Counted from the first letter of the whole stretch, positions 1-63,889 are shown. The stretch is DNA of 63,889 nucleotides, filler included, from Octopus bimaculoides (GCF_001194135.2; 6 parts of 6 records of this genome joined end to end with filler, not necessarily neighbours in it), one strand, 5' to 3'. Notes: generated from the letters alone by a model not told the origin. Numbers and translations: made by a program.

Positions 1-49
<49 letters not shown>

Positions 50-67
50 ATATATATGTATATATGT

Positions 68-563
68 CATTATTCAGTTTACTTCAAGATTTCTTGCCAT
101 TAGAGAAAGAGCCGGTTTCTAACCTAGATCCAAGGCTCCTTCATTGGAATTTCAACATCAACAACAGGGTATTCTTGTATGTATGTATGTGTGCAGATTT
201 GTATGTTTTGCTTTATGTATGTATTCTCATACATATTGTTGCATGTCTGGACATTCTCTTACATACTTAAGTGATAAACATCTGGTAAGATTTACAGATT
301 TTTACAGTTCCAGTGATGGATTGGATCTATAGTCTTCGAATTAACTTTCTCTTTTCTGGTTTTGAGATTGGTACTTAGGCAGTGTGTTACATATCCCAGG
401 GACCCAGTACTTATAGGTTTATACCCGAACCCAATAATTACAGGTTTACACCTGAATTTGTAATCTGGATTGAGTAACTGCAGATTTCTCAATCGTTCAG
501 CATAGTTGTTCTCTTTTTCGCTGATCTTCAGCTTTATGTTAACATCCGATGGGTAGCTAATTT
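68..563 (-). mobile_element. 3' end of a 5'-truncated RLE-type (R4/Dong-like) non-LTR retrotransposon: endonuclease C-terminus plus 3' UTR, flanked by CATA/TACA-type microsatellite
   Basis: The minus strand reads ISYPSDVNIKLKISEKENNYAERLRNLQLLNPDYKFRCKPVII..GSLGYVTHCL and, after a frameshift, L*IQSITGTVKICKSYQMFIT*. This matches the PD..EK..Y / IIG.LG / GT..I pattern of restriction-like endonuclease C-termini. The 3' UTR ends in ...CTGAATAATGA followed by a CATA/CA tail, and the 5' break abuts (ATGT)n at 566. Confidence 0.7.
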
Positions 564-565
564 AG

Positions 566-630
566 ATGTATGTATGTATGTATGTATGTATGTATGTATG
601 TATGTATGTATGTGTGTGTGTGTATGTATG

Positions 631-664
<34 letters not shown>

Positions 665-680
665 TGCATGCATGTATGTA
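566..680. repeat. (ATGT)n microsatellite
   Basis: Direct reading of the sequence. Confidence 0.95.
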
Positions 681-1191
681 TTCTCGTTATTTTCGCCATC
701 TGCAGTACTCTCGTATCAGTCACATGAGATTGCCGAGAGATCTTCAAGATATTACAAAAAACATCACTGTTGTAATCGCTCTTGACGTTGCATATACCAA
801 GTTAGAAGATCTGGTCATCTTACCCGTTTAGAGACACACTCCCCCTTGCCAAAACAGGTGTTGAATGGTCAGCTGACGCAATGGAAACGTCCCCAGTTCA
901 GCCATAAAAGCTTTTCAAAAATAATCTTAAGCACATCAGTAAAAAAATGAATATCTACACCTGAGAAGATCTTGTATCAGATAAGGACTTGTGGTGGATT
1001 GTGACTGGTATTGTGTTAGAGAATTCAAGAACAACAGGGTTGCATACTCTGAGATGAAATGTGCTGGTAAATATATGCAGAGTGTGAACCTTCTCTATGA
1101 GAAAGGCACGATAGGGTCTCTTTTGCTTGACCAGTATGATCGTGTCTGCTTTCCAAAGGTAGATCTACTCAGCCACAAGCGTGGTCACTGA
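681..1191 (+). mobile_element. Degraded RTE-clade (BovB-like) LINE, 3' part of the RT ORF
   Basis: Frameshifted plus-strand translation gives RRSGHLTRLETHSPLPKQVLNGQLTQWKRPQ (cf. LRW.GH..RM...RLPK..L.G.L..GKR), then *EDLVSDKDLW (cf. WE.LA.DR..W), and terminal DRVCFPKVDLLSHKRGH* (cf. C.R.C.SR.GL.SH.R). Confidence 0.65.
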
Positions 1192-1389
1192 GGTACCCAC
1201 CTCAACCAATACCTTACCCAGGATGTTCTTTCGCACCCCTTGTATAGTAGAGTCTATGGGTTGGTTGTAGGCCCCAAAATGCAGATGCTTGGACTGTTGG
1301 TGGAAGGCTGATTTGTGGTTCAAGAGGAACGGATCCTTGCAGGCCGTAGGACTCTTATGAAACGTCATCGGTGATGCAGGGATCTAATC

Positions 1390-1577
1390 GGCGTGTTAGC
1401 AGAAATGCTTAGCGGTATTTCGTCTGTCTTTAAGTTCTGAGTTCAAATTCCGCCGAGGTCGACTTTGCCTTTCATCCTTTCGGGGTCGATACGTTAAGTA
1501 CCAGTTGCGTACTGCAGTCGATCTAATCGACTGGCCCCCTCCCCCAAAATTTCGGGCCTTGTGCCTTGAGTAGGAAA
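1390..1577 (+). mobile_element. tRNA-derived SINE, family A
   Basis: B-box-like GAGTTCAAATTCC and central block GTCGACTTTGCCTTTCATCCTTTCGGGGTCGATA..TAAGTACCAG, shared with more than 10 copies in the window. The block resembles the MetaSINE central domain (recalled similarity, unverified). Confidence 0.85.
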
Positions 1578-1582
1578 AAAAT

Positions 1583-1793
1583 TCTTTTTTTCTATAGGCA
1601 CAAGGGCAGTAATTTCGAGGAAGGGTGTTAAGTCGATCAGATAGACCCCAGTACGCAACTGGTACTTATTTCATTGACGCTGAAAAGGTGAATGGCAAAG
1701 TCAACCTCGGCGGAATTTGAACTTGGAGCGTAAAGATGGACGAAATGCCGCTAAGCATTTTGTCCGATGCTCTAACGATTCCGCCAACACGCC
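1583..1793 (-). mobile_element. SINE family A, tail-to-tail with the previous copy
   Basis: Reverse complement of the same head, B box and central block; A-rich tail at 1583-1592. Confidence 0.85.
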
Positions 1794-2228
1794 AATAATA
1801 ATAATAATAATAATAATAATTGTCTTGGTATAAAAGATGTGCTACAGCAAATATTCTGCTCAATACCACAAATTTGCTTGTCAGTTGTTTGACCTTAACC
1901 AGTTGAGTATGTCTCTTGGTGGCTGACGATATGTGCATCTCTGATCACGAGCAGAAGTAGTGGGGGAGCATCACAGCCATGTGTTGAGAGGAATTCTGTG
2001 GGGTTTGGGTTATTTCACCTCTGGAAACATGGGTGTTTTTTCAACATCCTTAAACAACCCTTATTCAGGGACCTTTTGAGCGGGATGGGCCACTCGACTT
2101 GAAGAAAATTCTCTCTGGGTCCCACTTGCAAGGTCATGCACTGTTTATCTTGATATGAGATCATCATGTTGCACACATATGGTTGTGATGCATGTGCCTG
2201 GTGTACCCTTATCAGACGGGTTGTCATA
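1794..2228 (-). repeat. Unclassified probable interspersed element ending in a (TAA)n tail
   Basis: About 410 bp of mixed-composition sequence ending, on the minus strand, in (TAA)n at 1794-1821. Only one copy is in the window, so the classification is weak. Confidence 0.35.
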
Positions 2229-2289
2229 ATGGGTATACTGGGCTTCGAATTTTTAACAGTTTAGAATTTTGAACGAGAGGTTTAGTCGG

Positions 2290-2460
2290 AAACACCGGCC
2301 CCAGCATTTTACCATTTCTTTGTTTTATTGTTGACAGGTGGGGCGAAACGCAAAGTCGACTTCGGTGGGAGTTGAACTCAAAATGTAACCAGCCGAAATT
2401 AACACTGCAGTGCATTTTGACTGATGACCCTAAAGATTCTGCTAATCTACGTTGGTACCA
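2290..2460 (-). mobile_element. Degenerate SINE family A
   Basis: GCAAAGTCGACTTCGGTGGGAGTTGAACTCA matches the family A B-box/central junction. Confidence 0.6.
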
Positions 2461-2609
2461 TGCCACCCGTTTGTGGGGGTGGGGTCTGTATTATGAACTA
2501 AGTGAATAGCTCTTAACCGGGGACCATGTTACCCTAGTGGGATCCATTTAAGATTTCGTTGCTAAAACTTGTGTATAAAACTGGTTGTAATTCCGCAACA
2601 CAAAATGTT

Positions 2610-2820
2610 CTTTTCCACACTAGGCACAAGGCACAAAATTTGGGGGGAGGGGCCAGTCGATTAGATCGACCCAGTACCCAACTGGTGCTTACTTTATCGA
2701 CCCCGATAGGATGAAAGGTAAAGTCAACCTCAGCAGAATTTGAACTCAGAACGTAAAGGCAGACGAAATACCGCTAAGCATTTCGCCCGGCGCGCTAACG
2801 TTTCTGCCAGCTCGCCGCCT
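2610..2820 (-). mobile_element. SINE family A, near full length
   Basis: Reverse complement reads GGCGAGCTGGCAGAAACGTTAGC...GAGTTCAAATTC...TTTCATCC..GGGGTCGATAAA...GTGCCTAG; highly similar to 1409-1570. Confidence 0.9.
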
Positions 2821-2949
2821 AACAACACAAAATATATTAACAGTATATTTTAATACAATTCCTAATGATTTATATTTAATTATAAATAATATAATCAGCC
2901 CTTTTTTTTTTAAACATCGAATGGTTATGAGGGTCCAGTGGAGTAGAAT

Positions 2950-3120
2950 GAGAATCAAGATGTTCCATAGGCAAAAAATGGTTACGAACCACTGGATCAA
3001 ACATTCGACTGGTACTTTACTGATCGAAGAAGGTTGAAAGGTGAAGTCTACTTCAACAGGATGTGAACTCAGGAACTGAAAAATTAGCCTTACCAAACTA
3101 CAGCACCAGCATTTAATCGT
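2950..3120 (-). mobile_element. Degenerate SINE family A
   Basis: ACTGGTACTTTACTGATCGAAGAAGGTTGAAAGGTGAAGTCTACTTC...TGTGAACTCAG matches the central block. Confidence 0.5.
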
Positions 3121-3354
3121 CTGTCGATTCTCTGTCATCCACCGTTTTTCATCCTAAGAAACGGTCGAATATTAAAAACCTCTAATAGATATTGCGAGTG
3201 ACAAAGTTCACGGCCCAGCAGGCGGGGTTGCCATTTTCGTGGAAATTAACAAAAACCTATATGGCCCCATAAAGCCGAAGAATTCCTCGTTTTATTGTGA
3301 CATTCGGGAAATTAGTAAACACAATTCTCTCAACGAACCAACAAGATCATTTAT

Positions 3355-3355
3355 C

Positions 3356-3397
<42 letters not shown>

Positions 3398-3558
3398 ATG
3401 CTGATTTGGATTGTTGTTATTTCATGTTCACCTTTCGGGAGACATTAAGGTGGGTGGTGCTAAGTAATGATATTGTGACGCGTGACTCCAGTACGGCTCA
3501 ATCGTTGGTAGTTTTGACCCTCTTTCATTATGACCAGATGCCAATCAACATTAATTGC

Positions 3559-3627
<69 letters not shown>

Positions 3628-3782
3628 GTAGTAGTAGTAGTAGTAGTTGTTGTTGTTGTTGTTGTTGTTGTAATGAAGTTCAGTAATTGTCTACGGATTG
3701 GAGATGAAAATAAAAATAAAATGTTACTCTGGTGACATAATACGACGACGTTGCAAATATTATGACCAACAGATTCAGCAGT

Positions 3783-3850
<68 letters not shown>

Positions 3851-4215
3851 CAGTAGGAGGAGGAAGAGGAGGAGGAGGAGGAAGAGGAGGAGGAGGAGGG
3901 GGAAGAGGAAACACTCAGGCTGGAGAGCTAATCAAGGGACGAAATTATAAAACACTGGTACTAATGATGGTGATGATGGTGACGATGATAGTGATGATGA
4001 TGACGGTCATCATCATCATTATCATTGTCATCATCATTATCATCATCATTATCATCATCATCATTATCATCATCATCATCATCATCATCATCATCGTCGT
4101 CGTCGTCATCGTCATCATCATCACTGTCGTCGAGGTGTTGGCGACGATCGTTCAGGCCACCACAAGAACAATAAACGTGGCGATGATGGTGATGAATAAT
4201 AATAATAAGAAGAAA
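3355..4215. repeat. Compound trinucleotide microsatellite region: (CTA)n, (ATA)n, (GTA)n, (GTT)n, (GCA)n, (GGA)n, (ATC)n
   Basis: Direct reading; explains the homopolymeric ORFs in the track. Confidence 0.95.
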
Positions 4216-5747
4216 AAGAATATTATTACGATGATAGATGTTTGCTGGACTCCACCTCTGAGATTTAAATATCCCATCACACCCATCCCCCTACACTGCA
4301 CTTAGGACAAAAAATCCCACAATGAAAGTTTGACCTTAAGGCCCATTGCCTAATTGGTCTGCTTCACCTGACCAATTGATGATGAAGTCATTTTAATCCA
4401 CCAAAGAGTCTACGAAAACCCCAAACCCCACCCCACAGCCACCATCCACAACAATATTTATTTCTTCCCTTCCTTATTCAGATTTATCTATCTTTCGATA
4501 CGCCTGTCTGTCTGTCTGTCTGTCTGCAGTCTATCTATCTATCTGTCCATCTATCTATCCATTTATCTATCTATTATCCATTTATCTATCTATTTATCCG
4601 TCTGTCTGTCTGTCTGCTTATCTGTATCAATCTGTCTATTTCTCTTCTCTAAATCTCTCTCTCTTTCTCCCTCTCCCTTCCTCTCTCTCTCTCTCTCTCT
4701 CTCTATTTATCTATCTATCTATCGATTTATCTACCTATTTATATCAATCTATCTGTTTAACTGGTTGTCTATTTATCAATTTATGTNNNNNNNNNNNNNN
4801 NNNNNNNNNNNNNNNNNNNNNNNNNNNNNNNNNNNNNNNNNNNNNNNNNNNNNNNNNNNNNNNNNNNNNNNNNNNNNNNNNNNNNNNNNNNNNNNNNNNN
4901 NNNNNNNNNNNNNNNNNNNNNNNNNNNNNNNNNNNNNNNNNNNNNNNNNNNNNNNNNNNNNNNNNNNNNNNNNNNNNNNNNNNNNNNNNNNNNNNNNNNN
5001 NNNNNNNNNNNNNNNNNNNNNNNNNNNNNNNNNNNNNNNNNNNNNNNNNNNNNNNNNNNNNNNNNNNNNNNNNNNNNNNNNNNNNNNNNNNNNNNNNNNN
5101 NNNNNNNNNNNNNNNNNNNNNNNNNNNNNNNNNNNNNNNNNNNNNNNNNNNNNNNNNNNNNNNNNNNNNNNNNNNNNNNNNNNNNNNNNNNNNNNNNNNN
5201 NNNNNNNNNNNNNNNNNNNNNNNNNNNNNNNNNNNNNNNNNNNNNNNNNNNNNNNNNNNNNNNNNNNNNNNNNNNNNNNNNNNNNNNNNNNNNNNNNNNN
5301 NNNNNNNNNNNNNNNNNNNNNNNNNNNNNNNNNNNNNNNNNNNNNNNNNNNNNNNNNNNNNNNNNNNNNNNNNNNNNNNNNNNNNNNNNNNNNNNNNNNN
5401 NNNNNNNNNNNNNNNNNNNNNNNNNNNNNNNNNNNNNNNNNNNNNNNNNNNNNNNNNNNNNNNNNNNNNNNNNNNNNNNNNNNNNNNNNNNNNNNNNNNN
5501 NNNNNNNNNNNNNNNNNNNNNNNNNNNNNNNNNNNNNNNNNNNNNNNNNNNNNNNNNNNNNNNNNNNNNNNNNNNNNNNNNNNNNNNNNNNNNNNNNNNN
5601 NNNNNNNNNNNNNNNNNNNNNNNNNNNNNNNNNNNNNNNNNNNNNNNNNNNNNNNNNNNNNNNNNNNNNNNNNNNNNNNNNNNNNNNNNNNNNNNNNNNN
5701 NNNNNNNNNNNNNNNNNNNNNNNNNNNNNNNNNNNNNNNNNNNNNNN

Positions 5748-5838
5748 CCAGCGCCATCGCCAGCGCCATCGCCAGCGCCATCGCCAGCGCCATCGCCAGC
5801 GCCATCGCCAGCGCCATCGCCAGCGCCATCGCCAGCGC
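5748..5838. repeat. GC-rich 12-bp tandem repeat (CCAGCGCCATCG)n, about 7.5 copies, running into a gap
   Basis: Direct reading; abuts the N run 4787-5747. Confidence 0.9.
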
Positions 5839-6087
5839 TTACGTCAACATCAAGGCCGCCACCGTTCAGTGTACGTATGCATATGCATGTGTGTATGTAT
5901 GTATGTATGTATGTATGTATGTATGTATGTATGCGTGCGTCCATGTTAGTTTTTCTGTCAACCAGAAGTGGACAACTCATTTTCCCTTGTGTTATTCTCA
6001 TATGTATACACATACACACATTCACATATATATGATATATACGATACACACACACACACACATATGTATCATATATGTATGTGTATG

Positions 6088-6122
<35 letters not shown>

Positions 6123-6166
6123 NNNNNNNNNNNNNNNNNNNNNNNNNNNNNNNNNNNNNNNNNNNN

Positions 6167-6178
6167 TTAATTAATTAA
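6167..6178. other. Artificial scaffolding spacer TTAATTAATTAA (44 N + 12 nt + 44 N); also at 25048-25059, 47336-47347, 60730-60741 and 62704-62715
   Basis: The identical 12-mer is centred in five 100-nt gaps and has stop codons in all six frames. Confidence 0.95.
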
Positions 6179-6222
6179 NNNNNNNNNNNNNNNNNNNNNN
6201 NNNNNNNNNNNNNNNNNNNNNN

Positions 6223-6270
<48 letters not shown>

Positions 6271-6799
6271 GTGCGTGTGTGTGTACATATATGTATGTAT
6301 ATATTGTTTATATATATATGTGTGTGTATATCTATGTACACATACATGTACGGTATATATATTTCAATAGAAAACTCATAAATTAAAAGTTATATAATAA
6401 CATTTACATTTTAATATATTATACAATCAACTGTTACAGTAATTCAAAATGTTCCTCACACGCATGGTTTCGATTCGAAGCGGTTTAAACATTCTATATT
6501 GTTCATATGTATATGTTATATTTAACCCACACACAAACACATATGTATATTATATACATATATATATACATGCACAAATCATAGACACTTACAAATATAA
6601 ATAAGTATATATGTATGAACACATTAAATGTATATTATAATTGTGTACATAAACATAAAACATATGCGTAAGTGGGTGTGTATGAGGCTCGAAACAGTAA
6701 AGACTTTTTCACTTCCCGAGCGTTAAACTAATACATCTGATCGATTGTTGTCTACAGCACGTGTCTTCGTCTTTTGTGTCTTTTCTTTTTATGAATTCT

Positions 6800-6839
<40 letters not shown>

Positions 6840-6859
6840 CATATATCATATCGGTTTCA

Positions 6860-7060
6860 AGTGTCGGCACAAGGCCAGCAATTTCGGGTGAAAAGAGTAT
6901 GCAGACTATACCGGCCACACCATTTGCATTGAACTGGTAAATTTATTTTATCGACCCCGAAAGGATGATGAGCATATTCGATCCCCGCAACATTTGAACT
7001 TATATACTACGACGTACAGTCGGAAGAAATGTCCCTAAGCACTTTTCCCCAGCACACCGC
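6860..7060 (-). mobile_element. Degenerate SINE family A
   Basis: GGCACAAGGCCAGCAATTT...ACTGGTAAATTTATTTTATCGACCCCGAAAGGATGA...ATTTGAACT. Confidence 0.7.
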
Positions 7061-7238
7061 CTTTTCACACATATACTCACATGTACATACTTGTTGTATA
7101 TGAATATATATATATATACACAGAATATATATATATATGTATGTATATAACATGTATGTATGTAGATAATATACATATATATATATATGGTATGTCTATG
7201 TGTGTGTGCATATGTAAATATATATGTGTGTGAGTGTG

Positions 7239-7272
<34 letters not shown>

Positions 7273-8453
7273 AGCAATTATAGACAAGAAAATCTACCTA
7301 CGTATACAAGAACATTGCAAGTAGAAAAACACCACTCAAAACCTGCAACTAATAATACATGTATATATACTATATTAGTGTGTGTGTGGAGAGGGGTGTA
7401 AATATATATGCGTATGTGTGATATCTGTATGTATGTATATATATATATATTATTAAATACATATGTATATATTATTGATGTGTGTGTGTATGTGTGTGGC
7501 TGAGTGGTTGGAATATATTATATATATATCTATATTTATGTATTAACACCCACTTTTCTCCTTGGAGAGTGTATATGGTCTAATATTTTAACTATTTTAT
7601 TTAGCCAATTTACAAGTTGCTTTAAAATCATAATTATACATTCATATATAAACATATATATACATATACATATATGTATATATATGCATAGATATATACA
7701 TACACTACATATTACATTACATATATGTATATATACATGTATATATATATATATGCATATATACATACACTACATATACATTATATATGTTTATATATGT
7801 GTATATACATATATATACATATATATATAGATAAAGATACACTACATGTATATTATATGTAGTATATACATATATATATTTACATTATATATATATATAC
7901 TACATAATATATATACATATTACGTTATATATATATATATATATATATACATGACAGTATATATTATATAATATATATATATATATATATACATGTGCTG
8001 GGACAATGAATGCAACACCAAGCACTTTGAGGAATCTAACAACGAAGCCTCTAGTTTAAGAGTCAATAAATGTTCAATAGATCAGATATATTGAACATTT
8101 TTCAATATATTTTTTTCTGTTTGCAATGGTGAAATGAACTTTGTTTGTTTTGAAAGAAAAAACAACTTAAAAACATTGTAATAAAACATTGACAGGAGGC
8201 TGGCATTGCACATGACAAGAATACACAATATATAAACAACATAAAGGGGATTTGAAATTTACCGTATATATACATACATACAAAATATGTCTGTATAGGA
8301 CTCGTAGACGGGTGTGTGTGTGCGTGTGTGCGTGTGTTTGTAGTAGTGTGAGCGCTTGTCCAGGAAACTAAAGTTTATATTCACGTACATACACACAACA
8401 CAAGCATGTTTGTGTATATATAAGTATACGTGCATCTCCGAGTGTGCGTGTGC

Positions 8454-8497
<44 letters not shown>

Positions 8498-9382
8498 AAA
8501 TACAAAATGGGACAAGAACGCAAAACATTGAGACAGTTAGGTGATACAAGAATGGGACAACAAAACATCCAGATAGATGATGCAAAGAAAACAAGGACAA
8601 GTCATTCGGAGTTTTCTTTTCTCAGTTGAGTACGTGTGTGCGTGTGTGTTTGTGTGTGCGTGTGTGTTTGTGTGAACGTAGGTACATATGTATATACTGT
8701 GTGTATGCATTTATATATATATATATACATATATGTGATGTATATTTACATAAACATCTATGTATGTGGTCGTGTATGTAAAATTTTGGTAGCTTAAAAT
8801 TTGACATATTTTACGGAAACGAATAAGGTTTCTGACAACAAAAAACGGGCGTGTTTATTGCAATTGTCACTGTATCTACACGTAAAAAAGGTGTATATAA
8901 TGATGATAAACAAGCTAGTCTCATAGGAAAAAAAATGAACTTGGATGCGTGTAATGTATGCTTATGTCTGCTTTGAGCAGGATGTTAAATTAAAATCTGA
9001 CAGCCAGAAAACCAGCCACAAGCTAATTCATTCCCTAACAACATTTTCGAGAAGACCACCAATTAATTCTTAGAAACAAATTCTTTTCGGATAATAATGA
9101 GGTTATTACCGTGCTTGTTGTTTTGTTATAATTAGTGTTTTATATATACAAAATACCAAATTATTATTATTATTATTATTGTTAGTATTATTACTATTAT
9201 TATTGTTATTATTATTATTATTATCATTATTATTATTATTGTTGGTGTTGTTATTATTATTATTATTATTATTTTGCGTATTGTATAACGCGACAACGGA
9301 CATACTTGGCAAATAACATTTGCGTTTTTATATAAGTATGTGTGTGTGTGTGTGGGTGTATGTATGTGTGTGTGTGTATGCA

Positions 9383-9419
<37 letters not shown>

Positions 9420-9665
9420 CGTGGACGCATTTATATGTATACTTACATTCTTACAGATGTATATTATTATGAATTCATAAATTCATATGCAAATATACCT
9501 ACTCACCTATCCTACATGCATATCTGTATATGCATATGCATACATGCATGCATACATACATACATACATACATACATACATACATACACGCNNNNNNNNN
9601 NTTTTTTAGTATGTTTCAGTGAAGTTCTTTTCTTTTCCATACAAACACGCGCGCGCGGGTCATAC

Positions 9666-9704
<39 letters not shown>

Positions 9705-10044
9705 CATCTGTTTGCTTGTGTGTGTATGTAGCATGTGTGTGTGTGTAAATACAAAATGATTTAGTACCTGATCATACATACGAATAACATATACAATGTT
9801 TACATCAGGATGAAGAACGGGTATATATATTACACATACATATTTACACACACACACACATAGATATATATATATATACACACACAAAGTGCACACGCGT
9901 ATGTGTATGTATATATGTGTGTGTGTGTATATATATATATATGCGTGTATATTACATGTGAGTCATTTTTGTTTGTTTTGTTTTTGTTTTTTTGTGTTTT
10001 TTTTTTTTTGTCATACAAAGCACCTGTAAAAATAGAAATGTTTA

Positions 10045-10599
<555 letters not shown>

Positions 10600-11105
10600 T
10601 CAGTATTAAAAAAAAAAGGGACTAAAAAAAAAAAAAGGATTTTGAAATAAAACACCGGCACCAACTAACCCCTTTTTTTTCTTTTGGTAAAGAAAAAAAA
10701 AATTAGGGGTCAGATGACTGATGGGAGGGTTTTAAAAGAAAAGGGAAATGAAGGGAGCAAGACGCGTGATGGGTGGGTTTGCTTGGTTGCGTAATAAAGA
10801 AAAAAAAGGGGGAAAAAGGATAGAATTTGGTTTGAGATAAATATTTCGATGAAGAACCAACCTCTGTGAGCTTATATATACACACACACATGTGGATATA
10901 TAAATATATTATATATATATTATATCAAAGTATATACATAGAGATATGTATATATATATATATAAATATCGATCTACACACATACATACATATAAATGTA
11001 TGTATGTATGTAGATATATGTATATATATATATGAATATCTATCTATTGATATATATAGATAGCGAGAAGTTATTTCGTGAACATTGGCAAATCATTAGA
11101 AGAAA

Positions 11106-11166
<61 letters not shown>

Positions 11167-11212
11167 CACGTATATATGTTGTTATTCAAGGGATACGATG
11201 TTCGGATATGTG

Positions 11213-11250
<38 letters not shown>

Positions 11251-12121
11251 CTTATATATATATATAATATATTATATATGTGTGTGTCGATCGTAAAGAT
11301 CGTTGTGTATATATAAAATATCACCTATTTATGAAGATATAGTTGTAGTGTGTGTCACTGCCAAACATGTTACGTATATATATGTGTGTGTACAATAAAC
11401 TATATCATTATTATAAAATACATATATATATATACATTAAATATACGTATGTAAATATGTGTGTGTTTGTTATATTGTATGAATGATTGGTGTAGTGAAG
11501 AAGAAGAAGAAGAAATCCGAAGAAAAGAGAGAAAAAAAGAAGACGAAACTCTTAGTAATTAAGCCCAGACGGTATACAAAGGTCTTGGTAAATGGTTCAC
11601 GTTCGGTGTCAAATAGCCAAAACGAGGTGAGCCGAGTTGAAGCGGTAATAAGAAACAATGTCAGAGGCGTACTTGCAGAGGGGAGAAGGTAGAATATCGG
11701 CTCGACCCTTATTTCTCTTCTCTTTTTCTTCTTCTTCTTCTTCTTCACCTAACCCTCCCCCTTTCTCTTTCACTCTCTCCTCCTCCTCGCTTTTTTCTCC
11801 CCCTTCTACGTCTGAGAACGCCTAATGCGTTCTTTTTTCCCTCCCTCTTCTTACTCTCTCGTTCTTCCGAGATAATTTATCTTGCACTCTCTTTCTCTCT
11901 CTATTTCTTTAGCTCTCGCTTTTTCTTTCTCTCTCTATCGCTGTTCTTATATTTACACTTGCACACACACGCGCCCGCGCTTATCACAGATACACAAGTA
12001 GCATCTACTGCACGTATAGATGTCGATAAAAGTACCATACACACATATATATAGACCTATATATAATATATATATATATATCTATATAAACACCTATATA
12101 CCACCTAAACACACAAGCATA

Positions 12122-12155
<34 letters not shown>

Positions 12156-12303
12156 TTAAATATCTATATATAAATATATATGTATATTTTACAGTATATT
12201 TATATATATGTGTGTGTGTATATAATATCTACGACATAACTGTCAATAGATAAATTTTCTTTTGTGATTTAAAACAGACATTTGACAAGTAGGTGTGTGT
12301 GTG

Positions 12304-12348
<45 letters not shown>

Positions 12349-12438
12349 GTATATATGTGTGTGTATTTATGTGGGTGAGTGGATGGTTTTATATATTAAA
12401 ACGATAAACTACCCGGATTCATCGAAGTAAGAAACATG

Positions 12439-12478
<40 letters not shown>

Positions 12479-13002
12479 CACAAAAAAATATATATGTGTA
12501 TATATATATATTTATCTGGTTGTTCTTTAAGTTAATTTGGTAAATAAAGACTGTAGAATCCTCCAAATTGTGGTAAAATATAAAATATCTCGTATAATTA
12601 ATACAGGGCGAAAACACAAGGTTATTAAACACGCGTCAGTTGATGTAACGATGTATATATAATATAATATACACGTCTTATTCCTTCTTCGGTTTTTTTT
12701 TTTTTTTGGTTTTTTTTTCCTTTGGTGATTTTTTTTGGTTCGTATGTTGTTTTGTTTACACGTTATTTTCGTTTCCTAATATCGTAAAATCGCGTTTGGT
12801 TGTTGTAAGATTTACTTGATTCCGTGTTGCAGAAAATTTGCCGAAATTTTTCCTGGTAAATAAATATTTCGTCCAAGAAAACCACTGGTGAACCAAATTT
12901 GGCAGAAATAGAGATTGTTATGTGTGATGAGATGTATACATATATATATAATATAAATATGTATTGTATAGAGATAAGATATCTATCTATAAAACTATAG
13001 AC

Positions 13003-13063
<61 letters not shown>

Positions 13064-15201
13064 TATAGACAGATGGGTACGTTTATGTTGTTCAAATACT
13101 GGTTAAAAATAATAATGAATTACTGATAGCTAGATGAGCTTTATATGTGCTGATATAAAAATAAATGTGTTTGTAGGTATGTACGTATATATTAAGTGAA
13201 AATGTATTAAATTAAAACAATGTTATATACATGTATGTATATATACAACTGTTGGGGCGAGTTCAAACTGCATTAGAGTATGGAGTTTATATATTAGTTA
13301 ATGTGTGTTCCGAGATGAACATCACAACACACACACAAAACAAAATAAATTAAAATATAGATGTGTATGATGTATATATGTATATATAATGTATATATAT
13401 CTCAGGTTATATAGCTATGTTATTTATGGTGATGTATATATGAGTAAGAGAAAGAAAAAGCACGTGTATATATGTTCGTATATGTGTCGTGTTGTGTTTT
13501 GGGCTGTTTAAAATCTCTTACATATACCGTATGTATGTATATATCAAAAAAATATATATCTATTTATATACACGTGCATGTGTGTGTATACACATACATA
13601 TAACAACATATATTTACATGTACACACACGTATATTCCTATCTATATCTCTGTATAATAATATATGTATATATACATATGCTACACGGCTATAGTGAGGC
13701 GGTGCCCTGTACGTCTGTGTATATATATATATGTGTGTATGTGTTGTGAGAGAGAGAGAGAGCGAGAGAGAGTGACTGTGTTGTGTTTCTGTGTGTGCGT
13801 ATGCATACATGCACGGCTGTCTGTCTGTCTGTCTGTCTTCTCTCTCTCTGTTACTCACATATACACACAGACAGACATATATACACGCACGCACACACAC
13901 GGGCTGTGTAGTAGTAGTAGTAGTAGTAGTAATGTGGTTTTATGTTGCGAGCACCCGTCACTGGCAAAGTTCAGCGAGGAAGGTTGTTATGTCGTGAACA
14001 CTACACTAGCAGTATATGCAGTGAGAGATTGACGGGTGTAAGGTCAGTCAGGGGAACAGCCACGGCAGCAGCAGGAGGAGGAGAGAAGGAAAAGAGAGAG
14101 AGAAAGCGGGAGGGAGAGAGTAGCAGGATGAGGAGCAGAAGGTCGGTCAGAGGGAAAAACGAAGACGGCGGCGGCGAAGACGGCGACAGCAGTAGCAGCA
14201 TGACGGAGAGGGAGGAGGAGGAGAAGATAGAGGAAATGGATGAGAAGGAAAAAAGAATATAAGTGGAGGAAGGGAGGAGGGGGGGTTGAACCGAGAGGAG
14301 GGGCAGCAGCAGCTAGAGGAGGAGGAGGAGGAGGAAATATAAATATGCGTGTGTGTGTGTGTATACAGTTCTGTGTGTATATGTATTTATGTATGTGTGT
14401 GTGTGAAAGAGAGACGACGACGGGGGGAAAGGTGAAAGGGGAGGAGGCTATAAAGTCAAGGAAGGAGGGCAGGGAAAAGAGAGGAGAAGAGAGAGAGAGA
14501 GAGAGAGGAGAGAAGCGGAGGGAGGAGAGGGGGCAGGGCAGACCGGCAGCAGGAGTGACAGTAGGAGGAGCAGAAGCACCTAATATTGGAGAGGAAGAGA
14601 AAGAAAAAGCCAAAGAGATGCAGGAGGAAGGGGCTAACACAAACACACGCATACATGTACAAATACATAAGCAGACACACAAACACATATATGTATATAT
14701 ATATATATGTATATATATATGTAAATATAGGTGTATGTATGTCTGATACTGACGGATACATATGTATACATTCATAGATGCGCTTTATATAAATACACAC
14801 ACATTAATATATTAAGATAATACAAATTACATTGCGAAGGACACGCATATATACATACATACATATGTAAACATTTATAGACACACACACACGCATATAT
14901 ACATACATTTGTAGACCTTTATTTACAGTTACGCGCACGGACACACATACATACATACATACATATATGTATGTGTGTGGAACTAAGTTACATACACACA
15001 CACACAGAATATAGAAAGTGTGTATAAGTGTTACTAAGTTTATGTATACATCTATATATATAGAGAGAGATAGATAGATAGATAGATAGATATACATACA
15101 CTTAGATATCGCACGTGTGTATATATATCTATCCATCTACCTATCTATAATATATATAATATATATATACACACATTTATGCGCTATAGACGATGCATTT
15201 G

Positions 15202-15238
<37 letters not shown>

Positions 15239-16167
15239 ATGTGCACATACATATATATATATATATTTATTCCGATTGATATACATACACACATGCAGAC
15301 ATACATACATACACATACGCTCGCGCGCGCACATATATGCATATACATGTATATATAGTGTTGACACACACACACATATGAGCGCACACACGCACACGCC
15401 AGAAGGTCGTGGTGGAGTGCTGTGAGGTGAAGTGGGAGTTATAAAGTCAGCGGGGGTTGGGGGGGGGNNNNNNNNNNNNNNNNNNNNNNNNNNNNNNNNN
15501 NNNNNNNNNNNNNNNNNNNNNNNNNNNNNNNNNNNNNNNNNNNNNNNNNNNNNNNNNNNNNNNNNNNNNNNNNNNNNNNNNNNNNNNNNNNNNNNNNNNN
15601 NNNNNNNNNNNNNNNNNNNNNNNNNNNNNNNNNNNNNNNNNNNNNNNNNNNNNNNNNNNNNNNNNNNNNNNNNNNNNNNNNNNNNNNNNNNNNNNNNNNN
15701 NNNNNNNNNNNNNNNNNNNNNNNNNNNNNNNNNNNNNNNNNNNNNNNNNNNNNNNNNNNNNNNNNNNNNNNNNNNNNNNNNNNNNNNNNNNNNNNNNNNN
15801 NNNNNNNNNNNNNNNNNNNNNNNNNNNNNNNNNNNNNNNNNNNNNNNNNNNNNNNNNNNNNNNNNNNNNNNNNNNNNNNNNNNNNNNNNNNNNNNNNNNN
15901 NNNNNNNNNNNNNNNNNNNNNNNNNNNNNNNNNNNNNNNNNNNNNNNNNNNNNNNNNNNNNNNNNNNNNNNNNNNNNNNNNNNNNNNNNNNNNNNNNNNN
16001 NNNNNNNNNNNNNNNNNNNNNNNNNNNNNNNNNNNNNNNNNNNNNNNNNNNNNNNNNNNNNNNNNNNNNNNNNNNNNNNNNNNNNNNNNNNNNNNNNNNN
16101 NNNNNNNNNNNNNNNNNNNNNNNNNNNNNNNNNNNNNNNNNNNNNNNNNNNNNNNNNNNNNNNNNNN

Positions 16168-16219
<52 letters not shown>

Positions 16220-16626
16220 GTATTTATATATAGATAGATAGAGAGAGGGGGGACAGAGAGAAAAACATACATACATATATATATATACACACTGATATAT
16301 GCATACATATACACATATGCATGCATGCATATTTGTAAATACACATGCATATATTTGCGTGTATATTTATACGTGTGTGTGTATGAAAGTATGAAGATAT
16401 GTGTGTGTGTGTGTGTGTGTGTGTGTAGGTAGATGAGATCCGATATGTTGCGTTACGGTTTCATGTATTGTGTGAGTCCATTCATACATACAAACATACA
16501 TGCATACACACTCTTGTATAAATATCTATACAACATGCATATATATCCGTGTGTGTGTGTGTGTGTATAGTTGAGTGTTGGTATCCTTGCTACAAAGACA
16601 CACACACACACACACACACACATACA

Positions 16627-16705
<79 letters not shown>

Positions 16706-17463
16706 TGAACTACTTGGCAGAATTGTTAATTATTAATTTTATTATTAATTGACGATTCTCTGCCCTTATTCTTGTATATAAATATATATAGAAAGAGCGA
16801 GAGAGGTAGAGATAGGGAGATAGATAGATAGATAGNNNNNNNNNNNNNNNNNNNNNNNNNNNNNNNNNNNNNNNNNNNNNNNNNNNNNNNNNNNNNNNNN
16901 NNNNNNNNNNNNNNNNNNNNNNNNNNNNNNNNNNNNNNNNNNNNNNNNNNNNNNNNNNNNNNNNNNNNNNNNNNNNNNNNNNNNNNNNNNNNNNNNNNNN
17001 NNNNNNNNNNNNNNNNNNNNNNNNNNNNNNNNNNNNNNNNNNNNNNNNNNNNNNNNNNNNNNNNNNNNNNNNNNNNNNNNNNNNNNNNNNNNNNNNNNNN
17101 NNNNNNNNNNNNNNNNNNNNNNNNNNNNNNNNNNNNNTATACATATATATATGTATATATATGCATATACATACACACAAACTATATATGAACTATACAC
17201 GAACACATATATGAATATATGTACGTATGTATGTATGTATGTATGTATGTATGTATGTATGTACGTATGTATGTCTGGATAAGTGACATAGTAAAATTAG
17301 TAGCGGTGGTGGTGGTGGTGCTGGTGGTGGTGATAAGGCGATAGCAAGAGACAAGAAGAAATGGCGGCTAAGGTGAATAGGGTAACAACGGGTTGAAGCA
17401 GGTTAGACCAGTAAAAGTTAAGGTGCAGGTTTCAAGTGAGAGGTTGGCAGAAGTGTGCGTGTA

Positions 17464-17507
<44 letters not shown>

Positions 17508-17826
17508 TGTGCTCTTGTATTGTCCGAGCGGCTGCGTGCGCGCGTTAGTGTGTCTGTGTGTGTGTGTGTGTGTGTGTGCATTTTGTAGAAATGATGGTTG
17601 CATTCTCTGATATGCACGCATAATGCTCTACATCAATACAAATATTGTGAAATTAATCTATCTATCCATCTGTATACCTCTCTATCTATCTATCTGTCTG
17701 TCTATCTGTCTGTCTGTCTGTCTATCTATCAGTCTGTCTGTACCTATCTAACTATGTATGTATCTTATCCTCTATATGTATGTATGTACGTATGTATGAA
17801 TGTATCTATCTATCTATCTGTCTTTT

Positions 17827-17864
<38 letters not shown>

Positions 17865-17865
17865 T

Positions 17866-17923
<58 letters not shown>

Positions 17924-18326
17924 GTGTGTGCATGTGTGTGAGCTTAGGTATGTATGTATCTATGTGTGTATTTATAAATGCAACTATCTATCATGCACAC
18001 AAATGTGTGCGCATATTCTTCATATATATATATATATACACGAATGTATGTATGTATACACATACATATACACACACACATAAACCCACACTCGCATACA
18101 CACACACATATATATATGTAGGGGAATATCTATAGTCTCTCTCTGTCACACACAGACACCACCATACACACGCACACTCACATACACGCATACACATATA
18201 TACATATATACATACACACAAACATGCATACATACATCCATACATACACACATACATACATACATACATACATGTATACATACATACATACACGCAAACA
18301 CACACACACACATATACATACATACA

Positions 18327-18362
<36 letters not shown>

Positions 18363-18601
18363 CATACATACATGCATGCATACATACATGCATGCATACA
18401 TACATACATACATACATGCATACATACATACATACACGCACACCCTGTCCAGTATATAATGAAATGACACTGACAGAAAAGCTACGCTTGTGTGGACACT
18501 TAATATTAGGGATTCACGTTCGATCCTTGCCCCAATCCCAAATTTTGTGGTTCCTAATCTACCGTGATGGCAACACATTCTTCGATTTTTCTCACGTGTT
18601 G

Positions 18602-19022
18602 TCTTTTATCTTTTACTTGTTTCAGCCATTAGACTACGGCCAAGCTGGGGCACCATTTTGAAGAATTTTAGTCAAACATATCGGCCTCCTGTGGTTACTA
18701 TAATTATTACTATTATTAATTTTTTTTTTTTTTTTGAAGCCTGGTAATTAGTCTATCGGTCTCCGATAAGTTACGGAGGCATAAATACACTAACACCGGT
18801 TGGTAATCGGTGGTGGAGGGATAAACACAGACAGAAAGAAACATACACACATACAGATATACGATGGGCTTCCTCCAGATTCCCTCAACGAAATCCACTC
18901 ACAAGGCTTTGGTCGACCCGAGGTTATAGTAGAAGACATTTGCTCAGGGTTCCACGCAGTGGGACTGAACTTGGAACCATGTGGTTGAGAAGCAAGCTTC
19001 CTACCACACAGCGACACCTGCG
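18602..19022 (-). mobile_element. tRNA-derived SINE, family B (CORE-like domain), full length
   Basis: Minus-strand head GCAGGTGTCGCTGTGTGGTAGGAAGC...GTTCAGTCCCACTGCG (A/B-box-like), then a CORE-like CCTGAGCAAATGTCTTCTACTA block and tail GAAACAAGTAAAAGATAAAAGA. Confidence 0.85.
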
Positions 19023-19079
19023 ACCAGAGGACAAAACGTTTTAAAAATTGAAAAACAAAGTAAAGGAAATGAAACGAAT

Positions 19080-19580
19080 TCATAAAGAAATCCGTTAGAA
19101 TGCGTAGTTCGGAGGTCAGGGTGCCTCTCCAGATCGTGCCGCTACACCTCCGCATAGAGGGGATGTCATAGGTTCGATCGGTACTACTGATGTGGGATTA
19201 GAAGGTCACAGGGAAGAATCGCAAGACGGATTCTTCAATCTGAGTCAACCGTTAGGAGACCTAGCGGTAGGTCAAGGACGAGATGGTTGGATAATATCCA
19301 TCGTTTCAGTTGGCCATGCCCGGGAATCCAGCTGGAAAGTCTAATAACAAATGTTGCTTCTGACTTGGCCCTTTTGATTGGGTCCGGGGTGCCTTACGGA
19401 CTCTGGCGGGAAGATCATTCCAGGAAGAGGTGATCGCAGAAGATCGATAGAAAATGAAATGTGAAAATTAATAAGAAACAGTGATGTATTGTTATCGATT
19501 TACTCCGTTCGATCGATTGGTCTGGTGGTTGCTGGACCCGTTCGAAATAATAACAAGATCTTCCTGGAATAAGGGTTTTA
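19080..19580. promoter_or_regulatory. Candidate cis-regulatory island (3x AGGTCA, AP-1, 2x STAT/GAS)
   Basis: AGGTCA at 19113, 19203 and 19269; TGAGTCA at 19241; TTCCAGGAA at 19418; TTCCTGGAA at 19561. Unique, relatively GC-rich sequence among simple repeats. Confidence 0.35.
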
Positions 19581-19689
19581 CAAAAGTAAAAACAAACAAA
19601 CAACAACCACCTAAACACAAGATTGGCTTTTAATTGGAGAGAGAATATTAATATTGCTTTTCTCTCTTTTTTTCTTTTTTTTTTTTTGA

Positions 19690-19745
19690 AGGTGTTGCCC
19701 CAGCATGGCCGCAGTCTAATGACTGGAACAAGTAAAAAATAAAAT
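19690..19745 (+). mobile_element. SINE family B 3' tail fragment
   Basis: GCCCCAGCATGGCCGCAGTCTAATGACTGGAACAAGTAAAA matches the tail of the 18602 copy. Confidence 0.7.
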
Positions 19746-19781
19746 CTTTTTAATATATGATGATGGTGATGATGGTGGTGG

Positions 19782-19829
<48 letters not shown>

Positions 19830-19978
19830 GGATGATGGCGATAATGATGATGGTGATGCTAAAGATGACAATGACAATGATGGTGGGGGCGCTGTTGGTG
19901 GTGGCGGTTAATCTTGATTTTATTCTGAGATTTTAATTAAATACCAGGAAACCCCTTAATTTTACTCTCTCACCTCTC

Positions 19979-20013
<35 letters not shown>

Positions 20014-20296
20014 TTTAAAACATACATACACACACACACACACACATACACACATAGTATTGATATTCTTTAACTACACGTATATAGATGTATATGTGTG
20101 TATGTGTGCGTGCGTGCGTGCGTGTGTGCGTGCGTGCGTGCGTGTGTATGTGTGTTCATATACACATTCGTACAAACACACACACAGGCACGATTGTATA
20201 TATACACACACATACACACAAACACAAACACAAACACCCTCACATATATATGTATATATATACACTCACGCATGTGTATGTATATATATATATGTG

Positions 20297-20337
<41 letters not shown>

Positions 20338-20421
20338 GTGCGAATATAAATATATGCATAAATATATCGATCGATTGACCGATCGATGAATCGATAGATA
20401 AATGGCTAGCTCGATAGATAA

Positions 20422-20458
<37 letters not shown>

Positions 20459-20459
20459 A

Positions 20460-20546
<87 letters not shown>

Positions 20547-20957
20547 AACAGACGGACTGTGGGTGGGACGGAAGAAAAAAGATGGTTGTATATAAAAATG
20601 TATTGTATGTAACATCTTATTTTGAAATCGTTATTTTTCAAGCGGGAAGCATTTAATGCGTGTGTGTGTGTGTCTGTCTGTCTGTCTGTGTGTGCGTGCG
20701 CGCATGTGTGTGTGTCTGTGTGTACGCGTATGTGTGCATTCGAGTGTGAATGTACCTGTATGCGTGTGTGTGCATGAGCATATAAGTGCGATTGTATATA
20801 TATATATGTGTGTGTGCGTGTGTTTGTGTGTGTGTGTGCACGCACACGTGCGTGCATGTGTGTGTGCGTCTGTGCATATATATATATAAGTGTGTGTGTG
20901 TATACACATACACACACACAAGCGTATGTTTGTATATATGTATGTATGTATGTATGT

Positions 20958-21105
20958 ATACGACGGGCTTCTTTCAGTTTCCGTCTACCAAATCCACTGT
21001 CAAGGTTTTTGGTCGCCCCATGGTATTACTAAAAATTACTTGTTTAATATTCCACGGACGAAACCCGGAAGCATTTGGTTGGAAAGCAAACTTATTACCA
21101 TATAT
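20958..21105 (-). mobile_element. SINE family B fragment
   Basis: ATACGACGGGCTTCTTTCAGTTTCCGTCTACCAAATCCACT...CCCGGAAGCATTTGGTTGGAAAGCAAAC. Confidence 0.7.
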
Positions 21106-22009
21106 AAAATATAACATTCTGAATTAATTTGTATCTATTTCTCGCAAAAAAACCACTCCAAAAACCTAGAGGAGGAAGATGTGTTTTTGCCTTTTCTTTT
21201 ACGTTGTTTATCACGCTGTTGAATTATAAAGCACAATGGTGCGTAGTACAAAAGAGAAAAACAAACCATTTCACTAAGAACACACATACACAACGAAAAA
21301 CACTCAACAAGCAAATATTAGCAAAGAATTAAATGGAAACAAGGATACACAGAAAATATATTTTGAAATATATAAAAATATATAAAACTATATATAAAAA
21401 AGAATAATTTTATTAGTGAAAGCAGCAGCATACATACGTGAACGTCCGTCCATTTTTTTAGAGATCGTGGTAAAGCAGAAAAATTGTATATACGCGAGTT
21501 ATCAGAAAGAAGATCAATTTGGCAGGGATGTGTTACCAAGGCGGGTGTTATGCTTCCTGACCACATTAAAAGGGTCGTGAAATAAAACTAGAAAAGAAAT
21601 CGTGCACGTGTGTGTGTGTGTGTGTGTGAGAGAGAGTGAGTGAGTGAGTGAGTGAGTGAGTATGTGTGTGTGTATGTGTGTGTATGAGTGAGTGTGTGTA
21701 TGTGTGTATTCCTGTATACCTGCCCCGCAAAAGTTTTCCTGGTACCAACTAAACGAAACTTACGCTTATCGTTGAGTAATGAATTGAGGCACAACAGCTG
21801 AATCCATCTTGAATATTGTCCTGCCATTCTTTGCTAGGCTAGAACAACCAAACAGTTTTCAGTCTTTAGTTGTCAGATAATCTTGAAATCACTCTATCTA
21901 GAAATAACAGCCAAATTCCCCTCAAATCAAACCTTTCCATTTAGATGTAGTACCCAAATTTCCCTCAAATTAAATCCTTTCCAGCCTTCCCTCAACTTAC
22001 ATTCTATCG

Positions 22010-22125
22010 ATTTGGTCGGCCCAAGGATATATAGTAGAAGAGATTTGCGCAAGTTGCCATGCAGTGGGACTGAACCCGGAATCAAGTGGTTAGGAAGCAA
22101 GCTTCTTATCACATGGCCACGCCAG
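22010..22125 (-). mobile_element. SINE family B head
   Basis: TAGTAGAAGAGATTTGCGCAAG...GTGGGACTGAACCCGGAATCAAGTGGTTAGGAAGCAAGC. Confidence 0.7.
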
Positions 22126-22147
22126 CAACTATCTATTTGTCTATCTG

Positions 22148-22179
<32 letters not shown>

Positions 22180-22231
22180 ATTAATTAAAAAAAGTATATA
22201 TGTGTTTATATGTATGTATGTATGTATGTAT

Positions 22232-22310
22232 CGTGGCACTCCGTCGCTTACGACGAGTTGATCCGATCAACGGAACAGCCTACTCGAGAAATTAACGTGC
22301 AAGTGGATGA
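22232..22310 (-). mobile_element. SINE family D 3' tail fragment
   Basis: GGCACTCCGTCGCTTACGACG..TGATCCGATCAACGGAACAGCCT..TCG.GAAATTAACGTGCAAGTGG matches 24706-24790. Confidence 0.75.
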
Positions 22311-22408
22311 GAGAGAGAGAGAGGGGGGAGAAAGAGAGAGAGAGAGAGAGAGAGAGAAAGAAAGAAAGAGAGAGAGAAAGAAAGAGAGAGAGAGAGAGAG
22401 AGAAAGAA

Positions 22409-22467
<59 letters not shown>

Positions 22468-23031
22468 CAGATAGATTGAAAGAGAGAGGGGACAAAATAC
22501 AAATGTAGAGTTTTTCTTTTCGATGGGGACGAAAATAAAGTAAAAATTAAAATGGGGATAACGATGAAAAGGCATCGAGAAAACGTTCGGGGTATGTACA
22601 AAAAAAAAAAAAAAAAAAAAAAAAATTACAAAAATTTCCCAATATATAGATAGATAGATAGATAGATAGATAGACACGTCCACGCGCGTGAAAACAAAAC
22701 ACACACACGAATCCAACATTAAACATGCATCAACCGACTTCGCCGATGCTGCATCGAACACACGAACACAGAGAGAACAGAGCCACTGCGTACACTAGCG
22801 GGACATACGGTCCTTCTCACTTTCTTGCACACACACACACACGCACGTGCATACACACACTCACACTTTCATAAATACAAACACACACACACACACACAC
22901 ATACACACACGCGCACACAAACACACACACACGTACATATATACATACATACATACATACATACATTGACATAATGACTCCAACACAATCATGCATGCAC
23001 ACGATCTTACACACATATTCACACACACATG

Positions 23032-23092
<61 letters not shown>

Positions 23093-23169
23093 ACACACTC
23101 GCACGCATATGTGCAGACACAAACATACAAACGCGCACCTTGCGCACTTCCGCACGGAAACCCACAAAC

Positions 23170-23211
<42 letters not shown>

Positions 23212-23264
23212 ACACACACAAACGCACACACACGGACACACACACATACCAACACATACACGTT

Positions 23265-23640
23265 GGTACACACTGTTTACCAACCACATGGTTCTAGGTT
23301 CAGTTCCACTGCGTTGCACCTTGGGCAAGTGTTCTCCATCATATAGCTTTTGGCCGACCAAAGCCTTGTAGACGGATTTAGTAGATGGAAACTGAAAGAA
23401 GCGTGTTGTATATATATATATATATATGTATATTTGTCTTAATGTCTGTGTTTATCCTCCACCAACGCTTGACGACCGGTACTTGTGCGTTTACGTACTC
23501 TGTAACTTAGCGGTACGGCAAACGATTCTGATAGAATAAGTACTAAGCTTAAAAAAAATAAACATTGGGGTCGATCGGTACATTCCATTAAAATTGTTCA
23601 AAGCGAGGCACCATTATGGCCGCAGGAACAAGTAAATAAA
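23265..23640 (+). mobile_element. SINE family B (CORE-like), near full length
   Basis: AACCACATGGTTCTAGGTTCAGTTCCACTGCGTTGCACCTTGGGCAAGTG (CCTTGGGCAAGT is the CORE-domain signature); tail ...GGAACAAGTAAATAAA. Confidence 0.8.
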
Positions 23641-23834
23641 CAAAACAAAACAAAACAAAAATAAGAGAAAAGATATTAATGATTTTGTGCTGCAAGGTAC
23701 TTTCGCTTTCAGAAGTACCCCGAACAATTGTCTCCTCCACTTCATAACATATGCTGTACATTCCAGTCCGTCAAAATCAAAAACTAAAAGGATAAACCAC
23801 CCGTTCCATAGCAACGAAGAAGTACACGCACACT

Positions 23835-23866
<32 letters not shown>

Positions 23867-24454
23867 TCATTTATTCATTCCTTCTTTGCCATGTTTCTCC
23901 CGGTCTGTCTTTCAGATATCCTTTCATTTCTCTTTCTTTCATTTCCATTCTTTCTTTATTTCGTTCTTACTTCCTTGTTATGCCCCCAAAACACTTGTAT
24001 AACAATCGGTGGTGGGGGCCACGGCTTAAGACTATTATTCTTAGTCCTTTCACATTACCGATTCCCAGTGAAAGAAAGAGAAAGAAAGAGAGAACGAGGG
24101 AAGGAAAACGAGAGAGAAGAGTAGAGAGAGGAAAAATCGCACCATTAGTTAATTGGTAATTTATTTAATTATCACGAAGGCATAACAAGTAAAGTTGTCT
24201 TGAGTGAAACGCGAATTCGGAACCCAGGGAACTGAATAAACTACTCTAAGTTATTCTCTCCGATCGACGCACCAGCGACTCTGACAACTTTTACATGGTT
24301 GCTCCACGTGCTAAAAATAGCAGCTAATCCTTCAAATCACACATTAATGTCTTAAAGGAAAGTAAAACATGTTAACTAACTTGGTTTCGACGGGATGATC
24401 ATGGTTGGCAGGGTTATTTTTTATCAAGGATCTGCTTGATCAGGGATTACGAGG

Positions 24455-24617
24455 TTAATCGATTACATCGACCCAAGTGCTCAACTGGTGCATATTTTAT
24501 AGATCCTGAACGCATGAAAGGTAAAGTCGACTTTGGCGGGATTTGAACTCAAAATGTAACCTAATGTAGTTAAGTGTTTTGTCCGGTGTGCTAACGCTTC
24601 TGCCAGCACGCCTCCAT
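24455..24617 (-). mobile_element. SINE family A
   Basis: ATGAAAGGTAAAGTCGACTTTGGCGGGATTTGAACTCA...GCTAACGCTTCTGCCAGCACGCC. Confidence 0.75.
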
Positions 24618-24702
24618 CCACAATGGCGTAGTAATTGATTATAATCTTTGCTAGCATAGGTAGAAAGCCAGCCAAGATTGTTTTGTGATGAGAGAGGTTG
24701 TT

Positions 24703-25003
24703 GGCACTCCGTAGCTTACGACGTCGAGGGTTCCACTTGATCCGATCAACGGAACAGCCTGCTCGTGAAATTAACATGCAAGTGGCTGAGCACTCCACAG
24801 ACACGTGTACCCTTAACGTAGTTCTCGGGGATATTCAGCGTGACACACAGTGTGACAAGACTGGCCCTTTGAATTACAGGCACAACAGAAACAGTAAGTA
24901 AGAGTGAGAGAAAGTTGTGGTGAAAGAGTACAGCAGGGTTCGCCACCATCCCCTGCCGGAGCCTCGTGGAGCTTTAGGTGTTTTCGCTCAATAAACACTC
25001 ACA
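24703..25003 (-). mobile_element. SINE family D (body and tail; head lost in the gap)
   Basis: Reverse complement aligns closely with 50010-50224. Confidence 0.85.
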
Positions 25004-25103
25004 NNNNNNNNNNNNNNNNNNNNNNNNNNNNNNNNNNNNNNNNNNNNTTAATTAATTAANNNNNNNNNNNNNNNNNNNNNNNNNNNNNNNNNNNNNNNNN
25101 NNN

Positions 25104-25154
<51 letters not shown>

Positions 25155-26025
25155 CATACATGAGTATACACAAATACGTGTATATATGTACTAATATATT
25201 TAGTGAGAAATATGTATTAAAAGAAGAAAAAATTCTAATTTCATATATTCCTAAGAAAATCGTGTTGCTTATATTAATCATCCTGCAGAAAAAATGTCTA
25301 AGGGGAGGTAACTGTCGTTTGTTATACTTTGAGGCAGGTTAGGTAATTTCCCTTTTTTGTGACGTGTAAACTTTATTATAGGTTGCAATTCTTCGGGAGA
25401 GAAATAATTATATAAGCGTAGGAGTTATAGTATCGAAATAAAATATGTGGAGATTTTGTTATGCCTTCCCTCCCGCAATTGCACAACATAATAATAAAAA
25501 ATGAATACTATTACCTCCAGTTAGATTTTTTTCTAAATGCTGGTTCATTTAGAAACAAACACTTATACAAGCACCATCGACTACATATTTCTTAGGAAAA
25601 TGCAAAATAGCAATATTTTCATTAATTTCAATATCAAGATCAGGGAAACGTGAAATCGGGAAACAATCATAATATTCTGTCCTTTAAAACGTAGTAAAAA
25701 TGTATAAACTGTGTGCATTTTCCTTCATTTATGATATATTTTTTCACTACAACTCATCACACAGGTAAAATCTCTGCAAAGAAATTCCTTTTTAATATAT
25801 ATAACAAATGATATTTTCATCCGGGATGGTACAACTGTATCATATTTTAATTCTGTGTATATACATAAATTTTCTAGAATGCTTACACTCAGTAAAGTTT
25901 TCTGCCAAAACTGTAACTACACTAAACGACATGGGTACTTTAGTGTCAAAATAATTTTCAGAGGTTCACAATATGAAGGTGCAATACCACACTGTAGAAT
26001 TTGAATAAAACATAATTTCTATTAT

Positions 26026-26220
26026 AGACACAAGACTTGAAATTCTGAGGAGAGGTATAATCGATTACGTCGACAGTATTGCTCAAATAGTATTTATTTT
26101 ATCCACTCTCATGATATAAATGGCAAAGTCAAACTTGGTGAAATTTGAACTCAGATTGTGATGTCGGATGAAATGCTATGTAATTTTTTTTGGCGTGCTA
26201 GTTATTCTGCAATCTTGCCA
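26026..26220 (-). mobile_element. Degenerate SINE family A
   Basis: ATGGCAAAGTCAAACTTGGTGAAATTTGAACTCAGA. Confidence 0.6.
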
Positions 26221-27338
26221 CATTAGAATTCGGAAAAATAATGAAAATAATTTTGAATACCCGGAGGTAAACGAGAATGTAGTTGTTGGCGATGAATTAT
26301 TGGATTATTAACATCCAGGTTATTTTGAATATTTGTGTAGCGAATCGAACATTGCATTAATGACGAAAATATTCTAAACTTTTCAGTAGTAGAAGGATTA
26401 AACTAAGAATATTCGGAAATATTATACCACTTGAACGTCTCACACAATTAGCAGTAATTATACAAGTAAACAGGAAGTACTATACAGTTCGTGATATATA
26501 AGCATATTTCAAGGAATATATTTTAAAAAATACGTGCTAATTTATGTTGTGTAAAATGTCAATGTCCCAAAAATGTTCTAAAACAATATTGTACACCAAA
26601 TTTATAGTCTCTTACTATTTCATTAGCCATACACATGACATTGAGGGGATTTGATAAAATTGAAACATGATAAACGTTTTCTCTCGTGCTTGAGAAAACG
26701 TTGCTTCCGCAAGTCAAGAGTATTACTAATGATAATAATTGTAATGCTTACTACATTATTTATGGATAAAAGGCATAAAGGTTCAAGAGAAATATCAGTG
26801 TAGCTGTGTTGATAAATTACGAGGAAGCAAACACGACCATAGAGATGGAAATGAAATAGGAAATCCTAGTATATAATTTAGTAGAATATATTTTAAAACC
26901 ATGAAGTTGGGAAACCAGCAATAGAAAAAAAATATTGTCTGTATATACACAGAGAGACCATATTGTTACAAATATTGCTACTCAGATACATCTTAATAAA
27001 ACGGTAGTTTTTTTTCAGTGCTTAAAACGTAAAATGAGTCACCTAACAACTATTCATCGGTTAATAAGATCAAGAAGTTAGTTATAGTTATGAATATGAG
27101 TTCCATAGGGTTATCTGTAGTTAACAACGTGCAACAATCTAACTGAAGACGAGATTACAATGCACGTTTTTTGATATATTATATACTTAAAGATGATTGT
27201 CTTGATAAACAATATTCCAGGTATTTCTTTTTTAAATATGTTACTATAGATAACTTCAGTCGTGCCCAGAAGAAATTGCATTTAAAAATTTTCCTTTTAA
27301 TGATTAAATGTTATTCTTAATAACACTTGAAACTACTA

Positions 27339-27550
27339 GCTGGCAGACTCGTTAAGCATGCCGGGCAAAATGCTTAGCGGTATTTCGTCCGTCTTCACGT
27401 TCTGAGTTCAAATTCCGTGGAAGTCAGCTTTGCCTTTCATCCTCTCGAATTCGATAAATTAAGTACCAGTGAAACATTGGGGTTGATGTAATCGACTCAT
27501 CTCCCGACCACACAAAAAATAGCTACCCTTCTGGCAAAATTTGAAACCAT
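27339..27550 (+). mobile_element. SINE family A
   Basis: GCTGGCAGACTCGTTAAGCATGCCGGGCAAAATGCTTAGCGGTATTTCG...GAGTTCAAATTCC...GCCTTTCATCCT...GATAAATTAAGTACCAG. Confidence 0.85.
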
Positions 27551-28014
27551 TCTTAATAACACTTCTATCATTCACAATTATCCAAAATTGTATTACGAAG
27601 TTTGTGATAGAAATGCGGTATCTATAAAAGACAAAGTAATTTACAAGTATATTTTAGAGCCACATTAACCTTTCTTAAAGAATTGTGGGATAAAGGATGC
27701 ATGAAATCTTTACTTACCAACGATATCTGATTAAAAAATCTCCCAATGCTTTCGTAATTAACAAAATAAGGATATATGTTCTTTATGGCCAGTAAGTCTC
27801 CAGTAATTGAGTGTATTTTTTGTACATTGTAAGAAGCACTGAATTCAAGCTGCAAATGATTGCAATATAAAAACGATTTAAGAAAACTTTGACACCATAC
27901 ATGTACCTTCAAAAATATAATGTATAGGATAACGTATCAAATTAGTGTAAAATTATAACTGAACATAAAAACAAGCGTTAATATTTACATATGAAAGCTT
28001 GCTTTATGTTTAGT

Positions 28015-29040
28015 TATTGGGTTGTCCGGAAAGTTCTTGCCGATTTAAAAAAAAAAAGGAAAGGGTCAATAAATACTTGCTATTACATTTTTAATCAATC
28101 AAATATGAATCTTTTGTTGCACAATGCGTCTCCGTGTTTCCTTTAACTTGTAAATTCCCTCTTCCCAGAATTGAGGTGGTTTTATGGCAAAGAATTCATC
28201 AAGGTATCTTTTTATGTCATCCAAGGAATTGAAATTTTTACCATTAGGACTATTCTGCCGAGACCTGAATAAGTGGAAATCCGAAGGAACAATATCTGCT
28301 GAATATGAAGGGTGGGGTAACACATCCTAGCCGAGCTGCAGCAATTTTTGTCTAGTTCCCAAAGAAAAGTGCGGTCTTGCATTATCATGTTGGAAAACAA
28401 CACCATTCCTGTTGGCAAATTCTGGAAGTTTCTCTTGAATTGCTGCTTTTAACTCGCCCAGTTGTGTGCAGTATTTCTCAGAATTAATTGTCTGGTTACT
28501 TGGGAGACGCTCATAGTACAGAATTCCTTTCCAATCCCACCAGACACAAAGCAAGACTTTTTTAGGGTGAAGACCCACTTTTGAGGTGGCTAAGGGTGGC
28601 TCATGTCGCTTACTGCAGAATCGCTTTCTCTGAACATTTCGGTAGATAATCCATTTCTCATCAACTGTCACAATTTGCTTTAAAAAAGGGGCGTTTTCAT
28701 TCCGTTTATAAAGCGAATCACAGATGGAAATACGATCCAAAAGGTTCTTTTCACTCAACTCATGTGGTACCCAAACATCGTAGCGATTTGTGTGTCCAAG
28801 CTTCACCAGGCGCTCATGAATGACGGATTTTGATAGGTTGAGGCTTTCTGCCAATTCTCGGGTTCTGCGATGTGGTTTATTCTCAATTAATGACTTGATT
28901 TGGTCATCACCTGTAGTGGATGCTCTGTCTGATCGCTCTTTATCAATAAGGCTACAATCTCCAGCTAGGAACCTTTCGAATCCCTCCCGTATAGTTCTTT
29001 CGAATAAAGAAACATCACCGTAAACTGCGCATATTTCAAT
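28015..29040 (-). mobile_element. Mariner (DD34D) DNA transposon, 5'-truncated; transposase pseudogene at 28099-29040 with one in-frame stop
   Basis: Continuous frame IEICAVYGDV..ERT..RF..GD...RELAESL..WVPHEL..TVDEKW..LHPKKVLLCVWW..HDNARPH..LG*DVLPHPSYSADIVPSD. There are 34 residues between the 2nd and 3rd Asp; TAG at 28327-28329 replaces the usual Trp. TA plus TIR-like TTGGGTTGTCCGGAAAGTTCTTGCCGATT at 28015-28045; no partner TIR found. Confidence 0.92.
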
Positions 29041-29049
29041 TTATCTATC

Positions 29050-29500
29050 ATATTTCCCAGCGTAGAACACAGACGAATTCCCACAAAATTGATATAAGGA
29101 CACAAAGGCATTGATGACTACGATAGAATTTCCGTGATGCTTAGTTTCTGAAAAGATCTTAGCAAGGGTACTTCTCAATCGGTTGCCAGATCATGCTGAA
29201 CTAGAAATTCTTCCTGTGTCACAAAGAGTCTTTCGTTTACATCGCGGTACAACGGATACGATATTTGCAGCCGGACACAAGTTCAAGATAATTGCAGAGA
29301 AATACAACTCAATTTGTAACAGTCTTTCATGATTCTTTAACACTCTACATTTGATGTGTCCATTTATACGCTAAGGTATCCGGAAAAGTCCACAGGATTC
29401 ATTAGGTATTTTCACAACACCGTTAAATCATGGGTATAAGTCACGGGTGAACTACTAGAACCCAAGTCAGTTAAATCTTGTGTTATGATGAGTGACGTCC
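29050..29500 (+). mobile_element. Degraded RTE-clade LINE reverse-transcriptase fragment
   Basis: From 29150: EKILARVLLNRLPDHAELEILPVSQRVFRLHRGTTDTIFAA (cf. GKILARVLLNRL...LPESQCGFR..RGTTDMIFAA). Further QDNCRE and TLRYPEKSTGFIRYFHN remnants follow with frameshifts. Confidence 0.8.
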
Positions 29501-29908
29501 TGAATCCTACATTGTTCCCCATCTTATTTAAAGCAAAACCAATTTATACAACAGGTATATAAGTAATATTTCGGTGTATTTCCTCTGTTCATTCGCACGC
29601 GCACAAACAAACACACAAGCCGTTCATTTGCACTTTTAGATAGCGGGATGGAGTGACGAGGGGTGAAGGAATCAATTTTGGAGTTTTCACATAAAAAAAA
29701 AAAAAATTGAAATTAATTGTATTTTCCATATTCTTAATCCCCATATTTTTTCCACGTAGATTACAAAACAAAATCGAAAACAAGTTAAAGTTAAAAAAAT
29801 TGCAGTGGGGTGGGGTTGATTTAAAATTTTGAGAACATGGTTTTTGGCATATGCAGAAACTGCGTCATCGAATTTTTTTATTTCACATGAAAGTACCATT
29901 TGAAATTC

Positions 29909-29959
<51 letters not shown>

Positions 29960-32900
29960 GTATTTTATTTGCTTTCATTGCCTGTTGCTTCAGTAGAAAT
30001 CTACGGACGCAGAAATGCACAAAGCGGAGAAAATGAAACAAATATGGACGACATTTTCCGAAACATCCCCAAGTGGGGAACAGTTCTCAAAGATAAACCC
30101 CAATTGTTTTCTCCAAAACTTCCTATATGCTTAGAATATGTATAGACCGAGGTGTATTTATAGACAGTTTCATTAACAAATATTCATTTTCCTAAAAGTT
30201 AAGCGAATTGTAGTGAACTCCGGTCAATTTTCCAAAAATGATCTACCGCATCTTCCTAAAACATTTTCTCCCAACAGATTGTACGTTCTGATTGTTCATG
30301 ATATAACACATATTCGTAGAAAATTCCATTTACAAATATCCATTTTTCTGAAAGTTATGAGCATCCAGACTCGGGTGATTAGAAATCTGTAGTTATGCCA
30401 CCGAGAAGAATATAAAAAAAATGGAAGTACGTTTAGAAAGTTTTTTTGTATCAGCAATCATGACAACTGAATATCAAGTATTAATAAGGCGACCTGTTCA
30501 AAAATTGCCCGAAATAAATATTGGAAAAATCAAGAAAAAGGTGTCTATCTCTGTATGGAATATTTTTTCTCATACAAAAATAAATTTTAAAATTATCAGA
30601 AATCGTCACAACTGAAATGATGTATACCTACATGTGTGTACAAATAGCTGGTTAGGACGCCAAATACAGAAAGTTCAAGCTTAGTTACCACGTCAGGACG
30701 CAAAAGACAGGGAGTTCAGAAAACGTTTTGAAGACGTGAATCTTTATATATAAAGCAATATTATTTATTTTTACTAAAAAACATATTTCTAAAAAAAAAA
30801 ATAATCAGGATTGTAGTTTGAGCGTGCACTGAGGACACATACAGACAGGGTATTTTATATATTAAGATTACTTTCTATATTCAGATACTTTAAACATATA
30901 GTTAAAATTATGTTATGCAATATTTTTATACATTTTAACATTTTTATTGTAAGGTAAATGGGCATTACAATAGATTCCCGTATGTGCCTTAGGAATACAT
31001 TTCAAAACCGCACAGACCGGGCAGAAAAGCCGAGAGGCCTGCTAGTATGGATGTATATAAATAAGTACATGCAAAGCTTTGATAAGAAGGTTTAGGGAAG
31101 GAAAGAAGGGGTGTTTTATGTTTCGAGCAAAGCTCTATTTCAGAAATAGGTGACAGAAGAAAGNNNNNNNNNNNNNNNNNNNNNNNNNNNNNNNNNNNNN
31201 NNNNNNNNNNNNNNNNNNNNNNNNNNNNNNNNNNNNNNNNNTTTATCATGTAATTTTTTTTCAATGAATTAAGTGCCTGTCGTGTATATGTGTGTGTGTG
31301 TGTGTGTGTTTTCAAATAAGTCTTATCTGTCAAAAAGAAAATACACTTTATCGACATCGAAAGGATAAACCAAAAATATGGTTTGAGCTCGTTGAAACGA
31401 ATATAAATAATAAATATTTATTTAAAATTCATTTCTGCACTATTTTACGCAATGTTGAAACAAAACCCCACCAGTCCTGACAAATATTTGTACTTATATG
31501 TACAGTCAGTTTGTTATTTTATTTAGACTGAGCAGAATTTGTTTGTTATAGCGGGTCGCTACTCAGTTGTCTGAAAATCCACTGATCACATAAAATCCAC
31601 ATAACCATCATTTCAGACATATTCAGCATGGTACAGTTACTGAACACAAATTACATTTTAGACCATCTGTCAAAACTTATGAAGGGACCACATTTACAGA
31701 TATTGGAGTTAAGTGAAGTAGACTAGGTAACAATCATTTAAGTGTTGTCTCAGTTTAATAGTTGGTAATATGTCTATACATATTCTGCATGAAGCTGAAA
31801 ACCACGTTTATAGTTTATAGCTCTCGATTTCTCATAATCCATTGAGGTATTCTAAAAAAAAAAATGAGATTTCACTTAGTTTTCTGATTAGAACATTAAA
31901 AAGTGTTTATGTGATTGTCATAATTAACGAAATATGACTTACAATGATGGCTTTACCATAATATTCAGATTTAATTGTATACTTGAACCAAGGTAAATGC
32001 CCAGTGATACGCAGATAATTCCGTAACATGGTCGTGTGATTTGTATACACCGGCAATTTATTGAATTCATTAAATATATATGTCCAATAAGGTTGCATTG
32101 TCCTCTTTTCATTTACTGGAATAAAATTGTTAATCATCAGTTTTCTTGTCAGTGGGAGACAATAAAAATATGCAAAACAATAGATAGTAGCATTCCCATA
32201 GATTTTACTTGTGAATATATGAGAAACCTTTTAGTCCTTTCCTTTGAAGAAAAAAAAACTGAGAAGAAAAATCTTTTCTATGCATCTATATCAACTGTTT
32301 TCTACTAAAACAAAGAATATTTGAAGGATTCAAAGTTAGATTCTGCGTAATTTTAAGCCCTTCCCCCTGTTTTAAATATTTTAAATTTGTAGCTCATAGG
32401 GAGTCATCATAAATACTTTAGGATAGTAACAGTAGCATATCATTTCACAAAACTCTAATACTGACTGAGAAATCAATTGTCATGTAGTTATATGATTCCA
32501 ATCCATTCTCTACTTCGTACCAATCTTTAGTAATTTTTATCCCGGCGAGTGAATTTAACTAATAGACAAGACGCCAGATACTCATTGTCATCAAATATAG
32601 CAGTGGAGTATACCCAGAGGTCTTTTAATAATTTAGAGCTTCATCAAACACACAAGTCAAAAGCGTGTGTTTTATCCATTAGCAAATTAAAAGCGCTTTT
32701 TAAGATGGTATTACTAGTTAGTAGGCATGCACATGCTAACTTAGTGTGTTGATTAGAATTGCTTACGCTGAAAAGGCATTATTTTTACAAAGGAAACCTA
32801 AATAATTTGATCATGGTGTGCAGAAAAATAGCATTTGTTCATATTGAAATGTGAGCATGAGAGATTCATTAACTAGAAATTAAACATTTCAATTTATATT

Positions 32901-34599
32901 TTATTGTATTGTTATCGATTAAAAAAACTTTGATTTATTTTTCTAAAATGTAATTTACGCAACATAGATATATGGAGAATTTATTAACTGTATTTATAAG
33001 TTGGGTAATAAAACATAATTCAACTCGAGGTAAAAATCATTTATTTGTTATTCAATGCCTAAATTTCTGCCTTTATTTTGATACGATATAGTTTGATACT
33101 ATTTCACAATCTTTGAAATTTTTTACACGAAGTGACAAGTAGATAAACCTCCTATACAATCCCAATTTGGTTTCATTTTCTAAGGATTGGAGTTAGCATG
33201 CTTTGAATATTAAACAAAAATGAAAGACGTGTACGTACCTTGATTTCTACACGACTTGTACAATTTCTTCACCATCTTCACAGGTTCAATAGCATATTCT
33301 TTATTTGTTTCTTCAAGTAAATCTGTCGGTCAAAAATATACTATAAACACTTCTGAAAGACTACAGAGCTAATGTCACCTGGAACTGATAAATTATATAC
33401 TTCATGGCATTTGACACTCTAAATGTTCATTTTGCGTAATTTATATAGTACTTTCAGACACCCGTGAATTCGCTGGAGCAAAGAAATTCTTAAAATCGTA
33501 TCACCAAATTATGTCCATCATTCAGTGACAACAACAAAGAATCTATATACATCTATTTTCTATGTTTTTAACCTTTCGAAATTATTTGAAGAAATACGCT
33601 TTGGATTGCAAATGAAAGCATGAGTTATTCACGATAAAATGTTTTGATGAATAACACCTGCCAAATCGCGGAGTTGTCTCATATATCATTACCATTTGAT
33701 CTTCCCCAAAGCTTATTATAGCTGCAAGTAAGACGTGATGTCAATTAAATAACCGGTGACTACACTTACCCCATATAATTGTATTTTCAACTGTTTTTTT
33801 CTACACAGATATGTACCGATTCTGATGTCAGTAATCAGAGAACTTCTTTCAAAGTACTGCAATAATTTATGAATTACACAGGTGTTCATTAAATACCAGA
33901 GTCTTCACAGATTAGAGAATGTAAGATATTATGTGTTATTCACACACTGAACTACCGAGTTAATTTTTACGTAATTTATTTGCACTACGAGTTACCTGTG
34001 ATGCAGGATTCTACGGAAGCTGTTACAAATAGAGTTGTTTTGAATTGCAACAAGATTTCTGATTTTGCCTACTATTTCTCAGTTGTAATGACAACATTTT
34101 GTTTAGTGTCAGAAAGCTTGGACCGATTGCGATAAAATTATTTAATGCTTCAAACTTACATTTATTGTTTGATTACATTTTGAAAGAATACAGTATATGT
34201 AGGTATGATATAAATATAATTCATACATTTTCACATTTCTTATAATTAGAAATGGTTATGTAGTTCTGAACAAATAAATCTATGGATCTTATTAGAGATA
34301 GAATATATGATGTGATCTAAATTTAAAAGACTTGCGTAACGATAACCCTACAGAATATCAGGGTATACTACAAACTTAACCGTCGTGGTAAAACTGCTGA
34401 AAATTTCAGATTTTATAGACGTTTTATAAAAAAATATTAACATATGATTCTAGGATAATATAACGCAGAGAGATATGGAAAACATTGAAATTCAAATATA
34501 CATCTTGAATATATTAAGACACACCGACAGAAGTTTAGTTACATCATGCAGAATAATATTATTTATAAACGTTGGTACAAGAACAACAATTTCAAGGGA

Positions 34600-34757
34600 G
34601 GATTACGATATTTACAGCGATCCCATTGATCAATTGGTTCTTATTTAATCGACCATGTGAAAAGCAAAGACGACCTCTGCGCAATTTGAGCGTAAAAATG
34701 GGCGAAATTCCGTAAAGTATTTTGTTCGGAGAGCTAAAGTTTCTGCCAACTCGCCCG
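34600..34757 (-). mobile_element. Degenerate SINE family A
   Basis: TAATCGACCATGTGAAAAGCAAAGACGACCTC...AATTTGAGC...TTCTGCCAACTCGCC. Confidence 0.6.
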
Positions 34758-34787
34758 ATCAAACATAATTGCAATATTAACAATATA

Positions 34788-34945
34788 CTGTCTGTCTACG
34801 TTCTGAGTTCCAATTACGTCGCGGTCGACTTTGCCTTTCATCCTTTCGGGGTCGATAAATTAAGTACCAGTTGCGTACTGGTGTCGATCTAATCGACTGG
34901 CCACCTACACCAAAACTTCGAACCATGTGCCTAGAGTAGAAAAGA
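34788..34945 (+). mobile_element. SINE family A, 5'-truncated
   Basis: GTTCTGAGTTCCAATT...GTCGACTTTGCCTTTCATCCTTTCGGGGTCGATAAATTAAGTACCAGTTGCGTACTGG. Confidence 0.85.
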
Positions 34946-36789
34946 ATATTAGCTTTATGCCACTTAAATGAATGACAAAATGAAGACAAGAACAACAAAT
35001 AATGTTATGCTGGATTGCCTAACATTTTGCAGTTAATGAAATAAAATATGAGTAATACTAAGCTGGAAAAGATATGTTATATTGTTAAATTCATGACAAA
35101 CTGCAAACCTCTTTATGTTTTACAATTACTTTTCGATTAAGTCTTACGCTCGACATTTCCATAACAGAGTTCATCAATGCACAGAAATGCTTTATGCAGA
35201 CTGTTTTTCAAACCCTGAACTAAATGAAAATCTGATAATGAACTAAATCTTATAATGTAATGTTATACAACTATTCAGATATAAATAACGTTAAGTAGAG
35301 ACTTCCAACGAGTAAGGAATATTTTGGTTACAGATGAACAAATTAAAGTTCAATATATTTGTAGCAAAATCCCAGCATTTTTATAGATTGTATAAATCTA
35401 TACATACCAATAAGTTCTACATCCGTTGCAGGTTGTATCACAGCTTTTATCTTCGATACACATCCCGCTAGATCTGGTTTCGATGAAATGTTAAATTCTG
35501 GTGGATTTTTGCAGGCATATAAGCAAAAGCTTCGACACGGCGTGATAGGTTCATTCACGTTAGGACCTGCTGAATTTCACAGAATTGGTGATTTAGTAAA
35601 AGCTTATAAATATTCAAATATACATATTATATATTAATTGTTTTATTGCTTCCTACATATTTGTTCCCCCACCCATTCTAGTTTTATATACGTCTGATTT
35701 TTCCTCGATTATATATAAAGTGTCCAGGTGGCTCTAAGTACCCTCAACTGATGATAGCGAATTGGCGACTAATGTCATTCCACATAATGTTTGCAGGCGC
35801 TTCATTTTTCCTTGAACCAAATTTGCAGTTCCATAAAAAAGACGAGATGCAAACAAACATGGGTAACCAGCAAAAAATCAAACCGGCAATCGGCGAAGGA
35901 GACTTTTTAGACGGTCCAGCCTTGACTGTCTTTTCATATCAACAGACAGAACATTCCAAACATGCCTTGCAAAATATTTTGGCAGCTGGTGGACCCACCT
36001 CAGTAAGAGAACGAGTCTAGTCTCTTTCATAGGAAACAGAAGATTGGACATTCCTAACGGCTCTTCCGTATTCTGTGGACAAAATATTTGACGTTTCACA
36101 ATCTCTGAAACTAGGATAAAACTTGACGTTTTGCGGCAAATTATGACGGAGTCTTTGTAGGTATTAACCTCTTTTGCTTGACCCGTCATGGAGAACTTCC
36201 TCCTGACACATTTCTCAGATGGAGTAGTCAGCCTTTTCATGACCTCATCCCAGTTCCAGTCTATCTGAATGTTCGGTCCAAGGACATTATTTAAATTCTC
36301 TATCAGTCCAAAAGTGAGAAATGTATTGTTATGTATTGAATTAGATATGAGAAAGTAAAAACATATTTTATTTTGTGGAATATAAGCAAATTTACAACGT
36401 TATACTCTGTCAGTATTTAGAAAATAGTCTGTAGATAATATTTGCAAATAAAACAAACAACGGAGTGCATGGAAATTTTCACATTGGAATGAACGGGACA
36501 GAGCGCAATGACAGAACTTGAGAAAAATGAGAGGCAAGAAAAGCGATGTTTATTAATTTAACAATTTTGCTTTACCTGTGAAACTTGTTCCAACATTCTG
36601 ATTTCCTTCATCCATATAATACCATATCATATAAAACCAACTTATAATCAAAAGACATATAAGAAAAGTGAACCTGTTTCAAAATATATATCATTATTAT
36701 TTTATAAAGATATGGCAGATATAGAATATTAAAGAAGGTAAGTGTTAAATTTGAATGAAACCTAATGGAGTTTACTAGAAGTAAATATT

Positions 36790-37100
36790 TTACTAAGAAT
36801 GGCTTATTCATGCAACATGATAATACAAATCCACATTCCCAGAAGGAAAACATTTTATACAATATCACATACTGAAACAAAATCATTCTTCACATACTCC
36901 GCTTTTATTCATATGGTTGATCATTCTAAGCCAAGCAGCCTTGAATGGACTAAAAAGAACAGCAGAAATCACTGAAGAGGCCACATGTATGACGAAAGAT
37001 TTCCAGAACAAGGAAAATGAAATATGGACAATAATAAGACTAAATCTGAAGTGAAGAACGAATATATAGATACGTGTGTTTATTTGGCAAAGAATGACCG
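36790..37100 (+). mobile_element. Ancient mariner transposase remnant
   Basis: GLFMQHDNTNPHSQ at 36801-36842 matches the second catalytic-Asp motif (HDNARPH); downstream similarity is weak. Confidence 0.35.
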
Positions 37101-37329
37101 TCCATAAATAAATCAATATTGGTATTCATCTTTCAGAATATCCTGTATACATATATATATATGTCAGTGTGTATTGTGTGTGAGTGAGTACGAGTCTCTG
37201 TATTTGTGTGTGGGTATCGGGTGGCGTGTGTGTGCGTGCGAGTATGTGTATGTGTATTAGGAGTGTAAAAGTAAGGTTGCATTTCATGTAATGAGTACAG
37301 ATCAGCTTCACTTCTAACCTGCATATATT

Positions 37330-37542
37330 CAACCATTGAAAATATGATGACTATCGTTAACAAATTGTTTCCCAAATTAAAACTAGTTTTGCGTTTCCTC
37401 GGGCAGAAAAATCAAGCTCTTTAGAAGAGAAAAATATTTCAATTGTCGTTTTCATATCCTCGTCTGTGCTACTGAATGCTTTTTCACACGTAATATGTTC
37501 GAGTGATCTGATTAAGTGAGAAACCGTAGTCATTCCCAACAA
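37330..37542 (-). mobile_element. Ancient mariner transposase C-terminal remnant
   Basis: SHLIRSLEHITCEKAF..DEDMKTTIEIFFSSKELDFSARGNAKL (cf. D.HLFRSL...L.GK.F....K..I..FF.SK..FY.RGI.KL). Confidence 0.6.
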
Positions 37543-37860
37543 TAACCTTACTAAGCAGAGGCTCCCGCCAAATGAAAATCCAATTTTAACAACCAGCTCA
37601 GATCTCGCACTAAACGTTTACTGTGCGTTAGGTGGAACACAATACATATAACTCGTAGTCAATTATTGGAGACAAGAGAAAAACTTCAGTGCGGCCATTC
37701 ATTGCCCATAACTTGAACGTATCGATCGTATTTTGTTCTAAATACAATCACATCTAGCTAATAGAAAAAAAACAATACGCTACATTACAATTCAAGGCTG
37801 CATTCACCGAAGAAAAACCCCATAATGATAAATTGAATGATCCAGAAATATCCACGTCGA

Positions 37861-38080
37861 TATCCCCACACATCAAATCTAGCACCCTCAAAGTTTTCCT
37901 CATTTAGGTCACGTGCACTCTTTACCAGTGAAAAACATTTTAAAACAAGTATTCTTTCTTCCTCTAACCTACTTAATAATTCATTCTCCAAATTGGGTGG
38001 GAGCTGACGAAAAAGAACACAAGTGCTGAAATGGTAAAATGATAATGCTAAAGATGGGGATTTTATTTTCAATGAATGAA
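37861..38080 (+). mobile_element. Ancient mariner transposase C-terminal remnant
   Basis: YPHTSNLAPSKFSSFRSRALFTSEKHF (cf. YSPDLAPSDFHLFRSL..FL.GK.F) and terminal KDGDFIFNE*. Confidence 0.45.
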
Positions 38081-39553
38081 TANNNNNNNNNNNNNNNNNN
38101 NNNNNNNNNNNNNNNNNNNNNNNNNNNNNNNNNNNNNNNNNNNNNNNNNNNNNNNNNNNNNNNNNNNNNNNNNNNNNNNNNNNNNNNNNNNNNNNNNNNN
38201 NNNNNNNNNNNNNNNNNNNNNNNNNNNNNNNNNNNNNNNNNNNNNNNNNNNNNNNNNNNNNNNNNNNNNNNNNNNNNNNNNNNNNNNNNNNNNNNNNNNN
38301 NNNNNNNNNNNNNNNNNNNNNNNNNNNNNNNNNNNNNNNNNNNNNNNNNNNNNNNNNNNNNNNNNNNNNNNNNNNNNNNNNNNNNNNNNNNNNNNNNNNN
38401 NNNNNNNNNNNNNNNNNNNNNNNNNNNNNNNNNNNNNNNNNNNNNNNNNNNNNNNNNNNNNNNNNNNNNNNNNNNNNNNNNNNNNNNNNNNNNNNNNNNN
38501 NNNNNNNNNNNNNNNNNNNNNNNNNNNNNNNNNNNNNNNNNNNNNNNNNNNNNNNNNNNNNNNNNNNNNNNNNNNNNNNNNNNNNNNNNNNNNNNNNNNN
38601 NNNNNNNNNNNNNNNNNNNNNNNNNNNNNNNNNNNNNNNNNNNNNNNNNNNNNNNNNNNNNNNNNNNNNNNNNNNNNNNNNNNNNNNNNNNNNNNNNNNN
38701 NNNNNNNNNNNNNNNNNNNNNNNNNNNNNNNNNNNNNNNNNNNNNNNNNNNNNNNNNNNNNNNNNNNNNNNNNNNNNNNNNNNNNNNNNNNNNNNNNNNN
38801 NNNNNNNNNNNNNNNNNNNNNNNNNNNNNNNNNNNNNNNNNNNNNNNNNNNNNNNNNNNNNNNNNNNNNNNNNNNNNNNNNNNNNNNNNNNNNNNNNNNN
38901 NNNNNNNNATATATATATATATATATATATGAACGTTTTTGAGTATAATAATATATATTATATACACAAACCAGTTTCGCCAGTAATAGCTTGACGTCGC
39001 TAAATTTGGTGGCATCTTTAAAATAGATATATCTTTTCAACAATCTGTAATTTACAACGTCATTGTACTGTCCATCCTAAAATTTGACCGACTGTATTGA
39101 CATCCACTTTACATTCCTTAAATACTGGTAATACCGATTAAAAATTTAATTTGTTGATCATCTTTTAATATATCAAACCATCAAAACATTTATTAAACCT
39201 GATGAGATGTAGTTTGTGTAAGATATTACATAATGTTAGGTATGCTGGTCTTACTGCATATCACGCGCCAACATGTATATGTCACAATACTTCTCTTAAT
39301 GAAATAACTATAGCAGTATCAAATAACCGATTCGTCTGTTTTCATTAAATTCTTACGTTATGTTGCTAGCATCTCAATCAGTGCGATGAGGAAAGTGAAT
39401 ATGAATATTTCTTTGAAAATATACCAGAGGGAACACGTATTATATGCAATTTCCATTTCATAAACACGAGATGTTTGTCATGAAACATTATTTTATGAAT
39501 AGAAATATTGCATTTCTAAATGTCTCAGAGAGATTTATACAGTAGCAGCACGA

Positions 39554-39887
39554 ATAAGTGATGTTATGTTGCCAACTTAATGTGGAAGTCCCACGAAAGG
39601 GAAGAATGCTACTGCTATTTAGCCCTAGTAAACACCGTTTCCAGTTGGCGAATATGCATCGACAGATAGCAAGCCATGCTCCTCCAGACTGATGATGAGC
39701 AATGATTCTGAAATTACTCTTTCGATGATAGCTTTGCTGAGTGGAGGTGCTTATCTTCCCCTTTGAAAACGTAAGGTCACAGAAAATGTGTCATGGCCAA
39801 CTAGAAACGATGTTTCCTAGGGCTAAATATCTGTAGCATTCTTCCCTATTACAACCACATTACGTTGCCAACATAACAACACCTTAT
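39554..39887. mobile_element. MITE / foldback element with about 90-bp imperfect terminal inverted repeats
   Basis: 39598-39651 AGGGAAGAATGCTACTGCTATTTAGCCCTAGTAAACACCGTTTCCAGTTGGC is the near-perfect reverse complement of about 39795-39847. An outer pair (GTTATGTTGCCAACTTAATGTGG / CCACATTACGTTGCCAACATAAC) extends it, with TA at both ends. Confidence 0.75.
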
Positions 39888-40289
39888 GTTATGAACTCTC
39901 GGTAATTTATGGCATGAGATACCTGCTTAGACTCATGTAACGTCGTATAAACATATATATCCATCAATGTAACTATATTCATACAACTACACCTGTTATA
40001 AAGTATTCCAGATGCACCCTTCTTCCCTGTATGATGTGGCTTATGAATATTATGTACACACACGCGCGCGCGCACACACACACACATGCACACGCAGACA
40101 CTTTCACATTTTTCCCAAAAGTAAATGTTATACTCACCATTTTTTGTGATTTTTGAACCAAGTTTTCCACCTATATATAAAATATAATAAATTCCAGCAT
40201 TAATAATGATTTCTTTGATAATGACGGTAACGTTTTTATAATAAAAATTATTGTTTCACTTATAGCTACAAGCCTTGAACTTTTGTGCG

Positions 40290-40391
40290 AGCGGGCTACT
40301 TCATTGTGTCGATCCGATTGCTCAACGGATAATTCTTTTATCGATTATGATTTAATGAAGGGCAAAGTCGACCTCGATAGAATTTGAACTA
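40290..40391 (-). mobile_element. SINE family A fragment
   Basis: ATGAAGGGCAAAGTCGACCTCGATAGAATTTGAACT. Confidence 0.6.
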
Positions 40392-40397
40392 ATGATG

Positions 40398-40479
<82 letters not shown>

Positions 40480-40483
40480 TAAT
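40398..40483. repeat. (CAA)n-(TAA)n compound microsatellite
   Basis: Direct reading. Confidence 0.95.
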
Positions 40484-40729
40484 AATATACAACGGGGACA
40501 TTTAACATGTGAGAGCGATAAAACACTGCTCCAAATTTTATCCAAAAACATCGGAAATAAAGACATCGCATAGAGACACAAATAGTTGACAAAGGGCTGA
40601 AGCATATCCGAGTAAGTAATACACACACTGAAATTTATTTCCATGATATATTATAACTGGAAATGATGTAGTTTAACTGGATATCGTCTCCACTGTTCGC
40701 AGAGCACATGTAAACACGCTTGATACGTT

Positions 40730-43700
40730 ACAATCCATCAACAACCCTAGAATAACAATCGGGAAGTGCGTAATTTAAACTTGTTGCATAACAAGTACGA
40801 AAACAAAACACGTGCAAAACAATTTGACAACAGAAATGAACGCACTGGTACCCTACGAAAATGATGTCCGTCAAAATAAAGGGCCGGACATTGTTCCTAG
40901 TGTCGCACAAATATAACCGAAAATACATAAATGGATACGTGAGAAATATATTTCAATCCTTCACGCTTATTTTACATCAGTGCTCTACCCAAAGAACGAA
41001 AACTCAACAATATCCACATATAAAATATTGAAGAAAAATAATCTAAATAAAGACTTGGATACAGCAATGAATCCTAATAAACTAGCTAACATACGAAGAT
41101 TATATTCTCAAAGCAAAACGAATATCAGAAATAGAAATAGAACATTTGAATGGAAAAATACATCAGGTAAATGCAGATAGTATCCACACAACAATGCCAA
41201 ATAATATAAACATTGAGATAGTAAAACACGAAGACAAACGTAACATTTCCAACAAAAACGAAGTAAACAAAAAACAACAAACCCAGACCGTAGGGATGTA
41301 TAATAATGTACAAAAAGCACCAATCCAGAACACCACAGAAAAACATATGAATGAAAAGGAAGGCGAAACAAATCTAAAACCGGGAAACAGTGAAGGGGAA
41401 ATTAATGATTATGATACTATAAAAATGAGAATTGTCAAAAAACAGAACAGCACAGATGTCAGAATGGACCACAGATTATACCTCTCAAATATCAAAATAG
41501 ACAATAAAACAACATCAATTATAAATAGCATAAACCTGGCCGTCTCGGAACTAATAGCCACAGAAACAACTGCAATATCACTGAGCTAAATGACATGATA
41601 TATGCAGCAGACACTGCAGCCACAAAAGAAGCAGGATACTCCCTCAAACCCATCTAAATAGGAGTTCCACCACTCAAACAAACCCTTTGGATAAATAATA
41701 TCCAAGAAAAAAAATTTCAATAGAAAGAAAACATCTATCGATTCTTAACGAAATTAGTAGACAATCAATACTACTAAGTAACAGGAAAAAAACAAAAAAC
41801 AAAAAACAAAAATACTGTGAAAATACATTACAGAAAAAGATTTACCTGAGGTAAAAGAAAATCTAAAGCAAGATATCCTTGCCGAAGCACAAAGGATCCG
41901 CCGGTATGACAAACGCCAACGTTTTTTGAACAACACAAACAGTTCAACTTCAACCCCGCAAAATTCTACCAAGAACTTAGCAAAAATAAAATAGACATTA
42001 CTACAGCACAAACAACAGAAGAAGTGGAAGGATTTCGGAAAGAAATATGGTCGGTGAAGGAACAATCTCGGAAAAGGACCATTAAAGCCACTAACGTAGC
42101 ACATGAGCAACTCTGTGCATATATAACAACTGAAGAGGTCACCCAGGCACTGCAAAGACTAAGCAACTCCAAGGCACCTGGACACGACAAGATCTCCAAC
42201 GTCTGGTTAAAATCTCTGACAGAAATACACAAAAACCTGGCTGAAATCTTTAACTACATACTAACAGAGCCAGCGAAAATGCCTGAATGACTCACGAAGG
42301 GAAAACTATCCTAATTCCCAAATCCAGAGAAATGGCGAAACCACAAATCTAGAGACCTATTACCTGTCTCGCTACAATCTACAAACCTTCACTGCAATAA
42401 TATCGCAGAGATTGTGTAAGCACCTGGAAGAAAACAATCTGTTTCCAAAAGAGCAGAAAGGATGCTGCAAGGGCACATACGTCTTTAAAGATAAATTAAT
42501 GATCAATAAAGCCATAACTGAAGACAGCCGCAGAAAGAAGAAAGGACTCGATATGGCCTGGATCGACTACCGAAAGGCTTTTGACGGGATTCCCCACACG
42601 TGGATTCTAGAAACATTAGCCATAAACAAGTTAGCACCACTAATTAGAAAATACCTAAAACACTCTATAAATAAATGGCAGACAGTGCTACAACACCAAA
42701 CAAAAGAGGGACTTGTGAAAACGAAAGCCATCCCCATTCAAAGAGTAATATTCTAGGGAGACACGCTCTCTCCACTCTTGTTCTGACTGGCACTGACCCC
42801 TTTATCTGACGTGCTAAATAGATCTGGATTCGGATATAAAAGTTACGGCAAAACAAACAGCCACTCTTTATATATTGATGACCTAAAACTATACGATACA
42901 AATGATAAATAGCTGGAAACACTACTACAGAAAGTACACGGATTTACCAAAGTAATAGATATGAAATTTGGATTGGAAAAATGCGCCAAAGCAACCCTGA
43001 AAAGAGGAAAACTAGTAAAGAGTAGAAACATCAGACTAGATAAAGCCAATGAAATAAGAAAATTATACCAAAGCCAGGCATACACATATTTAGAAATCTA
43101 TGCACTAGATAGGATACGACACACACAAATGAAAGAGAAACTAAAGAAAGAATACTATAGACGAGTTAGATTAATACTGCAAACAAAGCTGAATGCTAAA
43201 AAAAAGATAATAGGTATTAACACTTTAGCTGTCCAAGTTATATGTTACAGCTACAATATCCTTAACTGGACACTAAATGAACTAACAAAAATAGACAGGA
43301 AAATAAGAAAAATAATGACAGGATCTAGCATGCACCACCCAAAATCTGACATAGAAAGAGTATATATAGAACGTACAGAAGGTGGTAAAGGTCTTATATA
43401 GCTGGAAAACTATTATAAAATAACCACCATAGGAATGCAAAATACCTACATCAGAAGCAAGGAAATATAATACAAATATCCACAAAACACGAGCAAAACA
43501 AAAAAACTTTTTCCAGTATTTAAGGAAGCTGACAAATACAAGCAATGAATCATACTACCTAACAAATATGAAGAAGAAGAAGAAGAAACAACAAAAGCTA
43601 TGAAACAAATGAAATCCAAACTAAAACTGGAACAGCAGTGGACCATGTTAAAACGATGGCAAGAAAAGCCCCTACATGGCAAATTCTGGGCTAAACTAAA

Positions 43701-44459
43701 TGCAAAAAATAGACAGAAAATTCCCAGCAATGGTTGAGAAGTTCAGAGACTGAAGGATTTTTAATTTCAGCACAAGTCCAAAGCCTCCGCACCAGAAATT
43801 ACCACAAACATATAATGAAAATAAACATAACAAGCATCTGCAGAATATGTGATGATGGACAAAAACAATAAATCATATTATCTCTGGCTGCCCATTCCTG
43901 GCTAAGAAGGAATATATTCACAGACACGACAGAGCTGGGAACTACATACACTGGAAGCTATGCCAACACTATGGAATAACAACAGAAAAGAGATGGTATA
44001 AACACACGCCAGAACAGGTCACAGAAGACGAGAAAGCGACCATACTCTGGAATATGCCAATACACACAGATAGAGAAATTAAGGTTAATAGGCCAGATAT
44101 AGCTGTCAGAGATCATGAAGAAAAAAATGCTTTCTAATTGATGTATCAATACCAGCAGATGACAACGTTTCTCTGAAAGAAATGGAAAGACTTTCAAAAT
44201 ACAAAGACCTGGAAATAGAGGTAACTCGAATGTGGTATCTACAAAAAGAAATATTTCCTATCATAGTGAGTGCATTAGGTATGATGAAACACCAGGACTT
44301 ACAAATATATATAGCATACAGAAAATTGCAATACTGGGCACTGCACACATTCTACGCAAAACACTTTCAATACAGTAAACATAAGAGCACCACAGCAAAC
44401 CACAGCACATACCCAAGGTAGTGAAGTGAAAGCACGTTATAAAAATAAAACTACTGAAC
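40730..44459 (+). mobile_element. R4/Dong-like RLE non-LTR retrotransposon, copy 1, near full length, inactivated by stops and frameshifts (5' boundary approximate)
   Basis: N-terminal KWIREKYISILHAYF; RT motifs KAPGHDKI, QKGC, AWIDYRKAFD..PH, GDTLSP, YIDDLKLY, KFGLEKCA, GGKGL; CCHC knuckle CRICDD...HIISGCP...HRHD; RLE NRPDI...LIDVSIP.D.N..KE.E..SKYKDL; end QKIAILGTAHILRKTLSIQ* (TAA 44376-44378). An 81-bp 3' UTR runs directly into (TAA)n. Confidence 0.88.
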
Positions 44460-44461
44460 AA

Positions 44462-44558
<97 letters not shown>
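44460..44558. repeat. (TAA)n tract (tail/target of copy 1)
   Basis: Direct reading. Confidence 0.95.
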
Positions 44559-44756
44559 TGCAACCACGCAGCAACTATGTGTTCCTCAAATTGGGGCTGT
44601 AATAAGGGTGGATCACTTTCAGAAATAGCAGAACTTTGCACCGTTCGAATACTCCGTATGGTGCTCGAAAAATAACGGGTGTTACCTTGGTTCACTAGTA
44701 GTGAATATTTGGCACCGTAGTACCTCTCCAGCGTTAGAAGCTGTGTAAAGACGAGC
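44559..44756 (+). mobile_element. Heavily 5'-truncated 3' end of a second R4/Dong-like subfamily
   Basis: QIGAVIRVDHFQK / IAELCTVRILRMVLEK* (TAA 44673-44675; cf. QK.A.LGTARILR.VL). The 81-bp 3' UTR differs from that of copy 1; flanked on both sides by (TAA)n. Confidence 0.6.

Positions 44757-44830
<74 letters not shown>
44757..44830. repeat. (TAA)n tract
   Basis: Direct reading. Confidence 0.95.
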
Positions 44831-44832
<2 letters not shown>

Positions 44833-47291
44833 TATCAGAAATAGAAATAGAACAATTGAATGGAAGAATACATCAGGAAAATCTAGATAGTAGCCACACA
44901 ACAATGCCAAATAATAATATAAACACTGAGATAGTAAAACACGAAGACAAACGTAACATTTCAGTCAAAAACGAAGTAAACAAAAAAGAACAAACGCAGA
45001 CCGTAGAAATTTATAATAATATACAAAAAGCACCAATCCAGAACACCACAGACAAACATATGAATGAAAAGGAAGGCCAAACAAATCTAAAACCTGGGAA
45101 TAACGAAAGGAAACCTAATGATTATGATACTATGAAAATGAGAATAATCAGAGAACTGAAAACCACAGATCTTAGAATGGACCACAGATTATGTCTCACA
45201 AAAATCAAAATAGACAATAAAACATCAATAATAAATAGCTTAAACCTGGCCGTGACGGAACTAACAGCCACAGAAACAACTGGCAATATCACTGAGCTAA
45301 ATGACATAATATATGCGGCAGCAACTGCAGCTACAGAAGAAGCAGGATACTCCCTCAAACCCATCTGAACAGGAGTTCCACCACCCAAACAGACCTTGTG
45401 GATAAATAATATCCAAAACAAAATTAAAAAAAAAGTGAAAAGATCTATCGATTCTCAACAAAAATGGTGGCCAATCAACACAACTAAGTAACAAGAAGAA
45501 AACAAAAATACTGTACAAATACAACATTACAGAAAAAGATTTACCTAAAACAAAAGAAAAGCTAAAGCAAGATATCCTTGCCAAAGCACGAAGGATCCGC
45601 CGTAATGAGAAACGCAAACGTTTCTTTGAACAAAACAAACAGTTCAAATCCAACCCCAAAACATTCTACCAAGAACTGGGTAAAAATAAAATAGACATTA
45701 CTACAGAACCAACAGCAGAAGAAGTGGAAGGATTTTGGAAACAAATATAGTCGGTGAAGCAACAACCCCAGAAAAGGACCATTAAAACAACGAACTTAGC
45801 ACCTGAGCAACTCTGGATCCCTATAACAACTGAAGAGGTCACACAGGCACTGCAAAAACTAAGCAACTGGAAGGCACCTGGACACGAAAAGATCCCAAAC
45901 TTCTGGTTAAAATATCTGACAGGAATACACAAAAAGCTGGCTGAAAACTTTAACTACATACTAGCAGAGCCAGAGACAATGCCTCAATAGCTCACGAAAG
46001 GGAAAAGCATCTTAATTCCAATATTCACGGAAACAGAGAAACCACAAAACTACACACCTATAACCTATCTCCCTACAATCTACAAAGCCTTTACTGCAAA
46101 AATATCGCAGAGATTGAGTAAGCACCTGGAAAATAACAACCTGTTTCCAGAAGAGCAGAAGGGATGCTGCAAGGGCTCATACGGCTGTAAAGATCAATTA
46201 ATGATCAATAAAGCCATAACTGAAGACAGCCGCAGAAAGAAGAAAGGCCTCAGTATGGCCTGAATCGACTACCGAAAGGCTTTCGACGGTGTTCCCCACA
46301 CGTGGATTCTAGAAACGCTAGCCATAAACAAGGTGGCACCAATAATTATAAAATACATAAGGCACTCTATCAATAAATGGCAGACAGTGCTAAAGCTCCA
46401 AACAAAAGAGGGACTGGTGAAAACGAAAGCCATCCCCGTTAGAAGAGGAATATTCCAGGGAGACACGCTCTCTCCACTCCTGTTCTGCCTGGCACTCACA
46501 CCTTTAAGTGAATTGCTAAATAGAACTGGATGCGGTTACAAATGTCACGTGAAAACAGTCAGCCACCTTTTATATATGGATGACCTAAAATTATACGCTA
46601 GAAATGATAAAGAGCTGGAAACACTACTACAGACAGTACATGGCTATACCAAGGAAATAGATATGAAATTCGGATTAGAAAAATGTGCCAAAGCAACCCT
46701 GAAAAGAGGAAAACGAGTTAAGAGTAGAAACATCACACTAGATAAAGCCAATGAAATAAGAGAACTAGACGAATGCCAGCCATACAAATATTTAGGAATC
46801 AATGAATTAGATAGGATACAGCATACACAAAAGAAAGAGAAAATAAAGAATACTATAGACGCGTTAGATCAATACTAAAAACAGAGCTCAATGTTTAAAA
46901 CAAGATTATAAGTATTAACACTTTAGCCGTCCCAGTTATAAGGTACAGATACAATATCCTTAACTGGACGCTAAAATAGACAGGAAAACAAGAAAAATAA
47001 TGACAGGATCTAGGATGCACCACCCAATATCTGACATAGAAATGATATATATACAACGTACAGAAGGTGGTAGGGGTCTTATACAGCTGGAAAACTATTA
47101 TAAAGTTTCCATCATAGGACTGCAAAAATACCTACTTCAGAAGCAAGGAAAACTAATACAAATAACCACAAAACACGAGCAAAACAAAAAACTGTTTTCA
47201 GTATTTAAGGAAGCTGACAAATACAAACAAGAAATCAATCTACCTAACAAATACGAAGGAGGAGGAGAAGAAGAAGAAGAAGAAGAAGAAG
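44831..47291 (+). mobile_element. R4/Dong-like RLE retrotransposon, copy 2, 5'-truncated; 3' end lost in the gap
   Basis: Starts AATATCAGAAATAGAAATAGAAC, homologous to copy 1 position 41121. RT motifs WKAPGHEKIPNFWLK, RGIFQGDTLSPLLFCLAL, HLLYMDDLKLY, KFGLEKCA, YKYLG, GGRGL; several stops. Confidence 0.88.
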
Positions 47292-47711
47292 NNNNNNNNN
47301 NNNNNNNNNNNNNNNNNNNNNNNNNNNNNNNNNNNTTAATTAATTAANNNNNNNNNNNNNNNNNNNNNNNNNNNNNNNNNNNNNNNNNNNNCGCTGTGAA
47401 AACAACATCCATTCATGAATTTATTTATTAATTAATTTTTTAAAAATACATATTTTACCCGTGAATTTGCGTGTGTAAGCTGGGAATGCATACATATATT
47501 TATGTGTGTCTGTGAGTGTGTTTGTGTGTGTGTGCGTGTGTGTGTGTCTGTGTGTGTGTGTGTGTGTGCGTGTGTATGTCTATGTGCATGTGTATTTGTG
47601 TGTGTATGTTTATGCTTATGTATGAATATACACACACACACACACACACATATCTTGAGGTATATATATATAAATATATATATACATATGTACAGGCACA
47701 GACACACACAA

Positions 47712-47744
<33 letters not shown>

Positions 47745-48630
47745 CATACACAGATTACGTATATGTAAATAAGCTCATAATTCCATATACTTCCCTGACG
47801 ATCTGTCCGTGTGTCTCTCTCTCTCACACATATACACATTCGAACACAAAGAATCACAAACACATACACGGATGTGAGCAAATATTAACAATATTCCAGT
47901 CAATGATATATATATAAATATATNNNNNNNNNNNNNNNNNNNNNNNNNNNNNNNNNNNNNNNNNNNNNNNNNNNNNNNNNNNNNNNNNNNNNNNNNNNNN
48001 NNNNNNNNNNNNNNNNNNNNNNNNNNNNNNNNNNNNNNNNNNNNNNNNNNNNNNNNNNNNNNNNNNNNNNNNNNNNNNNNNNNNNNNNNNNNNNNNNNNN
48101 NNNNNNNNNNNNNNNNNNNNNNNNNNNNNNNNNNNNNNNNNNNNNNNNNNNNNNNNNNNNNNNNNNNNNNNNNNNNNNNNNNNNNNNNNNNNNNNNNNNN
48201 NNNNNNNNNNNNNNNNNNNNNNNNNNNNNNNNNNNNNNNNNNNNNNNNNNNNNNNNNNNNNNNNNNNNNNNNNNNNNNNNNNNNNNNNNNNNNNNNNNNN
48301 NNNNNNNNNNNNNNNNNNNNNNNNNNNNNNNNNNNNNNNNNNNNNNNNNNNNNNNNNNNNNNNNNNNNNNNNNNNNNNNNNNNNNNNNNNNNNNNNNNNN
48401 NNNNNNNNNNNNNNNNNNNNNNNNNNNNNNNNNNNNNNNNNNNNNNNNNNNNNNNNNNNNNNNNNNNNNNNNNNNNNNNNNNNNNNNNNNNNNNNNNNNN
48501 NNNNNNNNNNNNNNNNNNNNNNNNNNNNNNNNNNNNNNNNNNNNNNNNNNNNNNNNNNNNNNNNNNNNNNNNNNNNNNNNNNNNNNNNNNNNNNNNNNNN
48601 NNNNNNNNNNNNNNNNNNNNNNNNNNNNNN

Positions 48631-48720
48631 GAAGACACTTACCCAAGGTGCCACTCAGTAGGACTGAACCCAGAACCATGTGGTTTGAAAGCAAACTTCT
48701 TACCGCACAACTATGCCTGC
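48631..48720 (-). mobile_element. SINE family B head
   Basis: GAAGACACTTACCCAAGGTGCC..GGACTGAACCCAGAACCATGTGGTT. Confidence 0.75.
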
Positions 48721-48967
48721 ATCTTTTAAATACACCCTTATATATGTATCTATGTATATATATGTATCTATGTATATATATGCAAATATTCTTTCAAAAT
48801 ACTTTTCTTTTAATTTTTCTAAAATTTAATTGTTTTCCATGCTTACAGTTGAAAAAGTGTCAATGACTGAAACTGGTACCGAAATGTCTTTTATAAAATT
48901 ATTTTAGCCTTTTCTACCTTGACTTTTTTTCCATATACATACATACATACATACATACATACATACA

Positions 48968-49003
<36 letters not shown>

Positions 49004-49044
49004 TATATATACATACATACATACATACACATGTATACAATAAC

Positions 49045-49180
49045 CTTCTCTCAGTTTTCTTCTACTAGATCTACTGGTAAGGTTTTAATCGGCCCAAGGC
49101 TATAGCAGAAGACACTTTCCCATGGTACTACGTATCGGGACTGAGCCCGGAACCAGTTGGTTAGGAAGCAAGCTTTTTAC
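49045..49180 (-). mobile_element. SINE family B fragment
   Basis: GGCCCAAGGCTATAGCAGAAGACACTT...GGGACTGAGCCCGGAACCAGTTGGTTAGGAAGCAAGC. Confidence 0.7.
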
Positions 49181-49221
49181 GGTATAGACACGCGTGTGGT
49201 AGGTGAGTGAGTGAGTGACGG

Positions 49222-49277
<56 letters not shown>

Positions 49278-49932
49278 AGGATAAAGAATTTAGTTATATC
49301 AAATATAAGAGCTTGGATACGAAATACTAAGTATGTATATATGTGGACATGCAAAATGAGAGAAAGCAAAAAGTGGAGACTCTCCGATGATGAATATTTA
49401 AGGATAAATATTTTGATATTTATATTAATAGGTCTGACTTACACAGAATAAAAACGCCAGAGAAAATTGAAGGGATGGACCAAAGGTGTTATAAGTTTAA
49501 CAACTGCTCCTGGGGGCTCAGAGAACCATGATAAATTTGGCAAGTGTAGTTCTTCACAATATGTGACCGTAATGGATACAATCAACATTGAATACGACGA
49601 GCTTTATATTTCAGATCTTAATCTAGAGAAGTTCAAAGGTGTACTCTGAGTAAATTGGATCTATCAATATAAATATCTATATATTCATACTTAAATATGC
49701 ATCGTCTGAAAGTATCCAGCTTTTTCTTTCTCTCGCTTTGCATGTATACATTTATACATATAGACATATTGTGTATATGATACCCGAATTATTATACTTA
49801 ATATATTTGATTAATTTGTTTAGTATATCTAATTTGTTTATCTGCATAATTGCCTCTATATCTGCTCAATTTCATTCCCCTTATAACCGTTCTTTACCCT
49901 GTAGAATCGATCCCATGTAAAGATATCGGAGT

Positions 49933-50224
49933 GGAGGCGCAATGGCCCAGTGGTTAGGGCAGCGGACTGGCGGTCACAGGATCGCGGTTTCGATTCCCAG
50001 ACCAGGCGTTGTGAGTGTTTATTGAGCAAAAACACCAAAAGCTCCACGAGGCTCCGGCAGGGGGTGGTGGCAAACCCTGCTGTACTCTTTCACCACAACT
50101 TTCTCTCACTCTTACTTCCTGTTTCTGTTGTGCCTGTAATTCAAAGGGTCAGCCTTGTCACACTGTGTCATACTGAGTATCCCCGAGAACTACGTTAAGG
50201 GTACACGTGTCTGTGGAGTGCTCA
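49933..50224 (+). mobile_element. tRNA-derived SINE, family D, with intact Pol III promoter boxes
   Basis: A box TGGCCCAGTGG (49943-49953), B box GGTTTCGATTCCC (49986-49998); the body matches 24780-25003. Confidence 0.88.
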
Positions 50225-50447
50225 NNNNNNNNNNNNNNNNNNNNNNNNNNNNNNNNNNNNNNNNNNNNNNNNNNNNNNNNNNNNNNNNNNNNNNNNNNNN
50301 NNNNNNNNNNNNNNNNNNNNNNNNNNNNNNNNNNNNNNNNNNNNNNNNNNNNNNNNNNNNNNNNNNNNNNNNNNNNNNNNNNNNNNNNNNNNNNNNNNNN
50401 NNNNNNNNNNNNNNNNNNNNNNNNNNNNNNNNNNNNNNNNNNNNNNN

Positions 50448-50498
<51 letters not shown>

Positions 50499-51035
50499 TC
50501 CACACACACATCCACACATCCACACGGCGACATATCTATAGCCACATGTGCACACATATATCTTTACAACCGTGAGAACTATTTTCCTTAGAAAATACTT
50601 TTGCTGATGTTTGCACAATAATTCAAAAATCATAAAGGAGCACAATGCTGATGTCATACTTAATATCCATCCCCTGAACACCCATTTTAATATATATATA
50701 TGTACATATGTATGTATATGGTTGCGTGTGTGTCTGAGTGCGCGCGCGTTTGTGTGCTTACGGAAATGAACGAGTGACTGCTGAAGCGAGAGATGATTGG
50801 TTTTTGCGCGGTAAAGAAAACCGCTTTCAGTTATAATAACGTTGACTGTTCCCTGGAGAATGGATTGCAAATTAAGTATTTCAAACCGAAAAATTATATA
50901 TACACACGCACACACATAGATATGCATACATATATACATACGTGCATATATATATATATGTGTGTGTGTGTGTGTCTGTGTACGTGTATGGCTATACACA
51001 TATATGTAGACATCTGCATTTATATGCACACACAC

Positions 51036-51110
<75 letters not shown>

Positions 51111-51262
51111 CATATGTCAAGTGACAAATAATAGTGAATATTTACTTATGAAAAACCTCAATGCTGCTGATAGGTTCAAATTTGCTACATGTAGGTTTTG
51201 CCTGTCAAGGAATATTGAATTCATTACGCACTGTGTTTGTGGATGCATATATATATATTTTC

Positions 51263-51306
<44 letters not shown>

Positions 51307-51358
51307 ATTACATATTTGAATATGTGTATATATGCATATATACATGTTCTATACAGTA

Positions 51359-51413
<55 letters not shown>

Positions 51414-51425
51414 GTATATGTATAT

Positions 51426-52090
51426 CTTTTATCATTTACTTGTTTCAGTCATTTGACGGCGGCCATGCTGGGGCACCGTTTTGAAGGGCTTTAGTGGAAC
51501 GAATTGACTATAGTACTTATTCTTTTAAAAGNNNNNNNNNNNNNNNNNNNNNNNNNNNNNNNNNNNNNNNNNNNNNNNNNNNNNNNNNNNNNNNNNNNNN
51601 NNNNNNNNNNNNNNNNNNNNNNNNNNNNNNNNNNNNNNNNNNNNNNNNNNNNNNNNNNNNNNNNNNNNNNNNNNNNNNNNNNNNNNNNNNNNNNNNNNNN
51701 NNNNNNNNNNNNNNNNNNNNNNNNNNNNNNNNNNNNNNNNNNNNNNNNNNNNNNNNNNNNNNNNNNNNNNNNNNNNNNNNNNNNNNNNNNNNNNNNNNNN
51801 NNNNNNNNNNNNNNNNNNNNNNNNNNNNNNNNNNNNNNNNNNNNNNNNNNNNNNNNNNNNNNNNNNNNNNNNNNNNNNNNNNNNNNNNNNNNNNNNNNNN
51901 NNNNNNNNNNNNNNNNNNNNNNNNNNNNNNNCATACACACGCACACACATATATACGACAGGCTTCTTTCAGCTTCCCTCTACCACAAGACTTTGCTCAG
52001 CCCAAAGCGATAGTAAAAGACACTTGCCCAAGGTGCCGCGATGCGTGATCATGTGGTTGGGAAACAAACGTCTTACACACAGCCACACCT
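51426..52090 (-). mobile_element. SINE family B spanning a gap
   Basis: Tail at 51426-51531 (TTTACTTGTTTCAGTCATT..GGCCATGCTGGGGCACC) and head at 51950-52090 (GACACTTGCCCAAGGTGCC..CATGTGGTTGGG). Confidence 0.7.
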
Positions 52091-52249
52091 TCCTCTATAT
52101 CACGTGTTTGTGTATGTGTGTGTGTGTGCGTGCATGTGTGTATATATATATATATATATACACACATACATATATGTATAACTGAAAAGTATACAACAAA
52201 TTAAGGCAGGTGCAAGAAAAATAAAGAGGATGCAACAGAAGAGTAGAAG

Positions 52250-52293
52250 ACGTCTTTGATGTTTCGAGCCTTCGCTCTTCTTCAGAATCAAAC
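52250..52293 (-). ncRNA. Minimal type-I hammerhead-ribozyme-like motif (Penelope/retrozyme type), probably degenerate
   Basis: Minus strand: CGTTTGATT-CTGAAGA-A-GAGC-GAAG-GCTC-GAAAC-ATC-AAAGACG, i.e. the CUGAnGA and GAAA core with a perfect 4-bp stem II. Confidence 0.45.
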
Positions 52294-52305
52294 GATGAGA
52301 CAAAA

Positions 52306-52881
52306 TACGAGGAAATACCCAAAAGAAACCGGAATTTTGCAATATTATTTTATTCACTTAGTTTTACATGTTTACCCGTTTACCACCTTCAAAGTATTCT
52401 GCATCTGAAGCAATGCATCTGTCCAGACGCGTTTTCCGCTGTTGGAAGCAGCCCTGGAACTCTTACGACGTAATAGCTTTTAGCGCCCCCGTAGTCTTTT
52501 TTCTTCACCTCTTCCACATCTGCAGATTCCGTAGTACCAGCTTTCATCAGAAGTGATGACCTTCGAAAAAAAGATCCGGATCAAATTCCAGATTTTCTTG
52601 CAATTCAAGAAACGCATTCAGTCTCTACTACTTCTGATCTTCCGTGAGCAAACGAGGCACAAATTTTGCTGCAACCCTTCTCATTCGCAATTCCTCGCTT
52701 TAAATTCGTTTGCAGGAGCACCAAAACACGCCAGTCATATCAAAAAGTTCGTCAGTTTTTCGGTGACGGTTCTACAAGATCAGCTCATGAATTTTGGTGA
52801 GGTCAACGGTTGCCCTGAATGAGGTCGGTCATCAAGCGACATGCGACCATTCCTAAAGCGTGAAAACCATTCGTAAACTTG
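52306..52881 (-). mobile_element. Mariner transposon remnant with internal deletion of most of the catalytic core
   Basis: QVYEWFSRFRNGRMSLDDRPHSG..., MRRVAAKFVPRLLTEDQK, KVITSDESWYYG, then a jump to C-terminal RLDRCIASDAEYFEG. TIR-like TACGAGG...CCCAAAAGAAACCGGAATT at 52306; the 5' part runs into the gap. Confidence 0.8.
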
Positions 52882-53565
52882 NNNNNNNNNNNNNNNNNNN
52901 NNNNNNNNNNNNNNNNNNNNNNNNNNNNNNNNNNNNNNNNNNNNNNNNNNNNNNNNNNNNNNNNNNNNNNNNNNNNNNNNNNNNNNNNNNNNNNNNNNNN
53001 NNNNNNNNNNNNNNNNNNNNNNNNNNNNNNNNNNNNNNNNNNNNNNNNNNNNNNNNNNNNNNNNNNNNNNNNNNNNNNNNNNNNNNNNNNNNNNNNNNNN
53101 NNNNNNNNNNNNNNNNNNNNNNNNNNNNNNNNNNNNNNNNNNNNNNNNNNNNNNNNNNNNNNNNNNNNNNNNNNNNNNNNNNNNNNNNNNNNNNNNNNNN
53201 NNNNNNNNNNNNNNNNNNNNNNNNNNNNNNNNNNNNNNNNNNNNNNNNNNNNNNNNNNNNNNNNNNNNNNNNNNNNNNNNNNNNNNNNNNNNNNNNNNNN
53301 NNNNNNNNNNNNNNNNNNNNNNNNNNNATATATATGTATGTATATGATTATAGATGGATACTTACATCACATTTGCTTTCACAGTCTGTTAAAACACCTC
53401 CAGCCAGGCTGCATGGCTTCATACACTGAAAGAGAAGCAGAGAGAAATAGAAATAAACTTACAACAAATAAACAAGACATAGTAATTACTTTAACACGAA
53501 ACAAAACCTGGTTGTAGCGTGAGAGGAGGTGAAGCAACCACAACGACACAAACAATAAGGATCCT

Positions 53566-53731
53566 TTCTACTAAAGGCGGCACAAGACCTGACATTTTGG
53601 GGGAGGGAGTTAAGTCGATTACATCAACCCAGTACTCAACTGGTGCTTAATTTATCGACGCCGAAAGGATGTAAGGCAAAGTTGACCTCGGCAGAATTTG
53701 AGCTCGGAACATACAGACGGACGAAATGCCT
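53566..53731 (-). mobile_element. SINE family A
   Basis: TTTATCGACGCCGAAAGGATGTAAGGCAAAGTTGACCTCGGCAGAATTTGAGCTC. Confidence 0.8.
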
Positions 53732-55891
53732 TTCTCCCACGCTTTCTTATTATGTAATATATATAAAGATGAATTAAATATAGAGATATTCTATTGACAA
53801 TTCAATAATTCATTTATACAACAATATTATATTAAATACTATTAATATAATATATAACATAAATAATTATAAAAACCATAAAAGGCTAACAAATTGTTTC
53901 GACATATATAATTTTTCTGATTTGCACAATCATATTTTCATTATATATAAAGTAACTTCAGGGTATTGCTTTAGAAAAAGACGAAATTCCGTGAGAAAGG
54001 ACGGCTTGATTGTTAAAATTTCTAAAGCCAAGACCCTGAAATGAACTTTATATATAACGGAATTGCGATTATGTATATATATATATATACACATGAAACC
54101 GATGATAGCCCTTAATACACAAATAAAGAATCCTTATCCACCAATACGGTGTTGAGCACTCAATTACAAAATTTACGTGTGTGTATATATATATATATAT
54201 ATATNNNNNNNNNNNNNNNNNNNNNNNNNNNNNNNNNNNNNNNNNNNNNNNNNNNNNNNNNNNNNNNNNNNNNNNNNNNNNNNNNNNNNNNNNNNNNNNN
54301 NNNNNNNNNNNNNNNNNNNNNNNNNNNNNNNNNNNNNNNNNNNNNNNNNNNNNNNNNNNNNNNNNNNNNNNNNNNNNNNNNNNNNNNNNNNNNNNNNNNN
54401 NNNNNNNNNNNNNNNNNNNNNNNNNNNNNNNNNNNNNNNNNNNNNNNNNNNNNNNNNNNNNNNNNNNNNNNNNNNNNNNNNNNNNNNNNNNNNNNNNNNN
54501 NNNNNNNNNNNNNNNNNNNNNNNNNNNNNNNNNNNNNNNNNNNATATATATAAAGAAAGAAAGATTTCGAGAGAGAGAGAGAGAGAAATTTAGAGAGTTA
54601 GAGAGAGAGAGCGAGAGAGGGTGATAAGAGCGCGAGGAATGTATAGATATGCACACATGCACACTTGTAATATGTTATATATCTGTTCCAGCTCTGCGCT
54701 TTCGACGTTCAAATGCCGCCTTCTCAACGATAAAGAGTTACACACCTGTCAAGAGTCACAGCACGACATATACTACCATATATTGGAAAGATAGTGTCTA
54801 TGGTTCCATTAAAAAGAACGACTGCCACCATTTAAATACACACACATGCACAATCACTCACACACATACAAACACACAGGGACACACACAGAGACACACA
54901 CAAACATGCACACATACACATACAGATACACACACATATCTACACGTATATATATATGTACGTATGCCTATACACGTGCGTGTTTGTATCTATATATATG
55001 GCGGTACATGCATATTTATAAACACATACGTATATATATNNNNNNNNNNNNNNNNNNNNNNNNNNNNNNNNNNNNNNNNNNNNNNNNNNNNNNNNNNNNN
55101 NNNNNNNNNNNNNNNNNNNNNNNNNNNNNNNNNNNNNNNNNNNNNNNNNNNNNNNNNNNNNNNNNNNNNNNNNNNNNNNNNNNNNNNNNNNNNNNNNNNN
55201 NNNNNNNNNNNNNNNNNNNNNNNNNNNNNNNNNNNNNNNNNNNNNNNNNNNNNNNNNNNNNNNNNNNNNNNNNNNNNNNNNNNNNNNNNNNNNNNNNNNN
55301 NNNNNNNNNNNNNNNNNNNNNNNNNNNNNNNNNNNNNNNNNNNNNNNNNNNNNNNNNNNNNNNNNNNNNNNNNNNNNNNNNNNNNNNNNNNNNNNNNNNN
55401 NNNNNNNNNNNNNNNNNNNNNNNNNNNNNNNNNNNNNNNNNNNNNNNNNNNNNNNNNNNNNNNNNNNNNNNNNNNNNNNNNNNNNNNNNNNNNNNNNNNN
55501 NNNNNNNNNNNNNNNNNNNNNNNNNNNNNNNNNNNNNNNNNNNNNNNNNNNNNNNNNNNNNNNNNNNNNNNNNNNNNNNNNNNNNNNNNNNNNNNNNNNN
55601 NNNNNNNNNNNNNNNNNNNNNNNNNNNNNNNNNNNNNNNNNNNNNNNNNNNNNNNNNNNNNNNNNNNNNNNNNNNNNNNNNNNNNNNNNNNNNNNNNNNN
55701 NNNNNNNNNNNNNNNNNNNNNNNNNNNNNNNNNNNNNNNNNNNNNNNNNNNNNNNNNNNNNNNNNNNNNNNNNNNNNNNNNNNNNNNNNNNNNNNNNNNN
55801 NNNNNNNNNNNNNNNNNNNNNNNNNNNNNNNNNNNNNNNNNNNNNNNNNNNNNNNNNNNNNNNNNNNNNNNNNNNNNNNNNNNNNNNNNNN

Positions 55892-55937
<46 letters not shown>

Positions 55938-56320
55938 TATATATATACATATTCATATATATAAATATATATATATGTATATGTATACGTATATTTATAT
56001 ATATGTATACATATATATGTGTGTTTATACACGCATATATACACATATATACATACGTATACGCATGGATACGATAAGAGAGATTTGTGAGAAACTGGAA
56101 TGTGTTTTTGTATGTTTATTTCTATGTACGTTTCTGTATATAGTTATAATATGCGTATTTATATATATGTCTATATATGTGTGTCTGTGTGTAAAACTAT
56201 AGGGTCCTGTGCATATACGCATTTATGAGTATGGCTGCAAAAATGCGTATGAATATATATATATATATATATATACATAGAAACTGACTTATTGTTATGT
56301 GTATGCGTGTCTACTTGTGA

Positions 56321-56354
<34 letters not shown>

Positions 56355-57334
56355 CTGTGTGAGTGTGTGAGTGTTAATGCATATCTGTATGTGTTTGTAT
56401 CAATGTCCCAAAACGTATTCTATCAAGAAACTTCTTCTTGTCATTTATTATTTTAAAACATACATAGGCGCACTCATACACATATGTACAAACATACGCG
56501 TTCACAGACGCACGTGCACACGTAGATAAATGATAAACTCAAGCACAGTCACACTTAGGAAAAAATATACACACATGCTCGCACATATATACACACATAT
56601 ATATATATACACATATATACAAAAATACGCTTCGAAGCAGAAACTTCGAAGGCACTGTTGCCCTTTTGCAATAATATAAAATACGTCAAAAAGCGCATCA
56701 AAGGGCCATCCCGAGTCATACGATTACTAAGCCGCTTTCTGGGTTCTGTGGTGTATATATATACATGTATATATATNNNNNNNNNNNNNNNNNNNNNNNN
56801 NNNNNNNNNNNNNNNNNNNNNNNNNNNNNNNNNNNNNNNNNNNNNNNNNNNNNNNNNNNNNNNNNNNNNNNNNNNNNNNNNNNNNNNNNNNNNNNNNNNN
56901 NNNNNNNNNNNNNNNNNNNNNNNNNNNNNNNNNNNNNNNNNNNNNNNNNNNNNNNNNNNNNNNNNNNNNNNNNNNNNNNNNNNNNNNNNNNNNNNNNNNN
57001 NNNNNNNNNNNNNNNNNNNNNNNNNNNNNNNNNNNNNNNNNNNNNNNNNNNNNNNNNNNNNNNNNNNNNNNNNNNNNNNNNNNNNNNNNNNNNNNNNNNN
57101 NNNNNNNNNNNNNNNNNNNNNNNNNNNNNNNNNNNNNNNNNNNNNNNNNNNNNNNNNNNNNNNNNNNNNNNNNNNNNNNNNNNNNNNNNNNNNNNNNNNN
57201 NNNNNNNNNNNNNNNNNNNNNNNNNNNNNNNNNNNNNNNNNNNNNNNNNNNNNNNNNNNNNNNNNNNNTATATATATATATATATTGCCCCCTTGAGAGG
57301 AAGGTGCTCTGGCGCAGGGTTAGTTGTTTTTGTC

Positions 57335-57385
57335 ATATATACGACGGGCTTTTTTCAGTTTCCGTCTACCAAATCCACCCGCATG
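57335..57385 (-). mobile_element. SINE family B internal fragment
   Basis: ATACGACGGGCTTTTTTCAGTTTCCGTCTACCAAATCCAC. Confidence 0.7.
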
Positions 57386-57899
57386 CATATATGGGTACAG
57401 GACGTCACCAACGGTAAACAATATGAAATATGAAAACAAATGAGTTCGATACACAAACAACGAGAGAAACAAATGGAAAACAAGACAAATAACATAAAGA
57501 ATGACCCTTTATCAGTTGTCGGCTGTCTGTGTGTTTAATTGCATCACTATCTCCGTTCAAATATATATACTATAAACGCACACGTGGCCATATATGTATT
57601 GAAATAACACTGTCCAGTTAATAACGAAATTTTCTCATATCCGCACACGCACACACGTAGATACGCTCACACACAGAGAGGCACATATATACATACAGAA
57701 ATGATAAACCTATTCGATTAAAGAGAATATTATACCCTTAAATACCCCAGCGTATTACTGTTAAGATTTCTATTTGTAATCATTTTTTAAACATTTCACT
57801 AATTAATTAATCATTTTCTTTCATGAAATAGTCGTAGTTCGAGTAACGTTTTGATCGGCGAAGGCTATCGATTATTTATCTATTGAAGTAATGTAATAA

Positions 57900-58850
57900 T
57901 GATGGAGATAATTATCTGACGAGAATTTAATAATTTAATCCACTGTAAAATTTTAGAGAAAGTCATTCCAAAAGTCGATTACAACAATTTACATATTTTT
58001 GTCGGGTATATATATATATATATGTATTTATGTACGTATGCATATATATATATATATATATAATTCCTTGTTTTTTGAACAGTGAAACTTGAAGTAGATA
58101 AGGCTATAAATAATAGCTTTCAGGAGAGAAAGTGGGAGACAGATAGAAGAGAAGATAACAAATGTTCGAAAATTAGAAACAATATTTTATAGCAGATAGA
58201 TTCCACTCTTTGATAAGGGCTAACAATTCCTTTGGTGTGGGTGTGGATAATTTGGTTTGTATAGATATATAGGATAATTTATATCTGACGTCTTAAGGAG
58301 AAGACTGTTCCTCTCTGCTAGCTTTCATCTGTTCAGAGACGATATCTTGGCGGTTATCTCCATGCACAAATAATTATATTTTAGATACGTTGTGAAAGGG
58401 TATTACTCTGACATTCAAATCTCTTGGTTTTAAGATTAAACTTGTAATAGGTATTTTCCCGATAATCATAAGGAACTTCGTATGAAAAATTTGGAAAATC
58501 TAATGCGAAACTTACTTTCATAAATAGAGGAACTTGCCAAACCATTGGTTTTTAAGAGATTGTAAAGAGCAAATGCAGAAATCTTCGAGGAAATATTATT
58601 GTAGTATGGTCCCTCACTATAATGAAGCTATTGAGCGAATTGGCTTAAAGACAAAAACATTTAGAATCCACCGCTGTGTCCCCTAAAAAGAAGGAAAGAC
58701 AGAGAATCTTGGTTAGGTTCACAACCCTTTCTTATTTCAAGTTAAATTGAAAGAAGTAAGGACTTCTACTGATTGACATTTCCCACCGACCCATACGTAT
58801 AGAAAATTTCTTTAGTAGGGATAACCTGAAGAATACGTTTCGCTACATTC
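57900..58850 (+). mobile_element. Highly degraded Penelope-like element RT remnant
   Basis: Ordered motifs across frameshifts: KILEKVI (57948), DKAI, HLFRDDILAV (58326; cf. GLYRDDGLA), TFKSLGFKI (58411), PHYNEAIERIG (58612; cf. P.YN.AL..SG), KKERQRILVRF (cf. R.R.IIWFNPP), HFPPTHTYRK (58777; cf. HFP..H...KIFNR). Confidence 0.55.
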
Positions 58851-59284
58851 TTAGCAGGTGGGGCCTCATTTTAGTGATGCCGTCGAGAGGTAGGCCCAGA
58901 AACGACGCGCATTCTCCCCTGATGACCCCATAAACGTGCTAGCGTCTGCTATACGGAGCTTTCATCTGGTAGCACTTGCATCTGCAAGTTGTTTGAAAAA
59001 ATACACACATATATATATATGTGTGTGTGTATGTACACCCACACACAGAAACACAGACACACACACATACATACATACATACATACATACATACATACAT
59101 ACATACATACACACACATATACATACATACATACAAGCATACACATATACATATCTAGAAAGATAAGGATAGACAGAAAAAAGGGAAACATTTCTAAGAA
59201 GTGTATTTGTTGCAAAATTGTGAAAAACTTGGTTGCAAAAAGTCTGAGAAAATGTTGAGGTGGAACATACGCGAAAATACATGA

Positions 59285-59385
59285 TTTTGTCGATGACGAT
59301 GATGATGATGGTGGTGGTGGTGATGATGATGATAATGATGATGATGATGATGATGATGAGGATGATGACGATGGTGGTGGTGGTA

Positions 59386-59437
<52 letters not shown>

Positions 59438-59700
59438 CAATGCAGCTGCTGCCTATGTTGATGGTGGTGGCGATGACAATGATGACGATGACGATGACGA
59501 TGATGGCGGTGATGATCTTTGAATGAGTAGGGTAAGGAGTGACTAATGGTGTGTAATGATGAATGATTGATATATAAAAAGAGTTTGTTTTGATAATGGT
59601 CGTGGTGGCGGCGGTGGAGGGAGTGGTTGGACATGACGATGATGTGTGATGATGATGATAATGATGATGATGATAATGATGATGATGATAATGATGATGA
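59285..59700. repeat. (GAT)n-dominated compound microsatellite
   Basis: Direct reading. Confidence 0.95.
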
Positions 59701-60014
59701 TTAAGTTACCATTGGAGATCAAATAAATTATTAACGATTATAATTATCATTGTTCTAGAAGTAATAGTCGGAGTAATGCATTTTATCTCTCTGTATCAGC
59801 CTGTCTGTCTAACTACAACTCTGTCTGTCTGTCTATCTATCTACTTCTATGTCTGTCTATCTATCTACTTCTATGTCTGTCTATCTACCTCTCTGTCTGT
59901 CTGTCTGTCTGTCTGTCTATCCATTTATGTATCTATCTATTTGTCTATCTATCTATGAGCCTACATTCACACACACACACACACATACATATAAGTTTCT
60001 TTCTTAATCCTAAT

Positions 60015-60235
60015 ATTTTGAAAAAAATCTGTCTCTAAATATTATAACCGTACCGAGTAATTTAACCATAACACTATACTCTAAAAAGTTCTCTTCTTAC
60101 TCCTAGCATTTTGAAAAAAATATTTCTCTAAATATTATAACCATTTCCAAATTTCCAAAAGTAATTTTCTAAACAAAAACATTTTGAAAAAAATCTTTCT
60201 CGAAGTATAATTGTATCAAGTAATTTAACCATGAC
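60015..60235. repeat. Three imperfect direct repeats beginning ATTTTGAAAAAAAT(C/A)T.TCTC (60015, 60108, 60181)
   Basis: Direct reading; shared TATTATAACC and GTAATTTAACCAT sub-blocks. Confidence 0.7.
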
Positions 60236-60786
60236 ACGTGCTTCATAACGTTTGGAACTGAAATACGTATTGAACTCACTCCCCAATACAATATTATCTC
60301 TCGTAACTCTCTGCCATAAAAATGTTGGAAACTTAGTATTTTTTCAGATATTAATAAAATTTGTCGAACCTGTTTTCATGTTGTCGGCCGTCGGAGCTAT
60401 GGAAACTTAGCGCACTGCGATTGCATGAAAATAGATTCGACTAATTTTATTATAACCATAAAAAATACTAGATTTCAAACATCTCTTTGGTTACATACGT
60501 TCAGAGCAATTCCAAACCATAAAAATCGCATTTTAAAATAGTGTTTAGCGACAGTGGTGAAATTTCCCTTCAAACTACGAACAAGAGTTTAGATATGTAC
60601 CAGCTACTACAAATAATTGATTGTACGAAAAGTAAGGCCCTACGTACATCAAATTGTCTTTATATTAAGTGGCTGCAGAAGAATTNNNNNNNNNNNNNNN
60701 NNNNNNNNNNNNNNNNNNNNNNNNNNNNNTTAATTAATTAANNNNNNNNNNNNNNNNNNNNNNNNNNNNNNNNNNNNNNNNNNNNT

Positions 60787-61524
60787 AAATTACGAGATTC
60801 ACTGGAACTTGCTAGATCACGAGGTGTACCAAAACGACAGCGCCCTCACTTCACCACACAACCACATAGTTCACGATATGTATCAGAACATCACCACGAT
60901 GTAATACCATCTCCCACGTACGTATCTGCACTGAGTGTTGACAGACAACCGCCACAATATGTATCAGACTATTACATGAATGTAGAGCCATCTGAATCCA
61001 AGCAAGACAGTTCACGTTCACGGCAATATAGTAAATTACGAGATTCACTGGAACTTGCTAGATCACGAGGGGTACCAAAACATCAGCGCTCTCACTCCAT
61101 TCCACAACCACAAAGTTCGCGATATGTATCAGAATATCACCACGATGTAATACCATCAAGCACACACTTAGCTGCAATGGAAGTTGATAGACAACCTCCA
61201 CGATATGTATCAGACTATCAAATGAATGTAGAGCCATTGGAACCACCACATAGTCCAAGATATGTATCAGACTATCACATGAATATAGAGCCACTTGAAC
61301 CACCACATAGTCCACGATATGTATCAGATTTTCACATGAATATAGAGCCACTTGAACCACTACATAGTCCACGATATGTATCAGATTTTCACATGAATAT
61401 AGAGCCACTTGAACCACCACATAGTCCACGATATGTATCAGACTATCACATGAATATAGAGCCACTTGAACCACCACATAGTCCACGATATGTATCAGAT
61501 TTTCACATGAATATAGAGCCACTT
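60787..61524 (+). CDS. Candidate exon of an unknown tandem-repeat protein (82-aa units, then 19-aa PRYVSD[Y/F]HMNIEPLEPPHS units); partial at both ends
   Basis: The frame is open for all 246 codons between two gaps. Unit lengths are 246 and 57 bp, both multiples of 3, with no indels or stops between diverged copies. Several silent changes occur among the 57-bp units (GAC/GAT, CGA/AGA, TTG/CTT). Confidence 0.55.
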
Positions 61525-62759
61525 NNNNNNNNNNNNNNNNNNNNNNNNNNNNNNNNNNNNNNNNNNNNNNNNNNNNNNNNNNNNNNNNNNNNNNNNNNNN
61601 NNNNNNNNNNNNNNNNNNNNNNNNNNNNNNNNNNNNNNNNNNNNNNNNNNNNNNNNNNNNNNNNNNNNNNNNNNNNNNNNNNNNNNNNNNNNNNNNNNNN
61701 NNNNNNNNNNNNNNNNNNNNNNNNNNNNNNNNNNNNNNNNNNNNNNNNNNNNNNNNNNNNNNNNNNNNNNNNNNNNNNNNNNNNNNNNNNNNNNNNNNNN
61801 NNNNNNNNNNNNNNNNNNNNNNNNNNNNNNNNNNNNNNNNNNNNNNNNNNNNNNNNNNNNNNNNNNNNNNNNNNNNNNNNNNNNNNNNNNNNNNNNNNNN
61901 NNNNNNNNNNNNCATCATTTCATCCTCGTCGCAGTTCGGAATTTAAACCATGGAGGGCCTGAGCACTTGAAATTCTGTGAGCCCCTCATACACGAGAATT
62001 AAAGTTATGGAAATATAGAAAATTAATATCTCAAAACCCATCAATTGAATGTAATTGGATTTGATGTGTTAACAGAGAAATTTTAAATAAATGACTGAAA
62101 ATGTCGCTTTACAATTCAATTCTTTTCCTCACACTTTCACTTGCAGTGTTCATTTTCATCTTCATTGTGGAAAGTACAATGGAGGAGGGAAGAAGGGGAT
62201 AGATAACGATAAAATGACAGAAAATTACAAAAAAAGGAAAAGAAAAATATACCATTTTAGTGGTTGTTGCTGTTCCAAAGCCATGATGAGAGTGTGTGTG
62301 TGTGAGTGGGTGGGTGGGCGGAGAGACATAGATTTGAAAGACATGAATTTTAATACATTTTGTTTTAAATAAGTTTCCCTTCATTGTTTTGCTATCAAGA
62401 TAAAGGGAAAATTTTCACAAAAATGTGGAAATTTCAACATGTATGGGACAGCTATTCCAAAAGCCTGCTTTCTCTGTCTCCAGTAAGGGTGGTCGGGTAC
62501 AATGAATAATAGTGACTGCACTTTTGACTTTGAGGTAAAAAGTAGTTTTACAAATGTTCACTACCTAACAAAAACTGCATAAGCTAAGCAAATGACATTC
62601 TCTAAATGAATCAAAAATACCATAACATTCAGAATGCTATTTCACAAAATTATCTCTGCNNNNNNNNNNNNNNNNNNNNNNNNNNNNNNNNNNNNNNNNN
62701 NNNTTAATTAATTAANNNNNNNNNNNNNNNNNNNNNNNNNNNNNNNNNNNNNNNNNNNN

Positions 62760-62818
62760 AGTGGGAATGAACCCGGAACCATGTAGTTGCTAAGCAAGCT
62801 ACTTACCACTCAGCCACG
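62760..62818 (-). mobile_element. SINE family B head fragment
   Basis: GTGGGAATGAACCCGGAACCATGTAGTTGCTAAGCAAGCTACTTACCAC. Confidence 0.7.
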
Positions 62819-63064
62819 GTAAAAAAATAGCACTCAATTTCAGGATTATTAATGATTGGAAGTAACTGTGATTAAAAGTATAGAAGGGGAGTAATTCAAA
62901 TATTGCCAGGTGGTTAGCTGAGGAAGCAATTATGAACACTATATACAATAAACATTGTTAATATAGTTAAAGAAGTGATTTTAAAATTCTCAATCGCAGG
63001 ACAATGCTAAAAATATAGTCTGAACAGGATAAACCACCCCTATTTTGCAGAAAAAAGTGTAGGT

Positions 63065-63138
63065 GGTTAGCTGTGGACTCGAACTCACATCTCCGTGATT
63101 ACGCGTTGCGATGCTCTGACCGATTGAGCTAAACTCAC
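63065..63138 (-). pseudogene. tRNA-like pseudogene or orphan SINE head
   Basis: Minus strand GTGAGTT-TA-GCTC-AATCGGTCA-GAGC...GTGAG-TTCGAGT-CCAC-AGCTAAC: perfect D stem, 6/7 acceptor stem and B box; the anticodon arm does not pair. Confidence 0.55.
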
Positions 63139-63347
63139 CCACTACAGATTCTTCTGCAAATTTAAGATGTATAGAAATCTCGCTGTATGAGACGCTATCA
63201 TATGTTAAATTCAAATTACGACAAACGTAAGAAGCGTTGAGATGTCGTAGAAAGTTAAAGACAAATATAACTTTTGCGAAATACATAAAATTTATTTAAA
63301 TGTGGAGCTTTGACAAGAAACAATACAACGGTGGGCCAACTTCAATT

Positions 63348-63420
<73 letters not shown>

Positions 63421-63430
63421 TGTGTATACA

Positions 63431-63808
63431 TACAGGGGTTAGACAAAATAATGGAAACACTTGGCATCATAATATTGAAATATCTATGAAACTTCAAAAG
63501 CCTGTTTATTTTTATTTTTTTTTTATTATTTATTATTAGTTATACTTAATATGCTTTGCTAAAATTGCTGTTTCTTTTCAGCAGGCGCAAGCGTAACGAA
63601 GACAGCCAAAATGTTTGGTTTATCAAGAACTGTCTCGAAAGTAATGACAGCCTTTGAGAAAGAGGGAAAAACCTCCTCGGCGAAACAAGACTCCGGAAGA
63701 AAACCAAAACTTTCAGATAGGGACCGTCGGACTCTTACGCGAATTGTTAGAAAGGATCACAAAAGTGCAGCTCCCAAAATTACTGCAGAGCTTAATGACC
63801 ACCTCGAG
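63431..63808 (+). mobile_element. Tc1-like DNA transposon 5' fragment
   Basis: TA plus CAGGGGTTAGACAAAATAATGGAAACAC TIR; AGASVTKTAKMFGLSRTVSKVMTAFEKEGKTSSAKQDSGRKPKLSDRDRRTLTRIVRKDHK...ITAELN (Tc1 paired-like HTH). Homology stops near 63808. Confidence 0.85.
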
Positions 63809-63889
63809 AAAGAAGAGGTCTTCTATACATTTAGAAAACAAATATACAAATTCTTATACAAATAAGTGTTTAACACTTGAAATTTCAAC

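What the first reader, a model, noticed from the sequence alone, without database searches (positions are those of the whole stretch)
60787..61962. Candidate unknown repeat protein with a two-tier (82-aa over 19-aa) architecture
Seen: the contig between gaps is one stop-free plus-strand frame of 246 codons. It has an 82-aa unit (KLRDSLELARSRGVPK...RYVSE.HHDVIP...VDRQPP.YVSDY.MNVEP) twice, the second copy truncated, followed by at least 5 copies of a 19-aa unit (PRYVSD[YF]HMNIEPLEPPHS) derived from the end of the long unit. The (R)YVS[DE] core also recurs twice inside the long unit. The diverged 82-aa copies differ at about 27 nt with no indel or stop (6 silent, about 21 replacement changes, so roughly neutral and not proof of selection). 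The 57-bp units show silent or conservative changes (GAC/GAT, CGA/AGA, TTG/CTT, Y/F, V/I). The frame may close after the next gap, and an AATAAA lies at 62086. Inference: an exon of a lineage-specific Pro/His/Tyr/Ser-rich, probably disordered repeat protein. I recognise no family.
Basis: partly seen in the sequence, partly recalled or inferred. Interest (0 to 1): 0.75.

Follow-up and report, generated by a model that had tools for sequence, protein, structure and literature searches.

The report
Octopus-only repeat protein gene, 3' part
This stretch is the repeat-rich end of a gene from a small, fast-evolving family found only in octopuses; it very likely encodes a floppy repeat protein of unknown function, so it is real but fairly ordinary for a lineage-specific gene.

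Summary
There is a 246-codon open + frame (60787-61524). It contains a 246-bp (82-aa) unit x1.8 and a 57-bp (19-aa) unit x5.8 derived from the long unit's end.

It is not an orphan. A profile of the 82-aa unit finds five proteins among 1.84 billion, and full-length and N-terminal searches add a few more. All named hits are Octopus proteins (O. vulgaris CAI9723199.1, O. sinensis LOC118763368 and XP_036359032.1, O. bimaculoides LOC106872223), and none has a known function.

In O. vulgaris and O. sinensis these are single-exon genes in tandem clusters. Each has a conserved N-terminal region of about 320 aa, a hypervariable repeat core whose periods are all multiples of 3, a basic C-terminal tail and a conserved 3' flank.

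The DNA right of the gap matches that tail (SFHPRRSS), and downstream it matches the 3' flank, including the AATAAA. Both sides of the gap are therefore parts of such a gene, in the right order and orientation.

Reading frames are kept across species, but amino-acid sequence is weakly constrained (omega 0.5-0.9 in the N-terminal region, at or above 1 in the repeats). AlphaFold predicts disorder with one short helix per long unit.

Verdict: a new member of an annotated but uncharacterised Octopus repeat-protein family, carrying its own 19-aa expansion. Function is unknown.

The parts
60787..61032 (+). Long unit 1 (82 codons): KLRDSLELARSRG predicted-helix segment, then a Pro/His/Ser/Tyr-rich linker with an RYVSEHHH box, YVSA, a PPQY at 60949-60960, and YVSDYYMNVEP.
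   Evidence: profile domain 1, positions 1-82, score 149.7
61033..61254 (+). Long unit 2 (74 codons, same register). Its helix segment is 61033-61071 and its PPRY is at 61195-61206. Its last 19 codons are the first 57-bp unit.
   Evidence: AlphaFold helix at residues 82-93.
61198..61524 (+). 57-bp (19-aa) array PRYVSD[YF]HMN[VI]EPLEP[PL]HS. Five full units start at 61198, 61255, 61312, 61369 and 61426. A sixth (61483-61524) is cut by the gap.
61525..61912 (.). Assembly gap (388 N, length only estimated). By homology it should hide more 57-bp units plus about 56 codons of unique tail (SY.HRDSLERN...NRAGRRIF.K.ATKLRDKV.SIFGKKR.WAPD).
   Evidence: P0004 shows the array-to-tail junction. Inference; not tested with reads.
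61913..61962 (+). Last codons of the CDS: xSFHPRRSS, then EFKPWRA and stop (61960-61962). Positions 61915-61937 are 100% identical to the O. vulgaris P0003 gene (L001 12320-12342).
61937..61939 (+). Junction of a net 78-nt deletion relative to all O. vulgaris and O. sinensis paralogues. It removes their last 16 codons, the stop and 28 nt of 3' flank. It lies 25 nt from the gap edge, so it could be an assembly error.
61963..62659 (+). 3' flank (probable 3' UTR and beyond), homologous to the 3' flanks of three O. vulgaris paralogues: 91% and 88% to the two matching blocks of the P0006 flank, 79-80% to the other two.
62086..62091 (+). AATAAA, conserved with its context (TTTTAAATAAATGACT) in every relative aligned.

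Best explanation
The stretch is the 3' part of the coding sequence of a gene from an Octopus-restricted, tandemly duplicated, single-exon gene family. Named members are O. vulgaris CAI9723199.1, O. sinensis LOC118763368 and O. bimaculoides LOC106872223. The nearest relative is the 643-aa O. vulgaris paralogue P0006.

Shown:
- The 82-aa module is shared with these proteins.
- The DNA right of the gap is the family's C-terminal tail and 3' flank.
- The family's reading frames are maintained across paralogues and species.

How the architecture arises (inferred): the repeat core behaves as a coding minisatellite. An ancestral 82-aa module was duplicated in tandem (246 bp). That module is a short helix (LRDSLELARSRG) followed by a disordered Pro/His/Ser/Tyr linker carrying RYVS[DE]YH boxes and a PPxY. 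Its last 19 aa were then amplified as a young 57-bp array, which probably caused the assembly gap. Every period seen in the family (57, 81, 162, 246 bp by TRF; about 90 bp read from the protein repeats) is a multiple of 3, so slippage or unequal crossing-over changes copy number without breaking the frame.

What the protein does (inference, low confidence, about 0.2): it is an intracellular, largely disordered protein with no signal peptide or membrane span. It would act through many copies of short Tyr-containing linear motifs, as a multivalent scaffold or adaptor. Motif number would be tuned by repeat gain and loss.
For: Homology:
- The 82-aa profile finds only 5 proteins among 1.84 billion. 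The two with source names are Octopus; the other three are unnamed UniParc entries.
- Full-length and N-terminal searches add only Octopus proteins and one octopod-like Logan contig.

Gene structure in relatives:
- P0003 is one exon.
- Four paralogues lie within 28 kb in O. vulgaris. Four syntenic intact ORFs lie in O. sinensis.

The window against O. vulgaris:
- The repeats are 77-81% identical to the P0006 gene.
- The post-gap piece is 100% identical over SFHPRRSS, then 79-91% identical to the 3' flanks, with AATAAA conserved.

Coding evidence:
- Only the + frame is open in the relatives' repeat cores: 478 and 323 codons, against 15-49 stops in each other frame.
- Indels in the best window-O. 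vulgaris alignment keep the frame (two of 3 nt, plus a compensating 2-nt pair). Indels in the P0011-P0012 protein alignment are whole codons.
- Random substitution at the observed level leaves an ORF intact in 0.02% of trials for the P0011/P0012 orthologues. It never did so for the N-terminal region, and did so in 1.6% of trials for the window's two long units.
- Omega is 0.54-0.86 in the N-terminal region and 0.64 between orthologues.

Repeat periods: TRF gives 57 and 246 bp here, and 81 and 162 bp in O. vulgaris.

Disorder: mean pLDDT is 50 for the window protein and 38 for P0006. Helices appear only at LRDSLELA-type segments and in the basic tail. The highest 19-residue hydropathy is at most 0.6 in six of seven members, so no membrane span. 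The seventh reaches 1.18 at the end of a gene model that looks truncated.
Against: - The one Logan relative looks like genomic DNA: its contig starts in a (TA)n run and includes about 540 bp upstream.
- Amino-acid constraint in the repeats is absent or reversed. Omega is 1.6-6.9 against O. vulgaris (small counts, best uncorrected Fisher p = 0.0014) and 0.77 between the two internal units. A decaying copy would give a similar picture.
- The window copy lacks the family's last 16 codons.
- Its N-terminal part is not in the piece, so an intact full-length ORF is not shown.
- The PPxY is missing in the closest O. vulgaris paralogue, which weakens the motif hypothesis.
- The AlphaFold alignments were shallow (7-8 sequences), so low pLDDT is weak evidence for disorder.
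Confidence: 0.72

Rival explanations
1. The window copy is a dying or already dead paralogue. It would be a recently duplicated family member whose frame is still open only because too little time has passed, with a runaway 57-bp expansion and a broken C-terminus.
For: - Omega is at or above 1 in the repeats.
- A net 78-nt deletion removes the conserved C-terminal 16 codons and the stop.
- The 57-bp units are 94% identical, so they are very young.
- The chance of two long units staying open is only moderately small, 1.6%.
- The N-terminal part is unseen.
Against: - 246 codons are open with no frame-breaking indel against relatives that are 19-23% diverged at the DNA level.
- The frame still ends after 7 more codons, upstream of the conserved AATAAA.
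- Another family protein, P0002, also has a shortened tail.
- All other copies examined in two species are intact.
Confidence: 0.15
2. The scaffold is mis-joined. The repeat contig (60786-61524) and the tail/3' flank contig (61913-62659) would come from two different paralogues of the cluster, or from collapsed copies. In that case neither the gap nor the apparent frame closure describes one gene.
For: - In O. vulgaris and O. sinensis the paralogues lie a few kb apart in both orientations, with 79-91% similar 3' flanks. That is the kind of locus short-read scaffolding gets wrong.
- The piece is bounded by gaps on both sides.
- The unnamed fragments P0001 and P0004 look like gene models called on similar small contigs.
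Against: - The order and orientation of the two contigs are exactly those of a single family gene.
- On the available matches both contigs are closest to the same O. vulgaris paralogue, P0006: the highest-scoring repeat alignments (77-81%) and the closest flank (91%).
Confidence: 0.1
3. It is a non-coding minisatellite or a fragment of a transposable element, and its open frame is an accident of unit composition.
For: - A repeated unit without a stop automatically gives a long open frame. The antisense frame is also nearly open.
- The copies within the window evolve about neutrally.
Against: - The unit occurs only inside long ORFs of one clustered gene family. It gives 5 hits among 1.84 billion proteins, not the hundreds expected for a transposable-element ORF.
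- There is no transposase, reverse transcriptase or integrase domain and no Rfam match.
- In the relatives only this frame stays open over 323-478 codons.
- The diverged P0002 unit keeps the motifs at 49-54% identity with an in-frame 8-aa insert.
Confidence: 0.03

Closest known systems
O. vulgaris hypothetical proteins P0006 (643 aa; L001:4572-6503 -) and CAI9723199.1 / A0AA36F3L0 (P0003, 798 aa), with their O. sinensis orthologues inside LOC118763368
   Same: - The same 82-aa module (LRDSLELA..., QPH.SRYVSEYHH, RRPPRYVSDYH.NVEP).
- The same reading frame.
- The same C-terminal SFHP(RRSS).
- The same 3' flank with AATAAA.
   Different: - The relatives carry one full 82-aa module, then 54-aa (162 bp) and 27-aa (81 bp) repeats.
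- The window has at least 1.9 long modules and a 19-aa array of at least 5.8 copies that no relative has.
- The window lacks their last 16 codons.
O. sinensis XP_036359032.1 ('serine/arginine repetitive matrix protein 2-like', P0005) and O. bimaculoides XP_014774617.1 (LOC106872223, P0009)
   Same: The same family by the N-terminal region. They share the RLRDSLELA(A)RSRG[IV]P segment that opens the window's long unit.
   Different: - Their repeat is a 30-aa unit without the RYVSDY boxes.
- P0005 continues with RS/SP-rich and WDPDTSRWSRDF repeats.
- The SRRM2-like name reflects composition only; there is no SRRM2 domain.
Coding minisatellites in taxonomically restricted, disordered repeat proteins in general (from general knowledge: mucins, involucrin, many reproductive and immune repeat proteins)
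   Same: - Periods are multiples of 3.
- Unit type and number turn over quickly between close species (798 versus 771 aa between the sister species).
- Amino-acid constraint is weak while the frame is maintained.
   Different: - There is no signal peptide, so it is not a secreted mucin-like protein.
- There is no sequence relationship to any of those families.

Membership tests
Octopus-restricted uncharacterised family (CAI9723199.1 / LOC118763368 / LOC106872223) | 82-aa module with LRDSLELA helix segment and RYVS[DE]YH / PPRYVSDY..NVEP boxes | tested here: met
   Profile hits: P0003 at 4.5e-61 with 10 stretches, P0001 at 1.1e-72, P0002 at 8.8e-51. Window domains score 149.7 and 134.0.
Octopus-restricted uncharacterised family (CAI9723199.1 / LOC118763368 / LOC106872223) | Conserved N-terminal region of about 320 aa (MNT.E...ADHSQYPD...CEVADDK...NNNSA) | not testable with these tools
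   The piece starts inside the repeats at 60786, and only N lies upstream. The region is present in all full-length relatives.
Octopus-restricted uncharacterised family (CAI9723199.1 / LOC118763368 / LOC106872223) | Basic C-terminal tail ending ...WAPD.SFHP...AVLKTFKRIN, followed by a conserved 3' flank with AATAAA | tested here: inconclusive
   SFHPRRSS and about 700 bp of flank are present. Most of the tail lies in the gap, and the last 16 codons are deleted in the window.
Octopus-restricted uncharacterised family (CAI9723199.1 / LOC118763368 / LOC106872223) | Single uninterrupted coding exon, with a frame kept open through the repeats | tested here: met
   246 codons are open. The relatives are single-exon.
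SRRM2 (the name RefSeq gives to a relative) | cwf21 domain and long RS-dipeptide tracts | tested here: not met
   No Pfam domain in the window protein or in P0005. The window protein is only 10.6% K+R and its translation shows no RS-dipeptide tract.
CCDC85 (Pfam PF10226, faint precomputed hit on P0003) | A match to the CCDC85 coiled-coil profile above threshold over a real stretch | tested here: not met
   P0003 scores 24.7 bits against a cut-off of 23.8, but no single stretch passes. The score sums over the O. vulgaris-specific 54-aa repeat. The window protein, P0006 and the others have no hit.
Transposable-element ORF | A transposase, reverse transcriptase or integrase domain, and many dispersed copies | tested here: not met
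   No such domain. Only 5 proteins match among 1.84 billion. The copies sit in two tandem clusters on one chromosome.
WW-domain ligands (PPxY-motif proteins); asks whether it works like one, not whether it is a sequence-family member | A conserved PPxY in a disordered context | tested here: inconclusive
   PPQY and PPRY occur once per long unit here, and also in P0001-P0004 and P0007. They are absent in P0006, P0008 and the 19-aa units. Binding was not tested.

The most novel reading that the evidence does not exclude
The family could be an octopus innovation under diversifying selection. It would be a CRE-driven set of tandem genes (a TGACGTCA lies about 80 bp upstream of the family's MNT... 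start in all 8 relatives checked). Their disordered repeat cores would be arrays of Tyr/PPxY linear motifs. Motif number would be re-tuned in each species and paralogue by in-frame slippage, for example as scaffolds in neurons or germ cells. The window's 19-aa array would then be an adaptive, species-specific increase in valency rather than drift.
Probability: 0.1. Interest if true: 0.6.

Novelty: new member of a known kind. Interest (0 to 1): 0.3.

Why it matters
Cephalopod genomes contain many lineage-restricted genes whose roles are unknown. This family is small and tractable: it has a clear genomic arrangement, a conserved promoter element in its relatives, and repeat cores that differ between sister species. 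That makes it a workable case for studying how new disordered proteins arise and change by in-frame repeat turnover.

For annotation, the result has three consequences:
- The gap-bounded ORF should be annotated as part of this family, not as an orphan.
- The O. sinensis model LOC118763368 probably fuses several paralogues.
- The gap most likely hides more repeats plus about 56 codons of tail.

It does not open or settle any long-standing question.

Tried and rejected
- **Reads across the gap and RNA evidence:** The look-up of sequencing runs and read laying were both closed, so nothing was obtained.
- **Exact look-ups of P0001 and P0002:** not on record.
- **Rfam on both strands:** no match.
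- **Pfam:** only sub-threshold noise for the window protein (Membrane_bind, PA_Ig-like) and for the relatives.
- **PDB sequence searches with the family and unit profiles:** nothing credible. The single hit was a glutathione S-transferase at E = 0.024.
- **Fold search:** not run, because both models have a mean pLDDT below 50 and would give meaningless matches.
- **Literature:** no paper holds the motifs, accessions or LOC ids. The one keyword hit was an unrelated metallothionein paper.
- **Antisense coding:** the 286-aa '-' ORF is rejected. It is produced by the N run plus a unit that lacks stops in that frame, and in the O. vulgaris relatives every frame other than the + coding frame has 15-49 stops.
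- **Intron after SFHPRRSS:** I considered a splice donor there to explain the divergence from P0003. I rejected it because the downstream bases align to the relatives' 3' flank, which indicates a deletion and not an intron.

Full report
**1. Observation**

The piece is 60786-62659. From 60787 the + frame is open for 246 codons up to the gap at 61525.

TRF reports two arrays:
- a 246-bp period x1.8 (60786-61237, 86% matches, no indels);
- a 57-bp period x5.8 (61197-61524, 94% matches, no indels).

The first 57-bp unit (61198-61254) is the end of long unit 2, and the end of long unit 1 (60952-61008) is its diverged counterpart. The two-tier description is therefore correct.

The two long units differ at 38 nt in 26 codons over 222 nt, 6 silent and 20 replacement.

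A shuffled long unit lacks a stop in a given frame in about 1% of trials. Because the array multiplies one unit, the open frame alone is only suggestive. The long '-' ORF listed comes from the N run and a unit without stops in that frame.

**2. The gap**

Homology provides an indirect answer.
- The bases right of the gap read xSFHPRRSS in the frame that the nominal gap length happens to preserve.
- 61915-61937 is 100% identical to the end of the O. vulgaris P0003 gene (L001 12320-12342).
- 61939-62659 aligns over about 720 bp to the 3' flanks of three O. vulgaris paralogues. Identity is 91% and 88% for the two blocks of the P0006 flank and 79-80% for the others.

Both sides are therefore parts of a gene of this family, in the right order and orientation.

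In the relatives, about 56 codons separate the last EP-ending unit from SFHP: SYPHRDSLERNASNV...NRAGRRIFTKVATKLRDKVRSIFGKKRIWAPDA. The fragment P0004 shows such an array-to-tail junction: MNIEPLEAPHSPRYVSEYHH...NVEPSYSHRDSLERNTSNV. The gap must therefore hide at least about 170 nt of unique coding sequence plus an unknown number of 57-bp units.

The near-identical array is the likely cause of the gap. A mis-join between neighbouring paralogues cannot be excluded.

**3. What it is**

The 246-aa translation finds two unnamed UniParc proteins. P0001 is 75% identical and has the same 82-aa unit. P0002 is diverged.

A profile of the 82-aa unit, scored against all 1.84 billion cluster representatives, finds five proteins: P0001, P0002, P0004, and two named ones:
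- P0003 = Octopus vulgaris CAI9723199.1 (798 aa);
- P0005 = Octopus sinensis XP_036359032.1 (1134 aa, named 'SRRM2-like').

Searches with P0003 and with an N-terminal profile add the following:
- four O. vulgaris proteins (P0006, P0008, P0010, P0011);
- O. sinensis LOC118763368 (P0007);
- O. bimaculoides LOC106872223 (P0009);
- a distant subfamily (P0013, P0014);
- one protein from four Logan assemblies of an unidentified, octopod-like organism (P0012).

Nothing outside Octopus-like genomes was found.

**4. Family anatomy**

P0003 is a single exon (L001 10001-12397). Four paralogues lie within 28 kb of O. vulgaris chromosome OX597818.1 (93.918-93.946 Mb; P0008 +, a 597-aa gene +, P0003 -, P0006 +). 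Two more lie at 51.59-51.61 Mb.

O. sinensis has the same four ORFs in synteny, all intact (432, 597, 771 and 643 aa). The RefSeq model LOC118763368 spans 31-40 kb across them, so it is probably chimeric.

Each protein has three parts:
- a conserved, highly charged N-terminal region of about 320 aa;
- a repeat core that differs in every paralogue: 162-bp and 81-bp periods in O. vulgaris by TRF, 30-aa units in P0005 and P0009, and longer units in P0010;
- in the cluster nearest the window, a basic tail RRIFKKAATKLRDKV.SIFGKKRTWAPD.SFHP...AVLKTFKRIN.

The window's long unit corresponds to the single full 82-aa module of P0003, P0006 and the 597-aa gene. No relative has the 19-aa tandem array, although O. 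sinensis P0007 has three diverged 18-19-aa units. The window's array is a lineage-specific expansion.

**5. Is it coding?**

Evidence that the frame is maintained:
- In the O. vulgaris repeat cores only the + frame is open, for 478 and 323 codons. Every other frame has 15-49 stops.
- Indels in the best window-O. vulgaris alignment keep the frame. Those in the P0011-P0012 protein alignment are whole codons.
- The diverged P0002 unit keeps the motifs at 49-54% identity, with an in-frame 8-aa insert.
- Random substitutions at the observed level leave the ORF intact in 0.02% of trials for P0011 against its orthologue P0012. They never did so for the N-terminal region between the two clusters.

The frame is therefore maintained by selection across the family. 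For the window's own two long units the figure is 1.6%, which is weaker support.

Constraint on the amino-acid sequence is weak:
- Nei-Gojobori omega is 0.54-0.86 for the N-terminal region among paralogues (dS up to 0.55).
- It is 0.64 for the orthologue pair.
- It is about 1.0-1.7 for the repeat cores among O. vulgaris paralogues.
- The window's long units against O. vulgaris or O. sinensis units give omega 1.6-6.9. Counts are small, and the best Fisher p of 0.0014 is uncorrected and the best of several non-independent tests.

I read this as no purifying selection on most repeat residues, with a possible excess of replacements. It is not proof of positive selection.

The repeats (77-81% identity) are more diverged than the 3' flank (91%) against the same paralogue. 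This fits unit turnover, fast protein evolution, or both.

**6. Structure**

AlphaFold2 with shallow family alignments gave these results:
- Window protein: mean pLDDT 49.6, pTM 0.12. The only helix is at residues 82-93, which is KLRDSLELARSR.
- P0006: mean pLDDT 38.3. Helices appear only at LRDSLELA-type segments and at the C-terminal RRIFTKVATKLRDKVRSIFGKK.

In six of seven members no 19-residue window has hydropathy above 0.6, and mean hydropathy is about -1. That means no signal peptide or membrane span. P0009 reaches 1.18 at the end of a gene model that looks truncated.

The protein is most likely intracellular and largely disordered. The shallow alignments make this a weak test.

**7. 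Mechanism proposed**

*Shown:* the window is a part of a family gene, and the periods are multiples of 3.

*Inferred:* the core evolves as a coding minisatellite by slippage or unequal crossing-over. It gains and loses whole modules or sub-modules in frame. One example is 798 versus 771 aa between the sister species.

*Inferred with low confidence:* the conserved elements are short motifs, namely the amphipathic helix, QPH.SRYVSEYHH and RRPPRYVSDYH.NVEP, the last of which includes a PPxY. The protein would then act as a multivalent motif scaffold. However, the PPxY is absent from the closest O. vulgaris paralogue and from the 19-aa units.

**8. Comparison with known families**

There is no Pfam, PDB or Rfam relationship. 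The 'SRRM2-like' name and the faint CCDC85 hit are compositional or repeat-summed artefacts.

It behaves like other taxonomically restricted repeat proteins with coding minisatellites. As for membership, it belongs only to the unnamed Octopus family.

**9. Verdict**

The feature is real and very likely coding. It is a new member of an already annotated but uncharacterised family, with its own 19-aa expansion.

Interest is modest. It is useful for annotation and as a case of fast repeat-protein evolution in octopuses, but not surprising to a specialist.

Three things remain open: transcription, the content of the gap, and whether this particular copy is intact.

Noticed in passing
window 61937-61939: A net 78-nt deletion relative to every O. 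vulgaris and O. sinensis paralogue. It joins ...CGCAGTTC to GAATTTAAACC. It removes the last 16 codons (LPKSTDPAVLKTFKRIN), the stop and 28 nt of flank, so the frame runs on for 7 codons (EFKPWRA) into sequence homologous to the relatives' 3' flank. It lies only 25 nt from the gap edge, so it may be an assembly error.
   Followed up: partly
L001, L002, L003, L004, L005: about 80 bp upstream of each family ATG: A full palindromic CRE (TGACGTCA, in the context CATTCATTGRTGACGTCAYAGTTGAA) is conserved upstream of all 8 relatives checked. These span both clusters and O. vulgaris, O. sinensis and the unidentified octopod. The window's own 5' part is missing, so it could not be checked there.
   Followed up: partly
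L009:1303-40951 (O. sinensis CM016863.1 87.76-87.81 Mb): The RefSeq gene LOC118763368 spans 31-40 kb with introns. The region actually holds four separate intact single-exon ORFs, syntenic with the four O. vulgaris genes. The model is probably a fusion of paralogues.
   Followed up: partly
L001:10001-12397 versus L009:24052 (- strand): The P0003 orthologues of the sister species O. vulgaris and O. sinensis differ by 27 codons (798 versus 771 aa). The aligned codons differ at only about 1% of silent sites. This is an in-frame repeat-length change on a very short timescale.
   Followed up: partly
window 62234-62537: This part of the 3' flank is present in two O. vulgaris paralogue flanks but absent from the P0006 flank, which is otherwise the closest. 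The interval includes a short GT/G-rich simple-sequence run at about 62296-62325.
   Followed up: no
window 61058-61918, - strand: A 286-aa '-' ORF is listed by the ORF tool. It is produced by the N run plus a 57-bp unit that has no stop in that antisense frame. In the O. vulgaris relatives every frame other than the + coding frame has 15-49 stops.
   Followed up: yes
P0001 (UniParc UPI00078A2778), not in the window: This 173-aa fragment carries about 2.5 further 82-aa units. It ends in KLRDSLELARS, the same 11 residues that open the window piece. It may be a gene model from the contig just upstream of the left-hand gap, which would mean at least 4-5 long units in this gene. No DNA was available to test this.
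   Followed up: partly
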